In this document: positions 1 through 12,591 of the stretch, piece by piece
Layout: each line of letters starts with the position of its first letter
Position numbering within the stretch: the stretch's first letter is position 1
DNA from: a virus
DNA length: 12,591 bases
Direction: 5' to 3' (one strand)
UHGV virus genome: UHGV-1346634
Notes under the pieces: generated by a model
What the model saw: the letters and a program-made list of their open reading frames with translations, nothing else
What the model was told of the DNA's origin: nothing
The model's database searches: none
Made by a program: the position numbers and the translations under genes

Positions 1-55
1 GAGCAATTGCCTTCTAAGCAATCGGTCACTGGTTCGAATCCAGTACAACGCGCCA
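1..55 (+). tRNA. 3' portion of a tRNA-Arg (anticodon UCU), truncated at the window edge
   Basis: Anticodon stem ATTGC (6-10) / GCAAT (18-22) around the 7-nt loop CTTCTAA (11-17), anticodon TCT at 13-15. T-stem ACTGG/CCAGT around the loop TTCGAAT (33-39), acceptor 3' strand, discriminator and CCA ending at 55. Position and anticodon fit the argO-type tRNA that precedes stx in Stx phages (from memory). Confidence 0.8.
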
Positions 56-68
56 CACTTATTTTCCC

Positions 69-93
69 AGGCTCGCTTTTGCGGGCCTTTTTT
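69..93 (+). terminator. Intrinsic terminator after the tRNA
   Basis: 8-bp stem AGGCTCGC / GCGGGCCT (one G-U pair) with TTTT loop, followed by a T-run to 93. Confidence 0.6.
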
Positions 94-140
94 GTCTCCG
101 TGCCACGCCCGGCGCATATCAACCACAGAGCCTTTCACAA

Positions 141-1076
141 ATGGTTTTTCAGGAATCCAATAATCGCGAAGTCGCCAGAAAATACGCAGAGTACATCACG
201 TCCGTTCCTTTGCGTCGGTTTGTCGCTGAAAAAGTGCGGGAATATTGTGGTGATCTGCCCCTGAGTATTTTTGATGGTGCGTGTGGCTCCGGGCAACTGG
301 AGCAGTTTCTCACGGTGGGAAGTCTGTATGCTGTGGATCTACAGGCCTCTCCGTTGTTGCATATCCCGGATAACTTCCCGGATGCCACAGTGAAGACGGT
401 CAATGAAAATTTCTTCAACGCCATAGATGATGTCAGTGACACGGACACGTTCGATTGTGTCATCATGAATCCGCCTTTTTCGCTACAGTACAAAGCACAG
501 AGCGCGGATATCAGGGAGAAGATTTCAGCGATGATGCCTTATAAAAAGACCTCCGGTGTTCTGGATGACGCGTTTTATGTTCTGGCGAGTATGAAGGCAA
601 GATTTTCATTTTTTTTGTGCTTTCCCGGGGTTGGTTACAGGCGTGGTGAGCTGGCAATGCGTCAGTATTTTGGCAACCGCGTTGTTGAGTTGGTTCAGAT
701 TTCAGGCGGGTTCGCTGATACATCGGTTTCTGTATTATTCGTCATTATTGATAACGAAAAGCAAAGCGATGATGTTGTTGTTTATGGCGTCGGGTTTAAT
801 GGGGAAACTTGCAAAAAGTCAGCGCCGGTGACGGAGAAGATTAACACAGAGAACTGGAACAGGCCGTACATTGCTGAAGAGAAGGTGGTCATTGACATTG
901 TACAGGTGACGGCTGAGTTGCTTGTAAGGCAAACAAGAAGACGGAAACTTGAAGATGAGCATAACGCCTTTGTGTGGTCCTTAATGAGTGATGATCAGCG
1001 GACGGAGGTTTCCCGTTTTCTGTCAGTGCACGGTTTGTTTTTTGATGCCGGTTCAGGTTGTGTGCACATACGTTAA
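141..1076 (+). CDS. SAM-dependent amino-methyltransferase, probably an orphan gamma-class N6-adenine DNA methyltransferase
   Basis: 311-aa ORF with ATG start. SAM-binding motif I-like IFDGACGSGQ (aa 43-52) precedes the catalytic motif NPPF (nt 468-479, in CVIMNPPFS); that order is the gamma-class arrangement. No nuclease partner is adjacent. A DNA substrate is inferred from phage context; an rRNA or protein methyltransferase with NPPF cannot be excluded without a profile search. Confidence 0.6.
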   Translation: MVFQESNNREVARKYAEYITSVPLRRFVAEKVREYCGDLPLSIFDGACGSGQLEQFLTVGSLYAVDLQASPLLHIPDNFPDATVKTVNENFFNAIDDVSDTDTFDCVIMNPPFSLQYKAQSADIREKISAMMPYKKTSGVLDDAFYVLASMKARFSFFLCFPGVGYRRGELAMRQYFGNRVVELVQISGGFADTSVSVLFVIIDNEKQSDDVVVYGVGFNGETCKKSAPVTEKINTENWNRPYIAEEKVVIDIVQVTAELLVRQTRRRKLEDEHNAFVWSLMSDDQRTEVSRFLSVHGLFFDAGSGCVHIR

Positions 1077-1083
1077 ATCTGAG

Positions 1084-1139
1084 GCTGGTCGCTGGTCGCT
1101 GGTCGCTGGTCGCTGGTCGCTGGTCGCTGGTCGCCGGTG
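1084..1139. repeat. Tandem heptanucleotide repeat, (GCTGGTC) x7 plus one degenerate unit GCCGGTG
   Basis: Seven perfect contiguous GCTGGTC units at 1084-1132 and a degenerate unit at 1133-1139, starting 8 nt after the methyltransferase stop codon. Confidence 0.95.
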
Positions 1140-1181
1140 TCGTGATGGTTGTCTTCCTGTTGCCCCGAAAATTTTAAATGT

Positions 1182-1411
1182 CTCACAATTCAGGCGGTTG
1201 ACAGTTGTCTGATTTGCGGGGCGTTTGTTAAAAGAAACTGGCATGGTGAATCCCCCTGAGCGGAGGGGCATATCAGCGACAGGTGTTTGGTTACATCCCT
1301 TATCCTTTCTGTGCGGGTTCAGGTGCTGATACTGAACTCACCGGGAGGCACCCGGCACCATGCAATGGCACATAGCGCCACTCTCCAGCCCCTCTCCGGA
1401 GGGGCTTTTCT
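1182..1411 (+). repeat. Copy A of a diverged ~230-bp direct repeat with two GC-rich hairpins; candidate small-RNA or regulatory element
   Basis: Shares with copy B the blocks CTCACAATTCAG, TTTGTTAAAA, CATGGTGAATCCCCCTG.GCGGAGGGGC, CTGAACTCACCGGGAGGCACCCGGCA.CATGCAATG and ACATAGCGC.ACTC.CAGCCCCTCTCCGGAGGGGCTTT. Hairpin 1 is at about 1252-1269, hairpin 2 (terminator-like) at 1387-1406. Confidence 0.7.
1387..1411 (+). terminator. Intrinsic terminator at the 3' end of repeat copy A
   Basis: 8-bp stem AGCCCCTC / GAGGGGCT with loop TCCG, followed by TTTTCT. Confidence 0.6.
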
Positions 1412-1599
1412 GTGCCGGATACATCACAGTTTCTGGAACCTTGGGTACTACAGTATCAGTCAGGGTGCTATATTTTCAGATGTGATGAAAGCCTGTCAGC
1501 AGGCAGGGCGTATCGGAAATGACCCAGTAGAGAAAACGTTGACTCAGATACCGGTGCTGAGTTACCGGGAAACCGGCATCACATGACCGCTATCCTTCC

Positions 1600-1627
1600 A
1601 GGCCCATCCGCTCCGGTGGGCCTTTTT
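1600..1627 (+). terminator. Intrinsic terminator between the two repeat copies
   Basis: 10-bp stem AGGCCCA(T)CCG / CGGTGGGCCT with one bulged T and loop CTC, followed by a T-run at 1623-1627. Confidence 0.6.
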
Positions 1628-1664
1628 ACTGCAGAAAACAGGTTCCCCGTTAAATGCTATGTTG

Positions 1665-1900
1665 CTCACAATTCAGTCAGTTGAAGGTTGTCTTCCCGAC
1701 TGAGAATTTGTTAAAAAATTTCTGCATGGTGAATCCCCCTGTGCGGAGGGGCGGCTGGTGTACGGTATGGTCTCTGATGATCGTTAGCGAGAATGACGCG
1801 GGTTCGGTGGCACCGGGCTGAACTCACCGGGAGGCACCCGGCATCATGCAATGAACGGTACATAGCGCTACTCCAGCCCCTCTCCGGAGGGGCTTTCTTA
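1665..1900 (+). repeat. Copy B of the diverged ~230-bp direct repeat
   Basis: Same conserved blocks as copy A in the same order with a divergent middle. Hairpin 1 at about 1735-1751, hairpin 2 at 1875-1894. Confidence 0.7.
1875..1900 (+). terminator. Intrinsic terminator at the 3' end of repeat copy B
   Basis: Same 8-bp stem AGCCCCTC / GAGGGGCT with loop TCCG as copy A, followed by TTTCTTAT. Confidence 0.55.
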
Positions 1901-1904
1901 TGGA

Positions 1905-1931
1905 TAAAAAAGCCCGCAACAATGTGCGGGC
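1905..1931 (-). terminator. Terminator-like hairpin oriented for the minus strand
   Basis: 7-bp stem GCCCGCA / TGCGGGC with a 6-nt loop, preceded on the + strand by AAAAAA (1905-1910), so the U-tract lies on the minus strand. No minus-strand gene is evident upstream of it. Confidence 0.35.
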
Positions 1932-1995
1932 AAACATGATTAACACTTTCAAAAAGCAATGAATTTAGCGGACAGATTTTAACCAGAATTCATAA

Positions 1996-2020
1996 GGCTG
2001 CGCAACTGCGCGGCCTTTTT
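1996..2020 (+). terminator. Intrinsic terminator upstream of nanS-p
   Basis: 8-bp stem GGCTGCGC / GCGCGGCC (one G-U pair) with loop AACT, followed by TTTTT at 2016-2020. Confidence 0.55.
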
Positions 2021-2122
2021 CGTATTGCGGGCTGTAGTCTTCCTCCTGCCATTGTCCTGTAACTTCCGGACTTCAGCTCGCTCCTTATCTGACTCACAAC
2101 ATTATCCCGACCGGGAGGATTC

Positions 2123-4102
2123 ATGACATTTAAACACTACGATGTGGTCAGGGCGGCGTCGCCGTCAGACCTTGCGGAGCGACTGACTCAAAAACTGAAG
2201 GAGGGGTGGCAGCCATTTGGCAGTCCTGTCGCCATCACGCCTTATACCCTGATGCAGGCCATTGCGGCGGAAGGTGATGTCACCACACCTGTGGTGGTGA
2301 AGCCGTCGGATGGAGAAGGCACAGTTATCAGCACCACCAGCGAACCGGAGTATTACTTTGTTGTTGTTCTGGCGGGGCAGTCAAACTCAATGTCTTTTGG
2401 TGAAGGGCTGCCGCTGCCGGAGACATATGACCGTCCGGACCCGCGTATTAAACAGCTGGCGCGTCGCAGTACGGTGACGCCGGGTGGTGCCGCCTGTAAA
2501 TATAACGACATCATTCCGGCAGACCACTGTCTGCATGATGTGCAGGATATGAGTAACCTGAATCATCCTCATGCAGACCTGAGTAAGGGACAGTACGGTT
2601 GTGTGGGGCATGCTCTGCATGTTGCCAAAAAGCTGCTGCCGTTTATGCCTGCGAATGCGGGTATCCTTCTTGTTCCATGTGGCCGTGGCGATTCGGGATT
2701 TACTGCGGGGGCCGAGGGGGCGTTTAACGAAGCGTCGGGAGCGACCGCAGGCTCGTCCCTGTGGGGGGCGGATAAACCGCTGTATCATGACCTGGTCAGC
2801 AGAACCCGTGCGGCCCTGAAGAAAAATCCGAAGAACGTGCTGTTATCAGTGATCTGGATGCAGGGAGAAAAAGATGTCAGTTCGGGGAGACATGCAGAAC
2901 ACAATGCGCTTTTCCTTGCCATGGTAAATCAGTTCCGTACGGAACTGGCAGATGTGGCAGAGCAGTGTACTGGCGGGACAACGGCCAGCGTCCCGTGGAT
3001 TTGCGGTGATACCACGTACTACTGGAAGGAAAGGTATGCAGCGCCGTATGAGGCGGTTTACGGTGGGTATAAAGGAAAAGCTGCGCAGAATATTCACTTT
3101 GTGCCGTTGATGACGGATGAGCATGGTGTGAATGTGCCGACAAACGAGCCGTCAGAAGATCCGGACATTATCCCGGCGGGATACTATGGCGCTGCGTCAC
3201 GCACTGCCAGTAACTGGACGGCAGCCGATCGTAAAACGCACTTCAGTTCATGGGCGCGAAGAGGCCTTGTTTCAGACCGCCTGGCAGGTGCCATTTTGCA
3301 GTACGCCGGGCGGACATTATCGTTCCTTACCGGGCAGAGCGCACCGCAGTCGGGTGGTACAACGCCTGTCAGTCCGGGGACACCGGATGTTGAGAAACCG
3401 CAGGATGGCGGTGTTGCTGGTACTGGTCATGATGAGGCCGTGAGCAGTACCAGGACGGTGGCTGAATATGATGCGAACAGTGGAAATGGTGCATTGACAG
3501 AGCAGCAGTGGGGCGCTTCCGGCGGCAAAGGCACTGTGACTGATGACGGTGGACGGAAAGCGCTGCGACTGGAAAAACAGCCCGGTAAACTGACGTCCTG
3601 GAAAATGTTCCGTACTATTGCAGTGGAGGAGGCAAAAAATCTTCTCAGCAAGGGGGGGGAAATTGCCGTACGGTTCAAAATTCCGGATGGAAGCGAGCTG
3701 GTGAACGGACAGTTTGTCTTTGGTATCTACTGGCCGGTGTCGCAGTGGGCGTCAGGCGCGACAGCAAACAGTATGCTGGCATCATTCTTCCTTCAGACGG
3801 ATACATCAAATCTTAATCTGATGCACCAGAAGGGCTCCTCGAATGCACAACTGGGTACATTTGGTACGTTTGACCATAACTGGCATACGGTTGTTTTCCG
3901 CTTTGCGGGAAATAACAGCGAAAGAGTTGTTCCGGTGATTGATGGTGCAGAGCAGACGGCATTTGACCTTGTGATGTGGACAAATGATGGCTTTACAGCA
4001 GATACGCTGACGCTGACAGATATCACGGGGGCAAAAGCGACGTATCCGGTACTGCTTGATACGGTCACAGTCAAAGTTAACGAAAGCCGGGCATCATCAT
4101 AA
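2123..4102 (+). CDS. nanS-p: Prophage sialate 9-O-acetylesterase (NanS-p type)
   Basis: 659-aa ORF with RBS GGGAGG 4 nt before the ATG. SGNH-esterase motif LAGQSN (in VVVLAGQSNSM) and a DUF1737-like N-terminus. Size and position match the large esterase ORF downstream of stx in 933W-type phages (from memory). Confidence 0.8.
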   Translation: MTFKHYDVVRAASPSDLAERLTQKLKEGWQPFGSPVAITPYTLMQAIAAEGDVTTPVVVKPSDGEGTVISTTSEPEYYFVVVLAGQSNSMSFGEGLPLPETYDRPDPRIKQLARRSTVTPGGAACKYNDIIPADHCLHDVQDMSNLNHPHADLSKGQYGCVGHALHVAKKLLPFMPANAGILLVPCGRGDSGFTAGAEGAFNEASGATAGSSLWGADKPLYHDLVSRTRAALKKNPKNVLLSVIWMQGEKDVSSGRHAEHNALFLAMVNQFRTELADVAEQCTGGTTASVPWICGDTTYYWKERYAAPYEAVYGGYKGKAAQNIHFVPLMTDEHGVNVPTNEPSEDPDIIPAGYYGAASRTASNWTAADRKTHFSSWARRGLVSDRLAGAILQYAGRTLSFLTGQSAPQSGGTTPVSPGTPDVEKPQDGGVAGTGHDEAVSSTRTVAEYDANSGNGALTEQQWGASGGKGTVTDDGGRKALRLEKQPGKLTSWKMFRTIAVEEAKNLLSKGGEIAVRFKIPDGSELVNGQFVFGIYWPVSQWASGATANSMLASFFLQTDTSNLNLMHQKGSSNAQLGTFGTFDHNWHTVVFRFAGNNSERVVPVIDGAEQTAFDLVMWTNDGFTADTLTLTDITGAKATYPVLLDTVTVKVNESRASS

Positions 4103-4107
4103 CCGGC

Positions 4108-4144
4108 AAAAAAAACCGCCAGCGGCAGGAACGGAAGCTGGCGG
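4108..4144 (-). terminator. Terminator-like hairpin with the U-tract on the minus strand, just after the nanS-p stop
   Basis: A8 run at 4108-4115, then stem CCGCCAGC (4116-4123) / GCTGGCGG (4137-4144) with a long 13-nt loop. On the + strand there is no downstream T-run. Confidence 0.3.
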
Positions 4145-4241
4145 AGGTAATTCCAATGGAGAATGTAAAGAAAAGATGCTTTCGTATATCGGTTTTTTAA
4201 ATGAAAACAGTTCTCATTGTCAACCATAACGGTAAGAAACT

Positions 4242-4436
4242 ATGACATTTGTTCATCAGGTGATGCTGTACTTCTGTACGGCGGTCTGTGTGCTGTATCT
4301 TCTTTCGGGTGGGTACAGGGCGGTGCGCGATTTCTGGCGCAGGCAGATTGATAAAAGGGCCGCAGAGAAAATCAGCGCCAGTCAGTCAGCCGGAGCAAAA
4401 ACAGAAGCCCCACTCATTCCGGAACAACCTTCTTAA
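4242..4436 (+). CDS. Hypothetical small protein with one predicted transmembrane helix
   Basis: 64-aa ORF with ATG start; hydrophobic segment LYFCTAVCVLYLLSGG followed by a basic stretch. Weak RBS. Confidence 0.4.
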   Translation: MTFVHQVMLYFCTAVCVLYLLSGGYRAVRDFWRRQIDKRAAEKISASQSAGAKTEAPLIPEQPS

Positions 4437-4461
4437 TAACCCCTTTCAACGAGAAAATCCT

Positions 4462-4731
4462 ATGTCAGAAATAAAATCGCTGGTCACTGCTGAGGCAGTG
4501 AAGGAAGTCCTGCGCTCTGAAGAAGTCAGAAGCGCACTGAAACAGCAACTTCGGCAGAACCTTGAGGCGCGTCTTGATGCAGAAGTGGATGCCATTCTGG
4601 ATGAACTGCTGGGCGCACCGACTGTTCCGGAGCCGGAAGGCATTGCGGATGACAGTGCTGTTTCAGATGGCGTCGGGTCTCAGCCTGACGGTAGTGAAGA
4701 GCCTCAGCCTGACGGCGAAATGATGATGTAA
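4462..4731 (+). CDS. Hypothetical acidic protein
   Basis: ATG at 4462 directly after the stop of the previous ORF. The 147-aa ORF in the track (from 4288) overlaps the preceding ORF and looks like an N-terminal over-extension. 89 aa, Asp/Glu-rich C-terminus. Confidence 0.4.
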   Translation: MSEIKSLVTAEAVKEVLRSEEVRSALKQQLRQNLEARLDAEVDAILDELLGAPTVPEPEGIADDSAVSDGVGSQPDGSEEPQPDGEMMM

Positions 4732-4806
4732 CCATGCGCAGTGGGTGTCGGTGTGAGCTGATGCCCCACTTGTTGTTGTGAGCTTCCGGATTGCGGGAGA
4801 CGGGGT

Positions 4807-5022
4807 ATGTACCAGATGGAAAAAATCACAACAGGTGTGTCATACACCACGTCAGCGGTGGGAACGGGCTACTGGTTCCTGCAGTTGCTGGACAGGGTTT
4901 CCCCGTCTCAGTGGGCGGCAATAGGCGTGCTGGGGAGTCTGCTGTTTGGTCTGCTGACGTACCTGACGAACCTGTATTTCAAAATTAAAGAAGACCGGCG
5001 TAAGGCGGCCCGGGGAGAGTAA
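4807..5022 (+). CDS. S: Class II holin (pinholin, S21-like) with dual start
   Basis: 71 aa; near-identical in pattern to phage 21 S ([23 protein letters not shown]...[21 protein letters not shown], from memory). Two in-frame starts at M1 (4807) and M4 (4816), the usual antiholin/holin arrangement. A SAR endolysin follows. Confidence 0.9.
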
Positions 5023-5026
5023 AGCG

Positions 5027-6013
5027 ATGAATAAAAAATATGAACTGGTTGTAAAAGGGATAAATCATTACCCGGATAAGATAACTGTTACTGTGGCACT
5101 GGTAATTGCCGGGCAGCCGTCGTTGTTGTCGCCATATGTGGCGATTAGTCTTGACCGTACTGAAGGTGCCACGCTGGAGTTTTACGAAGCTGAGGCGAAA
5201 AAACAGGCGAAGCAGTTTTTCATGGATGCGGCTCTCGGATTACGCGAAGGGACTGCGCGATATGGCTTTCAGAATATTTCTTCATGGACAATGCCGGAAA
5301 AAATCGCCACTTACCCGGGGCGTGAAAAGGTCAACGAACCGGTAAAAAATGCGCCTGATGATGTGCAGAGCGCGATGGTTAATGTGGAGCTTCCGGCACG
5401 TGTGACACCAGGAGTGAAAGTCGGGGAAGATTCTCGTCTTGTGCTGACCAAAAGAATAGGCAGCGTGGTCAGTGTTCATATTGATCATGAGGAAGTTCTG
5501 TCGGTTATGTACAGGGAAGACTACGATCCGAAAACAACATTCAGCGACTATGAAGCGAGAGCAAAGGAGTATGCCTTGTCGGTATTTGCTGCGGTACGTG
5601 GCGAGGACTGTCGTAAAAACGGGCATGAAAGTGATTTTACTGTGCCTGTGTCGGACAAAAACCAGGAACGGGAGTGTAACCGGCCATCCTTTGTTGTATC
5701 CGGTGATGACGGGAAAATCACCATATCAGAAAATGGAAAAGTAACACCGCCATCGCACCAGCACTGTGAGATGCTCATTGAATTTGCCATTGATTACCTG
5801 AAGAACAATAAAAAACAGGGGCTGATGAAGCGTATTGGTCGTTGCATGGGATATCTGCAGGTAGCTGCTGAGATTGAAGCGCTGGCCAGTGGTGCTGAAA
5901 AGGATGCAGTTGTGCGGGAGACCGTTCTTCGTGATTTCAATACTCCACCCTTTAAGACTGAGCCTGATAACTGGATCCAGCCGGGGCTGACTTATCTTAA
6001 AGTGCGTATTTAG
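5027..6013 (+). CDS. Hypothetical 328-aa protein inserted between holin and endolysin; function unknown
   Basis: Long uninterrupted ORF. ATG is 4 nt after the holin stop, with GGGGAGAG 9 nt upstream, so it is translationally embedded in the late lysis operon. No signal peptide, transmembrane segment or motif that I recognise. P21 and 933W-type cassettes, as I recall them, have S followed directly by R. Confidence 0.6.
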   Translation: MNKKYELVVKGINHYPDKITVTVALVIAGQPSLLSPYVAISLDRTEGATLEFYEAEAKKQAKQFFMDAALGLREGTARYGFQNISSWTMPEKIATYPGREKVNEPVKNAPDDVQSAMVNVELPARVTPGVKVGEDSRLVLTKRIGSVVSVHIDHEEVLSVMYREDYDPKTTFSDYEARAKEYALSVFAAVRGEDCRKNGHESDFTVPVSDKNQERECNRPSFVVSGDDGKITISENGKVTPPSHQHCEMLIEFAIDYLKNNKKQGLMKRIGRCMGYLQVAAEIEALASGAEKDAVVRETVLRDFNTPPFKTEPDNWIQPGLTYLKVRI

Positions 6014-6049
6014 TGGGCCAGGGACAGCGGCTGAATATTTAATATATCC

Positions 6050-6583
6050 ATGAACGCAAAAATCAAATACGGCCTGTCAGCTGCTGTTCTGGCGCTGATT
6101 GCCGCAGGGGCTTCTGCGCCTGAAATCCTCGACCAGTTTCTGGATGAAAAAGAAGGTAACCACACCACGGCATACCGTGATGGTGCGGGTATCTGGACCA
6201 TCTGCCGTGGAGCCACCCGGGTGGATGGTAAGCCTGTGATTCCTGGCATGAAGCTGTCGAAGGAAAAATGCGACCGGGTTAACGCTATCGAACGGGATAA
6301 GGCGCTGGCATGGGTGGCGAAAAACATCAGAGTGCCACTGACCGAACCTCAGAAAGCGGGTATTGCGTCATTCTGCCCGTATAACATTGGCCCCGGTAAG
6401 TGTTTCCCGTCGACGTTTTATAAACGAATTAATGCAGGCGATCGCAGAGGAGCGTGTGAAGCGATTCGCTGGTGGATTAAGGACGGTGGCAGAGACTGCC
6501 GTATCCGCTCAAATAATTGTTACGGTCAGGTATCCCGGCGTGATCAGGAGAGTGCGCTGGCATGCTGGGGTATCGACAGGTAG
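6050..6583 (+). CDS. R: SAR endolysin (phage lysozyme, P21 R-type)
   Basis: 177 aa. N-terminal Gly/Ala-rich weakly hydrophobic signal-anchor-release segment GLSAAVLALIAAGASA. Catalytic E-x8-D-x5-T triad within EGNHTTAYRDGAGIWT. Matches the P21 R lysozyme pattern. Confidence 0.85.
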   Translation: MNAKIKYGLSAAVLALIAAGASAPEILDQFLDEKEGNHTTAYRDGAGIWTICRGATRVDGKPVIPGMKLSKEKCDRVNAIERDKALAWVAKNIRVPLTEPQKAGIASFCPYNIGPGKCFPSTFYKRINAGDRRGACEAIRWWIKDGGRDCRIRSNNCYGQVSRRDQESALACWGIDR

Positions 6584-6691
6584 CAGAATATTTTGCTGAA
6601 AAATGATGTTGGTCAACGCGGGCAGATAACACGAAATCCTGCGAACTGGCAAAATGTAAGTGAATAAAGTCAGGATCATTGTTTCACGCAG

Positions 6692-6720
6692 AGGCACCGT
6701 AATGGTGCCTTTGTCATTTA
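6692..6720 (+). terminator. Weak terminator-like hairpin after the endolysin
   Basis: Stem AGGCACC / GGTGCCT with loop GTAAT, followed by an interrupted T-rich run TTGTCATTT. Confidence 0.3.
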
Positions 6721-6855
6721 TGCGCTTCGCACAAGCGTAAATAAACCAAAGAACCTTTCAGGATGAGCCCTGGTGGATAACCGGCAGTGGTCTGGTTAAC
6801 CCTCTTTGGGCTGGTTATTCCTGTGCGCAGGGTTCATCACTAAAAGGAATCAACC

Positions 6856-7551
6856 ATGAAAGAGATGATTTCTGTCGATCATGAAATATCCATGAGTAGT
6901 CTGGATTTTCTGAATAACATTATTAACCCCATCCGGGTTGAGGCAGGGAAACCACCTCATGAACCGCGTAAGTTCCTTGCAAAAATTGAGGACGAACTTG
7001 AGCTTGAGGTAACCTGGAAAAAATTCCGGTTAAACAATAACCAGACAAGAACGGCATACTATGATCTGGATTTTGACCAGATGATGCTCGTTGGCATGAG
7101 AGAGTCAAAGGCCGTTCGTCGTTCTGTGCTGGCAAGGCTCAAAGCGATGCATGGTATTCAGATCCCCCAGACTTTACCTGAGGCGTTGCGATTTGCGGCA
7201 AAACTGGCAGAACAGAAAGCAGTGCTGGAAAATCAACTGGCAATAGCAGCGCCGAAGGCTGAATTTGTTGATAACTATGTTGAAGCATCTGGTCTGATGG
7301 GATTCCGGGAAGTTGCTAAGTTACTCGGTATCAAAGAAACCGATTTCCGGCTGTTTTTGTTGGAGAACGGAATAATGTATCGCCTCGCTGGAAAAATGAC
7401 GCCTTACTCGCATCACCTGGATGTGGGGCGGTTTAGCGTGAAAACGGGCGAGGCGGGCAATGGTCATGCTTTTACGCAGGTTAAATTCACCCCAAAAGGT
7501 GTTCAGTGGATTGCTGGTCTGCTTGCTGCATGGAGAGCTACCGCAGCATGA
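6856..7551 (+). CDS. ant: Phage antirepressor (KilAC-domain, Ant-like)
   Basis: 231 aa with RBS AAGGAA 6 nt before the ATG. C-terminal half has the KilAC/ANT-type pattern. An ant-like gene between R and Rz is a feature of 933W-type phages (from memory). Confidence 0.7.
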   Translation: MKEMISVDHEISMSSLDFLNNIINPIRVEAGKPPHEPRKFLAKIEDELELEVTWKKFRLNNNQTRTAYYDLDFDQMMLVGMRESKAVRRSVLARLKAMHGIQIPQTLPEALRFAAKLAEQKAVLENQLAIAAPKAEFVDNYVEASGLMGFREVAKLLGIKETDFRLFLLENGIMYRLAGKMTPYSHHLDVGRFSVKTGEAGNGHAFTQVKFTPKGVQWIAGLLAAWRATAA

Positions 7552-7643
7552 AGATGATAAAAATGGACTGGAAATTTTTGCTGGTCTGGCTGATTCCGTT
7601 TTTATGGGTGGTTGCCCGGTTAATTACTGCTATTAAGGGGTAA
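7548..7643 (+). CDS. Possible 31-aa hydrophobic peptide ([31 protein letters not shown])
   Basis: ATG overlaps the ant stop codon (ATGA). Single hydrophobic helix. Below the 60-aa cut-off of the ORF track. The region is T-rich, which inflates apparent hydrophobicity. Confidence 0.25.
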
Positions 7644-7645
7644 AG

Positions 7646-7777
7646 ATGTCAGACAAACTCATAATGCTGGCGAAGGGCCTTTGTGTAATCGTCGGTATTT
7701 CATTTTCACTAATGCTGGTTGTTCTTTTTCTTTCCATAACCTGGATGGCGTTGACTTCGGCAGGGGTGGTGGGGTGA
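7646..7777 (+). CDS. Possible 43-aa hydrophobic peptide ([43 protein letters not shown])
   Basis: Starts 2 nt after the previous small ORF; its stop TGA (7775-7777) overlaps the likely GTG start of Rz at 7774 (GTGA). Confidence 0.25.
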
Positions 7778-8247
7778 GTATAAACCGAATGCTTTCCGCG
7801 TTTACCGTTATTCTGCTGGTGGTCTGTGGTGCGCTTAGTCTGGGGCTGAATCATTACCGCGATAACGCCATCACCTACAAAGCGCAGCGAGATAAAAAAG
7901 CCAGAGAGCTGGAGCTGGCAAACGCAACCATTACTGATATGCAGGTGCGCCAGCGCGATGTTGCTGCGCTCGATGCAAAATACTCGAGGGAATTAGCCGA
8001 TGCGAGAGCTGAAAATGAAACTCTTCGCGCTGACGTTGCCGCTGGTCGTAAGCGCCTGCGGCTCAACGCCACCTGCCCCGGTACCGTGCGTGAAGCCACC
8101 GGCACCTCCGGCGTGGATAATGCAACCGGCCCCCGACTGGCAGACACCGCTGAACGGGATTATTTCATCCTCAGAGAACGGTTGATGACAATGCAGAAGC
8201 AGCTGGAAGGGGCGCAGGAATATATCCGCACTCAGTGTATTAACTAG
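7774..8247 (+). CDS. Rz: Rz i-spanin
   Basis: Strong match to lambda Rz from memory ([62 protein letters not shown]). The track ORF from 7681 begins with TTG and over-extends; the likely start is GTG 7774 ([10 protein letters not shown]...) or ATG 7789. Confidence 0.85.
8000..8185 (+). CDS. Rz1: Rz1 o-spanin lipoprotein, embedded in the +1 frame of Rz
   Basis: 61 aa. Lipobox LVVSAC and the proline-rich motif [27 protein letters not shown], matching lambda Rz1 from memory. Fully nested inside Rz. Confidence 0.85.
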
Positions 8248-8270
8248 TATTTTTGTTATCCGGAGAATGC

Positions 8271-8495
8271 ATGAAGAAATTACTGGTAACCGTAAAGCCT
8301 TTTCAGGGAACAATTCCGTTCCGTATTTTGCAGCGTGGTCGTGTTCTTGTTGAAGGTTCGTTCAGTGGTAAATGTACGCAATTACACTCCCGGACCTTTC
8401 AGGTGAATGCCACGAATGAAGAGCTAACCGTTGAGTGTACGATGAATGCCGCTAAATGCCGCATGGTATCCGCTGCATTACAGCCAGTGTGTTGA
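8271..8495 (+). CDS. Hypothetical 74-aa protein with four Cys
   Basis: ATG at 8271 preceded by GGAGA. The track ORF from 8253 begins with TTG. No recognisable family. Confidence 0.45.
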   Translation: MKKLLVTVKPFQGTIPFRILQRGRVLVEGSFSGKCTQLHSRTFQVNATNEELTVECTMNAAKCRMVSAALQPVC

Positions 8496-8802
8496 GCGAC
8501 CTTATTATCCATGCGCGGTATTGTCGCCGTATTCCTGCATTAACAGAGACCGCAGCCCGACAGGGAGACTCCTCTGCGCGAGTGTGCGGGGATAATCAAA
8601 AACGATACACACCGGGGTTTACCGCGTTAACGGAGCGCGGAGTTGTCCCCTCATGGTCGCTGCTCCGGTGCGATGGTGGAAGAAACCGGACGATGTGTTA
8701 CCTCGCAAGCTCTGTTATGTCATGTGTCTGATTTGTGATTTAAGTCGGATAATTGTCGTTGCCATTAAGCAGAGGATTGATGACCGACAGGGTGGCATTG
8801 TT

Positions 8803-8819
8803 AGAATAAGACTTATTCT
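8803..8819. promoter_or_regulatory. Perfect inverted repeat AGAATAAG-A-CTTATTCT upstream of the lipoprotein gene; possible operator overlapping a -10-like TAGAAT
   Basis: 8-bp arms with a 1-nt spacer, 15 nt before the first ATG of the lipoprotein. A possible -35 TTGATG at 8777-8782 lies 19 nt upstream of TAGAAT (8802-8807), which is a long spacer. Confidence 0.3.
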
Positions 8820-8833
8820 TATCTGTGCCGGGA

Positions 8834-9166
8834 ATGAAAATGAAAAGAAATCTTCCGTTAATTATTTTGTTGTCTTCTCTGGTTATGGGCTGTACGCAAC
8901 ATAAAACAGATATGCCCCGACAGTTGGTTAAGGCATTACCACAATATCCGGCCTATGCAGTGGCAAATTATATAAAGGGACGGGTTGATGTGAAGTTTGA
9001 TATTGGTGCTGATGGTACTGTCACCCGAATTGAGTTTATCCGTTCAGAGCCGCACCATCTGTTTGATGAGCAGGTTGTAAAGGCGATGGCAAAATGGCGA
9101 TTTGAGAAGGACAGGCCGCGTAAAGGCGTGAAGAAAACGTTTATCTTTAGTCCTTCTGCACCCTGA
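8834..9166 (+). CDS. Lipoprotein consisting of a TonB C-terminal-like domain
   Basis: Signal peptide with lipobox (MKMKRNLPLIILLSSLVMGC). The mature part aligns by eye to the E. coli TonB C-terminal domain: PQYPAYAVANYIKGRVDVKFDIGADGTVTRIEFIRSEP..FDEQVVKAMAKWRFE against TonB [53 protein letters not shown]. Alternative starts at 8825 (GTG) and 8840 (ATG). Confidence 0.7.
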   Translation: MKMKRNLPLIILLSSLVMGCTQHKTDMPRQLVKALPQYPAYAVANYIKGRVDVKFDIGADGTVTRIEFIRSEPHHLFDEQVVKAMAKWRFEKDRPRKGVKKTFIFSPSAP

Positions 9167-9297
9167 TTATTTCATCAGAAATTAATTATCACTCTGTTGT
9201 TATTCTGTACATCCCGGCTGGGTAAGTCTTGTTCCACCGGGTATGAAGATGAAATATTGTTGGAGGACAGTGGGTACCTGCTCCTGTAACCGAACGT

Positions 9298-9498
9298 TCA
9301 TTTCTCGTTATTTGTCATGCTGGCCGGACGCAGATGCGTTGCATCTGTTGCCAGCCTTCTCCTGCAGGCTTCAATAACCCACGCTGAAAAGTTACCGGAC
9401 CCTTTATGCTCAAGGGCTATGTTGATTTGTTCAATTATGTGATTGGGGAAACGGATATTGCGGGTTGTGGTTCTGCGGGTCCGGTTTTTCGATGACAT
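9298..9498 (-). CDS. Small DNA-binding protein, ribbon-helix-helix (Arc-like); possibly YlcI/YnfO family
   Basis: 66 aa on the minus strand with RBS AAGGA about 8 nt before the ATG. The segment NIRFPNHIIEQINIALEHKGSGNFSAWVIEACRRRL resembles the Arc beta-strand plus helices pattern. Position upstream of the terminase genes matches where ylcI/ynfO sit in K-12 cryptic prophages (from memory). Confidence 0.5.
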   Translation of the reverse strand: MSSKNRTRRTTTRNIRFPNHIIEQINIALEHKGSGNFSAWVIEACRRRLATDATHLRPASMTNNEK

Positions 9499-9518
9499 AT
9501 TTATTTCCTTTACTGATT

Positions 9519-9528
9519 GTCATATGAC
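9519..9528. promoter_or_regulatory. 10-bp palindrome GTCATATGAC in the 41-bp divergent region between the RHH gene and the HNH gene
   Basis: Perfect palindrome midway between the two divergent start codons; candidate operator. Confidence 0.3.
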
Positions 9529-9539
9529 GGGGATTTTAC

Positions 9540-9905
9540 ATGGCTGAGCTTCGTACACTCCAGAGCAGAATCAAAACACTGAATACCCGACGGGTGAATA
9601 TTCTGAAGGGCGAACAGCGTCGTGTCAGTGGCAGTGCACGTGTTTCCCTCAAGCGTCATATCTGGCTCAGGGACGCCGGGCAGTGCTGTCTCTGTGGTCG
9701 TGTGGTTGACCTCTGTGACAGTGAACTTGATCACCGAATTGCACTTCAGTTCGGTGGTGGTAATGAGGAGACGAATCTCTGGACGCTCTGTACCGAATGC
9801 CATCGACAAAAGTCTGCTCGTGAAGCGGCGGGTGGTATGCCGGACCCGACGCTGCCGGAGGTGTCCGGAGGTAGTGGCAGAGCGGACGACATCATCGGAC
9901 TGTAA
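9540..9905 (+). CDS. HNH homing-type endonuclease associated with the terminase
   Basis: 121 aa with Cys-x2-Cys ... H-x ... Cys-x2-C-H arrangement (CCLCGR ... DHRIALQFGG ... NLWTLCTECHRQK), located immediately upstream of cos/TerS as in HK97-like packaging modules. Confidence 0.8.
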   Translation: MAELRTLQSRIKTLNTRRVNILKGEQRRVSGSARVSLKRHIWLRDAGQCCLCGRVVDLCDSELDHRIALQFGGGNEETNLWTLCTECHRQKSAREAAGGMPDPTLPEVSGGSGRADDIIGL

Positions 9906-9996
9906 CCCGACCCGGGGGGGGATCATCCGGCGTAAAAAACGATCGCTCCGGACACCGCGCCCCCTCTCACGCAGAGAAAAAATTCCCGTTTCAGGG

Positions 9997-10120
9997 CAGT
10001 TAACATGTTAACTGGCTGCCCGGGCATTTTTGCGGTTTTTATCTTTATTATTCAGTTTGTTGTGCGGAAAAAATGTTAACTGGCTTTTTCAGCAAATGTT
10101 AACCAGGCAGCAGTTAACAT
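9997..10120. promoter_or_regulatory. cos-like packaging recognition region: five ATGTTAAC half-sites in both orientations
   Basis: 18-bp perfect palindrome CAGTTAACATGTTAACTG (9997-10014); ATGTTAAC again at 10073-10080 and 10096-10103; inverted copy GTTAACAT at 10113-10120; an AT-rich spacer between them. Lies between HNH and TerS. Confidence 0.45.
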
Positions 10121-10194
10121 TTACGGCATGAGACGCCGGGAAAAATGGGCTGAACCATACCCGGCTGAGTGCGTTCTGGACCCGGGAGGAGGCT

Positions 10195-10758
10195 GTGCTG
10201 ACAACGCAAAAACGAAAATTTGCGCTGGCGCTCATGTCCGGGAAAAACAAAACAGCGTCAGCCATTGCGGCAGGTTATTCGGCGAAGACGGCCAGAGTTA
10301 AAGGCTCGCAACTGGCAAAAGATCCGGAAGTGCTCGCGTTTATAGCCCGTAAGCAGTGCGAGACGGTAGAGGTGGATGAGGTTCCTGTTTACCGGCAGAA
10401 AAAATCAGAGCAGGAGGATAAACCCCGTCGCCGTGAGGCGGCTGCAATACCACAGCCGGACGAAACAAATCCGGAGATGCCACCGCCCGTGGTGATATCT
10501 CCTGGTATTGAGTATATGGAGGACGGTCTTCCCGATCCTGTGAAAGCGATGGGGCGTCTTCTGGTGGAGAACATTAATACCGACCCCAGGCTGGCGCTGG
10601 ATGCGGCTTATAAGCTGGCGCAGTTCACGCACCACAAAAAAGGGGATGCCGGTAAAAAATCGGCAAAAGGTGACGCGGCGAAAAAAGCGGCTAACCGTTT
10701 TGCGGTGCCACCACCACCCCGCCTGGTGGTGAATAATGATAATGAGGGCAACGGATGA
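10195..10758 (+). CDS. Terminase small subunit (P27-family type)
   Basis: 187 aa, GTG start after GGGAGGAGG. N-terminal pattern KRKFALALMSGKNKTASAIAAGYSAKTARVKGSQL is typical of this TerS family. Stop overlaps the TerL start (ATGA). Confidence 0.75.
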   Translation: MLTTQKRKFALALMSGKNKTASAIAAGYSAKTARVKGSQLAKDPEVLAFIARKQCETVEVDEVPVYRQKKSEQEDKPRRREAAAIPQPDETNPEMPPPVVISPGIEYMEDGLPDPVKAMGRLLVENINTDPRLALDAAYKLAQFTHHKKGDAGKKSAKGDAAKKAANRFAVPPPPRLVVNNDNEGNG

Positions 10759-12416
10759 TACCAGTGTGGAGCACGGCCTGCCCGGACTGGGCAGAGCGTC
10801 TGAAAAAGGGGCTGTCGATTATTCCGTCTCCGATTTACCCGGAGCAGGCCGCACATGCCCTGGCGATTTTTAAACAACTGCGGATTGTGGATGCACCGGG
10901 CAGCCCGACGTTCGGGGAGTCCTGTGCACCGTGGGTGTTTGACCTGGTGGCGGCCCTGTTTGGCTCCTACGATGCGCAGACCGGTGTACGCCATATCAAG
11001 GAAGTTTTTATCCTTATCCCCAAGAAAAACTCGAAGTCCACGCTGGCCGCGGGGATCATGATGACGGCGCTGTTACTGAACTGGCGGCAGGCGGCGGGCT
11101 ACACCATTCTGGCCCCGACCGTGGAGGTGGCGGCTAACGCCTTCAACCCTGCCAGGGATATGGTACGACGGGACGATGATCTGGATGACCTCTGTCAGGT
11201 GCAGACACATATCCGGACCATCACCCATCGGGTGACGGACACCACCCTTAAGGTGGTGGCTGCCGATCCGAATACGGTGTCCGGTATCAAGTCCGTGGGG
11301 ACGCTGATTGATGAACTGTGGTTATTTGGCAAGCAGTACAAAGCGGAGGACATGTTACGTGAAGCCATAGGCGGCCTTGCCTCCCGCCCGGAAGGGTTTG
11401 TGGTGTATACGACCACCCAGTCGAATGAACCGCCCGCCGGGGTGTTCAGACAGAAACTGCAGTACGCCCGGGATGTGCGCGACGGCAAAATTCATGATCC
11501 GCACTTTCTGCCGGTGATATTTGAACACCCTCCTGAAATGGTGGAAAGCGGGGCTCACCTGCTGATGGAAAACCTCGCCATGGTCAATCCGAATCTCGGT
11601 TATTCGGTGGATGAGGCTTTTCTGTACCGGGAGTACCGTAAAGCCCGGGAGGCTGGTGAGGAAGCATTTCGTGGCTTCATGTCAAAACACGCCAATGTGG
11701 AAATCGGTCTTGCCCTGCGTTCTGACCGCTGGGCGGGCGCGGATTTCTGGGAGCAGCAGGGCAGGCGCGTCAGCCTGGACGATATCCTGCAGCGCGCTGA
11801 TGTGGTGACGGTGGGGATTGACGGCGGGGGCCTGGATGATCTGCTGGGAATGTACGTGATTGGCCGTGACAGGGAAACCCGCGAATGGCTGGGCTGGGGC
11901 CATGCCTGGGCGCATGAAACCGCGGTGGTCAGACGGAAGAGTGAGGCATCCCGGTTTCAGGATTTTGTGGCCTGTGGAGACATGACGATTGTCCGTCGGG
12001 TCGGGGATGACACGGCGGAAGTGGCGGAGTATGTGCGTCGTATCCATGAGGCTGAGTTACTGGATCATATCGGTATTGACCCGTCAGGTGTGGGGCAGAT
12101 TCTGGATTCACTGGCAGAAGCCGGGATCCCCGACGGAATTGTTGTGGGGATAAGCCAGGGCTGGAAGCTGGGCGGGGCCATCAAAACCACCGAGCGCAAA
12201 CTGGCTGAGGGAGTGCTGGTGCATGGTGGTCAGCCACTGATGGCCTGGTGCGTTGGCAATGCCCGGGTGGAGCCTAAAGGTAACGCCATCCTTATTACCA
12301 AACAGGCCAGCGGACGGGGGAAAATTGACCCGCTGATGGCGCTGTTCAATGCGGTATCCCTGATGTCCCTGAATCCGGAGCCCAAAAAGAAAGAATATGC
12401 GGTTTATTTCATATAA
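10755..12416 (+). CDS. Terminase large subunit
   Basis: 553 aa, translationally coupled to TerS. Walker A-like region ILIPKKNSKST and overall composition typical of HK97-type large terminases. Confidence 0.8.
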   Translation: MIPVWSTACPDWAERLKKGLSIIPSPIYPEQAAHALAIFKQLRIVDAPGSPTFGESCAPWVFDLVAALFGSYDAQTGVRHIKEVFILIPKKNSKSTLAAGIMMTALLLNWRQAAGYTILAPTVEVAANAFNPARDMVRRDDDLDDLCQVQTHIRTITHRVTDTTLKVVAADPNTVSGIKSVGTLIDELWLFGKQYKAEDMLREAIGGLASRPEGFVVYTTTQSNEPPAGVFRQKLQYARDVRDGKIHDPHFLPVIFEHPPEMVESGAHLLMENLAMVNPNLGYSVDEAFLYREYRKAREAGEEAFRGFMSKHANVEIGLALRSDRWAGADFWEQQGRRVSLDDILQRADVVTVGIDGGGLDDLLGMYVIGRDRETREWLGWGHAWAHETAVVRRKSEASRFQDFVACGDMTIVRRVGDDTAEVAEYVRRIHEAELLDHIGIDPSGVGQILDSLAEAGIPDGIVVGISQGWKLGGAIKTTERKLAEGVLVHGGQPLMAWCVGNARVEPKGNAILITKQASGRGKIDPLMALFNAVSLMSLNPEPKKKEYAVYFI

Positions 12417-12441
12417 CCCTGTTCACCCTGTAACCATCATG

Positions 12442-12465
12442 GACCGCTGCGGCGGTTTTTTTATT
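12442..12465 (+). terminator. Weak terminator-like hairpin after TerL
   Basis: 5-bp stem ACCGC / GCGGT with loop TGCG, followed by a 7-T run. Confidence 0.3.
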
Positions 12466-12479
12466 TTCAGGAGGCTGAT

Positions 12480-12591
12480 GTGACTCTTAAACGGGCCTGC
12501 TCCCTGCTGACGGTGAAATCCTTCAGTGAGGATGAGCGGGTGATCACCGGGATTGCGTCAACGCCTTCTCCGGATCGGGATGGTGACATCC
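12480..12591 (+). CDS. Prohead protease (HK97 family), N-terminal fragment running off the window
   Basis: GTG start 5 nt after AGGAGG. The translation VTLKRACSLLTVKSFSEDERVITGIASTPSPDRDGDI fits the N-terminal pattern of HK97-type prohead proteases. Confidence 0.5.
   Translation, partial: MTLKRACSLLTVKSFSEDERVITGIASTPSPDRDGDI

Follow-up and report, generated by a model that had tools for sequence, protein, structure and literature searches.

The position held by the stxAB genes in Stx2a phage is occupied, in a lambdoid E. coli prophage, by a gene for a putative DNA methyltransferase of 311 aa. The gene lies at 141-1076 on the plus strand of UHGV virus genome UHGV-1346634, and the whole stretch of 12,591 nucleotides that was analysed is called the window here. 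On balance, we favour the view that its product would be a solitary gamma-class DNA N6-adenine methyltransferase, carried as swappable cargo of the stx slot, whose late, Q-dependent expression would mark the phage progeny. The evidence comes from the borders of the cassette that holds the gene, from the conservation of the protein, and from its descent from the HsdM subunit of type I restriction-modification systems.

Both landmarks between which the original prediction had placed the gene, a tRNA-Arg(UCU) and a NanS-p esterase, are present in the window. The left landmark (1-55, plus strand) holds the last 55 nt of an argO-type phage tRNA-Arg(UCU). Rfam aligned window positions 1-52 with positions 21-71 of its tRNA model (38 bits, E 3.9e-5, with a flag for 5' truncation), the anticodon loop reading CUUCUAA. 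By BLAST, window position 1 corresponds to nucleotide 23 of a tRNA-Arg(tct) annotated in E. coli strain 48 with a length of 77 nt, which puts the end of the tRNA at window position 55. In locus L001 the corresponding tRNA-Arg(tct) is found at 8839-8915. ARAGORN reported no tRNA gene in the window because the window edge truncates this one, an artefact that the Rfam match and the alignment with complete loci put right. Downstream of the tRNA and ahead of the methyltransferase start, the terminator scan found an intrinsic-terminator-like hairpin on the plus strand (69-94), AGGCTCGC-TTTT-GCGGGCCT followed by a T run, with a stem at 69-88 of eight pairs, six of them G-C. This hairpin is kept in the Stx2a phage, in the locus of an allele with 78% identity, and in strain 2012EL-2448. 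The right landmark is a NanS-p-type esterase gene (2123-4102, plus strand) with the Pfam domains DUF1737, SASA and DUF6645; its homologue in the Stx2a phage is the next gene after stxB. Elsewhere the window reads as an ordinary late region of the lambdoid type, with genes for DUF1378, DUF826, a P21-type holin, DUF1327, lysozyme, Ant, Rz, a TonB_C protein, HNH, and both terminase subunits, small and large. The element that carries the methyltransferase gene is described here as a lambdoid E. coli prophage. The ORF list of the window holds no stx-like ORF or other toxin gene, as had been predicted for the slot, and the window holds no restriction gene.

The borders of the cassette were defined by comparison with Stx2a phage Lyz12581Vzw (locus L010), where the gene order is Q, tRNA-Ile2, tRNA-Arg(tcg), tRNA-Arg(tct), stx2A, stx2B and esterase. 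By BLAST, window 1-104, that is, the tRNA and the next 49 nt, matches this phage at 91% identity, and homology restarts at window 1179, a position 42 nt past stxB. Given this homology on both flanks, the segment at 105-1178, a cargo cassette about 1.07 kb long, is allelic to the stxAB cassette of 1.32 kb and replaces it; the replaced segment in the Stx2a phage (L010 2604-3927) includes both stx2A and stx2B. On the left the homology breaks at about 105-121, with divergence from about 121 in the multiple alignment, where the ATG of the methyltransferase gene is located about where that of stx2A is. On the right, the alignment with L003, a close relative of the late region that does not carry the methyltransferase gene, starts only at window 1167. 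The assignment of the gene to the stx position is thus borne out by the flanks. Within the cassette, and directly 3' of the methyltransferase stop codon, lies a heptamer microsatellite (1084-1138; GCTGGTC repeated 7.9 times, TRF score 103), which is longer by 35 bp than in three related genomes.

The left junction of the slot is frequent among complete E. coli genomes, with about 6245 places in 2253 of the 5426 genomes, and the methyltransferase gene was found at 13 places in 12 of them, or about 0.2% of such slots; a 'distant' blastn search of the E. coli genomes added nothing to these 12. At three other junctions that were opened, a TerB-family gene and a DUF3927 gene form a pair between the same tRNA and esterase. 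Since stxAB, the TerB/DUF3927 pair or the methyltransferase gene may stand between the same flanks, the slot is a common, exchangeable cargo site in which the methyltransferase is a rare occupant. The stxAB and TerB/DUF3927 cassettes share with the present one the left flank of tRNA-Arg(UCU) and terminator hairpin and the right flank of STnc100-like region and NanS-p esterase, whereas the cargo itself, a toxin or a TerB-like protein in those cases and a methyltransferase here, is unrelated. The present cassette runs from the tRNA-Arg(UCU) and hairpin to the region upstream of nanS-p, between flanks homologous to those of Stx phages, as a cargo (moron) cassette of the stx slot does. Exchange of cargo at this slot is expected, and a methyltransferase is an ordinary kind of phage cargo.

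The gene order at this locus recurs in other genomes. In ten genomes the same stretch was recovered as one joined match, and in one strain an IS1 element lies between the tRNA and the methyltransferase gene. All three E. coli genomes that were fetched show the order Q, beta-class methyltransferase, tRNA-Ile, tRNA-Arg, tRNA-Arg, 311-aa gene and esterase. The allele with 78% identity, on a metagenomic contig, follows the same tRNA pair at a distance of 83 nt, with a Q-like gene upstream. A second allele, with 60% identity (L013), tells little about context because its contig, of 1.8 kb, lacks a tRNA and differs in the sequence upstream. Among deposited phages, megablast of window 1-2200 matched the flanks only, and tblastn against 50,697 of them returned no E. 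coli phage with the methyltransferase gene; the phage homologues found in this way, at about 40% identity, came only from Streptococcus, Mannheimia and Fusobacterium phages.

The methyltransferase gene, which begins with ATG, is intact and under purifying selection. Its reading frame is uninterrupted in all five other sequences examined, namely three near-identical E. coli copies and the alleles with 78% and 60% identity, and comparison of the window with the former allele gave a dN/dS of 0.105 (dS about 1.18, dN 0.124). With a GC content of 47%, it lies below the window as a whole (52%) and below the esterase gene (54%). The protein, with 588 homologues in the database, contains the motif I and the NPPF motif that had been read from it originally, together with a third motif, all encoded on the plus strand. 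A motif X-like AEYIT (A16-T20, window 186-200) aligns with the HsdM motif GEFYTP or GGEFFTP; motif I, FDGACGSG (F44-G51, window 270-293), which forms the SAM-binding loop, aligns with the HsdM sequence YDPxCGSG; and motif IV, the catalytic amino-methyltransferase motif NPPF (N110-F113, window 468-479), aligns with the HsdM NPPY. In 50 family members, residues A16, E17 and T20 of the first, F44, D45, G46, G49, S50 and G51 of the second, and N110, P112 and F113 of the third are invariant. Near the C-terminus, two helices in the AF2 secondary structure (aa 253-281 and 284-296, window 897-1028, plus strand) are homologous to the C-terminal helix of HsdM.

Profile searches and structural comparison place the protein among DNA adenine methyltransferases. 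The Pfam model N6_Mtase (PF02384) matched it narrowly above the gathering cut-off (22.3 bits against 20.4, E 9.2e-5), and the same model matched 44 of 50 diverse homologues at E<=0.001, the best at 2.1e-12, while MTS (PF05175) matched 17 of the 50. On the 311-aa protein itself MTS, the model of the RsmC/RsmD type, stayed below its gathering score (18.5 against 23), as did the Eco57I Pfam model, and the NCBIfam models for hsdM, PrmC and the Alw26I type were all sub-threshold. The order of the motifs is that of the gamma class, with X at aa 16-20, I at 44-51 and IV at 110-113, followed by a C-terminal part that varies from about aa 206 on; PF01555, the beta-class model of the M.EcoGII type, found no match, its order of motifs being the reverse of that in the 311-aa protein. 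Among the PHROGs the protein falls in phrog_6380, 'DNA methyltransferase' (E 2.4e-77), and PADLOC gave generic methyltransferase matches only, the best being mad2 at 1e-6. RefSeq records are named 'SAM-dependent DNA methyltransferase' or 'DNA methyltransferase family protein', with a single 'type I restriction-modification system subunit M'. An AlphaFold2 model built from a 50-sequence alignment was of high quality (pLDDT 91.7, pTM 0.77), and the top 50 Foldseek matches in the PDB were all DNA adenine methyltransferases (PacII, M.BseCI, HsdM proteins, CamA and MmeI); BFVD held no viral structure of similar size. The closest folds are thus solved DNA adenine methyltransferases and not RNA or protein methyltransferases. 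Two other identities were considered and rejected: a HemK/PrmC protein-glutamine methyltransferase, the protein falling short of the TIGR03534 equivalog, and an RsmC/RsmD rRNA m2G methyltransferase, for which neither the profile threshold was reached nor was the closest fold of that kind. No confident placement among rRNA or protein methyltransferases resulted, which agrees with the original prediction, and we regard m6A methylation of DNA as the highly probable activity of the 311-aa protein.

The family is a small one and varies little in its architecture. Among 1.84 billion representative proteins it comprises 54 clusters (at 50% identity) at E<=1e-30 and 152 at E<=1e-10. Its full-length members measure 280-350 aa, and proteins of the size of HsdM appear only near 1e-12 to 1e-17. 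The trimmed architecture of 280-350 aa is kept in phages of Firmicutes, Fusobacteria and Proteobacteria. We found no paper on the protein family, on a characterised member of it, or on stx slots that hold a methyltransferase.

The relationship to HsdM extends along nearly the whole protein. A family profile was compared by hhalign with a profile of nine true HsdM-type proteins (N6_Mtase 278-343 bits, several with HsdM_N), and the two aligned with a probability of 99.8% (E 7.8e-29), family residues 12-282 being collinear with HsdM residues 200-521 of 523. The family profile also matched the catalytic domain of EcoR124II HsdM (1.8e-16) and, weakly but in collinear order, its C-terminal helix. 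The relationship of the tail to HsdM is visible only by such profile-profile comparison, the last 81 aa by themselves having matched nothing above noise in the PDB. What has been kept from HsdM is motif X, motif I and NPPF, the blocks FPGxxYR...E..R and F.DT.I.V...K.K, and a C-terminal helix of the form E-IDI-x-L-x-E, which in HsdM reads E-IDI-x-LN-x-EI; what is absent is the N-terminal region of about 200 aa, including HsdM_N, and a segment of about 40 residues before the C-terminal helix. HsdM_N (PF12161) found no match on the 311-aa protein even at E<=1. Strictly speaking, the protein is no HsdM: the N-terminal domain is missing, the hsdM equivalog TIGR00497 scored 25.5 bits against a cut-off of 242.75, N6_Mtase scores 240-340 bits in true HsdM proteins against 22 bits here, and the operon context differs as well, since HsdM proteins such as those of EcoR124I/II (7bst) and S. 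thermophilus (3lkd) have the N-terminal region and are accompanied by hsdS and hsdR, whereas the phage-borne protein has neither.

After the catalytic core there remain about 105 residues, which the AF2 model folds into a small three-stranded sheet, two helices and a hairpin, and at least two classes of C-terminal tail sequence can be told apart across the family. These 105 residues are too few for a recognition domain of the TaqI type; in M.TaqI (1aqi), M.BseCI (7qw5) and CamA (7lni), to which the 311-aa protein is 12-16% identical, the C-terminal recognition domain measures about 170-300 aa. Judged by its sequence, the protein is therefore best described as a 'mini-HsdM', of which the catalytic core and C-terminal helix remain, with neither an HsdM N-domain nor a recognition domain of appreciable size. 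This derivation from HsdM had been missed in the original prediction, and it raises the matter of how DNA is recognised without a specificity subunit. As a rule an HsdM subunit shows no activity in the absence of HsdS, and in type I enzymes it is by its C-terminal helix that it packs against the coiled coil of HsdS, as in the M2S and R2M2S structures (e.g. 5ybb, 7bst); both points count against an enzyme that acts alone.

The gene is solitary wherever its context was inspected. Neither HsdS nor HsdR is encoded next to it in the E. coli, Providencia, Pasteurella or metagenomic phage loci examined, so the predicted lack of an adjacent restriction partner holds for the window and for the loci of its relatives alike. 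In a Providencia prophage the family gene is found in the nin region before RusA, in a Pasteurella prophage in the nin region between NinB and NinG, and, on a metagenomic phage contig of 47 kb, upstream of the terminase with a few small genes in between. Some family members are thus placed in the nin (delayed-early) region and not in the late operon, an observation that counts against late expression.

A second methyltransferase gene, for a 352-aa 'DNA-methyltransferase' with PF01555, is found just upstream of the same tRNA cluster in related prophages, and its domain is like that of M.EcoGII (349 aa, PF01555); the 311-aa protein shows no kinship with this beta-class neighbour. M.EcoGI and M.EcoGII are prophage-encoded orphan adenine methyltransferases that are silent in the lysogen and non-specific (PMC5778455). 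The 311-aa protein is not M.EcoGII, to which it has no sequence relationship: M.EcoGII belongs to the beta class, with an N-terminal DPPY and a C-terminal FxGxG, whereas the protein described here belongs to the gamma class, with motif I before NPPF and PF02384. Nor is it M.EcoPA8orf6770P, a member of the MT-A70 family with a DPPW motif that is not homologous to the NPPF enzyme; that gene of a Stx-type prophage is also annotated as a DNA adenine methyltransferase, but it has another prophage location and its product needs a partner, PNB-2. Despite its annotation, M.EcoPA8orf6770P methylates 16S rRNA together with its partner subunit (PMC10810198), a case of a DNA label with an rRNA substrate which shows that inference from annotation can fail.

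The position of the gene bears on its expression. Transcription of stx2 proceeds by read-through of Q-modified polymerase from pR'. Both Q and pR' fall outside the window and are found upstream in every relative, and a crude consensus scan of the window detected no promoter-like site on the plus strand before the ATG. Late, Q-dependent expression of the methyltransferase gene is consistent with this arrangement, and because of the hairpin at 69-94 and the lack of a recognisable promoter the gene is probably silent in the lysogen. Prophage orphan methyltransferases have been found silent in lysogens and protective of phage DNA (PMC5778455, PMC8597746, PMC4190342), and protection of the progeny against restriction is their accepted role (PMC4190342; PMC5778455). 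According to the scenario that we favour, the gene would be transcribed, like stx2, only by read-through of Q-modified RNA polymerase from pR' once the prophage is induced; adenines in the replicating phage DNA would then be methylated by the enzyme ahead of packaging, and the methylated progeny would escape restriction in the next host. As a trimmed HsdM without a large target-recognition domain, we infer that the 311-aa enzyme would act alone, possibly as a homodimer through the retained C-terminal helix, on a short or degenerate motif.

The retained helix also allows a different account of DNA recognition, in which the protein is not self-sufficient and docks onto a specificity subunit, most simply the HsdS of a host type I system. 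It would then methylate host type I sites de novo without recruiting HsdR, and would serve as a Ral-like anti-restriction function or as a decoy. The alignment of the family helix with the C-terminal helix of HsdM, the absence of HsdM_N, the lack of room for a full recognition domain in about 105 residues, the existence of two or more tail classes, as expected for a module that matches a partner, and the one RefSeq record that names the protein a type I subunit M all speak for such docking. However, no S-like gene is conserved beside any family member, late expression would come too late for incoming DNA, to copy the modification of the current host would gain the progeny little, and the tail could equally serve homodimerisation, so that we hold this account, both the docking itself and the methylation of host sites that it implies, to be unlikely. 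A broader formulation, which we would call doubtful, is that the family represents an M subunit cut down to its core and an HsdS-docking helix, with a mode of action that would be new: it would be either a parasite of the host HsdS or a self-dimer of low specificity. The former option would copy the host type I specificity in a form unable to recruit HsdR, and the latter would have little or no sequence specificity and be a gamma-class counterpart of M.EcoGII. It also seems very unlikely that the substrate is RNA (rRNA, tRNA or mRNA), methylated to m6A or m2G so as to modulate translation or prophage induction. Sub-threshold MTS matches point in that direction, and there are precedents in M.EcoPA8orf6770P, which acts on 16S rRNA (PMC10810198), and in M.EcoGII, which methylates RNA too (PMC5778455), but the structural ranking and the end-to-end homology to HsdM argue against it.

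We give similarly little credence to the enzyme being an epigenetic regulator of host or prophage genes that is expressed in the lysogen, as a form of lysogenic conversion. The lysogen often profits from morons in the stx slot, where stx and the TerB pair are found as well; furthermore, a simple promoter scan could miss a real promoter, and the IS1 element between tRNA and gene in one strain could provide an outward one. Against this stand the terminator hairpin directly upstream, the lack of a promoter-like site, and the silence in lysogens of the prophage orphan methyltransferases studied so far (PMC5778455, PMC8597746). That the gene is a decaying hsdM remnant of a type I restriction-modification system, with no present function, is extremely improbable. 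The missing HsdM N-domain, the lack of hsdS or hsdR neighbours and an N6_Mtase score of only 22 bits instead of 240-340 would suit a remnant, but a dN/dS of 0.105 at a dS of about 1.2, an ORF intact in every sequence examined, and a trimmed architecture that recurs in 54 clusters with all catalytic motifs invariant do not, and the idea is largely refuted by these data on selection and conservation. Progeny marking by a solitary DNA adenine methyltransferase thus remains the reading that we prefer.

For the biology of STEC, these results show the stx slot at base-pair resolution as an exchangeable cargo site. Since their flanks are the same and only the cassette is different, Stx-like prophages that are stx-negative are recombination partners differing in nothing but that cassette. 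As for restriction-modification, the family is an offshoot of HsdM that is compact, confined to phages and uncharacterised, and its trimmed architecture, together with the way in which it recognises DNA, is the sole point that a specialist might find surprising. Should the enzyme prove to be non-specific or HsdS-dependent, it would make a useful reagent or represent a new strategy of anti-restriction; failing that, it adds one more to the orphan methyltransferases of phages.

The methyltransferase gene that occupies the stx slot is followed by a microsatellite and by matches to an sRNA family. The microsatellite, at window positions 1084-1138, begins 8 nt past the stop codon of the gene and consists of 7.9 perfect copies of the heptamer GCTGGTC. 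At this site just 2-3 imperfect units are present in three related genomes; the microsatellite is therefore expanded by 35 bp in the window's strain. Between the methyltransferase and nanS-p, Rfam returned a tandem array of three STnc100 sRNA matches on the plus strand (1212-1417, 1456-1629 and 1695-1905), two of them strong, at 140 and 167 bits, and the third weak, at 30 bits, with a terminator-like hairpin at the end of each. The right-hand recombination joint of the cassette (1167-1179) lies just ahead of the first copy. In the BLAST comparison with the Stx2a phage Lyz12581Vzw, both STnc100 copies of the window pair with one and the same segment beyond stxB, which amounts to one STnc100 copy in that phage.

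A further terminator-like hairpin, GCCCGCACATTGTTGCGGGC followed by T6, is found on the minus strand at 1912-1931, within the stretch whose homologue in the phage lies downstream of stxB. AsxR, an anti-sRNA, is reported to lie 282 bp 3' of stx2AB, in antisense orientation to it (PMC4104026); the minus-strand hairpin could be an anti-sRNA of the AsxR/AgvB type.

On the other side of the methyltransferase gene, E. coli strain 2015C-3121 carries an IS1A element (L002 5181-5878, equivalent to window positions ~74-81) that separates tRNA-Arg from the methyltransferase gene, with its insertion point inside the terminator hairpin. The methyltransferase ORF is annotated as longer in this strain, at 338 aa. 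Elsewhere in the window, a 328-aa ORF (5027-6013) has a DUF1327 domain confined to its first 75 residues, followed by an extension of ~250 aa with no domain assignment; annotations of the corresponding genes in relatives list them as truncated pseudogenes. Rz is followed by a 113-aa ORF (8825-9166) that contains a TonB_C domain.

Other prophages have different cargo in this part of the genome. A TerB-family and DUF3927 gene pair fills the interval from tRNA-Arg(UCU) to the esterase in three stx-negative prophages (L014 3725-4317, L015 3726-4318 and L016 3726-4312), one of which is a second prophage of strain 2013C-3033, present there besides the methyltransferase prophage. Among relatives of the window's late region that have neither the tRNAs nor the methyltransferase, L003 is the closest. 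Its Q gene is followed, on the opposite strand, by a gene with the annotation 'type I restriction endonuclease' (4809-5966), which is a further cargo gene of the Q-to-lysis interval.

Additional methyltransferase genes are also present. Between Q and the tRNA cluster, upstream of the position where the window starts, three E. coli genomes have a 352-aa PF01555 gene annotated as 'DNA-methyltransferase' (strain 48, L001 7565-8623; strain 2015C-3121, L002 3801-4849; L011 4577-5625), so that the tRNAs are flanked by two unrelated methyltransferase genes. This gene is of the beta class, as is M.EcoGII (349 aa), and two of the three genomes carry it with a frameshift annotation. A third methyltransferase, a PF01555 protein of 311 aa, is encoded in strain 48 between the lysozyme and Rz genes (L001 15877-16812). 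The corresponding position of the window (6856-7551) is taken by a KilAC antirepressor gene, so the lysis cassette holds another exchangeable cargo site.

Follow-up and report, generated by a model that had tools for sequence, protein, structure and literature searches.

The tandem array of GCTGGTC heptamers that follows a DNA methyltransferase gene in the late region of a prophage is very probably a hypermutable 7-bp VNTR, generated by replication slippage in non-coding DNA between the cargo methyltransferase and the STnc100 module. The first-pass annotation had marked the array as a slipped-strand mispairing site whose copy number should be compared over related prophages; the comparison returned alleles with 0, 3, 5, 6 or 7 perfect units, as expected from that proposal. 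No evidence for a recombination or a regulatory function of the array was found, and from these missing signals its length appears to be selectively neutral. In what follows, the window denotes the whole stretch of DNA that was analysed, 12,591 nt in length.

The heptamer array and its surroundings

The window derives from a lambdoid, Stx-phage-like E. coli prophage, of which it represents the late region; all the features listed in this section lie on the + strand. It begins with the 3' part of a 5'-truncated tRNA gene (1–52), detected by Rfam (tRNA, 38 bits) and missed by ARAGORN. This is the last gene of the Ile-Arg-Arg tRNA cluster located downstream of Q in related prophages, and the homologous position is annotated as tRNA-Arg in the loci L001–L003. 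A terminator-like hairpin follows at 69–88 (terminator scan), and then a 311-aa SAM-dependent DNA methyltransferase ORF (141–1076, TAA at 1074–1076), recognised from the ORF list, from PF02384 and from its RefSeq homologues. The match to PF02384 (N6_Mtase) is weak, 22.3 bits for a cut-off of 20.4, and the RefSeq homologues bear the names SAM-dependent DNA methyltransferase or type I R-M subunit M. Beyond the stop codon come a 7-nt spacer, ATCTGAG (1077–1083; sequence and alignments), the variable repeat core of seven perfect GCTGGTC units (1084–1132; TRF and allele table) and a degenerate eighth unit, GCCGGTG (1133–1139; sequence and alleles). The array is embedded in the decayed 3'-end remnant of a DUF3927 (PF13064) gene (1079–1177; flank survey, MAFFT and local alignment). 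Further downstream are the start of a conserved module (CCCCGAAAATTTTAAATGTCTCACAATTCAG..., 1163–1211; BLAST and IMG/VR motif), two copies of the STnc100 sRNA (RF02076), the first at 1212–1417 (Rfam 139.7 bits, terminator-like hairpin at 1387–1406) and the second at 1695–1905 (Rfam 167.2 bits, terminator-like hairpin at 1875–1894), and a NanS-p-type sialate O-acetylesterase gene (2123–4102) composed, according to Pfam, of DUF1737, SASA and DUF6645. On the 3' side of the esterase gene lie lysis genes, an antirepressor gene and terminase genes (ORF list, Pfam).

Seven perfect tandem copies had been claimed in the first-pass annotation, and these are indeed present, followed by the degenerate GCCGGTG unit; Tandem Repeats Finder delimits the repeat to 1084–1138, with a period of 7, 7.9 copies, 97% matches and a score of 103. 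The distance of 8 nt given there for the separation from the methyltransferase stop holds in the sense that 7 nt (ATCTGAG) intervene and the array starts at the eighth base. Its corollary, that a change in copy number leaves the methyltransferase frame intact, is likewise borne out, since the array starts 7 nt past the stop codon. Elsewhere in the window GCTGGTC is found only four times, each time as a single copy, so that seven head-to-tail copies are far beyond chance.

Scanning for promoter-like or terminator-like sites in the array or adjoining it gave none, and from the methyltransferase stop up to the STnc100 terminator (1387–1406) the scan detected no terminator-like site either. The array is probably transcribed only passively, either as the 3' UTR of the methyltransferase or as part of the Q-antiterminated late transcript. 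DNA folding of the array revealed no significant structure; at the RNA level the region is predicted to form a hairpin made mostly of G-U pairs, which with z = -1.8 is not significantly better than those of shuffled sequences.

The conserved module that starts at about 1163 precedes STnc100 in thousands of E. coli prophages. BLAST matches in genomes without the methyltransferase begin at window positions 1162–1174, and the module motif is present in at least 120 IMG/VR contigs; the methyltransferase cassette together with the remnant is thereby bounded on its right at ~1163. The sequence ahead of the module varies by prophage and comprises tRNA terminators, intact DUF3927 genes or other cassettes. 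Because unrelated sequence precedes the module in thousands of prophages, the array is not part of it; the array, which ends at 1139, also lies outside both Rfam STnc100 matches (1212–1417 and 1695–1905). STnc100 is described as a prophage sRNA related to PasD and typically adjoining an esterase gene (bioRxiv 10.64898/2026.05.13.724894). Both copies in the window are located between the methyltransferase and the esterase gene and end in the same hairpin, AGCCCCTCTCCGGAGGGGCT, and a third terminator-like hairpin stands between them (1600–1623). Within copy 1, at ~1364–1388 and just upstream of the sRNA terminator hairpin, a patch of ~25 nt that includes a 3-nt indel is substituted in the window and in L142 relative to L134–L141 and L143, loci to which they are otherwise near-identical; it looks like a swapped variable segment of STnc100.

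A change in copy number may, as the first-pass annotation suggested, act on the 3' UTR or on the distance to elements downstream. One possible reading of this arrangement is a contingency or tuning element, in which the copy number would set how long the 3' UTR of the methyltransferase is or how it folds, or else the distance from upstream DNA to the STnc100 promoter, and thereby modulate, in a heritable and reversible manner, methyltransferase mRNA stability or sRNA output. The unit length, which is not a multiple of three, the variability of the array between loci, the distance of 73 nt that separates it from STnc100 copy 1 as delimited by Rfam and the ability of its RNA to form a long G-U-rich hairpin are all compatible with such a role, but the fold is not significant (z = -1.8), the array lies past the stop codon and neither across it nor next to it is there a promoter-like pair of hexamers. 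Moreover, the STnc100 module (~1163) works behind unrelated upstream sequence in thousands of prophages, and 30 of the 44 loci that carry the cassette are without the array. We therefore regard a tuning element as distinctly unlikely.

The methyltransferase itself is cargo in a slot that holds TerB-like and DUF3927 genes in other prophages. In the locus L144 (ENA ERZ27287602, contig k141_1676) a 78%-identical methyltransferase is found directly after a Q-like antiterminator gene, and downstream of it a terminator of its own is followed by the beginning of a DUF1737-type gene, with neither remnant nor array. Relatives of the methyltransferase at 78% and 60% are the proteins P0002 and P0003. These arrangements suggest that the methyltransferase is a mobile cargo gene placed in different late-region backbones.

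Copy-number alleles among related prophages

The window's own lineage was reached by an exact look-up of the methyltransferase protein, which is present on 19 public contigs (10 loci retrieved), and further loci were added via three other methyltransferase variants of the same 90% protein cluster, the allele comparison covering 44 related loci. The methyltransferase protein variants P0121, P0122 and P0123 are indexed in more than 2,300 contig blocks. The array is absent from 30 of the 44 loci carrying the cassette (L001–L009 and 21 others). These have no perfect unit and read GT GCCGGTC GCTGGTT GCCGGTG, that is, an unexpanded state of three dissimilar units (GCCGGTC, GCTGGTT and GCCGGTG), which is invariant over all 30. 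Three units, in the form (GCTGGTC)3 GCTGGTT GCCGGTG, are found in L152 (and in 20 similar places) and in L155; five units, (GCTGGTC)5 GCTGGTT GCCGGTG, in seven loci (and in seven similar places); and six units, (GCTGGTC)6 GCTGGTT GCCGGTG, in L137 (two samples). The allele with seven units, (GCTGGTC)7 GCCGGTG, is that of the window and of the metagenome contigs L141–L143. Carriers include GCA_012646865.1 (five units), GCA_021277625.1 (six units) and 2012EL-2448 (unexpanded). The terminal GCCGGTG unit is unchanged in every allele, the unexpanded one included, whereas the spacer at 1077–1083 reads ATCTGGT in the unexpanded alleles and ATCTGAG in the window. Two further candidate roles for the array, as target sites of the methyltransferase and as iterons for a DNA-binding protein, were dropped, since most carriers of the same methyltransferase are without it.

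Comparing the flanks of the loci with 3, 5, 6 or 7 units reveals 0–1 differences per 940 nt on the left and none per 780 nt on the right; in L153, the unexpanded locus that comes closest to them, there are 1–2 differences in the left flank and 3 in the right one. Between L137 and L134, one extra unit is the sole difference across 1060 + 1500 nt. Because the alleles differ amid near-identical flanks, copy number changes faster than point mutation, and the length changes come in whole 7-nt steps that touch no conserved ORF and no recognisable promoter. Change by whole units that outpaces substitution is the expected behaviour of slipped-strand mispairing in simple sequence repeats, and slipped-strand mispairing during replication is presumably the mechanism at work here. 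In principle, a small number of old events within clonal lineages could have given rise to the alleles; the near-zero divergence of the flanks among the 3-, 5-, 6- and 7-unit alleles speaks against this.

An assembly or sequencing artefact has also to be considered, as this part of the prophage is repeated and is often a point at which assemblies from short reads break, and many of the contigs carrying the methyltransferase are shorter than 5 kb. However, an identical array of seven plus one units is present in three independent metagenome contigs (L141–L143) and is therefore no assembly artefact of the window, and versions with 3, 5 or 6 units occur in many independent genome assemblies, including the 4.3-Mb chromosome-scale record GCA_021461535.1 (L152, three units). 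We accordingly attach next to no probability to an artefact.

The distribution of the alleles was followed in several databases. The methyltransferase junction occurs in 12 of 5426 complete E. coli genomes, at 97–98% identity and only as the unexpanded allele, which was read directly in 3 of the 12 and deduced from identical match spans in the other 9. All 12 genomes are 35 nt shorter at the array, and one lacks 6 nt more, within the CDS. The left-flank pattern retrieved six contigs from IMG/VR, with the unexpanded form only, and gave no match in species-representative genomes, and a search of the phage collection, distant mode included, yielded no relative of the methyltransferase plus array. 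The pattern GCTGGTCGCCGGTGTCGTGATG recovered only three unrelated high-GC coding sequences in genome or metagenome contigs, which encode LLVAGVVM-type membrane segments, and none in IMG/VR. In E. coli strain 48 (L001, NZ_CP166879.1) there are three separate matches to window positions 600–1200, corresponding to the 3' half of the methyltransferase and the junction, and another place covers most of the window; this genome may carry several related prophages with the methyltransferase cassette.

The DUF3927 remnant and the resemblance to Chi

In order to describe the DNA in which the array lies, the 130 nt upstream of the conserved pre-STnc100 motif (TTTTAAATnnCTCACAATTCAG) were surveyed in about 130 loci. 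What many prophages have at this position is the 3' end of a 54-aa ORF, VTVKMRLAVVALLLFLVVMVDFSSRIMSVLADGVLVAGVVVVAFPLLKKKASGD, the start of which overlaps the stop of a TerB-like 167-aa gene. The 54-aa protein matches DUF3927 (PF13064) with E = 4.7e-20, and a second intact neighbour does so with E = 3.1e-16 (Pfam). In L077, L107, L052, L044 and similar loci, the cargo slot between tRNA and STnc100 is occupied by the TerB-like 167-aa gene together with the overlapping 54-aa gene for a DUF3927 two-helix membrane protein.

The DNA from the methyltransferase stop to the conserved module aligns (MAFFT) with the last transmembrane codons of DUF3927. The intact gene reads GTG CTG GTG GCG GGT GTG GTG GTT GTT GCT TTC CCG TTG CTG AAA (V L V A G V V V V A F P L L K), the unexpanded remnant TCG CTG GTT GCC GGT GTC GTG ATG ATT GTC TTC CTG TTG CCC CGA AAA (S L V A G V V M I V F L L P R K). 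In the window, the tail of the remnant (1133–1177) reads AGVVMVVFLLPRKF*, and intact genes read VAGVVVVAFPLLKKK... at this place. The local alignment of remnant and intact gene has a score of 29, which 1 shuffle in 2000 reaches, the shuffled sequences scoring 15.9 +/- 2.9. The homology spans about 50 nt, with 76% ungapped identity over 38 nt, and is accompanied by positional correspondence, the match sitting exactly at the 3' end of DUF3927 and adjoining the same downstream module; with a second DUF3927 allele, that of L052, which is more divergent, the alignment is not significant alone. Only the last ~30 codon-equivalents of the gene are left, without a start codon, and a 43-nt deletion visible in the MAFFT alignment took out the region of the original DUF3927 stop. 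Searching the remnant peptides against PF13064 gave no DUF3927 match, even at E <= 10. Based on the homology at the 3' end, the identical downstream module, the lack of a start codon and the lack of a Pfam match, the array is located, as judged from sequence, in a pseudogene stub of DUF3927 that is truncated where the methyltransferase cassette joins. Where other prophages have the TerB-like gene and the 5' portion of DUF3927, the cassette is now found, and it would have replaced them. In unexpanded alleles of the L002 type, the tail of the remnant (IWCRSLVAGVVMIVFLLPRKF*) is in the frame of the methyltransferase with only the TAA stop between them, a relation that 35 extra nucleotides break in the window; the shared frame is probably a coincidence, expected with a 1-in-3 chance.

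The birth of the array could then be envisaged as follows. Truncation of DUF3927 at the junction with the methyltransferase cassette would have left a quasi-periodic stretch coding for Gly, Ala, Val and Leu, in which three imperfect 7-mers were contained. In one sublineage, the substitutions GTGCC -> AGGCT would have turned the first of these units into GCTGGTC, slippage would then have yielded the alleles with 3, 5 and 6 units, and in the window's allele GCTGGTT would also have changed to GCTGGTC, giving seven perfect units.

The array might on the other hand encode a repeat peptide, (AGRWSLV)n, as part of a small phase-variable ORF, for which 988–1212 (+), 1058–1177 (+, starting with TTG) and 1053–1271 (-) are the candidates. 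Although ORFs of 37–74 aa do cross the array on both strands, and the hydrophobic tail of the DUF3927 remnant forms the end of one frame, no Pfam match was obtained for the array-crossing ORFs, their frames and lengths shift between alleles and no such ORF is kept in the unexpanded allele. Besides, the + strand ORFs start within the methyltransferase gene, no Shine-Dalgarno-like sequence suitably spaced from the TTG at 1058 is seen by eye, and the region is a truncated pseudogene, all of which makes a repeat peptide exceedingly improbable.

The first-pass annotation had further described the array as a run of near-Chi sequences. The single mismatch stands: the array consists of seven overlapping octamers GCTGGTCG, each of which departs from Chi (GCTGGTGG) at position 7 only. 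The recombination role that this resemblance had called to mind is unsupported, the resemblance being explained by descent from DUF3927. Indeed, intact DUF3927 genes contain a true Chi, GCTGGTGG, on the late-gene strand at their Leu-Val-Ala codons, (V)-L-V-A, and this Chi aligns with the GCTGGTT unit of the unexpanded allele and with the last GCTGGTC unit of the window. Position 7 of the ancestral Chi is T in the unexpanded allele and in those with 3–6 units, and C in the window's allele. As a true Chi is found in the intact gene where the two align, the array appears to have inherited its near-Chi character, and its sequence would be an already inactivated relic of the true Chi in the Leu-Val-Ala codons.

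The exact Chi octamer is missing from the array, and in the window true Chi is found only at 2334 (-), 6468 (+) and 7815 (+). Three true Chi in the 12.6-kb window compare with about 0.64 expected from shuffles, and 8 of 200 shuffles reach three. Octamers with one mismatch to Chi number 35 in the window, 13.6 being expected, and 28 of them are outside the array; they lie mostly on the late-gene strand.

Could seven such octamers nevertheless add up to a weak, cumulative Chi-like signal, by which RecBCD coming in at the packaging end of phage DNA would be attenuated or recombination stimulated? The late-gene strand carries the array, with the lysis and terminase genes downstream of it. In a lambda-like genome, Chi is active when RecBCD that has entered at the right end meets it from its 3' side, and many lambdoid phages have numerous Chi sites in that active orientation (PMC12315714). 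According to this right-end rule the orientation of the array would be the active one, provided that the right end is the packaging end of this phage. The single mismatch per octamer also points in this direction, as do three independent cassette junctions, each of them no more than about 35 nt away from the Chi of the intact gene. However, all known mutations that create or inactivate Chi fall inside the octamer, which is absent here in its exact form, and one single-base change of Chi (GTTGGTGG) lowered the hotspot activity from 14.1 to 2.1 (PMC5041463); for GCTGGTCG, a full-text literature search found no published activity. True Chi sites on the same strand as the array, those at 6468 and 7815, come between it and the terminase genes, and RecBCD having acted at one Chi ignores later ones (PMC5041463). 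Since, in addition, the sequence is explained by codon descent, 28 other one-mismatch octamers exist in the window and most relatives have no array, a Chi-like signal is to be considered highly improbable.

The three independent junctions at which DUF3927 is truncated within about 35 nt of its Chi are that of the methyltransferase cassette (window 1077–1100), that of a cassette with a 65-aa ORF and a terminator (L013/L026-type) and the L019 junction. Their clustering near Chi could be due to chance, to selection keeping the downstream module or to Chi-linked module exchange. A wider proposal would make the array a selected, reversible tuning device, in which the copy number would determine either a G-U-rich hairpin, located in the 3' UTR of the methyltransferase or in the late transcript and acting on the output of the methyltransferase or of the STnc100/PasD-type sRNA, or else how strongly a cluster of degenerate Chi sequences, by adding up, modulates RecBCD while phage DNA is replicated or packaged. 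We hold this to be very unlikely; if it were true, the clustering of junctions around the ancestral Chi would reflect Chi-linked module exchange. A lesson can also be drawn from the Chi resemblance, namely that near-Chi strings in E. coli DNA often represent CTG-GTG codon usage or ancestry and not function.

Comparison with known systems

In phasevarions, a repeat located within an ORF or in a promoter spacer switches expression on and off. The array shares with them a unit that is not a multiple of three and that adjoins a DNA methyltransferase gene on a mobile element. In contrast to phasevarions, it begins 7 nt past the stop codon, overlaps no promoter and is crossed by no conserved ORF. 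A switch of this type was ruled out, because an array that lies after the stop codon and has no overlapping promoter-like site cannot work as a phasevarion.

With a Chi hotspot the array has in common seven of the eight bases and a genuine Chi at the aligned position of intact DUF3927, and its strand is the one that would be active in a lambda-like genome; it differs by the C at position 7 (T in the unexpanded allele), the defining octamer being absent. As for the DUF3927 genes, the remnant occupies the same place directly upstream of the STnc100 module, retains about 76% nucleotide identity in the last transmembrane codons, and its frame still gives LVAGVVM(V/I)VFLLPRKF. Unlike the intact genes, it has no start codon, has lost 43 nt including the original stop, and is disrupted in its remaining part by the array.

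The prophage occurs in E. coli isolates, several of them Shiga-toxin-producing, and the array could serve as a fine-scale typing marker that separates genomes otherwise identical over kilobases. In addition, the array will confuse short-read assembly and annotation at the methyltransferase junction. It makes no open biological question testable. It offers a clean, small example of microsatellite birth, from leftover codons of a truncated gene through a few substitutions to slippage.

The closest counterparts are the VNTR or simple sequence repeat loci of bacteria, which vary by slipped-strand mispairing and on which MLVA typing of pathogens such as E. coli O157 is based. A full-text search of the searchable literature found no paper that contains the sequence of the array. 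As in VNTR loci, a short perfect unit is repeated head to tail, near-identical genomes differ by whole units, imperfect low-copy versions are stable and perfect multi-copy versions variable, and the repeat is intergenic, here in a prophage. It is unlike them in that its origin can be traced to a truncated gene remnant. Thus, the array is an ordinary hypermutable VNTR in non-coding prophage DNA, at a previously undescribed locus.

Follow-up and report, generated by a model that had tools for sequence, protein, structure and literature searches.

A probable cluster of STnc100-type small RNA genes with a covarying pseudoknot among the late genes of a lambdoid prophage

Two diverged direct repeats in a lambdoid prophage are copies of STnc100, a catalogued family of prophage small RNAs (sRNAs) related to EcOnc27/sRNA103 and PasD, and a strongly diverged third unit lies between them. 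The repeats are found in a 12,591-nucleotide stretch of the virus genome UHGV-1346634, here called the window. Their STnc100-type identity is already known, and such sRNAs are normal for Shiga-toxin-type prophages; STnc100 was first reported in Salmonella and is abundant in Salmonella and E. coli prophages. Taken as a whole, positions 1183-2022 are best explained as an sRNA gene cluster in the "moron" slot of the prophage late operon, and we consider it probable that its three plus-strand units (A, B and C), together with a convergent minus-strand gene, form a set of trans-acting prophage sRNAs.

Family identity and genomic context

An earlier note on this DNA, made from the sequence alone, had described two diverged direct repeats at 1182-1411 and 1665-1900 as candidate prophage sRNAs, and both the repeats and their nature hold up. 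In a global alignment of the two copies, 175 of 248 columns are identical (71%) and 30 are gap columns; most of the divergence falls in the middle of the repeats, as the note had seen. Five paired direct-repeat blocks, spaced 483-490 nt apart, connect the copies: 1159-1210/1642-1693 (73%), 1224-1269/1707-1752 (85%), 1332-1367/1818-1853 (97%), 1364-1383/1854-1873 (85%) and 1383-1408/1871-1896 (100%). Both copies are full-length matches to Rfam STnc100 (RF02076) in cmscan: unit A reaches 139.7 bits (E 1.9e-31, span 1212-1417) and unit C 167.2 bits (E 1.7e-38, span 1695-1905), each over model positions 1-206 and at 3-3.5 times the curated gathering score of 47 bits. Homologues have been seen by RNA-seq, Northern blot and Hfq crosslinking. 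Only two copies had been counted, but the units are three: unit B (1480-1629, plus strand, ~150 nt), located between the other two, also matches the STnc100 model over its full length, yet below threshold (30.1 bits, E 4.9e-5), and it is best called a diverged relative of STnc100 rather than a curated member.

The late-region location of the array in a lambdoid prophage fits STnc100, and prophage Sp5 of EHEC strain Sakai has the same layout. Upstream lie a phage tRNA fragment and a methylase, and downstream an SASA esterase of the nanS-p type followed by holin and lysozyme. The placement of the region between a methyltransferase and nanS-p was correct (N6 DNA methylase ORF at 141-1076, SASA/DUF6645 esterase at 2123-4102), and the EHEC prophage sRNAs EcOnc27 and AsxR are found in the same slot of Sp5. 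A tRNA-like origin (segment GGUGAAUCC, CACCA motif) was rejected: ARAGORN detected no tRNA or tmRNA anywhere in the window, and Rfam gave no tRNA-clan match in 1000-2200, even at E <= 10. In the interval from nanS-p to the holin gene, a blastn search for a PasA homologue gave only a 15-nt match in a terminator. An HK022 put-like antitermination RNA was considered and dropped, since Northern blots of PasD and STnc100_4 show short, discrete RNAs.

Promoters and predicted 5' ends

PasD1 and PasD2 begin exactly at the G of GCAUGGUGAAUCC and are 172-173 nt long, the 5' end being known from RNA-seq and Northern blotting (PMC8550237). The counterpart of this end places the predicted RNA starts of units A, B and C at 1241, 1480 and 1724. 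The repeats do extend as the earlier note had drawn them, but the RNA proper, judged by the PasD 5' end, begins ~59 nt further 3', and what precedes it in each repeat is promoter. On the plus strand, unit A (1241-1412, ~172 nt, identified by the RF02076 match, fold and covariation) is preceded by a promoter region at 1183-1240 with a TCACAATTCAG box (1183-1193), a -35 TTGTCT (1205-1210) and an extended -10 TGTTAAAAG (1226-1234). Unit C (1724-1900, ~176 nt, identified by the RF02076 match) has the same order at 1666-1723, also on the plus strand, with the TCACAATTCAG box at 1666-1676, TTGTCT at 1688-1693 and an extended -10 TGTTAAAAA at 1709-1717. For unit B, a putative extended -10 element, TGCTATATT, can be read directly in the sequence at 1466-1474 (plus strand), and it is unchanged in both unit B sequence variants from other phage contigs.

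A conserved promoter of its own is predicted for each of the three units. Across 51 distinct upstream sequences, belonging to two unrelated sequence classes, the distance from the -35 and -10 elements to the RNA start is fixed. In sequence and geometry, A and C appear equivalent to PasD (GCAUGGUGAAUCC 5' end, ~172 nt, promoter 7-8 nt upstream). A generic sigma-70 scan of 1000-2200 called no plus-strand promoter because the -10 hexamers, TAAAAG and TAAAAA, are without the final T. In Salmonella LT2, RpoD is reported to be bound at the promoters of multiple STnc100 copies (PMC10794520).

A conserved, pseudoknotted 5' domain

Where two GC hairpins per copy had been noticed, each RNA instead contains four nested helices and a pseudoknot. 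The conserved architecture consists of a closing helix P1, a hairpin H1, a helix P3 and a hairpin P4, and in the pseudoknot the strand after H1 pairs with the loop of P3. In unit A (all positions on the plus strand), P1 is formed by 1241-1248/1356-1363, H1 by 1253-1257/1264-1268, P3 by 1315-1322/1332-1339, P4 by 1341-1345/1351-1355 and the pseudoknot by 1271-1278/1324-1331; RNAfold recovers P1, P3, P4 and the terminator in a fold of -71 kcal/mol (z = -2.64). In unit C, the same elements are P1 1724-1731/1842-1849, H1 1736-1740/1747-1751, P3 1800-1807/1818-1825, P4 from 1827 and a pseudoknot 1755-1761/1810-1816 of class CUGGUGU/GCACCGG. Unit B has P1 at 1480-1487/1577-1584, H1 at 1491-1504, P3 at 1541-1547/1557-1563 and P4 at 1565-1576. 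Its P1 keeps 8/8 pairs through four double substitutions (AUGUGAUG/CAUCACAU vs GCAUGGUG/CACCAUGC), and a second unit B variant at other loci carries compensatory changes in H1 and in the terminator.

Over 40 distinct family members, 90.3% of cells are paired, vs 85.3% in shuffles and 38-47% with slid partners, and 15 pairs change on both sides, vs 7.3 in shuffles, a value reached by 0/500 of them. The consensus helices are 93-98% paired, and P3 has five covarying pairs. The pseudoknot covaries in at least four sequence classes, with the complementary combinations AUCAGC/GCUGAU; UAUCAGUAC/GUACUGAUA; CUGGUG/CACCGG-CACCAG-UACCAG; AAUGAUC/GAUCAUU; and UAAUGAC/GUCAUUG. In a MAFFT alignment the pseudoknot helix is only 68% paired, with columns one out of register between classes, and the complementarity of strand and loop was therefore scored in each sequence separately, against cross-class combinations and shuffles as controls: matched strands and loops have a mean energy of -9.9 kcal/mol, vs -5.2 for all unmatched combinations, and the observed pairing is reached by 0/2000 loop shuffles. 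The Rfam STnc100 consensus structure, as given by cmscan, is without this pseudoknot, unlike the units here, and one recent comparative paper on the family makes no mention of it. RNAalifold offered an alternative in which the invariant segments GGUGAAUCCC and GGGAGGCACC pair with each other. Rfam-type P1 and P4 were kept in preference because unit B, by inspection, cannot form the alternative and because P1 covaries; the RNAalifold pairing may represent a tertiary or alternative contact.

Could the units simply encode small proteins? Each RNA has an ATG at +3, ORFs start at 1243 (28 aa), 1360 (41 aa), 1726 (31 aa) and 1793 (48 aa), a Shine-Dalgarno-like GGAGG (1344-1348) stands 11 nt before the ATG at 1360, and some EDL933 STnc100 copies show ribosome coverage of up to 3.2 (PMC5331693). 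That coverage nevertheless differs ~80-fold among the EDL933 copies (PMC5331693). The earlier note had found no convincing ORF across the copies, and the frames are indeed not conserved, the A/C blocks being offset by 483, 486, 488 and 490 nt. The +3 ORF runs for 28 and 31 codons here and for 8 in PasD (by eye), and the ATG after GGAGG opens a two-codon ORF in unit C, while in unit A the ORF overruns the terminator. Substitutions keep base pairs, not codons, and we find a coding function hardly credible.

The structured domain might also act by sequestration, as a sponge or decoy in which GGGAGGC and CGGAGGGG hairpins bind a GGA-recognising protein (e.g. CsrA) or the anti-Shine-Dalgarno. The GGGAGGC of P4 is nearly invariant in the 40 members, A and C have three GGA hairpins each, and a 2026 preprint about the CsrA RNA interactome in pathogenic E. 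coli at least includes the word PasD. However, the GGA of H1 is not conserved (GGUGGGG and GGCGGGG variants exist, and 12/40 sequences are unpaired there), unit B and the terminators of PasD are without GGA, and Hfq is the only protein with direct binding evidence. We regard sequestration as highly improbable.

Exchangeable tails and the seed question

Downstream of the 5' domain, tails and terminators are exchanged as cassettes: the same 5' domain occurs with at least six 3' tails that are unrelated to one another and with three or more unrelated terminators. In units A and C the tail is AAUGGCACAUAGCGCC, and a CCCCUCUCCGGAGGGG terminator comes after it. The conserved ends and variable centre of the repeats had been read as the mark of paralogues with different seed regions, a reading that is unproven. 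Part of the A/C variable centre is the covarying pseudoknot strand, which is structural. PasD, the sole relative with an inferred seed, has it in the 3' tail, and this tail is nearly identical between A and C; if the seed were located there as in PasD, the two units would be redundant rather than differently targeted, because the tail is common to both.

Terminators

The hairpin AGCCCCTCTCCGGAGGGGCT ends both canonical units, at 1387-1406 in A (then TTTTCTG) and at 1875-1894 in C, on the plus strand. The shared 3' hairpin of the earlier note is therefore present in both copies, but the T-runs said to follow it, TTTTCTGT and TTTCTTAT respectively, are short and interrupted. Unit B ends in its own plus-strand hairpin at 1600-1623, then TTTTT. 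A further plus-strand terminator-like element at 1994-2022 (hairpin 1994-2017, then TTTTT) overlaps the promoter of the minus-strand gene, just 5' of the nanS-p leader, and its position is conserved in Sp5 as well as in an Stx2a phage. The additional hairpins that had been pointed out (plus strand 1600-1623 and 1994-2017, minus strand 1931-1912) were all real by terminator scan.

This density of terminators raises the possibility of a cis-acting insulator, in which the plus-strand terminators would mainly serve, in the lysogen, to keep transcription of the upstream cargo gene from running on into nanS-p and the lysis genes; polymerase modified by Q would ignore them, and the RNAs would be by-products. 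Four plus-strand terminator-like hairpins (1387-1406, 1600-1623, 1875-1894 and 1994-2017) do stand within 640 nt between cargo and late genes, 1000-2200 holds eight terminator-like sites on both strands vs 1.1 +/- 0.9 in shuffles, and such hairpins occupy the same slot of Sp5 and other phages. But terminators alone do not account for a 110-130-nt core with covarying helices and a pseudoknot, nor for the conserved promoter before each unit, and the homologues accumulate as discrete Hfq-bound RNAs with mRNA chimeras. As the full explanation an insulator is unlikely, although insulation and action in trans are compatible.

The order of promoter, compact pseudoknotted domain and intrinsic terminator upstream of a gene also evokes a riboswitch-like or protein-responsive leader, whose 5' domain would control its own terminator and thereby read-through into nanS-p, tandem copies sharpening the response. 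Weak U-tracts would permit read-through, and H1 and the terminator share CCCCU..CGGAGGGG, to the point that the minimum-free-energy fold of unit C pairs them together and not as local hairpins. Such H1/terminator switching was rejected because the terminator type varies across the family while H1 is unchanged. Moreover, the at least six tails and three terminators change without a matching change in the 5' domain, no antiterminator pairing is conserved, A and B each precede another promoter and not a gene, PasD1 lies directly before a holin gene without an esterase gene, and no Rfam riboswitch or leader family gave a significant match. A leader function is in our opinion very unlikely.

A convergent minus-strand gene at the AsxR/AgvB position

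On the minus strand, a candidate sRNA of ~65 nt (1906-1970) was located by terminator scan and by the Sp5 homology of its position and promoter. Its promoter (1976-2005; -35 TTGCGC 2005-2000; -10 TAAAAT 1981-1976) is near-identical to the AsxR upstream region in Sp5, with which it has the block ACGAAAAAGGCCGCGCAGTTGCGCAGCCTTATGAAT-CTGGTTAAAAT in common, and its terminator (1931-1912, then TTTTTT) abuts the STnc100 terminator, as in AsxR and AgvB (RF02703/RF02702). Position and size (~65 vs 51-60 nt) are likewise similar, whereas the body of the gene, 1906-1970, has diverged: against Rfam AsxR it scores 18.5 bits (E 8.1), below the gathering score of 63, and it does not match Rfam AgvB (gathering score 56), while AsxR in Sp5, our positive control, scores 88.1 bits.

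The AsxR/AgvB-type layout, that is, a short RNA convergent with and abutting an STnc100-type sRNA, with a conserved promoter and a Rho-independent terminator, can nevertheless be recognised in the sequence. On this basis the minus-strand gene and the STnc100 units would constitute an sRNA "dyad" (Tree et al., 2014), as described in 2014 downstream of PR' in EHEC prophages; the AsxR 5' end has been mapped by RLM-RACE (PMC4104026). AgvB and AsxR, which had been put forward for comparison with the repeats, do not give the identity of the repeats themselves, which are the plus-strand partners of that class.

Relatives and prevalence

With STnc100, units A and C share the helices, the 3' terminator and the location in a prophage late region. 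The differences are the three-unit, head-to-tail array and the A/C 3' tail, AAUGGCACAUAGCGCC..., which is unlike both the Rfam consensus tail and the Sp5 tail. In a similar manner, OmrA/OmrB and PrrF1/PrrF2 are neighbouring paralogues, each transcribed on its own, that have some segments in common and others that diverge; the likeness is one of analogy only, these being core-genome sRNAs with known regulators and targets and without a large structured domain.

EcOnc27/sRNA103 of EHEC, the AsxR partner just downstream of stx2B, has been detected by Hfq-CRAC and Northern blot (PMC4104026, PMC7873438), and it was Hfq crosslinking that revealed EcOnc27 beside AsxR in Sakai Sp5 (PMC4104026). It has the same slot between moron cargo and an esterase ORF, the same promoter and 5' domain and a convergent short minus-strand sRNA, but Sp5 has a single unit and its cargo is stx2AB, where a DNA methylase is found here. 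In the Sp5 sequence, the STnc100 match (207.7 bits) is immediately adjacent to AsxR (88.1 bits), which lies on the other strand, the layout seen here; the Sp5 pseudoknot class CUGGUG/UACCAG resembles that of unit C, while tail and terminator differ. The only effects reported, on fimZ and espA, come from over-expression (PMC7873438) and are not transferable to the units here. In EDL933, 11 STnc100 copies have RNA-seq reads and one is confirmed by Northern blot (PMC5331693). Canonical STnc100 members have no firmly established target or phenotype, and Rfam-based reviews give their function as unknown.

PasD1 and PasD2 (EPEC E2348/69; EcOnc13 in EHEC) appear on Northern blots at the size predicted for them, and in Hfq RIL-seq they form numerous chimeras with mRNAs (PMC8550237). 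They resemble the units here in the GCAUGGUGAAUCC 5' end, in being 172-173 nt long, in their overall architecture with its pseudoknot (AAUGAUC/GAUCAUU) and in lying upstream of an esterase or holin gene. They differ in that they score only 38-41 bits on the STnc100 model, have a -35 TTGACT, are without a canonical P4 and have a C/U-rich tail that contains the seed UGUGAG and immediately precedes a GGCUGCGCAUNGCGCNGCC terminator; when units A, B and C were read by eye, neither this tail type nor UGUGAG was seen. The PasA and PasD copies are distant, not tandem (Zhu et al.).

The array recurs in many genomes: among 5426 complete E. coli genomes, 2771 show a match and 359 contain A, B and C together, with identities of up to 97.8%. 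Unit B occurs in 13 of 121 loci (120 phage contigs and the window), always between two canonical units. A pattern search with GCATGGTGAATCCNCCT in 596 Gb of contigs was near-useless because 16 specified bases are too few for that volume; nearly all matches were chance matches in unrelated phyla, only the Superficieibacter locus being real.

Discussion

The trans-acting cluster that we favour would comprise three head-to-tail transcription units, each with its own sigma-70 promoter (extended -10) and intrinsic terminator and each giving an RNA of 150-176 nt. By analogy with the relatives, the units would be transcribed in the lysogen independently of the Q-dependent late promoter, and each RNA would stop at the rather weak terminator of its unit and build up in association with Hfq. 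The RNAs could then act in trans by base-pairing to host and prophage mRNAs through single-stranded variable segments, possibly the C/U-rich insert that separates the pseudoknot strand from P3 and the tail that precedes the terminator, while the conserved 5' domain with its pseudoknot would provide a stable scaffold. In the lytic cycle, polymerase modified by Q would presumably read through all the terminators. Transcription, Hfq binding and targets at this locus are what we infer from the homologues.

Two features sit uneasily with this mechanism: (i), A and C have short U-tracts with interruptions, which suit neither termination nor Hfq binding well, and this counts against it; (ii), a highly conserved, pseudoknotted core of 110-130 nt is atypical of Hfq base-pairing sRNAs, and the RNAs may therefore have another or an additional function. 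A more speculative proposal, to which we give a minor share of our confidence, is that the conserved 5' domain of the STnc100/PasD family (110-130 nt) is a compact module, folded around its pseudoknot, that has an independent function (such as protein or ligand binding, or protection from nucleases) and is joined to swappable cassettes of a single-stranded seed and a terminator, unit B being an unrecognised, deeply diverged subfamily that falls below present Rfam thresholds. If so, a much-annotated enterobacterial sRNA of unknown function would be a bipartite scaffold-plus-guide RNA, and arrays would supply several guides together.

For the most part, our analysis confirms existing annotation, STnc100-type RNAs being among the most often annotated enterobacterial sRNAs. 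In the best E. coli matches, however, RefSeq has no feature under the match, and because these arrays are left unannotated a four-gene sRNA cluster is invisible beside the cargo genes of Stx-type phages. In a machine-learning study, promoter-proximal variation of the family downstream of stx2a was reported to be the strongest predictor of haemolytic uraemic syndrome (PMC12711010). The covarying pseudoknot, the exchange of tail cassettes and the hidden third paralogue now provide testable structure-function hypotheses for the STnc100 family.

Genomic setting and family identity

The window is the late region of a lambdoid prophage. It carries, in order, a tRNA truncated at the window edge to its 3' part (1-52, Rfam tRNA 38 bits), an N6 DNA methylase ORF (141-1076), a perfect 7-bp tandem repeat (1084-1138, GCTGGTC x 7.9, 97% matches), the sRNA region, a nanS-p-type SASA/DUF6645 esterase (2123-4102), a holin (4807-5022) and a lysozyme (6050-6583). 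Loci similar to 1-52 carry a tRNA-Arg annotation, and the fragment is consistent with a tRNA cluster of the phage ahead of its cargo gene, an arrangement seen in Stx phages. The GCTGGTC repeat, possibly a slippage-prone tract, starts 8 nt past the methylase stop codon, just upstream of the first sRNA promoter region.

The earlier note read two diverged direct repeats in this region, 1182-1411 and 1665-1900, as candidate prophage small RNAs. The repeats are real: five blocks recur at 483-490 nt spacing with 73-100% identity, 175 of 248 alignment columns are identical (71%) with the differences mostly central, and the 3' hairpin AGCCCCTCTCCGGAGGGGCT is common to both (1387-1406 and 1875-1894). 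The other hairpins listed were also recovered (1600-1623 and 1994-2017 on the plus strand, 1931-1912 on the minus strand), terminator-like sites totalling 8 vs 1.1 +/- 0.9 in shuffles. Each repeat contains a full-model match to Rfam STnc100 (RF02076, gathering score 47): unit A at 1212-1417 (139.7 bits) and unit C at 1695-1905 (167.2 bits). In EDL933, 11 STnc100 copies have RNA-seq reads and one was verified by Northern blot (PMC5331693); EcOnc27 (sRNA103 of EHEC) is Hfq-bound and lies immediately 3' of stx2B, where an STnc100 annotation overlaps it (PMC12711010; PMC7873438). Hfq-binding sRNAs occur in convergent pairs at a "moron" site downstream of PR' in eight Sakai prophages, the short minus-strand partner being AsxR or AgvB (Tree et al., PMC4104026), and the EPEC sRNAs PasD1 and PasD2 have been linked to STnc100 (Zhu, Shabalina and Storz, bioRxiv 2026). 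In the reference Sp5, the Sakai prophage carrying stx2, STnc100 (207.7 bits) lies 75 nt past stx2B, directly adjoined by AsxR (88.1 bits) on the other strand. Since the family is established in the literature and the Sp5 layout was checked, the prophage sRNA interpretation is therefore supported. AgvB or AsxR as the identity of the copies themselves was rejected: they are the plus-strand partners of these sRNAs.

A third unit and the A-B-C array

Between the two lies unit B, a full-length, sub-threshold STnc100 match in a relaxed Rfam search (1456-1629, 30.1 bits, E 4.9e-5) whose 3' end is the hairpin 1600-1623. Its identity to A and C is merely 54-57%, with the architecture kept: P3, P4 (two further helices) and the terminator are present, and the closing helix P1 is AUGUGAUG/CAUCACAU in place of GCAUGGUG/CACCAUGC, with 8 of 8 pairs kept through four double substitutions. 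Other phage contigs hold a second variant, in which the 5' hairpin (CUGCC-GGAA-GGCGG, not GCCUG-UCAG-CAGGC) and the terminator are altered compensatorily while the upstream element TGCTATATT is the same. Of the 121 loci searched (the window and 120 phage contigs), 13 have unit B, which always lies ~226-241 nt past one canonical unit and, in all of them except one, is followed by a second 237-242 nt beyond. Of 5426 complete E. coli genomes, 359 carry the entire array, with identity up to 97.8%, and 2771 have at least one unit; in the best E. coli matches, RefSeq has no annotation at the array position.

Promoters and RNA ends

PasD2 (172 nt, NC_011601 741157-741328) and PasD1 (173 nt, NC_011601 1060260-1060432) are known from RNA-seq coverage and Northern blots (PMC8550237). 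Position 741157 is the G of GCATGGTGAATCC, which corresponds to 1241 (unit A) and 1724 (unit C). The 51 distinct family upstream sequences include two unrelated classes that have the same promoter elements at the same distance to this G: a -35-like hexamer (TTGTCT/TTGCCT or TTGACT/TTGATT) and a -10 hexamer TAAAA(A/G), mostly preceded by TGT as an extended -10 element. Units A (-35 1205-1210, extended -10 1226-1234) and C (1688-1693 and 1709-1717) show this conserved geometry on the plus strand, where unit B has the extended -10 TGCTATATT at 1466-1474. A generic promoter scan called none of the three promoters; in Salmonella LT2, RpoD occupancy has been reported at STnc100 promoters (PMC10794520). 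Given the conserved elements and the PasD-equivalent start, the repeat is therefore a promoter plus its RNA, and we predict RNAs at 1241-~1412, 1480-~1629 and 1724-~1900, their ends placed by homology.

A conserved box, TCACAATTCAG, lies at ~-58 of units A and C (1183-1193, 1666-1676) and of most family promoters, and a similar ACTCACAACATTAT at 2092-2105, ~20 nt upstream of the nanS-p start codon. CUCACA is also the reported target motif of the PasD seed (PMC8550237); the boxes may serve as a regulator site or an sRNA target, or the likeness may be coincidental. Separately, HUS-predictive features reported lost downstream of stx2B are T<->C at +90 and a T deletion at +103 (PMC12711010). By our own count on a related Stx2a phage, they map in or beside the STnc100 extended -10 and the -10-to-start spacer (1848-1862 of the Stx2a phage contig L243, equivalent to window 1226-1240 and 1709-1723). 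With numbering counted on that related phage only, these changes would be promoter variants of the STnc100 unit.

A covarying pseudoknot and exchangeable tails

The alignment took in 40 distinct family members: PasD types, units from phage contigs and the three units of the window. On it, we counted pairs for the Rfam-type structure with a proposed pseudoknot added. Paired cells reached 90.3%, vs 85.3% in shuffles and 38-47% with partners slid, and both sides changed at 15 pairs vs 7.3 shuffled, a value reached in 0 of 500 shuffles. Five covarying pairs fall in P3, for example GGGUUCAG/CUGAACUC, GGAUUCAG/CUGAAUUC, GGGUUCGG/CCGAACUC and GAGUUCUG/CAGAACUU. The P3 loop is complementary to the 6-9 nt directly after the 5' hairpin H1, and both strands vary in concert, in the classes (U)AUCAGC(G)/(U)GCUGAU(A), UAUCAGUAC/GUACUGAUA, CUGGUG(U)/(A,G)CACCGG, CACCAG or UACCAG, UAAUGAC/GUCAUUG and, in PasD, AAUGAUC/GAUCAUU. 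Matched strands and loops average -9.9 kcal/mol and runs of 7.0, vs -5.2 kcal/mol and 5.2 for all unmatched combinations; in the main classes the strand-by-loop score is highest for the matched class, and 0 of 2000 loop shuffles reached the observed total. The pairing maps to 1271-1278/1324-1331 in unit A and 1755-1761/1810-1816 in unit C, and is weak in unit B (5 bp). The putative pseudoknot, not mentioned in Zhu et al. (bioRxiv 2026), is a new element. The earlier note had taken the variable centre for different seeds: the centre does vary, but because the pseudoknot strands covary, part of it is structural rather than seed.

RNAalifold offers an alternative to P1 and P4 that pairs the segments GGUGAAUCCC and GGGAGGCACC (1245-1254/1343-1352 in unit A and the unit C equivalents). 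Both are invariant, so covariation is silent either way; the pairing might represent another conformer or a tertiary contact. In units A and C, H1 and the RNA's own terminator both contain CCCCU..CGGAGGGG (1253-1268 vs 1387-1406; 1736-1751 vs 1875-1894), which is why the minimum-free-energy fold of unit C (RNAfold) joins them over long range and lacks local hairpins; this similarity is lost in family members with other terminators. P4 also holds a Shine-Dalgarno-like GGAGG 11 nt ahead of the conserved AUG (CACCAUGC; 1344-1362, 1830-1851). The ORF that follows does not qualify as a conserved gene: it has 2 codons in unit C, and in unit A it extends beyond the terminator. Small ORFs do not explain the data as well as sRNAs; the motif might explain ribosome footprints reported on some STnc100 copies (PMC5331693).

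In phage contigs, one and the same 5' domain comes with six or more unrelated 3' tails and three or more types of terminator. Units A and C have AAUGGCACAUAGCGCC(A)CUC(UC)C ahead of the CCCCUCUCCGGAGGGG terminator, a tail also present after stx2 in an Stx2a phage, while EcOnc27 of Sakai has the Rfam consensus tail. Long C/U-rich tails ahead of a GGCUGCGCAUGGCGCGGCC terminator characterise PasD and one further group; the PasD seed UGUGAG, inferred from RIL-seq targets and pairing with CUCACA, is located in this tail (PMC8550237). The C/U-rich stretch CCCUUAUCCUUUCUGUG of unit A resembles the PasD tail but is intradomain, between the pseudoknot strand and P3.

A candidate convergent minus-strand gene

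The terminator 1931-1912 belongs to a putative convergent gene. Its upstream sequence is almost identical to the AsxR promoter region in Sp5 (minus strand; -35 TTGCGC 2005-2000, -10 TAAAAT 1981-1976), which predicts an RNA of ~65 nt from ~1970 to 1906. The diverged body fails the AsxR and AgvB models (18.5 bits vs 63), and the gene is therefore an AsxR-position paralogue rather than a curated member. The plus-strand hairpin 1994-2017 overlaps this promoter and is conserved in Sp5 and an Stx2a phage. Elsewhere, a strong minus-strand terminator-like hairpin (CCGCCAGC...GCTGGCGG then TTTTTTTT, 4109-4145) abuts the nanS-p stop codon. EPEC has the minus-strand sRNA PasA at this position, between esterase and holin genes; similarity is limited to 15 nt of the PasA terminator, so the hairpin may mark a different convergent sRNA.

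Possible function

The evidence best supports a cluster of moron-like sRNA genes, each transcribed independently and expressed in the lysogen. The analysis demonstrates the family membership, architecture, promoter geometry and recurrence of the units; expression, Hfq binding, targets and a scaffold role are inferred. By the example of PasD, EcOnc27 and AsxR, the RNAs may associate with Hfq and act in trans via single-stranded variable segments, the pseudoknotted 5' domain serving as a stable scaffold, and in lytic growth the terminators would be passed by Q-modified polymerase. Several features argue against a plain Hfq-sRNA model: the core is compact and very conserved, the U-tracts of units A and C are short and interrupted, their tails are identical, and canonical STnc100 is without any validated target. 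An insulator array, a riboswitch-like leader or a protein sponge explains the data less well, and each is compatible with a trans-acting role and could coexist with it.

The finding of the earlier note is correct and well observed, yet the family is already catalogued and the slot is usual for STnc100. The new contribution is anatomical: a cryptic third unit, defined promoters with predicted ends, an AsxR-class partner, a covariation-supported pseudoknot and cassette-like tails.

Follow-up and report, generated by a model that had tools for sequence, protein, structure and literature searches.

A rare allele of the catalogued YdfR/DUF1327 gene family in its usual position between phage holin and lysozyme genes

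The gene at positions 5027 to 6013 (+ strand) of the virus genome UHGV-1346634, the whole analysed stretch of which (12,591 nucleotides) is called the window here, is a new and rare allele of a catalogued family and lies where that family usually lies, between the genes for a holin and a lysozyme. The best overall explanation for its product, which we hold tentatively and at rather less than even probability, is a protein of the cytoplasm, made late and not essential, which would dock on RNase E or on RNA. An earlier note on this DNA had called the gene unrecognised and had found in it no motif that could be placed. Neither description held, since Pfam, PHROG and nr all recognised the protein and residues 1-75 form a clear DUF1327 domain (PF07041; E = 9.9e-33; 112.7 bits, the gathering score being 25 bits; model positions 1-75 of 93). 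PHROG 1085 aligned with the protein from end to end (aa 1-328 with profile positions 1-296 of 296, E = 8.4e-115), and the PHROG profiles 11851, 36381 and 26186 matched aa 119-188, 212-265 and 267-328, respectively. All eight PHROG matches were classed as 'unknown function'. The nr database held a protein of 328 aa (P0001) that was 99% identical and titled 'DUF1327 domain-containing protein [Escherichia coli]', as well as numerous entries of 268-333 aa titled as YdfR family, with 42-58% identity over the full length; homologues named YdfR family or DUF1327 thus covered identities from 42 to 99%, full length. Judged from these matches, the protein is almost certainly a member of the YdfR/DUF1327 family. 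No NCBIfam model matched the ORF, and DUF1327 was the sole recurrent family when 43 family members were scanned with Pfam at E ≤ 1.

The ORF was confirmed on the + strand with an ATG start, a TAG stop and 328 codons, which correspond to a product of 36.7 kDa. A Shine-Dalgarno-like sequence, GGGGAGAG, was read within the final codons of the gene for the holin (5012..5019, +), with its GGAG about 9 nt 5' of the ATG. The holin stop codon TAA occupies 5020-5022 and the ATG begins at 5027, leaving a gap of 4 nt, and the real gene with a good ribosome-binding site that the earlier note had described was therefore borne out by the sequence. The gene upstream (4807..5022, +) encodes an S21-type class II holin of the pinholin family (PF04971, P21 holin S, E = 7e-33), and its product opens with MYQMEK, which has an S21-like dual-start look. 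Downstream lies the gene for a phage lysozyme, R (6050..6583, +; PF00959, E = 3e-24; PHROG 7, endolysin), with a hydrophobic N-terminus. The order is holin - ORF - lysozyme, and a spacer of 36 nt separates the ORF from R. The GC content of the gene (46-52%) resembled that of its flanks (47-55%), as had been claimed before.

A search of the + strand from 5000 to 6050 revealed no sigma-70-like promoter and no terminator, in agreement with the earlier view that the gene belongs to the lysis operon; the flanking promoter and terminator of its own that would mark a moron were not found. Because of this, and because its start lies 4 nt past the holin stop, the protein is probably made late and in the cytoplasm, along with the lysis proteins. 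The Kyte-Doolittle maximum over a 19-aa window was only 1.46, the usual threshold for a membrane segment being 1.6, so neither a transmembrane nor a signal-anchor segment was predicted in the 328-aa protein, and the domains in the AlphaFold2 (AF2) model also appeared soluble. A signal peptide was not found in the protein either. The product had been described as soluble and free of membrane segments, and these predictions agree.

The probability that a frame of 328 codons stays open by chance is (61/64)^328, or about 1e-7, and the ORF is therefore not a chance frame. Exactly 328 codons were kept intact in four further E. coli genomes (L001, L016, L017 and L018), that is, in 5/5 alleles compared, although these differ from the window allele by up to 62 substitutions (up to about 8% of the DNA). 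The dN/dS among the five alleles was 0.3-0.4, both overall and when the coding sequence was divided into thirds. We conclude that the gene is real and that purifying selection acts on it. In RefSeq, the PGAP annotation calls the first 225 nt an 'incomplete' DUF1327 pseudogene in every genome that carries the window allele and leaves the following ~760 nt without annotation; this call is an annotation error. It is one of the observations that would fit a stretch which is largely filler, neutral or in decay, and which separates S from R as a linker or as the scar of a recombination event without being selected for a function; others are that further copies are frameshifted into two ORFs and that most Stx2a phages do without the gene. 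Such a reading is hard to reconcile with a frame kept through so many substitutions, with the same dN/dS in all three parts, with AF2 domains of pLDDT 75-97 and with a C-terminal domain still conserved at 30-40% identity in Salmonella, and we regard it as very improbable.

The architecture of the protein was taken from an AF2 model. A first run with 25 E. coli sequences gave a poor pLDDT of 48, and a second with 43 sequences, distant relatives included, gave a mean of 75.9. The model has three folded domains with disordered linkers between them. The N-terminal DUF1327 domain (aa 1-75; 5027..5251, +; pLDDT 84-97) is predicted to form three beta strands and then a long helix. Linker 1 (aa 76-116; 5252..5374, +), predicted to be disordered with pLDDT below 50 for aa 76-112, falls in a region that is highly variable or swapped out in homologues. 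The middle domain (aa 117-194; 5375..5608, +; pLDDT 75-84), which contains the match to PHROG 11851, is predicted as a beta meander plus a helix, and it is joined by linker 2 (aa 195-220; 5609..5686, +; predicted disordered, pLDDT below 50 for aa 195-213) to the C-terminal domain (aa 221-328; 5687..6010, +; pLDDT 86-97; PHROGs 36381 and 26186). Three short strands and four helices make up the predicted C-terminal fold, and the family alignment showed conserved motifs in it: H246, GR[CSA]MGxLQvAAEIE, PPFK and W..PG..YL. This domain is absent from Pfam, with 0/43 family members giving a Pfam match there. Sequence searches of solved structures (phmmer and profiles), for which the full-length protein and its N and C domains served as queries, gave nothing meaningful, the best match being a PhoU homologue at E = 0.016, and the AlphaFold model had no significant match among solved and viral structures.

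The family is a mosaic in which, according to the family alignments, a conserved N domain and a conserved C domain enclose a variable centre. DNA of the window-type DUF1327 domain was present in 1298/5426 complete E. coli genomes, with at most 8 copies in each and this number reached in O157:H7, and DNA of the K-12 type in 3572/5426, so that DUF1327 DNA as a whole occurs in 3572 of these genomes or more; the DNA of the window C domain (5681-6013) was present in 768/5426. The middle segment (aa 76-218; 5252-5680) was recovered from just 8/5426, at 97-100% identity. The middle module also occurs in the proteins P0091, P0100, P0127, P0129, P0131, P0134 and P0142. N and C domains were found fused, alone, or as adjacent genes in reverse order, and a common order in E. 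coli is holin - 213-aa protein (coiled coil and C domain) - 75-aa DUF1327 protein - lysozyme. The domains recombine freely, each as a module of its own, but tend to occur in company. Copies of the family are often frameshifted or split, as in strain CE10, where a frameshift has produced ORFs of 162 and 161 aa. Since this is so, and since the gene is missing from about 70% of the phages with a near-identical holin and lysozyme, whatever function it has must be dispensable.

Fast domain swapping of this kind could reflect an arms race, and the gene might then serve in defence, superinfection exclusion or counter-defence; the earlier note had allowed for a defence function. The extreme mosaicism, with a rare middle between common N and C modules, would suit such a role, as would the narrow taxonomic range and the relatively relaxed dN/dS. 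However, PADLOC-DB defence models gave no family at E ≤ 1, and no toxin, enzyme or known defence domain was found by Pfam in the window protein and its 43 relatives. Moreover, the gene has no promoter of its own for expression in the lysogen, and late expression is atypical of counter-defence genes. Positive evidence for defence did not emerge, and we consider it improbable.

The S-R slot is the normal home of the YdfR/DUF1327 family in E. coli lambdoid prophages. The Qin prophage of K-12 has the order essQ (holin) - ydfR - rrrQ (lysozyme) - rzpQ/rzoQ, and the gap between essQ and ydfR is 4 nt, identical to that in the window. In phage H-19B, a DUF1327 ORF lies inside an unannotated S-R gap of 400 nt; such an ORF occupies the S-R position in most Stx1a and Stx2c phages and is missing from most Stx2a phages. 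In thousands of E. coli genomes the annotated order is lysozyme, YdfR family protein and class II holin. This type of holin is encoded in 434 records of sequenced phages and the DUF1327 domain in 100, and the domain begins directly after the holin wherever the coordinates of both are listed. We also surveyed the S-R span with a query in which S was fused directly to R, using an even sample of 60 phage records, 7 of which were uninformative. S and R were adjacent, with a span of 750-754 nt, in 37/53 informative records (933W-like and Sakai-like Stx2a phages), 13 of the 60 sampled records had an insert of 390-830 nt, and 3 were split by a larger insert; about 30% of the informative records thus carry an insert between S and R. 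That the two genes are normally adjacent, as had been supposed, is right for the 933W-like Stx2a phages and wrong as a general rule, and the insertion is not unusual, the same slot being filled in Qin, in H-19B and in most Stx1a/Stx2c phages. The earlier note had also reckoned with a gene common at this position whose function was already described, and of these two points the first was borne out. In the literature DUF1327 is named in a single paper and in passing only; apart from one paper on RNase E, ydfR turns up in gene lists, in a name mix-up and in the names of melanoma cell lines, and a survey of Stx-phage lysis cassettes is silent on a gene between holin and endolysin.

The range of the family is narrow. 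When aa 80-328 were searched with HMMER against 1.84 billion cluster representatives, only 25 clusters were hit, one of which, a repeat protein from a eukaryote, is spurious. With a C-domain profile, 72 clusters were hit, and those with a source name were all Escherichia, Shigella or Salmonella. Distant full-length relatives of 266-314 aa retained both an N-like and the C domain at 21-31% identity. They belong to Salmonella-type prophages, in which the gene sits between the Q antiterminator and the holin, and the holin beside them can be of another class II family, PF16080. A scan of genome contigs with an N-domain pattern taken from the family alignment, which missed the distant relatives, returned 8 Escherichia/Shigella loci, 2 of which carry other taxon labels (MAGs). 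From the gene orders of the relatives we conclude that the constant feature is an early place in the late operon beside the lysis genes and not the exact S-R slot.

This neighbourhood bears on the main rival explanation, according to which the protein would act in the cytoplasm to set the time of lysis, by binding the cytoplasmic tail of the pinholin or by delaying or licensing its triggering. Accessory or soluble lysis regulators are known from other phages, for example RIII of T4 and LydB of P1. The gene always adjoins lysis genes: in E. coli it is tightly spaced between S and R, and in the Salmonella-type prophages it lies just 5' of the holin gene, including holins of PF16080. In addition, a genome-wide screen, as cited in PMC13232886, has ydfR among envelope-integrity genes. 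However, the phenotype of the K-12 ydfR knockout may be a polar effect on rrrQ, and the gene is found on either side of the holin gene, the Q-holin interval being a general cargo slot. None of the eight PHROG matches fell in the 'lysis' category, no membrane or SAR segment was predicted, and some 70% of the phages with nearly the same holin and lysozyme manage without the gene. A role in lysis timing is unlikely in our estimate, though likelier than the other rivals.

Another role that had been proposed is that of a cargo or effector which, like Stx and NanS-p, is freed at lysis and then targets other bacteria or the animal host. The late region is Stx-phage-like, with nanS-p and the lysis genes co-transcribed with the gene, and long forms of the family are common in pathogenic E. 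coli. Nevertheless, the protein lacks a signal peptide, a toxin domain and an enzyme domain, effectors gave no structural match, and short members of the family are fixed in K-12, a harmless strain. In K-12 YdfR the N domain binds RNase E, a protein inside the bacterial cell (PMC13232886). With no positive evidence in its favour, and with the family's experimental partner inside the cell, release as an effector is very unlikely indeed.

The cysteines and histidines that the earlier note had thought might bind metal are all present in the strings RGEDCRKNGH, ERECNRP, SHQHCEM and IGRCMGY, and the protein has 4 Cys and 6 His, some of them in short clusters. In the columns of an alignment over 43 homologues, only H246 (36/38) and C273 (29/36) were conserved, and the idea of a metal site fails for this reason. 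C247 was replaced by R or S in 31/38, C195 was usually A, and C217 was C in 13/31. C195 and C247 differed even in close alleles, which read SHKHS for SHQHC and EDRCK for EDCRK, and zinc-finger families were unmatched. A Cys/His metal-binding protein is therefore extremely unlikely.

The sole experimental data on the family come from the paper on RNase E, a 2026 study (PMC13232886). There, a bacterial two-hybrid screen yielded aa 1-72 of K-12 YdfR on three occasions, RNase E (Rne) 1-597 interacted with full-length YdfR, and Strep-tagged YdfR co-eluted FLAG-tagged Rne 1-598 (PMC13232886). The YdfR eluate contained unusually much DNase-resistant nucleic acid, and the authors could not exclude a contaminant as the carrier of RNA; overexpression of YdfR altered few transcripts and left growth unaffected (PMC13232886). 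The N domain encoded in the window is homologous to this RNase E-interacting region: it aligned with YdfR aa 4-78 without gaps over 75 aa, with 43% identity and 63% positives (E = 6e-17).

By analogy with the K-12 protein, a mechanism can be proposed in which the gene is an accessory of the pR'/Q-dependent late operon of lambdoid prophages and would be dispensable for lysis itself. Its product would probably act as an adaptor. The DUF1327 domain might dock on the catalytic half of RNase E, on RNA or on both, as is reported for aa 1-72 of K-12 YdfR, and the exchangeable middle and C domains could recruit additional partners. The likely outcome would be that RNA turnover in the late phase is modulated, and not that membrane or wall is disrupted. 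For the protein of the window, an RNase E/RNA mechanism is possible though doubtful. The interaction is known for the short K-12 YdfR only, whose N domain is 43% identical, the conserved C domain has no tie to RNA, and the strict neighbourhood of lysis genes fits a lysis role equally well.

One of the closest known systems is K-12 YdfR itself (b1555, P76160), with which the window protein shares a homologous N domain and the identical slot, between essQ and rrrQ in K-12, with its 4-nt gap. K-12 YdfR has 103 aa, a DUF1327 domain followed by a short helical tail, whereas the window protein, with its 328 aa, carries in addition the rare middle and the conserved C domain, both absent from K-12 YdfR and from Pfam. 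Also, K-12 ydfR overlaps the start of rrrQ, in contrast to the 36 nt that precede R in the window. The long YdfR proteins of PHROG 1085, for example the orf5 product of Stx2-converting phage 86, have N and C domains and the slot in common with ours. Their centre is a coiled-coil-like or other linker, while that of the window protein is the module of beta meander plus helix, also present in P0091, in P0100 and in ORFs that stand alone.

Several virulent phages make proteins directed at RNase E, namely Srd of T4, which binds the catalytic N-terminal half of the enzyme, Dip of phiKZ and gp0.7 of T7. All three are made early or in the middle phase of infection, and their influence on RNA decay has been demonstrated. 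If the K-12 result carries over, the window protein would resemble them as a phage protein that contacts RNase E. The searches made here brought up no likeness to any of the three in sequence or structure. They differ in that Srd, Dip and gp0.7 affect RNA decay, whereas the transcriptome changed little when YdfR was overexpressed (PMC13232886).

For annotation, the value of these results lies mostly in correction, as the gene belongs to a catalogued family in its usual slot. What is gained besides the RefSeq error is a domain map with a conserved C domain outside Pfam, and the RNase E/RNA lead. The family occurs in most E. coli genomes and in the lysis cassette of most Stx1a/Stx2c phages. The late phase of Stx phages is the time of toxin production and lysis, and if the link to RNase E holds for the long phage forms, host RNA decay would be tied to it. 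A broader and rather improbable proposal is that the YdfR family consists of widespread modular late proteins whose beta3-alpha N domain docks on the RNase E core or on RNA, whose swappable middle and C domains retarget it, and which tune the stability of late transcripts, among them those of stx and of the lysis genes. The time of lysis, the size of the burst or the yield of toxin would then be affected, and the nearly universal occurrence of the family in Stx1a/Stx2c phages and its near-absence from Stx2a phages would gain phenotypic meaning.

Two minor observations were made on the predicted folds. Structure matches to the dsRBD proteins ADAR2, Loquacious and TARBP2 were insignificant (E 0.1-0.4, TM 0.10-0.22), the modules have no N-terminal helix of the alpha-beta-beta-beta-alpha fold, and no PDB profile matched; the likeness to dsRBDs is a lead only. 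All three domains of the AF2 model open with an antiparallel meander and continue with a long helix. The N domain had no BLASTP match in the remainder of the protein, and hhalign with the C domain likewise gave none that would indicate an internal repeat. An hhalign comparison of the N and middle modules matched 20 columns where strand passes into helix (E = 1e-3), with the pattern T-[LF]-x-x-Y-E-A-x-A-[KR], and this weak similarity hints at a possible internal duplication.

In the window, an antirepressor-like gene (6856-7551; Pfam ANT/KilAC domain, E 1e-27) separates the lysozyme gene R (6050-6583) from Rz/Rz1 (7681-8247 and 8000-8185). The lysis cassette is therefore interrupted twice and has the order S-[YdfR-like]-R-[Ant]-Rz/Rz1. 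No obvious Shine-Dalgarno sequence for the lysozyme gene was found in the 36-nt spacer (6014-6049) that follows the stop codon of the 328-aa ORF. In the K-12 cryptic prophage Qin, by contrast, the start of the lysozyme gene rrrQ is overlapped by the stop of ydfR, while in 933W-like phages R directly abuts the holin gene S. Because the three cassette types differ in these junctions, the way in which translation of R starts may also differ among them.

The equivalents of window 5027-6013 in the four E. coli loci with the intact 328-codon allele are located at 9221-10207 (L001), 6221-7207 (L016 and L017) and 8221-9207 (L018). For this allele, RefSeq/PGAP called only the first 225 nt in each of these loci, as a DUF1327 pseudogene described as 'incomplete, missing C-terminus'. 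Approximately 760 nt of intact, conserved ORF was left without annotation in all complete genomes checked, and in many of the 768 genomes carrying C-domain DNA this DNA was labelled 'none' or 'hypothetical protein'.

A two-gene form of the interval between S and R was identified in L023-L026 (2501-3397), where a gene for a 213-aa protein with a coiled coil and the conserved C domain is followed by one for a 75-aa DUF1327-only protein. This arrangement is a domain fission, with the order reversed compared to the fused gene. An opposite-strand ORF of 95 aa was also called immediately upstream of the lysozyme gene in these loci. In the Salmonella-type relatives, a gene for a DUF4406 (nucleoside 2-deoxyribosyltransferase-like) protein lies upstream of the YdfR-like or C-domain gene (L014, 4639-5945; L010, 1089-2377; L027, 3689-4501), and HicAB or ParE toxin-antitoxin modules intervene between the antiterminator gene Q and this pair. 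The two genes overlap by 4 nt in L010 and L014, suggesting that they are translationally coupled.

Among the phage collection records with an S21-type holin, 124 were labelled Stx2a-converting, 47 Stx1a-converting and 17 Stx2c-converting; for the DUF1327 domain the corresponding numbers were only 2, 41 and 15. By these record counts, Stx phage type correlates with the presence of the DUF1327 gene. The correlation probably stems from phage lineage, and it could be relevant to toxin release. In the window, no stx genes were found 5' of the nanS-p-like esterase gene (2123-4102; DUF1737, SASA and DUF6645).

No tRNA genes were detected across the whole window. Of the four relatives compared, three have genes for tRNA-Ile, tRNA-Arg and tRNA-Arg between the DNA methyltransferase and esterase genes (1077-2122 in the window), whereas none are listed for L018. 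A short tandem direct repeat (approximately 1100-1170) directly follows the methyltransferase gene and reads as GRWSLVAGRWSLVAG in the translation of ORF 988-1212 and as PATSDQRPATSDQRPA from the opposite strand. At the other end, genes for a TonB_C-domain lipoprotein-like protein (8825-9166), a DUF3950 (YlcI/YnfO-like) protein (9298-9498, minus strand) and an HNH endonuclease (9540-9905) all lie upstream of the terminase small (10195-10758) and large (10755-12416) subunit genes, and this is the usual HNH-terminase pairing.

Follow-up and report, generated by a model that had tools for sequence, protein, structure and literature searches.

A conserved single-helix mini-gene and a truncated hybrid neighbour chained between ant and Rz in a phage lysis cassette

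The window analysed here, meaning the whole 12,591-nt stretch of the virus genome UHGV-1346634, carries on its plus strand a lysis cassette that starts with S (4807–5022), which encodes a 71-aa P21-type class II holin, or pinholin (Pfam PF04971 Phage_holin_2_1, E = 7e-33). The endolysin gene R (6050–6583) encodes a 177-aa phage lysozyme (Pfam PF00959) with the N-terminus MNAKIKYGLSAAVLALIAAGASAPE and 95.5% amino acid identity to R of 933W, which has been listed among SAR endolysin constructs (PMC9239132). Further downstream lie ant (6856–7551), encoding a 231-aa KilAC-domain antirepressor-like protein (Pfam PF03374, E = 1e-27), the i-spanin gene Rz (7774–8247; Pfam PF03245, E = 2e-49; start at GTG 7774 or, in RefSeq, at ATG 7789), and the gene for the o-spanin lipoprotein Rz1 (8000–8185; Pfam PF06085, E = 2e-21), which is embedded in Rz. 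Between R and Rz, our scan of the plus strand revealed no site resembling a promoter or a terminator, and a search of 6400–8400 against Rfam, which is insensitive to new RNAs, gave no match. Lambda is not known to have a gene between R and Rz.

The interval from 7548 to 7777 is occupied by two small plus-strand frames, ORF1 (7548–7643, 31 aa) and ORF2 (7646–7777, 43 aa). The ATG of ORF1 (7548–7550) overlaps the TGA of ant (7549–7551) as ATGA, a 2-nt spacer (AG, 7644–7645) separates ORF1 from ORF2, and the TGA of ORF2 (7775–7777) overlaps a GTG (7774–7776) that is in the Rz frame. The coordinates and junctions given for these frames in the preliminary description were all present in the sequence, and the single membrane helix predicted for each agreed with the one strongly hydrophobic window that we found per ORF on the Kyte-Doolittle scale (19-residue window; 2.26 for ORF1 and 2.77 for ORF2). 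The proposed coupling of ORF2 to Rz held insofar as the GTGA overlap exists, but the RefSeq and GenBank annotators begin Rz at ATG 7789, 11 nt past the ORF2 stop, and the overlap is therefore a possible start only, not an established one. Reading Rz from GTG 7774 keeps its N-R in register with the MNRVL... of 933W. The two frames had also been called invisible in the ORF track, and they are indeed absent at the 60-aa cut-off; both appear at 20 aa, however, and they are annotated in RefSeq or phage records.

The ends of both frames are rich in G. The final two sense codons of ORF1 (K-G) spell a Shine-Dalgarno-like AAGGGG (7635–7640, plus strand) that lies 5 nt ahead of the ORF2 ATG, and the same AAGGGG-stop-NN-ATG geometry was found in the related loci L014, L004, and L097. 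The G-rich 3′ end of ORF2, AGGGGTGGTGGGGTGA (7762–7777, plus strand), is a possible Shine-Dalgarno element for Rz, lying 7 nt before GTG 7774 and 11 nt before ATG 7789; in 933W, GGTGGGGTGA likewise lies 7 nt ahead of the Rz ATG.

A caution that T-rich DNA yields hydrophobic frames by chance had accompanied the preliminary description, and it was well founded for the ORFs taken alone. The stretch contains 35% T, the probability of staying open by chance was 0.15 for 31 codons and 0.07 for 43 codons, and an ATG-initiated ORF of at least 43 aa arose in 35% of shuffles of the 430-nt context. Conservation nevertheless lifts both ORFs above chance: their frames are maintained, their dN/dS values are low, and each constitutes a mosaic module; judged by these comparisons, both tiny frames lie in genuine protein-coding sequence.

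ORF2 matched the phrog_4906 profile (E = 3.9e-23, residues 1–43 aligned to positions 7–49 of 49) and corresponds to the RefSeq entry WP_001280923.1 (“hypothetical protein”). A CDS of 132 nt is recorded for it in RefSeq genomes of E. coli and in phages P27, P13803, Stx1_14040, and PhiR5_1, the last of which has ORF1 annotated as well; public catalogues already list the two frames, as hypothetical or membrane proteins. Of 5426 complete E. coli genomes, at least 915 gave a megablast match to the query region, chiefly through its ORF2 portion, and 276 phage records matched by blastn. The ORF2 frame was open in 94/94 related loci (22 nucleotide haplotypes), with no indels in any of them and loss of the stop codon in one, and it was kept free of indels at 65–75% nucleotide identity. 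Homology broke within ~10 nt of the ORF2 start codon and at its stop, with at least four upstream and at least four downstream contexts. We observed ORF2 downstream of the endolysin, usually with a single small ORF, an ant gene or a short gap free of annotation in between, and it keeps this slot next to four different pairings of endolysin and holin in prophages of Escherichia, Citrobacter, and Cronobacter. It accompanies GH108 and M15 endolysins besides the SAR-type GH24 lysozyme, and adjoins at least three unrelated holin families.

Across genera, dN/dS of ORF2 was 0.24–0.33, compared with 0.7–1.7 for the other sense frames, and the pooled E. coli value was 0.52; selection on ORF2 appeared moderate. 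Amino acid substitutions were conservative (mean BLOSUM62 +0.27), residues D3, K4, V14, G17, and S19 through V25 were invariant in an alignment of 25 sequences (A1), and the mid-helix G-I-S-F-S was invariant or nearly so. Since the mirror antisense frame gave a similarly low dN/dS (0.31), this ratio alone cannot fix the strand of ORF2. For XECs191, the 933W-type homologue of ORF2, published data give an RNA RPKM of 30, a Ribo-seq RPKM of 12.6 and an ORF coverage of 0.55; this Ribo-seq signal is low and comes from uninduced cultures. XECs191 (E. coli O157:H7 Sakai) belongs to phrog_4906 together with EDL933_1392, P27 gp79 (YP_009908482.1), and P13803 ORF53, and the family shares with ORF2 a full-length HMM match, a core of the same length with an invariant GISFS-LMLV helix, and the slot between R (or ant) and Rz. 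The 933W-type phages have ATA in place of the ATG codon, and their start lies 4–6 codons upstream, overlapping a different, 189-aa ant; the window allele, in contrast, begins at the core ATG, after ORF1. On this comparative evidence, we conclude that ORF2 is a real, intact and conserved gene, predicted to encode a single-helix inner-membrane protein.

ORF1 has a different make-up. Pairwise blastn against L014 showed homology over 6584–6668 and then again from 7567, delimiting an ant cassette of 898 nt (6669–7566, plus strand) that stands in place of 127 nt of the ant-less relatives and has its right junction inside ORF1, past codon 6. The first six codons of ORF1 (MKMIKM) are new, being contributed by the end of the ant cassette, and are joined to the C-terminal 25 codons of a phrog_6632-family gene, which supply a transmembrane segment plus KG. 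Members of this family are normally 44–45 aa long, and the intact E. coli form matched the profile over positions 1–43 (E = 1.4e-13); the match of ORF1 was partial (E = 2.3e-4, residues 7–30 aligned to positions 20–43 of 45), and codons 7–31 are all that the window shares with the family. Over residues 7–31 (WKFLLVW.IPFLWVV..LI.AIKG), ORF1 is 76–92% identical to phrog_6632 proteins such as P0077 and P0072, the latter being called a “membrane protein” for a 31-aa form, and it has the same post-endolysin position and 2-nt junction to ORF2. The window allele differs from them in lacking residues 1–19, including the invariant cytoplasmic N-terminus (IDFSKLIRELR), together with the terminator hairpin, the Shine-Dalgarno sequence and the start codon that were lost when the ant cassette was inserted. 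In family members, initiation occurs past a terminator-like hairpin (a 15-bp stem upstream of full-length ORF1 in E. coli), with a conserved GGGAG-type Shine-Dalgarno sequence 5–7 nt before GTG, ATG or TTG; this native initiation region is missing from the window, where MKMIKM replaces the M(I/V)DFSKLIRELR segment and ORF1 starts at the ATG coupled to ant. A search for the ant 3′ end, the possible source of MKMIKM, in other contexts found this arrangement only. By these alignments, ORF1 is evidently a 5′-truncated hybrid left by insertion of the ant cassette.

The phrog_6632 family as a whole had a dN/dS of 0.18 (0.83 and 2.34 in the other frames), and codons 7–31 of ORF1 differed from L097 by 10 synonymous and 3 non-synonymous changes (dN/dS 0.05). 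In the ant context, ORF1 polymorphisms numbered one synonymous and four non-synonymous, and thus gave no sign of constraint; the corresponding counts for ant and R were set aside as unreliable on account of alignment offsets. In another E. coli lineage, making up ~10% of an even sample of E. coli matches, ORF1 carries a nonsense allele (codon 38 of 44), and ORF2 is intact in the same loci. The preliminary description had named frames broken by indels or stops in close relatives as what would count against these genes; with the nonsense codon in one lineage, this outcome applies in part to ORF1. ORF1 is not annotated by RefSeq.

The chain of start and stop junctions, as first described, is real in the sequence and recurs in relatives. 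The ORF1–ORF2 spacer stays at 2 nt while its bases and the stop codon vary (TAA-AG-ATG, TAG-CT-ATG, TAA-GT-ATG), and the pair is also found with this spacer behind an unrelated M15 endolysin in an enterobacterial genome (L097). The i-spanin start is abutted by three different tiny ORFs, namely ORF2 in 933W, a 28-aa ORF in L005 and a phrog_6632 member in Citrobacter (L098). ORF2 and the branch of ORF1 ending in IKG were found only downstream of an endolysin, in four or five genera. ORF1 relatives with an RWW ending were located in tail/baseplate clusters of Citrobacter, Klebsiella, Pantoea, and Dryocola prophages, and others downstream of a ~1300-aa ORF in Brenneria and Symbiopectobacterium; at loci of this type, a terminator-like hairpin was detected upstream in Citrobacter and Klebsiella, and downstream too in Citrobacter (L095). 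The R–Rz interval also hosts unrelated cargo, including ant, a DNA methyltransferase gene (L007), bor (933W), and small phrog_1115 ORFs. In Qin of E. coli K-12 neither ORF is present and rrrQ overlaps rzpQ directly, which indicates that ORF1 and ORF2 are not needed for lysis as such and also rules out a named homologue among the small ynf/ydf proteins of this prophage.

Neither ORF1 nor ORF2, nor the intact 44-aa and 933W-type forms, had a match in Pfam, NCBIfam, PADLOC, or PDB, and among the papers covered by a full-text search on sequence and identifiers none named these proteins; a comparative Stx-phage paper does not mention them. Antiholins such as lambda S107, phage 21 S71, and T4 RI are small lysis-cassette membrane proteins that tune timing by holin contacts, and are holin isoforms or periplasmic-sensor proteins, each specific to one holin. 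ORF1 and ORF2 resemble them in having one hydrophobic helix each and in being encoded in the lysis cassette between R and Rz, but ORF2 is found beside at least three unrelated holin families, and for membership among holins or antiholins we obtained no Pfam or NCBIfam match and PHROG matches only to families of “unknown function”. The ORFs of phrog_1115, phrog_4493 and phrog_3246 (60, 38 and 28 aa) are likewise single-helix, chained, and placed in the slot before or after ORF2; the 28-aa ORF of other E. coli prophages ends 1 nt before the Rz ATG. None of the three showed profile similarity to ORF2, and the ORF1 family showed a weak local likeness to the 60-aa phrog_1115 family (hhalign probability 33%, 16 columns). 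Homology between ORF1 and ORF2 was tested and is absent. That ORF2 might be a minimal i-spanin for a 60-aa lipoprotein-like phrog_7528 ORF was ruled out, as it has almost no periplasmic part (~10 residues past the helix), where an i-spanin would extend a long coiled-coil domain through the periplasm to the o-spanin; it also had no match to spanin profiles, while the adjacent Rz and the L098 spanins did.

Two further phage systems invite comparison. In phage P1, LydE is encoded by a tiny ORF that is chained by overlap behind a SAR endolysin (it overlaps lydD in the lyz operon), a likeness to ORF1 and ORF2 in arrangement, with no sequence relation seen. LydE has been proposed as a possible anti-pinholin, but its deletion from the cloned operon left lysis unchanged (PMC9025707), which warrants caution in assuming a lysis role here. 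The Mu releasin gp25 (DUF2730), encoded a few genes downstream of a SAR endolysin, is a membrane-tethered accessory that is neither holin nor spanin; it has 99 aa, of which a 73-aa anionic cytoplasmic domain is needed for action (PMC9239132). ORF1 and ORF2, by contrast, have 31 and 43 aa and almost no extramembrane part, and a releasin function was ruled out by this size, by the lack of a Pfam DUF2730 match, and by the presence of ORF2 beside GH108 and M15 endolysins.

Several other explanations were weighed against these data. That both frames are chance ORFs in a T-rich spacer, kept as RNA or ribosome-binding sites, is scarcely credible: the T content and the shuffles would allow it, and the G-rich ORF ends may double as Shine-Dalgarno elements, but for ORF2 and the phrog_6632 family this reading is already contradicted by the comparative record. 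The ORF2 frame is free of indels even at low nucleotide identity and has internal stops in 0/94 loci, sense-frame substitutions lean synonymous and amino acid changes are conservative, the mosaic breakpoints coincide with the borders of ORF2, each family is found in several genera, the ORF2 homologue has a published Ribo-seq signal, and Rfam gave no match. We consider it very improbable that the products are hydrophobic toxins of a type I toxin-antitoxin-like system, or that the true gene is a 73-aa ORF on the opposite strand (7633–7854). Peptides of the Hok, Ldr, and TisB type are similar in size and hydrophobicity, but scans of the surroundings of the ORFs, though insensitive to new RNAs, turned up neither a promoter-like site nor an antisense RNA family nor a terminator, and the ORFs are part of an operon in which starts and stops are coupled. 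The antisense frame stays open across 21/21 analysed ORF2 haplotypes, with a low dN/dS that is to be expected of a frame mirroring the sense one; its start, however, is not conserved, its length ranges from 9 to 173 aa by context, and its substitutions are non-conservative (BLOSUM62 −0.56).

It is rather unlikely, in our judgement, that both mini-proteins are cargo (“morons”) of the late operon that act on the host envelope and not in lysis, for example by excluding superinfecting phages or by influencing a membrane protein of the host. Exclusion factors encoded by morons include small membrane proteins such as HK97 gp15, and a cargo role would fit the positions of the RWW-ending ORF1 relatives, the terminator-like hairpins at ORF1 relatives and before the full-length E. 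coli ORF1, the readiness of the R–Rz interval to take unrelated genes, and the varying families of the adjacent lysis proteins. Against it stand the confinement of ORF2 and the IKG-ending branch to the post-endolysin position, the repeated start/stop chaining to the i-spanin, and the PADLOC searches without matches; moreover, an own promoter and terminator, the mark of a moron, were not found between R and Rz in the window, nor was a promoter-like site before either ORF. The window allele of ORF1 is a separate matter, and here we see an even balance for and against its being a non-functional remnant of the ant insertion that matters only for the ribosome-binding site of ORF2, perhaps while still being translated through the ATGA overlap. 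The loss of IDFSKLIRELR and of the native Shine-Dalgarno sequence and start, the four non-synonymous and one synonymous polymorphisms in ant-type loci, the independent nonsense allele, the partial PHROG match, and the missing RefSeq annotation all point to a remnant. On the other hand, tblastn found the ORF1 frame and its ATG intact in 23/23 ant-type loci (five amino acid variants), the hybrid, at 31 aa, is as long as the short form of the intact gene that begins at an ATG (MISQLPN...), and the membrane helix, possibly the active part, is complete. We surmise that this allele may be translated and that its product is probably impaired or inert.

The explanation that we favour, with somewhat better than even confidence, is that the locus holds two co-directional late (lysis) mini-genes between R and Rz/Rz1, an intact ORF2 and a truncated ORF1, with linked translation and an accessory role. 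Late transcription, antiterminated by Q, would carry S, R, ant, ORF1, ORF2, and Rz/Rz1 on a single message. Insertion of the ant cassette would have given the leftover membrane helix a new in-frame ATG that shares bases with the ant stop codon, and ribosomes finishing at the ant UGA could restart at the overlapping ORF1 AUG. The AAGGGG in the last ORF1 codons would serve initiation at ORF2, and the G-rich last ORF2 codons would serve that of Rz; with these restarts and Shine-Dalgarno elements, ant, ORF1, ORF2, and Rz would therefore form a translationally linked chain. The ORF2 product would act in the inner membrane, most likely by helix-helix contacts, as a non-essential accessory of the lysis step that affects timing or efficiency, possibly with the coupled i-spanin. 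Most likely, both products are non-essential inner-membrane accessory proteins of the late/lysis operon; the lysis-regulator role put forward in the preliminary description is plausible, as an argument from position. Because the adjacent holins, endolysins and spanins belong to unrelated families, the lysis partners of ORF2 would have to differ among phages.

A bolder proposal, which we regard as quite unlikely, is that ORF2, with small partners such as the phrog_6632 protein, forms an additional part of the Gram-negative phage lysis machinery that has gone unrecognised. Very small helices in the inner membrane, produced at a set ratio to the i-spanin, would then gate or assist the last lysis steps, for example by restraining the spanin or the endolysin signal-anchor, or by making the membrane more responsive to holin triggering; if true, this would help to time phage and Shiga-toxin release in most Stx phages.

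ORF1 offers a small, clear example of how a cassette insertion may remodel an adjacent mini-gene while its translatability is kept, and at this locus the last codons of tiny ORFs appear to double as the ribosome-binding sites of the next gene. Hundreds of Shiga-toxin-converting and related prophages carry ORF2 in their lysis cassette, and in these phages toxin release depends on phage lysis. Since it encodes a conserved membrane protein chained to the spanin gene in such phages, ORF2 is a cheap and well-defined knockout target, and its deletion could yield either a new lysis accessory or clean proof of cargo.

The window corresponds to the late-gene region of a lambdoid E. coli prophage resembling Stx phages (closest records: Stx1a-converting phages, Escherichia phage Lys8385Vzw and PhiR5_1; approximately 95–96% identity). 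A P21-type class II holin gene, S (4807–5022), is followed by a 328-aa ORF in the holin–endolysin interval (5027–6013), which matched DUF1327 in its first 75 residues only, and by the phage lysozyme gene R (6050–6583), whose product shares 95.5% identity with the 933W endolysin, used elsewhere as a SAR (signal-anchor-release) endolysin (PMC9239132). Related prophages carry shorter DUF1327/YdfR-type genes in place of the 328-aa ORF. Downstream lie ant (KilAC antirepressor-like, 6856–7551), Rz (ending at 8247, with Rz1 embedded at 8000–8185), a TonB-C-domain ORF 3′ of Rz/Rz1, and two large plus-strand ORFs (10195–10758 and 10755–12416) that, from their position and annotated relatives, are putative terminase subunits.

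Between ant and Rz, the preliminary description had placed two tiny frames chained by overlapping start and stop codons, and we found every described element in the sequence. The ant stop codon (TGA, 7549–7551) overlaps an ATG at 7548, the first codon of a 31-codon frame that extends to 7643 (ORF1); a 2-nt spacer (AG) then leads to a 43-codon frame spanning 7646–7777 (ORF2), whose TGA overlaps a GTG at 7774 in the Rz frame. Each product contains one strongly hydrophobic segment, as had been predicted. The accompanying caution concerned T-rich DNA: T makes up 35% of the stretch, and about one third of local-sequence shuffles contained ORFs this long. As bare open frames, ORF1 and ORF2 prove nothing.

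Comparison with relatives established that ORF2 is a real, conserved gene. Its product matched phrog_4906 over the full length (E = 3.9e-23), and RefSeq E. coli genomes list it as a 132-nt “hypothetical protein” (WP_001280923.1 and close relatives); it is annotated, too, in phages P27 (gp79), P13803 (ORF53), Stx1_14040 and PhiR5_1. With window positions 7500–7800 as query, for which matches fell mostly in the ORF2 part, the region was detected in at least 915 of 5426 complete E. coli genomes (megablast) and in 276 phage records at identities as low as 75% (blastn). Among 94 loci (14 annotated records and 80 IMG/VR contigs) there were 22 ORF2 nucleotide haplotypes, and the frame was open in every locus, with no indels or internal stops; the breakage in close relatives that the preliminary description had named as evidence against these frames was thus not seen for ORF2. 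Its stop codon was lost (TGA to GGA) in a single locus, that of the Stx1a phage Stx1_14744 (L013, 2009–2230), where a 78-aa annotated ORF runs into Rz. In alignments, homology to the window ended within approximately 10 nt upstream of the ORF2 ATG and at the stop codon, and at least four different left-hand and at least four different right-hand neighbors were observed, a pattern that marks a mosaic gene module. Among E. coli haplotypes, the pooled dN/dS of ORF2 was only 0.52 (R, 0.09; Rz, 0.64), while cross-genus values were 0.24–0.33 compared with 0.7–1.7 for the two other sense frames. Residues V14, G17 and S19 through V25 (mid-helix) were invariant in a 25-sequence alignment, and a cross-genus alignment contained 14 invariant columns, including C13, G17, S19 and F20; the invariant mid-helix residues suggest that the helix packs in a specific manner.

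A 73-aa ORF on the minus strand (7633–7854) overlaps ORF2, and its frame was open across the ORF2 interval in 21 of 21 haplotypes analyzed, with a dN/dS of 0.31. We rejected it as a gene and interpreted it as a shadow that the sense frame is expected to cast, on the grounds that it has no conserved start (its length ranges from 9 to 173 aa by context) and that substitutions were non-conservative in the antisense direction (BLOSUM62 score of −0.56, vs. +0.27 for ORF2 in sense).

Published expression data exist for the 933W-type homologue of ORF2 (MMGWLMISDKLITLVKSLCVLVGISFLVMLVAIFFSTAWRVLTLSGLVG), which is XECs191 in a study of intergenic small genes in strain Sakai (PMC5597208). In LB, XECs191 displayed an RNA RPKM of 30.0, a Ribo-seq RPKM of 12.6, a ribosome coverage value of 0.43 and an ORF coverage of 0.55, a weak signal from uninduced cultures; it was classed as “real” by the authors and is predicted to be an inner-membrane protein (PMC5597208). 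The same protein, EDL933_1392, served solely as a length-matched annotated control in another study (PMC4765031).

ORF1, in turn, is a 5′-truncated copy of another mini-gene. Profile searches identified its family (phrog_6632, 44–45 aa) in E. coli, Salmonella, Providencia, Cronobacter, Citrobacter and Klebsiella, with further members in Brenneria, Pantoea, Symbiopectobacterium and Dryocola, and with the consensus M(I/V)DFSKLIRELRxM..LPNWKFLL(V/I)W.IPFLWVVSQLI.AIKG. Small as it is (33 representatives at 50% identity in 1.84 billion proteins), the family is clearly coding, judging by a dN/dS of 0.18 (the other frames gave 0.83 and 2.34), a conserved GGGAG-type Shine-Dalgarno (SD) sequence ahead of a GTG, ATG or TTG start codon, and the invariant N-terminus D-x-SKLIRELR. 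A leader approximately 40 nt upstream of the start is also conserved (loci L095, L096 and L098–L102), being common to Citrobacter, Providencia, Brenneria, Pantoea and Symbiopectobacterium and consisting of a hairpin end, TTTCTA(C/T)TTCT(A/G)CACCT(T)GA..., and then GGGAGAAC; this suggests that a regulatory element is part of the mobile unit.

The window’s ORF1 has only codons 7–31 in common with this family, and over these codons it differs from L097, an enterobacterial genome, by 10 synonymous and 3 non-synonymous changes (dN/dS 0.05). In a pairwise alignment, the ant cassette (6669–7566) stands in place of 127 nt of the ant-less relative L014, which hold a terminator-like hairpin with a 15-bp stem, an SD sequence, a TTG start and codons 1–19 of the mini-gene; the in-frame ATG-AAG-ATG-ATA-AAA-ATG of ORF1 comes from the end of the cassette. 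The frame was kept in 23 of 23 ant-type loci (tblastn), where the few polymorphisms (4 non-synonymous, 1 synonymous) give no sign of constraint. In an evenly spaced sample of E. coli matches, approximately 25% carried the ant hybrid, approximately 55% the intact 44-aa gene, and approximately 10% an allele in which codon 38 is changed from TTA to TAA; in the loci of the last kind that were checked, ORF2 was intact. Refutation by a broken frame, as the preliminary description had envisaged, is therefore partly borne out for ORF1, but not for its family. The window’s ORF1 allele is about as likely to be inert as active. Overall, the earlier interpretation finds partial support: at least ORF2 and the ORF1-family genes are real, and both are already listed in public catalogues.

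The ORF1–ORF2 pair occurs in three separate lineages, namely ant-type E. coli, ant-less E. coli and L097, where an unrelated M15 endolysin precedes it. All three have a 2-nt spacer, although the spacer sequence and the stop codon vary, and the K-G codons of ORF1 (AAGGGG) would serve as the SD sequence for ORF2. Moreover, three different tiny ORFs end at or beside an i-spanin start: in 933W, the ORF2 TGA is followed by 7 nt and the i-spanin ATG; in the related locus L005, the TGA of a 28-aa ORF is followed by 1 nt and the i-spanin (Rz) ATG; and in Citrobacter locus L098, a phrog_6632 member and a phrog_1026 Rz-like spanin overlap at ATGA. In the window, the plus strand between R and Rz showed neither a promoter-like nor a terminator-like site, and 6400–8400 gave no Rfam match. 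From the recurring chain and these negative searches, we reasonably infer that ant, ORF1, ORF2 and Rz would be translationally linked.

Annotators start Rz at ATG 7789. GTG 7774 is, in our view, a serious alternative, on account of an AGGGG 7 nt upstream and an Asn-Arg pair that aligns with the 933W-type MNRV... start. Since the 933W-type Rz ATG (2148–2150 in locus L009) is ATA in the window type (7780–7782), the start must have shifted, to either GTG 7774 or ATG 7789. Starting at ATG 7789 would leave Rz without a basic residue ahead of its membrane helix.

The R–Rz interval is a hotspot for membrane mini-genes. In other E. coli prophages it holds tiny single-helix ORFs of 60, 38 and 28 aa (phrog_1115, 4493 and 3246), before or after ORF2 (L005, 1675–1928; L014, 2166–2282; L006, 1309–1491; L001, 3981–4097). 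In Dryocola clanedunensis (L103, 3570–4093), a myovirus-like baseplate module contains a tandem run of four tiny hydrophobic ORFs that partly overlap; two have RWW endings, one is phrog_1115-like, and the last is related to ORF1. A 60-aa lipoprotein-like ORF (MKRKHW...LLVGC..., phrog_7528) lies 4 nt 3′ of ORF2 in L104, L106 and L109 (3640–3822 in each), which are Citrobacter and Cronobacter prophages plus the L109 prophage (E. coli-labelled protein); it is shortened to 36 aa in L097. No spanin-family Pfam match was listed among the called genes of the L104, L106 and L109 lysis cassettes. In four Cronobacter loci (L105–L108, 741–1859), an Enterotoxin_a/Scabin-like and LT-IIB gene pair, of the AB5 heat-labile-enterotoxin type, is directly upstream of the holin genes, the position occupied by stx in Stx phages.

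Searches of Pfam, NCBIfam, PADLOC and the PDB with the ORF1 and ORF2 proteins gave no match, and a full-text search found no literature naming them, leaving position as the only functional lead. ORF2 is found 3′ of the endolysin region in four lysis-gene combinations (GH24 SAR lysozyme with P21 pinholin; GH108 with holin_8 and holin_3_7; M15_4 with holin_8 and holin_3_7; M15_4 with holin_3_1), usually with one small ORF, an ant gene or a short unannotated stretch between it and the endolysin. The IKG-ending branch of the ORF1 family directly follows the endolysin, and by our reading ORF1 also occurs beside a putative GH19-like endolysin; hosts of these loci are Escherichia, Citrobacter, Cronobacter and Providencia. 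The varied holin and endolysin partners argue against an antiholin dedicated to one partner and against a “releasin” specific to SAR endolysins, the latter being excluded by size and the absence of DUF2730 (PMC9239132).

This recurrence beside the endolysin favors a tie to the lysis step, and we consider a genuine lysis-modulating role, as the preliminary description had hinted, a tentative prospect falling a little short of an even chance. However, the same interval gathers unrelated cargo (ant, a methyltransferase and the phrog_1115, 4493 and 3246 ORFs), the sister branch of the ORF1 family whose members end in RWW occurs in tail and baseplate modules beside terminator-like hairpins, K-12 Qin lacks both genes, and loss of P1 lydE, an analogous small ORF, gave no lysis phenotype (PMC9025707). 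That the mini-proteins are themselves unrelated cargo strikes us as less likely, but by no means remote. Our best estimate is that they are non-essential inner-membrane accessories of the late/lysis program, and the main use of the finding is that it provides a precisely defined knockout target in an Stx phage.

Follow-up and report, generated by a model that had tools for sequence, protein, structure and literature searches.

A family of prophage lipoproteins built on the TonB C-terminal domain: candidate outer-membrane competitors for TonB boxes

A small gene after the lysis cassette of a lambdoid prophage encodes a predicted lipoprotein whose mature part is a TonB C-terminal domain, and it belongs to a family of such prophage proteins that spans the Enterobacterales. 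The gene lies in a 12,591-nt stretch of viral DNA (UHGV-1346634), the whole of which was analysed and is called the window here. The gene itself is already annotated in several phages; what is new is the width of the family, its place after the lysis cassette and the presence of Fur boxes in several lineages. By analogy with known systems, the protein may be an un-energised competitor for TonB boxes tethered to the outer membrane, a reading that we put forward tentatively.

RESULTS

The gene and its lipoprotein signal

The open reading frame that stops at 9166 on the + strand has three in-frame starts, GTG 8825, ATG 8834 and ATG 8840. Since RefSeq uses ATG 8840 for the 99.6%-identical locus of Escherichia coli FHI_NMBU_10, and since a GGGA lies 8 nt upstream of it, the coding sequence was set to 8840-9166; in the phage 21 allele, a ribosome-binding site is annotated at the equivalent position. 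The initial annotation had given the span as 8777-9166, of which the end stands, but the start reaches into the promoter region. The features of the gene are as follows.

8840-9166, + strand: coding sequence of the TonB-C-terminal-domain lipoprotein, stop codon included, 108 aa (open reading frame, RefSeq start, profile and PDB matches)
8828-8831, + strand: Shine-Dalgarno-like GGGA (read from the sequence)
8840-8893, + strand: putative lipoprotein signal peptide MKRNLPLIILLSSLVMGC (read from the sequence), with the Cys18 codon at 8891-8893 and Thr at +2
8915-9151, + strand: TonB C-terminal domain, residues 26-104, equivalent to E. coli TonB 153-231 (gapless HMMER alignment, AlphaFold2, Foldseek)

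The signal has a KR n-region and a hydrophobic core and ends in the lipobox V-M-G-C, with the Thr next, and by inspection it fits the lipoprotein pattern of a positive n-region, a hydrophobic h-region and a lipobox [LVI][ASTVIM][GAS]C. The lipobox Cys is invariant among 13 family members, at identities down to 34%. Across the family, in the signal peptides listed for the relatives, the +2 residue is Thr, Ser, Ala or Val and never Asp. Lipoproteins without Asp at +2 go to the outer membrane; by this rule the 108-aa protein, probably lipidated at Cys18, would be sorted there. The lipoprotein signal described initially was thus recovered, lipobox VMGC and TonB_C match both being present, as was the absence of the TonB membrane anchor and proline-rich linker, the N-terminus being an 18-residue signal that ends in VMGC.

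The mature protein is a TonB C-terminal domain

The match to TonB was significant with both general profiles: Pfam TonB_C (PF03544) scored 54.9 bits against a cutoff of 24.6 (E = 1.2e-14), and TIGR01352 scored 54.7 bits against 27.1. An alignment of the mature protein to the E. coli TonB C-terminal domain, originally made by eye, was reproduced by HMMER, which aligned residues 26-104 to TonB 153-231 (PDB 1u07, 2gsk and 2grx; E ~1e-16) without gaps and with identity at 31 of the 79 positions (39%). The conserved YP motif is retained, Y36-P37 here corresponding to TonB Y163-P164.

An AlphaFold2 model built on a 23-sequence alignment had a pLDDT of 86.9 overall and >95 in the domain core, the value depending on alignment depth (a 6-sequence alignment gave 56). 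Foldseek superposed this model on 1u07, 2gsk and 2grx with an rmsd of 1.0-1.4 A and target-normalised TM-scores of 0.88-0.92. The best superposition was with 2gsk_B, the TonB of the BtuB:TonB complex (rmsd 1.0 A over 79 columns, TM-score 0.92), and 2grx_C, TonB from the FhuA complex, superposed at 1.2 A, so that the predicted structure is nearest to the transporter-bound conformation of TonB. A search of the BFVD viral structures with the model gave no significant match.

Against the TonB equivalog models (NCBIfam, including PRK10819) the protein scored only ~74 bits, for cutoffs of 265-448 (the best being 73.6 against 315), and it matched them at C-terminal positions alone, ~152-240. Some 7-8 residues separate Cys18 from the start of the domain, with no counterpart of the proline-rich periplasmic spacer. 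Because the equivalog scores lie far under their cutoffs and nothing corresponds to the anchor or the rod, the protein is a TonB C-terminal domain and not a TonB.

A discrete cassette after the lysis genes

The window corresponds to the late region of a lambdoid, Stx-type prophage. On the 5' side of the lipoprotein gene the order is DNA methyltransferase, SASA/NanS-like esterase, holin, DUF1327 protein, endolysin, antirepressor and Rz/Rz1, and the gene starts 590 bp past Rz. On its 3' side are ylcI, on the opposite strand, and then an HNH endonuclease, TerS and TerL.

7780-8247: Rz (phrog_13, 1e-74)
8015-8185: Rz1, embedded in Rz (phrog_3198, 3e-27)
8253-8495: truncated gene remnant, between Rz/Rz1 and the TonB-domain lipoprotein gene
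8691-9343, no strand assigned: accessory-gene (moron) cassette, present here and missing in otherwise collinear phages

Phages 2851 and PPyecE_EH1910 align to the window at 8510/8215-8690 and again from 9344/9364 onward without the stretch between, and many other Stx phages are likewise collinear on both sides and lack 8691-9343. This indel relative to collinear phages makes the gene a discrete cassette, in agreement with its first description as a prophage-borne accessory gene. As a discrete insertion with a promoter-like site of its own, and with a homologue in phage Perceval that is transcribed in lysogens, it is a prophage moron. At every prophage locus inspected, the gene is on the late strand, after holin-endolysin-Rz and before the terminase genes, though the flanking modules vary, and the same orientation after holin-endolysin-Rz/Rz1 is seen in E. 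coli, Salmonella, Klebsiella and other prophages.

Upstream region and Fur boxes

Two overlapping elements precede the window gene.

8780-8807, + strand: promoter-like site with 9/12 matches plus TG, consisting of -35 ATGACC (8780-8785), a 16-nt spacer and extended -10 TGtTAGAAT (8799-8807)
8803-8819, no strand assigned: perfect 8-1-8 palindrome AGAATAAG-A-CTTATTCT, a candidate operator

The -10 hexamer itself is TAGAAT at 8802-8807, and the Salmonella allele has a TGTTAGnAT element at the corresponding upstream position. Overall, the promoter scan found 2 sites where 2.2 were expected from shuffled sequence and, giving no more sites than shuffled sequence, it carries little weight alone; 8780-8807 is best described as a putative promoter. 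The palindrome had been noted previously as perfect and as lying over a -10-like hexamer, and it is indeed exact and overlaps TAGAAT.

Upstream regions and whole loci were searched with a 7-1-7 Fur consensus, TGATAATnATTATCA, and with a 19-bp consensus. Strong boxes (13-14 of the 14 positions of the 7-1-7 consensus) were found in at least three lineages. The Salmonella lineage (loci L007-L014) and locus L015 have TGATAAT-T/C-ATTATCA, which matches at 14/14, while a third lineage (L016-L021) has TGAAAATCATTATCA and Raoultella ornithinolytica (L059) has TGAGAATTATTATCA, each matching at 13/14. Nearly all of these strong boxes are the top match on both strands of their own 4.9-12 kb locus. Matches were weaker in the Klebsiella/R. 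planticola lineage (12/14 or 14/19). The strong boxes lie within ~30-75 bp of the start codon or the start of the protein match, and overlap or directly follow an extended -10 (TGTTAGTAT). A Fur box on the promoter implies that the protein would be made under low iron, along with the derepressed receptors, and for the family at large such iron control through Fur is, judged by sequence, likely.

The palindrome of the window allele occupies the position of the relatives' canonical Fur boxes, but its half-sites are different. It matches the 19-bp consensus at 13/19, a score equalled by about 6 window positions. The 7-1-7 search gave no match upstream of the window gene and, elsewhere in the window, an 11/14 site at 9177-9191 that is at chance level. 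Given these two scores, we make no claim of Fur regulation for the window allele. In the phage 21/Perceval allele no Fur box was found either, and a 13-nt deletion takes out the right arm of the palindrome, which fits a constitutive, macrophage-insensitive transcription of that allele.

Distribution, selection and transcription

The 701 bp of the window locus are found at 98-99.6% identity in phage JLK-2012, Lys8385Vzw and four Stx1a-converting phages, as well as in 414 of 5,426 complete E. coli genomes (about 8%). In database records this allele goes under the names 'TonB family protein', 'putative tonB-like membrane from phage origin' and 'protein TonB'. Another allele, with 70% identity, was found in phage 21 (labelled 'TonB C-terminal domain protein'), Perceval ('TonB fragment'), ev017 ('partial tonB-like ... 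CP-933N') and three PhiR phages. PHROG 1267 is the same family (match 4e-42 over the full profile length), where the label is 'Rz-like spanin'. The statement in the initial annotation that no phage protein of this design had been described therefore holds for function, a full-text literature search having found no functional study of any family member, but not for the gene, which is annotated in phage 21, Perceval, JLK-2012, CP-933N and PHROG 1267.

Between the window allele and the phage 21/Perceval allele, dS is 1.5 and dN is 0.19. The resulting dN/dS of 0.13 indicates that the gene is under purifying selection and contradicts the label 'fragment'. Many frameshifted or truncated variants of the phage 21/Perceval allele (type B) also occur (P0010, P0012, P0013, P0018, P0024 and P0030).

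The only experimental data that the literature search turned up come from E. coli LF82 lysogens, where transcription of the Perceval allele stands at log2 5.0-6.6 under every condition, with the flanking Rz and terminase genes at log2 2.3-4.3, and in macrophages it is unchanged while bor is strongly up (PMC9928086, supplementary tables). Expression of the window gene in the lysogen is thereby supported indirectly, through an allele that is 70% identical.

All six distinct type-B carrier phages of the phage collection also carry sitABCD, which encodes a TonB-independent iron/manganese importer. This co-occurrence is a hint only, because the carriers are closely related, type-A carriers are without sit and many sit-carrying phages are without the lipoprotein gene.

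A wider family with altered contact residues

An exhaustive HMMER search returned more proteins of the same design, 107-133 aa long and 32-49% identical, from sources named as Salmonella enterica (>1,000 contigs), the Klebsiella pneumoniae complex, Gibbsiella, Rahnella, Erwinia and Pantoea. Scanning genome contigs gave four useful loci and recovered Raoultella, Shimwellia and Erwinia. The only database name of these relatives is 'TonB family protein'.

The TonB core residues Y163, P164, G174, F180 (or Y), G186, P198, F202, W213, Y215 (or F) and F230 are retained across the family, and the lipobox and fold residues are invariant between genera at 32-45% identity. In a neighbour-joining tree of the domain, the family lipoproteins cluster apart from true TonBs, and they share motifs that TonB does not have (YPxYAxAN, SEPxHLFD and KWRFE..KP). 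TonB R158, Q160 and R166, which we take to contact the transporters (on suppressor genetics and on structures 2gsk and 2grx), are substituted throughout the family, R166 always by Tyr and Q160 by L, Y, H, T or R, and most members have Lys or Arg in place of V226 of the beta-3 strand. With these three residues replaced and V226 changed, the partner may not be a standard TonB box.

DISCUSSION

A possible competitor for TonB boxes

A lipid tether to the outer membrane and a linker of ~8 residues would place a full TonB C-terminal domain directly beneath the TonB-dependent transporters. Because the protein has neither the TonB membrane anchor nor the proline-rich spacer, it could not be energised by ExbB/ExbD. 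Its beta-3 edge strand might pair with TonB boxes, both those of transporters and those of colicins that carry one, making it a dead-end competitor. Entry by the TonB-dependent route would then be reduced for phages, group B colicins and siderophore-microcins, at the price of some loss of siderophore iron uptake, and in the lineages with a Fur box the competitor would be made at low iron, when the receptors are derepressed.

Exported or overexpressed periplasmic TonB fragments inhibit iron import via TonB-dependent transporters, according to the account of Howard et al. (2001) given in PMC9841981, and this precedent favours the competitor reading, as do the transporter-bound conformation of the model and the Fur boxes upstream of several members. 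A further precedent is given by Llp and Cor, phage lipoproteins of the outer membrane that inactivate FhuA from within the periplasm (bioRxiv 10.64898/2026.03.26.714494). The reading is weakened by the family-wide replacement of R158, Q160 and R166. Blocking TonB just when iron is scarce should also be costly, which counts against it, and a competitor timed by Fur would sit poorly with the window allele, where the Fur match is just 13/19, and with the phage 21/Perceval allele, which has no Fur box and does not respond to macrophages. Among the PADLOC-DB 2.0 defence models, none matched the lipoprotein at E <= 0.1. Weighing these points, we give slightly less than even credence to an un-energised, outer-membrane-tethered competitor, which would be expected to bind TonB boxes and to produce an exclusion phenotype.

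The broader proposal, that the family is a phage-encoded Ton inhibitor, a Fur-switched outer-membrane decoy that would broadly shield lysogens of E. coli, Salmonella, Klebsiella and relatives from TonB-dependent phages, group B colicins and siderophore-microcins under iron limitation, is more doubtful, although still a real possibility. In phage 21 and Perceval, a pairing with SitABCD may offset the iron-uptake cost of such a decoy.

Alternative readings

The strongest alternative, itself somewhat unlikely, is a lipoprotein of the outer membrane under the control of iron or of another host cue, in which the TonB-C-terminal fold serves a different partner instead of blocking TonB boxes. The partner might be the host TonB C-terminal domain (as a heterodimer), ExbD, peptidoglycan or a host factor, and the role might be to tune envelope or iron physiology, or that of a Bor-like fitness or virulence moron. 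The systematic loss of the presumed transporter contacts would be explained, and the conserved YPxYAxAN and SEPxHLFD motifs and the Lys at TonB position 226 suggest an altered specificity. The separate clade, the locus shared with bor in phage 21 and Perceval, and sitABCD in 6/6 distinct type-B carriers also fit this alternative, for which a Fur box would be equally usable as an inside-host cue. However, no result points to another partner, the model is closest to transporter-bound TonB, and the short tether would hold the domain at the outer membrane, distant from ExbD and the inner membrane.

A role like that of Llp or Cor, where the protein is made late or in the lysogen and inactivates the carrier phage's own TonB-dependent receptor, preventing self-superinfection and the loss of progeny on debris, is improbable, and less likely than either the competitor or the other-partner reading. 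The gene is co-oriented with the late operon and directly downstream of it at every locus examined, and just such a role is played by Llp and Cor, which are likewise small lipoproteins of the outer membrane; their fold, however, is unrelated. Structural and packaging modules are not the same from carrier to carrier (lambda-like phage 21, HK97-like Stx phages, Salmonella and Klebsiella prophages), so that one shared receptor looks unlikely. Nor is TonB docking known to change the external loops bound by phages.

The PHROG 1267 label, together with the whole-profile match and the position of a lipoprotein gene beside the lysis cassette, might suggest a lysis accessory or a spanin subunit of the outer membrane, but this reading is highly improbable and was rejected, the label being wrong: the window has its own Rz/Rz1 pair, phage 21 has i-spanin and o-spanin annotated separately with bor between the spanins and the lipoprotein gene, the protein is modelled as a globular alpha/beta domain that is not proline-rich and has the lipidation Cys as its sole Cys, and the Perceval allele is expressed in lysogens. 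Equally hard to credit is a decaying, non-functional remnant of a captured tonB 3' end, which the names 'TonB fragment' and 'partial tonB-like' and the many broken type-B variants would favour, but which does not agree with the conserved promoter and position, the confident AlphaFold2 model or the transcription of the gene, and which was rejected for intact alleles on the dN/dS of 0.13 and the invariance of lipobox and fold residues across genera.

Implications

It is through TonB-dependent transporters that siderophore iron, vitamin B12, many phages, colicins, microcins and siderophore-antibiotics such as cefiderocol gain entry. If the competitor reading is true, the Ton system would have its first natural inhibitor, a prophage gene that obstructs the common TonB-box step and is a single-gene, broad-spectrum exclusion or immunity factor, carried by ~8% of complete E. 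coli genomes and frequent in Salmonella and Klebsiella. Such a gene could bear on the host range of phage therapy, on colicin and microcin competition in the inflamed gut and possibly on how susceptible cells are to siderophore drugs. Should the protein not be a decoy, a TonB domain on a conserved, Fur-linked lipoprotein of the outer membrane would still point to a new partner of the fold. The competitor hypothesis is specific and can be tested cheaply with standard E. coli genetics.

Comparison with known systems

The nearest known structure is the C-terminal domain of E. coli and Salmonella TonB (PDB 1u07, 2gsk, 2grx and 8rd6), which has the same fold and 39% identity over the gapless 79 residues. 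Its YP motif and its aromatic core (F180, F202, W213 and F230) recur in the lipoprotein, and the boundaries of the domain are those of the crystallised 90-residue fragment. Unlike TonB, the lipoprotein has no N-terminal anchor or proline-rich rod, making a link to ExbB/ExbD impossible, and it is predicted to sit at the opposite membrane on a lipid anchor. It also has R158, Q160 and R166 replaced and a shorter C-terminal tail past F230, and its gene is phage-borne. HasB, FusB and Vibrio TonB2 likewise have TonB C-terminal domains that have diverged and changed in partner specificity, but they keep the inner-membrane anchor and are energised, which the lipoprotein cannot be.

The engineered TonB fragments of Howard, Herrmann, Stratilo and Braun (2001; J Bacteriol 183:5885), as far as they are described in PMC9841981, are similar in being a periplasmic part of TonB without an energy source. 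Those constructs were artificial, soluble and overproduced, and came from the host's own TonB, whereas the present protein is natural, diverged and, as predicted, lipid-tethered and made from its own promoter.

Lambda Bor (and Iss) is also an outer-membrane lipoprotein moron, expressed in the lysogen from the same site 3' of Rz/Rz1. It differs in its unrelated sequence, its opposite orientation and its link to serum resistance, and it coexists with the lipoprotein gene in phage 21 and Perceval.

Llp of phage T5 and Cor of phi80, N15, HK022 and mEp167 are, again, small phage outer-membrane lipoproteins, and they exclude phages by acting on FhuA from the periplasmic side. Searches of PHROG, Pfam and the PDB with the lipoprotein gave no match to Llp or Cor in homology or fold. 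Llp and Cor hit a single receptor allosterically, whereas for a mimic of TonB's C-terminal domain the expected point of action is the TonB-box step that the transporters share. The lipoprotein is thus best filed as a member of the TonB-domain family, with a suggested functional analogy to Llp and Cor.

The database label and the Rz-proximal neighbour

PHROG 1267, the family that matches the TonB-domain lipoprotein, carries the database label 'Rz-like spanin' and is placed in the lysis category. This label is contradicted both by the fold of the protein and by the presence of separate Rz and Rz1 genes, and the error will spread through automated phage annotation. An additional ORF was found between Rz and the TonB-domain cassette:

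8253-8495, + strand: 80-aa ORF, match to phrog_2571 (8e-29)

Only positions 98-172 of the 291-position phrog_2571 profile are covered, and the ORF looks like the truncated remnant of a longer gene, bounded by Rz on one side and the cassette on the other.

Sites within and immediately after the lipoprotein gene

Two matches to regulatory sequences were scored in this region:

8994-8967, - strand: strong sigma-70-like match, antisense within the lipoprotein coding sequence (TTCACA, 16 nt, TATAAT; 11/12)
9177-9191, + strand: Fur-like site AGAAATTAATTATCA, 11 nt 3' of the lipoprotein stop codon

The antisense match may be a chance occurrence or may be an antisense promoter. The Fur-like site matches the Fur 7-1-7 consensus at 11/14 positions, which is at chance level (0.36 expected).

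RNA genes and a repeat in the 5' part of the window

The 5' part of the window contains the following features:

1-52, + strand: 3' part of a tRNA gene whose 5' part lies outside the window (38 bits to positions 21-71 of the Rfam tRNA model)
1084-1138: heptamer tandem repeat, GCTGGTC × 7.9 (97% match), directly 3' of the methyltransferase ORF
1212-1417, + strand: STnc100 sRNA, copy 1 (Rfam RF02076, 139.7 bits; gathering score 47)
1695-1905, + strand: STnc100 sRNA, copy 2 (Rfam RF02076, 167.2 bits, same gathering score)

Both STnc100 copies are full-length, and the pair is flanked by the methyltransferase and esterase genes. ARAGORN detected no complete tRNA in the window; in related phages a tRNA cluster follows Q.

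The type-B allele: co-carriage of sitABCD and C-terminal variation

The sitABCD iron/manganese importer is present in all of the phage records with the type-B allele, that is, phage 21 (L065, record positions 21967-25416), Perceval, ev017, PhiR47_2, PhiR57_1 and PhiR63_2, and it is absent from the carriers of the type-A allele found in the window. Some 20 other E. coli phage records have sit without the TonB-domain gene. Perceval encodes an NmpC porin as well as sitABCD.

Many public type-B alleles have frameshifted or truncated C-termini (proteins P0010, P0012, P0013, P0015, P0018, P0019, P0021, P0024 and P0030), and some of these altered alleles belong to clusters that range in size from tens of members to over 100. 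Two explanations are suggested by this: that the gene often decays in cryptic prophages, or that the region around codon 90 is a mutational hotspot.

Unusual relatives

The third-lineage loci L016-L021, from IMG/VR prophage contigs, encode a lipobox that is unusual in having Asn at -2 (S-L-N-A-C), and their predicted Fur box precedes the beginning of the protein match by ∼45-75 bp. A different architecture is seen in protein P0164 (152 aa), where a lipoprotein-type signal (LAGC) is followed by a linker of ∼50 residues and then by a TonB C-terminal domain. In P0164 a lipoprotein signal may have become joined to a TonB domain independently; its C-terminal domain groups with the true TonBs and not with the short lipoproteins.

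Follow-up and report, generated by a model that had tools for sequence, protein, structure and literature searches.

The window, by which we mean the whole stretch of 12,591 nucleotides analysed here, is the late region of a Stx-type lambdoid Escherichia coli prophage; over positions 8700-10300 it shares 96-97% identity with Stx1a-converting phages and phage JLK-2012 (genus Marienburgvirus). Its gene order begins with a methyltransferase gene, two copies of the STnc100 sRNA and the genes for an esterase, a holin, an endolysin, a KilAC antirepressor and Rz/Rz1, and ends with a TonB_C-domain lipoprotein gene, the minus-strand gene ylcI and the HNH, TerS and TerL genes. We located ylcI at 9298-9498, where an ATG opens a minus-strand reading frame of 66 amino acids that appears in the list of open reading frames and has Pfam, NCBIfam and PHROG matches. 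Residues 1-50 of the protein make up a conserved core with a predicted ribbon-helix-helix (RHH) DNA-binding domain, and residues 51-66 a variable tail. On its downstream side, ylcI converges with a plus-strand gene (8840-9166) for a lipoprotein with a TonB C-terminal domain (Pfam TonB_C, 1.3e-14; 'TonB family protein' in relatives), which appears to be an accessory ('moron') gene, and 131 bp separate the two stop codons. On the other side, it diverges from an HNH endonuclease gene (9540-9905, plus strand; Pfam HNH, 7.5e-7; phrog_589; annotated as such in relatives) at the head of a packaging module arranged HNH - cos - TerS - TerL. The spacer between the two start codons (9499-9539) measures 41 bp, a length kept in 79 of 79 related loci. 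The reading frame and its protein, the divergence across this spacer and the convergence with the TonB-like gene had all been described in the original prediction and are present in the sequence. The prediction had also named ylcI as the sole minus-strand gene of the window, and this holds: the ten longest of the other minus-strand reading frames have no Pfam match, and in a 95.5%-identical prophage PGAP annotates YlcI as the only minus-strand coding sequence of the stretch from esterase to capsid.

The surroundings of ylcI contain several further elements. Both STnc100 copies (Rfam RF02076) are full-length, score 140 and 167 bits, and lie 5' of the esterase gene at 1212-1417 and 1695-1905; the 3' part of a tRNA at 1-52 is likewise 5' of this gene. 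Upstream of the TonB-like gene, an 8+1+8 palindrome at 8803-8819 (AGAATAAG-A-CTTATTCT) overlaps the -10 element (TAGAAT) of a promoter-like site and is kept in 41 of 47 related loci. We also considered a Fur box at this promoter and rejected it, the best match to the consensus being a weak 13/19. The HNH gene encodes 121 amino acids in the window, in BP-4795 and in E. coli SW070917 and is annotated with 176 amino acids in JLK-2012; in the window, a run of eight G (9914-9921) follows just past its stop codon. Finally, the gap between the HNH and TerS genes holds, at 9996-10122, five copies in both orientations of the repeat (C)AGTTAACAT(G/T)TT / AAATGTTAACTG. These probably represent cos together with repeats to which TerS binds. 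In the deposited genome of phage Lys8385Vzw, the end corresponds to about position 9965 of the window.

The 66-residue reading frame is a genuine gene, and one that is already known: it is the YlcI/YnfO (DUF3950) gene of a lambdoid prophage, a member of a catalogued family. The protein scores above the curated cut-offs of both family models, Pfam PF13132 (DUF3950; 69 bits against a cut-off of 25, 3e-19) and NCBIfam NF041551 (YlcI_YnfO_N; 35.2 against a cut-off of 30, 9e-9), and it matches phrog_949 at 8e-33. Its conserved core includes the residues I15, R16, I25, F37, W40, V41 and C45, which are invariant in alignments that extend to homologs of 33% identity; the C-terminal tails are highly variable among family members. 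Proteins 100% identical to the one encoded here occur on many IMG/VR prophage contigs, and RefSeq names close relatives 'YlcI/YnfO family protein'. Under this family name, identical proteins had been annotated before in many E. coli prophages, and the gene itself is ordinary. Selection on ylcI is strong and purifying, as the first 50 codons compared with those of the lambda homolog give a pS of 0.67, a pN of 0.05 and a pN/pS of 0.08. The family is small, with 99 representatives at E <= 0.001 in a search of 1.84 billion cluster representatives, and many of these 99 look like error-laden reads of lambda DNA. Our literature search found no functional study of YlcI, YnfO or DUF3950, and the y-ome list gives no known function for any member of the YlcI/YnfO family (PMC11551758).

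In every annotated example (JLK-2012, BP-4795, lambda, PhiR42_1, E. coli SW070917 and the K-12 prophages DLP12 and Qin), ylcI is the last gene before cos and the terminase genes and is antisense to them, and the YlcI match lies on the minus strand in all of the lambdoid phage records listed. The window copy has the same placement, between the lysis/accessory-gene region and cos/terminase and antisense to the late genes. Lambda carries a homolog of 64 amino acids (NC_001416.1, complement(48109..48303)) that is 86% identical to the window protein over 52 residues and is separated by 199 bp from the right cos end; NC_001416 has no feature at this position, and several lambda-like records do annotate the gene. 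In K-12, ylcI of DLP12 adjoins nohD and ynfO of Qin adjoins nohA. A protein encoded so constantly beside cos could be a packaging accessory factor that acts there together with the small terminase. A few homologs from phage satellites, to which we return below, point in the same direction: P0188, P0215, P0216 and P0220 (127-129 amino acids; for instance at L006 4714-5103 and L007 5001-5384) consist of DUF3950 fused to a Terminase_2 N-terminal domain, which in P0188 is 62% identical to residues 2-51 of the window TerS. We nonetheless hold a packaging function to be very unlikely. YlcI cores that are 86% identical, with the same predicted DNA-reading residues, stand beside unrelated systems (Nu1/A in lambda, HNH and Terminase_2 here), so that YlcI does not co-vary with cos. 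Moreover, ylcI runs antisense to the late operon and would be expected to fall silent at the very time of packaging, and most satellite homologs are devoid of a TerS-like domain.

The K-12 proteins YlcI (DLP12) and YnfO (Qin) belong to the same family and share with the window protein the core IRFPN..IEQINIAL..GSGNFSAWVIEACRRRL as well as the placement of their genes as the final ones ahead of cos and a small-terminase gene, antisense to the late genes. The window differs from them in the C-terminal tail of the protein, in the HNH gene that stands between ylcI and cos, and in the TonB-like gene that replaces ybcW, ybcV and bor. Within about 50 bp downstream of ynfO, Qin and PhiR42_1 have a DUF1398 gene (ydfO/ybcV) in the same orientation; in lambda and DLP12, the strand that carries ylcI has ybcV and bor farther along. 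Alternatively, then, YlcI may be the regulator or antitoxin-like first member of a leftward operon (ylcI - DUF1398 ybcV/ydfO - bor), of which the window, its partners lost, would retain a functionless remnant. The 233-residue protein P0219 (L091 4757-5458), a read-through fusion of YnfO and the downstream DUF1398 protein YdfO that represents 761 member sequences, supports ynfO-ydfO as one transcription unit in Qin-type prophages. RHH antitoxins have partner-binding tails, and the variable tails of YlcI resemble these. However, the window has no co-oriented reading frame downstream of its solitary ylcI, where the 131 bp lead directly to the convergent gene, and many HNH-type phages keep solitary ylcI intact and under purifying selection; PADLOC models match neither YlcI nor the DUF1398 protein. 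This reading as a whole, with its lost operon, seems improbable to us. As to a type II RHH antitoxin of the ParD, CopG or HicB-like kind, we found in the window no adjacent co-transcribed toxin gene, and PADLOC returned no match.

YlcI probably has the RHH fold. The lines of evidence for this are individually weak and none is decisive, but they are concordant. The AF2 monomer (mean pLDDT 74) is non-helical/extended at residues 14-18 and has helices at 19-32 and 37-55; this is the RHH order of an extended N-terminal strand and two helices within about 45 residues, in a monomer that cannot show the paired strand. Foldseek against the PDB listed 37 matches, about 28 of which are RHH or RHH-like (ParD, NikR, TCP domain, YiiF, VapB, pCXC100 ParB and Arc), all with E > 1 and a probability of at most 0.38, and neither the PDB nor BFVD yielded a match with E <= 1. 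When the YlcI profile was compared by hhalign with an Arc/Mnt profile, whose Arc and Mnt sequences had been checked against the PDB, N14-I-R-F-P18 fell on N11-L-R-W-P15 of Arc (P 0.0014, probability 17%). The HicB-like phrog_497 is matched by 9 of 18 family members (best E 8e-5), three 'Arc-like repressor' PHROGs are matched by single members (E 7e-4 to 0.03), and so is the NCBIfam model of the SAG1252 family conjugative relaxosome accessory protein. Pfam Arc (PF03869) matches none of the 18 members at E <= 10, the RHH families of Pfam gave no match, and PDB sequence searches with the protein and two family profiles returned no relevant one. The original prediction of an RHH-like, Arc-like protein is supported, if weakly: topology, alignment register and PHROG matches agree with it, while the Arc model does not match and no single test is significant.

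The resemblance to Arc and Mnt of P22 can be carried a little further. These repressors are similar to YlcI in size and in the predicted beta-alpha-alpha order, and the strand motif N-x-R-(F/W)-P aligns in register. P22 Mnt, moreover, is a small repressor made in the lysogen from a gene that lies among late genes. They differ in that YlcI does not match PF03869 even at E <= 10 and reaches an hhalign probability of only 17%, that neither an adjacent ant-type target promoter nor a 21-bp operator was found at ylcI, and that ylcI also occurs in phages without ant. By the same analogy we considered a link between ylcI and the ant gene of the window (6856-7551), and rejected it as no shared operator or promoter was found.

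The 41-bp divergent spacer contains a Shine-Dalgarno-like AAGGAAA 5' of the ylcI ATG (9504-9510, minus strand), the perfect 10-bp palindrome GTCATATGAC (9519-9528) and a Shine-Dalgarno-like GGGGA 5' of the HNH ATG (9529-9533, plus strand). The palindrome is there as the original prediction reported, and its proposed meaning was that YlcI binds it to autoregulate and/or to gate transcription into the HNH and terminase genes. Its perfection and its place between two start codons speak for such an operator, and a palindrome of this length arises in the shuffled spacer with a probability of only 0.03. RHH repressors, furthermore, commonly autoregulate. Conservation tells against it. Of 79 IMG/VR loci that share the 41-bp spacer and encode a YlcI protein with 95% identity or more, only 5 keep GTCATATGAC; 62 carry GTCATATGGC and the remainder the more degenerate GTCATATAAC, TCCATATAGC, GTCATAAGGC or GCCATATAGC, with 3 of 5 palindrome pairs kept in some. 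JLK-2012 and BP-4795 differ from the window in and beside the palindrome. In the lambda, DLP12 and Qin orthologs, the predicted DNA-reading residues of the beta-strand are identical (TTTRNIRFPN), but the upstream sequence is unrelated and has no palindrome. Perfect 10-bp palindromes are also no rarity in the window, with 9 observed and about 12 expected. Since it is a minority allele, occurs at chance frequency and is absent from these orthologs, the palindrome is not credible as an operator and is probably a product of chance. The Shine-Dalgarno sequences likewise argue against the proposal, for they fill the spacer and leave no promoter there to occlude, and the HNH gene is reached by late read-through, with no plus-strand promoter-like site upstream. 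All in all, we judge control through this palindrome to be highly doubtful.

Other sequences around the spacer were considered as well. A long inverted repeat (9452-9476 / 9565-9589) was rejected, as RNA folding of 9440-9600 on both strands (z +0.95 and -0.25) was no more stable than shuffled controls. A single GTG-N6-CAC / AAACACGT-like sequence at 9628-9645 was set aside, being present in one copy and not conserved in JLK-2012. The 11-mer GTATTCAGTGT occurs 5' of the window ylcI at -88 and, in inverted form, 5' of lambda-type ylcI at -24, where about 0.03 matches are expected by chance; we keep it as a weak lead only, because BP-4795 has two mismatches to it. No conserved operator was found near the window ylcI.

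With both Shine-Dalgarno sequences inside its 41 bp, the spacer cannot hold promoters, and either promoter would consequently lie within the neighbouring coding sequence. Promoter scans found no plus-strand promoter-like site between 8808 and 10250 and no convincing promoter for ylcI. The sole candidate for ylcI is a weak sigma-70-like site inside the HNH coding region (9600-9628, minus strand; CTGACA-17-CAGAAT, 9/12), which is not significant given that four sites were found in the region and 2.0 were expected. Because ylcI stands alone and antisense to the late operon, it must have a promoter of its own. In K-12, the convergent pair ybcW-ylcI was detected as an 'excludon' in at least 50% of RNA-seq samples (PMC12288877). 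The ylcI gene of a cryptic K-12 prophage is thus transcribed outside lytic growth, evidence that comes from DLP12, a prophage other than that of the window.

Taken together, these observations suggest how the window YlcI might work. Its N-terminal 50 residues most likely fold as an RHH domain and would dimerise, with T12, N14 and R16 of the beta-strand, together with a basic arm at the N-terminus, predicted to read the DNA. The gene stands alone, antisense to the Q-dependent late operon and last before the HNH-cos-terminase module, and we infer that it is expressed in the lysogen, where late transcription is off; after induction, colliding late transcription would silence it. YlcI would then most likely be a small sequence-specific repressor, whose operator is probably another than GTCATATGAC. 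On balance, we lean towards this explanation as a whole, with YlcI of the window as a lysogen-expressed RHH repressor, though only somewhat. The repressor activity is suggested by analogy with satellite homologs that stand beside co-varying operator-like arrays.

These distant homologs have 33-50% identity with the window protein and begin with MATGxKNNKSxxKGIRFPHELIE... at their N-terminus. The small islands that encode them also carry integrase, AlpA-like and primase genes and are phage satellites of the type represented by PICIs or P4. We found them in Serratia, Xenorhabdus, Morganella, Proteus, Pectobacterium, Pantoea, Klebsiella, Enterobacter, Gilliamella, Orbaceae and Pasteurellaceae, in part through a genome scan with an alignment of the satellite subgroup. 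Orientation was scored in loci with a nearby match to a reference integrase, primase or helicase, and in most of these the homolog is divergent from the upstream primase operon (about 30 loci) and convergent on the downstream integrase. One member of this group has been annotated differently: in Pasteurella 'phage' Pmp7 (OR544138, L005), a 224-residue minus-strand 'transcriptional repressor' (2583-3257) overlaps a YlcI-like reading frame of 59 residues on the plus strand (3001-3180); the longer gene was probably called on the wrong strand.

The 130 bp upstream of the satellite homolog have a fixed layout, seen in about 30 satellite loci (for example L092 5870-6000), with three 12-bp GTG-N6-CAC boxes. 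The first two are 23 bp apart from centre to centre, the second abuts GTCAA (TTGAC on the other strand), and the third comes after a TGTATAGT element, some 30 nt upstream of the ATG. In L092, a promoter scan detected a leftward promoter-like site (TTGACG-18-TATGGT) overlapped by two boxes; the same scan of L007 gave no promoter-like site at the boxes. The central six bases of the boxes agree with each other far better within loci (identity 4.64/6) than between loci (2.67/6; permutation P < 1e-4), and the third box co-varies as well (permutation P < 5e-4). Moreover, the type of box tracks residues 11-14 of the homolog: (T/S/F)TKG pairs with GTG[CT]A[CT]A[AT]ACAC, the TTKG-type box being GTGCACAAACAC, (Y/F)KG pairs with GTGTTTAAACAC, and KKH pairs with GTGTG.ACCCAC. 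From sequence, this covariation suggests that boxes and homolog form a cognate repressor/operator module for the YlcI family; the boxes could instead be bound by another co-inherited protein. Upstream of the window ylcI and of lambda ylcI we found no such three-box array, and the divergent module of the satellite type (three 12-bp boxes, 23 bp spacing, about -30) does not occur at the window gene.

Published work describes the global repressor of Gram-negative PICIs as unclear and AlpA as an activator (PMC6092414). Like Stl/Rpr of Gram-positive PICIs, the satellite YlcI homologs sit between the int side and a divergent replication operon, a likeness that we regard as one of function, and their operator-like boxes likewise overlap a promoter-like site in the locus scanned. 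In contrast, the fold and size of YlcI are unrelated to those of Stl/Rpr, and the repressor role of satellite YlcI is putative only. The fusions with a TerS-like domain recall another PICI protein, Rpp, which consists of a winged-HTH domain and a coiled coil (PMC6739421). Both the fusions and Rpp of E. coli PICIs carry a copy of a helper-type TerS N-terminal domain (that of lambda TerS in Rpp), and the P0188-type proteins may be functional analogues of Rpp that mimic the TerS DNA-binding domain. The window protein, unlike Rpp, has no TerS-like domain, and homology between YlcI and Rpp was rejected since Rpp is a winged-HTH and not an RHH protein (PMC6739421).

That the family is common to helper-type lambdoid phages and to int-alpA-primase satellites, where it stands at a regulatory junction, raises the thought that the phage protein has a part in phage-satellite conflict, in which it would cross-talk with the operators of YlcI-type modules and so affect satellites or other prophages in trans. 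The fusions, which mimic the TerS DNA-binding domain of the phage type represented by the window, would suit such a conflict. The predicted reading residues differ, however (TTTRN-IRFPN in lambdoid proteins, xxKG-IRFPH in satellite ones), the genome scan recovered no E. coli satellite with a YlcI-type module, and the argument is purely inferential; we give this action in trans very little credence. A broader proposal would join the lysogen-expressed repressor of lambdoid phages to the satellites. YlcI/DUF3950 would be a distinct clade of RHH repressors common to lambdoid phages, lambda included, and Gram-negative satellites. In the satellites it would be the missing master repressor, a counterpart of Stl, and would regulate its own expression through three co-varying GTG-N6-CAC operators flanking the promoter of the replication operon; the window copy would be expressed in the lysogen and shut off by antisense late transcription, with spurious packaging-gene expression, or satellites and other prophages in trans, as its targets. 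We offer it as a speculation that is, in its entirety, unlikely.

A very conserved small gene thus sits at the lysis-packaging junction of lambdoid phages, including a lambda copy that NC_001416 leaves unannotated. If YlcI is indeed an RHH repressor, the role of a lysogen-expressed regulator placed antisense in the late operon becomes testable, and the homologs with their co-varying boxes would make it possible to test what represses Gram-negative PICI-like satellites, a point that published work calls unclear (PMC6092414). In our opinion, the operator architecture of the satellites and the unannotated lambda copy, which came as by-products, are more interesting than the window locus itself. 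Exact lambda sequence, with an identical lambda YlcI, is present in many assemblies of unrelated taxa (for instance Kitasatospora, Cohnella, Pedobacter, Shewanella and Pseudomonas), on contigs of about 3.5 kb or about 48.4 kb, and is very likely contamination from a sequencing control. Error-laden versions of this lambda sequence inflate the apparent diversity of the YlcI protein family.

Follow-up and report, generated by a model that had tools for sequence, protein, structure and literature searches.

The stretch of DNA analyzed here (the window) is 12,591 bp long and represents the late region of a lambdoid prophage of the BP-4795/2851 type, being 95–97% identical to BP-4795, phage 2851, and many Stx1a, Stx2a, and Stx2c phages. 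Its genes follow the order HNH, TerS, TerL, and the features in and around the interval between the first two are listed below, with signed positions counted from the predicted left end of the packaged DNA (+1).

9540–9905, plus strand: HNH endonuclease gene, 121 aa (Pfam PF01844, E=7.5e-7; annotated as HNH endonuclease in relatives)
9914–9921, plus strand: G8 run, a cos element conserved on the side of the right end, at -52 to -45 relative to the nick in the top strand
9950–9965, plus strand: GGACAC followed by the predicted 10-nt 3′ cohesive end CGCGCCCCCT (9956–9965), cosN equivalent by homology to phage Lys8385Vzw
9966–9987, plus strand: left-end core CTCACGCAGAGAAAAAATTCCC with an A6 tract, +1 to +22
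9997–10014: proximal palindrome CAGTTAACATGTTAACTG, 18 bp and perfect, made of two overlapping ATGTTAAC copies (GTTAAC-AT-GTTAAC), +32 to +49
9999–10006, minus strand: ATGTTAAC site 1, exact match
10005–10012, plus strand: ATGTTAAC site 2, exact match
10026–10072: AT-rich spacer, 28% G+C (window 52%), with T-tracts at 10027, 10036, 10044, and 10056 and an A6 at 10068
10073–10080, plus strand: distal site 3, ATGTTAAC (extended form AAAAATGTTAACTGG), +108 to +115
10096–10103, plus strand: distal site 4, ATGTTAAC, +131 to +138
10113–10120, minus strand: distal site 5, ATGTTAAC, +148 to +155
10184–10192, plus strand: terS Shine-Dalgarno sequence GGGAGGAGG, read directly from the sequence
10195–10758, plus strand: terS, 187 aa (Pfam PF03592, Terminase_2, residues 2–57 only)
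10195–10365, plus strand: terS codons 1–57, Terminase_2-type helix-turn-helix (HTH) DNA-binding domain (Pfam), the proposed site reader
10755–12416, plus strand: terL, HK97-type large terminase (PF03354 and PF20441)

The HNH gene is the immediate upstream neighbor of the putative cos, and the first-pass annotation, which had named HNH and TerS as the flanking genes, is borne out by the PF01844 and PF03592 matches. The match of TerS to PF03592 is above threshold (E=1.7e-8, 35.7 bits against a cut-off of 26.1), and its DNA-binding domain also has a weak match to the SF6 small-terminase domain (4zc3/2cmp). Translation of terS starts at the GTG at 10195, at +230 relative to the predicted left end, and the resulting N-terminus, MLTTQKRKFALALMSG, agrees with homologues. 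The sole PDB match of TerL is the TerL of HK97 (6z6d, E=9e-10).

The 12,591-bp window contains five exact copies of ATGTTAAC, all of them within 9999–10120 (+34 to +155), between the nick and terS. By shuffling, 0.30 copies are expected, and five copies were reached in 0 of 200 shuffles; with one mismatch permitted, just two more ATGTTAAC-like sites appear, elsewhere in the window and unrelated. The first-pass description of the interval is accurate on each of these points, namely five copies of an 8-bp motif in both orientations within 9997–10120, an 18-bp perfect palindrome at 9997–10014, a G8 run just past the HNH stop (9 bases beyond the stop codon ending at 9905), and AT-rich surroundings. 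Placed in one orientation and including their flanks, the copies have the form (a/c)(a)ATGTTAAC(t/c)(g/a)g. Since the GTTAAC core is a palindromic hexamer, the orientation of a site is set solely by its AT flank. The centers of the hexamers are spaced 8, 68, 23, and 15 bp apart, without simple helical phasing, and sites 4 and 5 together make an inverted repeat (10 bp, with a loop of 9 nt). In a four-way alignment with diverged relatives, the T-tract columns of the spacer are among the invariant ones, and the positions of the T-tracts alone suggest that this segment is probably intrinsically bent. Small open reading frames beginning at the ATGs of the motifs (10005, 10073, and 10096) were considered and rejected; each stops at the TAA of the next motif, and the first is not conserved in the island copy described below.

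The ends of packaged DNA have been mapped in a close relative. Phage Lys8385Vzw, whose TerS is 97% identical to that of the window, was assigned cos packaging with the 3′ cohesive end CGCCCCCCCT from virion reads analyzed with PhageTerm (PMC7946995). The Lys8385Vzw record begins with CTCACGCAGAG and ends with GGACACCGCCCCCCCT, in agreement with the published cos end. This mapping, made by software on short reads of a relative and not of the window prophage, transfers to 9956–9965 and supports the earlier suggestion that a cos lies in the interval; the packaged DNA of the window would start at 9966 (+1). The linear record of phage Bcep176 shares the core and ends exactly 10 nt before CTCACGC, as expected for an overhang of 10 nt that spans -10 to -1. 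Among IMG/VR contigs, L030 starts at the equivalent of 9965 (-1, one base before +1) and L130 has an end 4 nt before +1, while the other contig ends lie 39–100 nt away; contig ends are thus weak as an independent mapping, because only these two fall at the nick. A distant blastn comparison of the compact cos described below with a phage collection returned no new relatives with mapped ends.

The core pattern CTCACGCRCAGAAAAWWTYCC is present in at least 120 IMG/VR contigs, and its conserved A-tract at +12 to +17 could add to recognition. On the other side of the nick, all lineages examined, Enterobacterales and GC-rich relatives among them, have a run of G7–G9 that precedes the nick by 41–46 nt. 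In HK97, G9 precedes the right end by 42 nt, and the next bases are ATCA, as they are in the window; in both, the G-run is thus placed ~42–44 nt from the end. Judged by this comparison, the G-run appears to be a general feature of the HK97-style cos class, with a possible role as a cosQ-like element or as a contact for TerL or HNH; no mention of it was found in those portions of the HK97 literature that were searched.

Sequence conservation singles out the repeats from their surroundings. Across the terS leaders of 66 close variants, 1 of 38 motif columns is variable compared with 37 of 191 elsewhere (p=0.008), and all five exact copies are retained in 65 of the 66. A more diverged copy of the cos is carried by an island of ~9.5 kb, inserted between yljB/cspD and clpS in E. 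coli CH427 and present in 20 further genomes at 99% identity or above. The island encodes an integrase, an AlpA-like regulator, an Icd-like protein, a DUF4222 protein, a primase-helicase, a ClpP-type protease/capsid fusion, and a small protein, after which the cos copy follows; terS, terL, and HNH genes are absent from it. Over +1 to +157, the motif bases of CH427 and the window are identical at 38 of 38 positions, against 86 of 120 (72%) for the other bases (Fisher p=2.7e-5). CH427 also keeps the G8 run, though the sequence around it has diverged (-17 to -44), as well as -16 to +22, and its similarity to the window ends directly after site 5, the last conserved cos element. These limits of conservation mark 9914–10122 as the conserved unit, and comparison of the sequences indicates that they are likely the functional limits of the cos. 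The island is PICI-like and a candidate satellite. Its protease-capsid fusion has no similarity to the BP-4795 counterpart, so the island capsid gene is not of the presumed helper type.

The island also bears on the alternative raised in the first-pass annotation, that the repeats are a set of operators, here for a regulator of terminase or late-gene expression. Short palindromes or inverted repeats ahead of a gene would suit such a function, and autoregulation is conceivable in principle in compact relatives, where a site overlaps the terS start. However, all five sites are kept in the island copy, which has no downstream phage gene, and no credible promoter or terminator-like site was found in 9400–10400 of the window. 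The only sigma-70-like match near the sites (10102–10073, minus strand) is weak and made of the motifs themselves, and another weak minus-strand promoter match falls inside the HNH gene. In lambdoid phages, the terminase-region genes are transcribed as part of the Q-dependent late transcript, which also counts against operators at this position. The sites, in addition, keep their distance from the nick and not from the start of the gene, whose position varies between +39 and +230. The operator reading is therefore unsupported, and it is considered extremely unlikely.

More distant relatives reveal how the position of the sites relates to terS. A scan of genome contigs with the TerS sequence alone returned nothing, but a scan based on a TerS alignment succeeded, recovering 20 prophages of other Enterobacterales with TerS 37–49% identical to that of the window. 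One Acinetobacter locus encodes a TerS that is 57% identical over a partial match. The commonest layout is compact, consisting of a G7–8 run, ~45 nt, and then GGACACCGCGCCCCCT followed, across the nick, by CTCACGCACAGAAAAAATTCCCCTCTGGAGGGT-GTAAACATGTTAAC-AGCGCAGAAG. In this layout, the ATG of terS is centered in a GT(A/T)AAC-AT-GTTAAC pair 33 nt past the nick, such that ATGTTAAC doubles as the Met-Leu-Thr codons of TerS (ATG TTA AC), and the palindrome of the window lies at the same distance from the nick as this pair. The motif is the terS start in 17 of the 20 distant genomes and in most IMG/VR relatives. All 54 unique leaders preceding an HTH-type TerS contain at least two TTAAC/GTTAA pentamers, with a (G)TTAAC pair at approximately +34 to +50 in every one, and the pair stays fixed relative to the nick while the terS start moves between +39 and +230.

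Codon usage at the start of terS distinguishes a DNA site from a coding sequence. Wherever the start overlaps the proximal site, the Leu codon at position 2 is TTA, including in the GC-rich Burkholderia phage Bcep176 (ATG GCT TTA ACA). In nine of nine long-leader lineages (window, strain 48, L101, L103, L149, L152, L163, L132, and L220), the Leu codon is CTG, CTT, CTC, or CTA, and (G)TTAAC copies are found near +34 to +50. The use of TTA at overlapping starts and of other Leu codons in long leaders argues that the motif is constrained as DNA, not only as codons. Relatives also carry the motif as direct repeats, either GTGTTAAC-GTGTTAAC or GTTAAC-N8-GTTAAC. Since most relatives manage with the proximal pair alone, the three distal sites of the window may be accessory, redundant, or stimulatory.

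The same overlap invites the explanation that the copies are functionless relics, left by repeated duplication of the 5′-end of terS (ATG TTA AC). The motif is literally the terS start in most of these relatives, and the leader of the window resembles a duplicated Shine-Dalgarno-plus-start segment. Relics would be expected to decay, yet five exact copies persist in nearly all close variants, the motif bases of CH427 are intact where the rest has fallen to 72%, and all five sites have changed in concert in the strain 48 lineage described below. Two of the copies are inverted, GTTAAC stands at clearly non-coding positions in L103, L149, and L169, and the short reading frame from 10005 is not conserved, reaching a stop after 4 codons in CH427. 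Relics without function are thus very unlikely.

The type of repeat follows the type of TerS. In the subset of HTH-type proteins compared with Pfam, sampled TerS beginning with M(A)LTxKK match Terminase_2, whereas no Pfam family matches the sampled TerS whose N-terminus is rich in Arg/Gly, their C-terminal halves being visibly similar to those of the HTH type. TTAAC is found in none of the five leaders that precede a TerS of the Arg/Gly-rich type. These leaders instead carry AATCAGCAAATGG twice, TTCAAAT(T)GG twice, or GTTTGATT/AATCAAAC, abutting the start codon. A direct comparison of L174 (Arg/Gly) with L178 (HTH) finds homology up to +24 and again in terL, with no homology across the repeats and terS. 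This comparative link to the TerS N-terminal domain, together with the location of the repeats between the cleavage site and terS, supports the cosB-like placement put forward in the first-pass annotation.

A finer change is seen within the five-site layout. In the prophages of strain 48 and 2012C-4221, the layout is kept but every site reads ATGTTTA[TC], the switched sequences being ATAAACATGTTTAT, AAATGTTTATAC, AAATGTTTACAG, and GGTAAACATTT; in these two prophages (Ec48 and Ec4221), site 3 has become ATGTTTAT and site 4 ATGTTTAC. DNA identity between the window and strain 48 is 98.9% in the HNH gene, 98.3% from -60 to -1, and 100% in the left-end core (+1 to +22), then falls sharply at +23, to 64.7% in the site array (+23 to +157) and 37.5% in the remaining leader. 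Within terS, identity is 87% in the HTH region, 47% in the linker, and 89% in the C-terminal region, followed by 92% at the 5′ end of terL. The boundary is the same as that between L174 and L178, near +24. From the window to strain 48, the TerS HTH differs by K19R, S22A, A25E, A30E, T32S, and V35C, changing the recognition helix from SAKTARVKG to SEKSARCKG. Across loci, Thr32 accompanies GTTAAC and Ser32 accompanies [AG]TAAAC, in compact and five-site layouts alike, and this co-variation of recognition-helix residues with site sequence points to the TerS HTH as the reader. The strain 48-type allele occurs in ~10 genomes, of which JNEC-KY203 and JNEC-KY177 also have the window-type allele. The co-variation is partly confounded by common ancestry, although the two specificity switches seem to be independent of each other, as do the three swaps of the module.

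The switch weighs on two further explanations. One holds that the sites are bound by another protein, whether a host nucleoid protein, HNH, or TerL. An AT-rich spacer with conserved T-tracts would be in keeping with a host factor, and the cosB of lambda requires IHF. The IHF consensus WATCAANNNNTTR, however, has no match in 9900–10200 even with one mismatch allowed, and the HNH gene and the 5′ end of terL are nearly constant between the window and strain 48 (98.9% and 92%) while all five sites changed. With the repeat type following the TerS N-terminal domain, another protein is unlikely to be the reader of the sites, though a host factor could additionally act on the spacer. The other explanation is that the inverted repeats act through structure, as a hairpin in the late-mRNA leader or as a cruciform. 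Sites 4 and 5 could pair as an inverted repeat, and the strain 48 change preserves their complementarity; pairing, however, cannot account for site 3 or for the direct repeats of relatives, and the five sites shifted to one new consensus rather than merely pairwise. Folding of +1 to +229 as RNA gives nothing out of the ordinary (z=-1.17), and no Rfam family matches (best E=0.62). A structural role is accordingly rated as exceedingly improbable.

Taken together, these comparisons make it quite probable that 9914–10122 is the cos of an HK97-style, HNH-associated lambdoid prophage, with a cosB-like array of five sites read by the HTH of TerS. The same explanation, held with the same good confidence as a whole, would have the array and terS form a co-inherited specificity module whose left edge lies at +22/+23, whereas the HNH and TerL genes would be accompanied by the G8 run at -52 to -45 and by the core at -16 to +22. 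In the proposed mechanism, the N-terminal HTH domains of an oligomeric TerS would bind to the proximal palindrome as well as to distal sites 3–5, and the bent spacer would let a single TerS oligomer engage both clusters. TerS would thereby position TerL and HNH on the nick site, terminase and the adjacent HNH protein would cut concatemers around 9956–9965 to leave the 10-nt 3′ overhang, and packaging would proceed rightward into terS.

The array may have originated from a layout with the proximal pair alone, in which the terS start codon sat at the center of the pair. In the lineage of E. coli Stx phages, a leader of ~190 bp would then have been gained, probably through duplication of a Shine-Dalgarno-plus-start segment, after which the upstream copy would have kept the DNA site, and the downstream copy would have remained coding while its start drifted to GTG CTG ACA. 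Three further sites would have been added to the array.

A broader proposal can be made only tentatively, and in its entirety it is regarded as possible rather than probable. The array and the TerS recognition helix may constitute a packaging-specificity code with at least two natural alleles, GTTAAC/Thr32 (SAKTARVKG) and GTTTA[CT]/Ser32 (SEKSARCKG). Such a code would sort the co-resident prophages of pathogenic E. coli, along with a PICI-like island lacking terminase, into cross-packaging groups, and its array would have arisen through duplication and subfunctionalization of a site that once overlapped the terS start. If this is true, these prophages offer a ready natural system for testing multi-site reading by a ring-forming TerS of the HTH type.

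Of 5426 complete E. coli genomes, 1278 have this type of cos region, in up to 7 copies per genome, and its carriers include Stx1- and Stx2-converting phages. The packaging and transfer of DNA, including that of defective prophages and virulence-gene islands, depend on the cos type. The element is of a well-known kind and in principle unsurprising, but the comparative data resolve its parts unusually well, distinguishing the core, which moves together with HNH and TerL, from the module tied to TerS. These data also supply two natural specificity alleles and a mimic resembling a satellite as handles on recognition by HTH small terminases, which has been debated since the HK97 structure.

The class to which the element belongs, an HNH-assisted HK97-type cos with a cosB-like array, is already known, and the cos end of a near-identical phage has been published. 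In a limited literature search, no description was found of the array of five sites or its connection with the TerS HTH, nor of the two alleles or the cos copy in the island. In lambda, cos is organized as cosQ-cosN-cosB, with the R3-I1-R2-R1 sites bound by gpNu1 and a bend in the DNA (PMC6739421). The window resembles lambda in having several short repeats in both orientations between the nick and the small-terminase gene, a bend between repeats (inferred for the window), and a further element upstream of the nick. In lambda versus phage 21, cosB and the TerS N-terminus co-evolve as a specificity module, as is proposed for the window. Lambda differs in its 12-nt 5′ overhang, compared with the 10-nt 3′ overhang taken here from a close relative, and in pairing a winged-helix gpNu1 with a gpA-type TerL, whereas the window combines a Terminase_2-type TerS, an HK97-type TerL, and an HNH gene. 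The window also lacks an IHF consensus and carries five sites with a palindromic hexamer core.

HK97 shares with the window the order HNH-cos-terS-terL, a 10-nt 3′ overhang (predicted for the window), a homologous TerL (6z6d), and the upstream G-run. Its TerS, gp1, lacks a helix-turn-helix domain and recognizes +15 to +29, a segment close to the left end and ahead of the gene for gp1 (PMC11331095). It reads a single 15-bp site as DNA threads its ring, in contrast to the HTH and two to five repeats proposed here. The cos sequences of the two are unrelated, the window TerS is not gp1-like, and the similarity of the window HNH protein to HK97 gp74 by BLASTP is not significant (E=0.077). The G1P proteins of SPP1 and SF6, on the other hand, have an N-terminal HTH DNA-binding domain of the same Terminase_2 type as that of the window. 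In SPP1, pacL and pacR contain several copies of recognition boxes with probably bent DNA in between, an arrangement like that of the window. These phages package by the headful (pac) mechanism without defined cohesive ends, whereas the close relative of the window packages by cos.

The CH427 island, lastly, resembles the PICI satellites of E. coli, having an integrase, an AlpA-like protein, a primase-helicase, and a helper-type cos but no terminase. Among these, EcCICFT073 keeps cosN and cosQ and has its own cosB, which is read by an Rpp-TerS heterocomplex (PMC6739421). The CH427 island differs in that it copies the five predicted TerS sites of the presumed helper exactly, and in that its cos is of the HK97 type rather than the lambda type.

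The five-site layout of the window cos is kept at two prophage loci, in strain 48 and 2012C-4221, but there each site reads ATGTTTA[TC]:

L230 (NZ_CP166879.1) 987-1240, second-allele cos locus
L234 (NZ_CP027437.1) 373-725, second-allele cos locus

Alongside these sites, the recognition helix of TerS is SEKSARCKG, and judged from sequence the pairing of ATGTTTA[TC] sites with this helix would be a second allele of packaging specificity. The ATGTTTA[TC] allele occurs in about 10 genomes, and both site alleles are co-resident in strains JNEC-KY203 and JNEC-KY177. Seven IMG/VR contigs (L210, L120, L174, L111, L182, L110, and L201) encode a short TerS (105-132 aa) whose N-terminus is rich in Arg and Gly (MAGVKG[KR]SGG... 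or MPRGG...); no Pfam match was found for these proteins. These loci share the C-terminal half of TerS and the cos core with the loci of the HTH type, and they carry direct or inverted repeats of their own that run up to the start codon.

A copy of cos is also carried by the PICI-like island of E. coli CH427:

L232 (NZ_CM166357.1 639961-649600), PICI-like island of about 9.5 kb, between yljB/cspD and clpS
about L231:845-1075, island cos copy at the island's end, with all five GTTAAC sites

The island encodes an integrase, an AlpA-like regulator, an Icd-like protein, DUF4222, a primase-helicase, a ClpP-type protease/capsid fusion, and a phrog_1561 protein, and no terS, terL, or HNH gene was found within its approximately 9.5 kb. 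The capsid fusion shows no relationship to its counterpart in BP-4795, so the island is a possible satellite rather than an established one. At an identity of at least 99%, the island is held by 21 complete E. coli genomes.

Within the window, three short ORFs on the plus strand are opened by ATGTTAAC:

10005-10079, plus strand, 24 codons, stopping at the TAA of the following motif
10073-10102, plus strand, 9 codons, stopping at the TAA of the following motif
10096-10131, plus strand, 11 codons, stopping at TGA

These were rejected as genes; since the CH427 copy does not preserve the first, the ORFs are probably an accident of a motif that contains both ATG and TAA. In the record of the relative Lys8385Vzw (MT225100.1, L003:185-793), a "terminase" is annotated from 185 with the codon CTG. 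This start lies 15 codons upstream of a GTG that agrees with all homologues, and it was probably mis-called.

The window holds no stx gene; its other genes include:

141-1076, N6-adenine methylase-like protein
2123-4102, DUF1737 + SASA esterase + DUF6645 protein of 659 aa, NanS-p-like
6856-7551, gene for an Ant/KilAC antirepressor, with the lysozyme gene on one side and the Rz genes on the other
8825-9166, protein with a TonB C-terminal domain, shortly before HNH

Two comparison contigs begin near the predicted cos +1, L030 (IMGVR_UViG_2681813226_000009) 1 base and L130 4 bases before it. These starts would fit physical ends present in the sequenced DNA, though weakly, because the remaining assembled contigs end 39-100 nt away.

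In PPompW prophages, the cos G-run is adjoined by an insertion sequence, with the junction ...AAAGTAAC/GGGGGATCATCC:

L229:1146-2604 (LC567822.1), ISEc20 (IS110-family), window equivalent about 9917

Because the lysis genes and HNH are absent from these prophages, terS comes after cos without an HNH gene, and prophages of this type would depend on HNH provided in trans.

The G-run itself has a counterpart in HK97, where G9 is followed by ATCA 42 nt before the right end (L233:640-693); in the window, G8 is followed by ATCA (9914-9925) 44 nt before the nick. Although the two cos sequences are otherwise unrelated, the G-run with ATCA is common to both.
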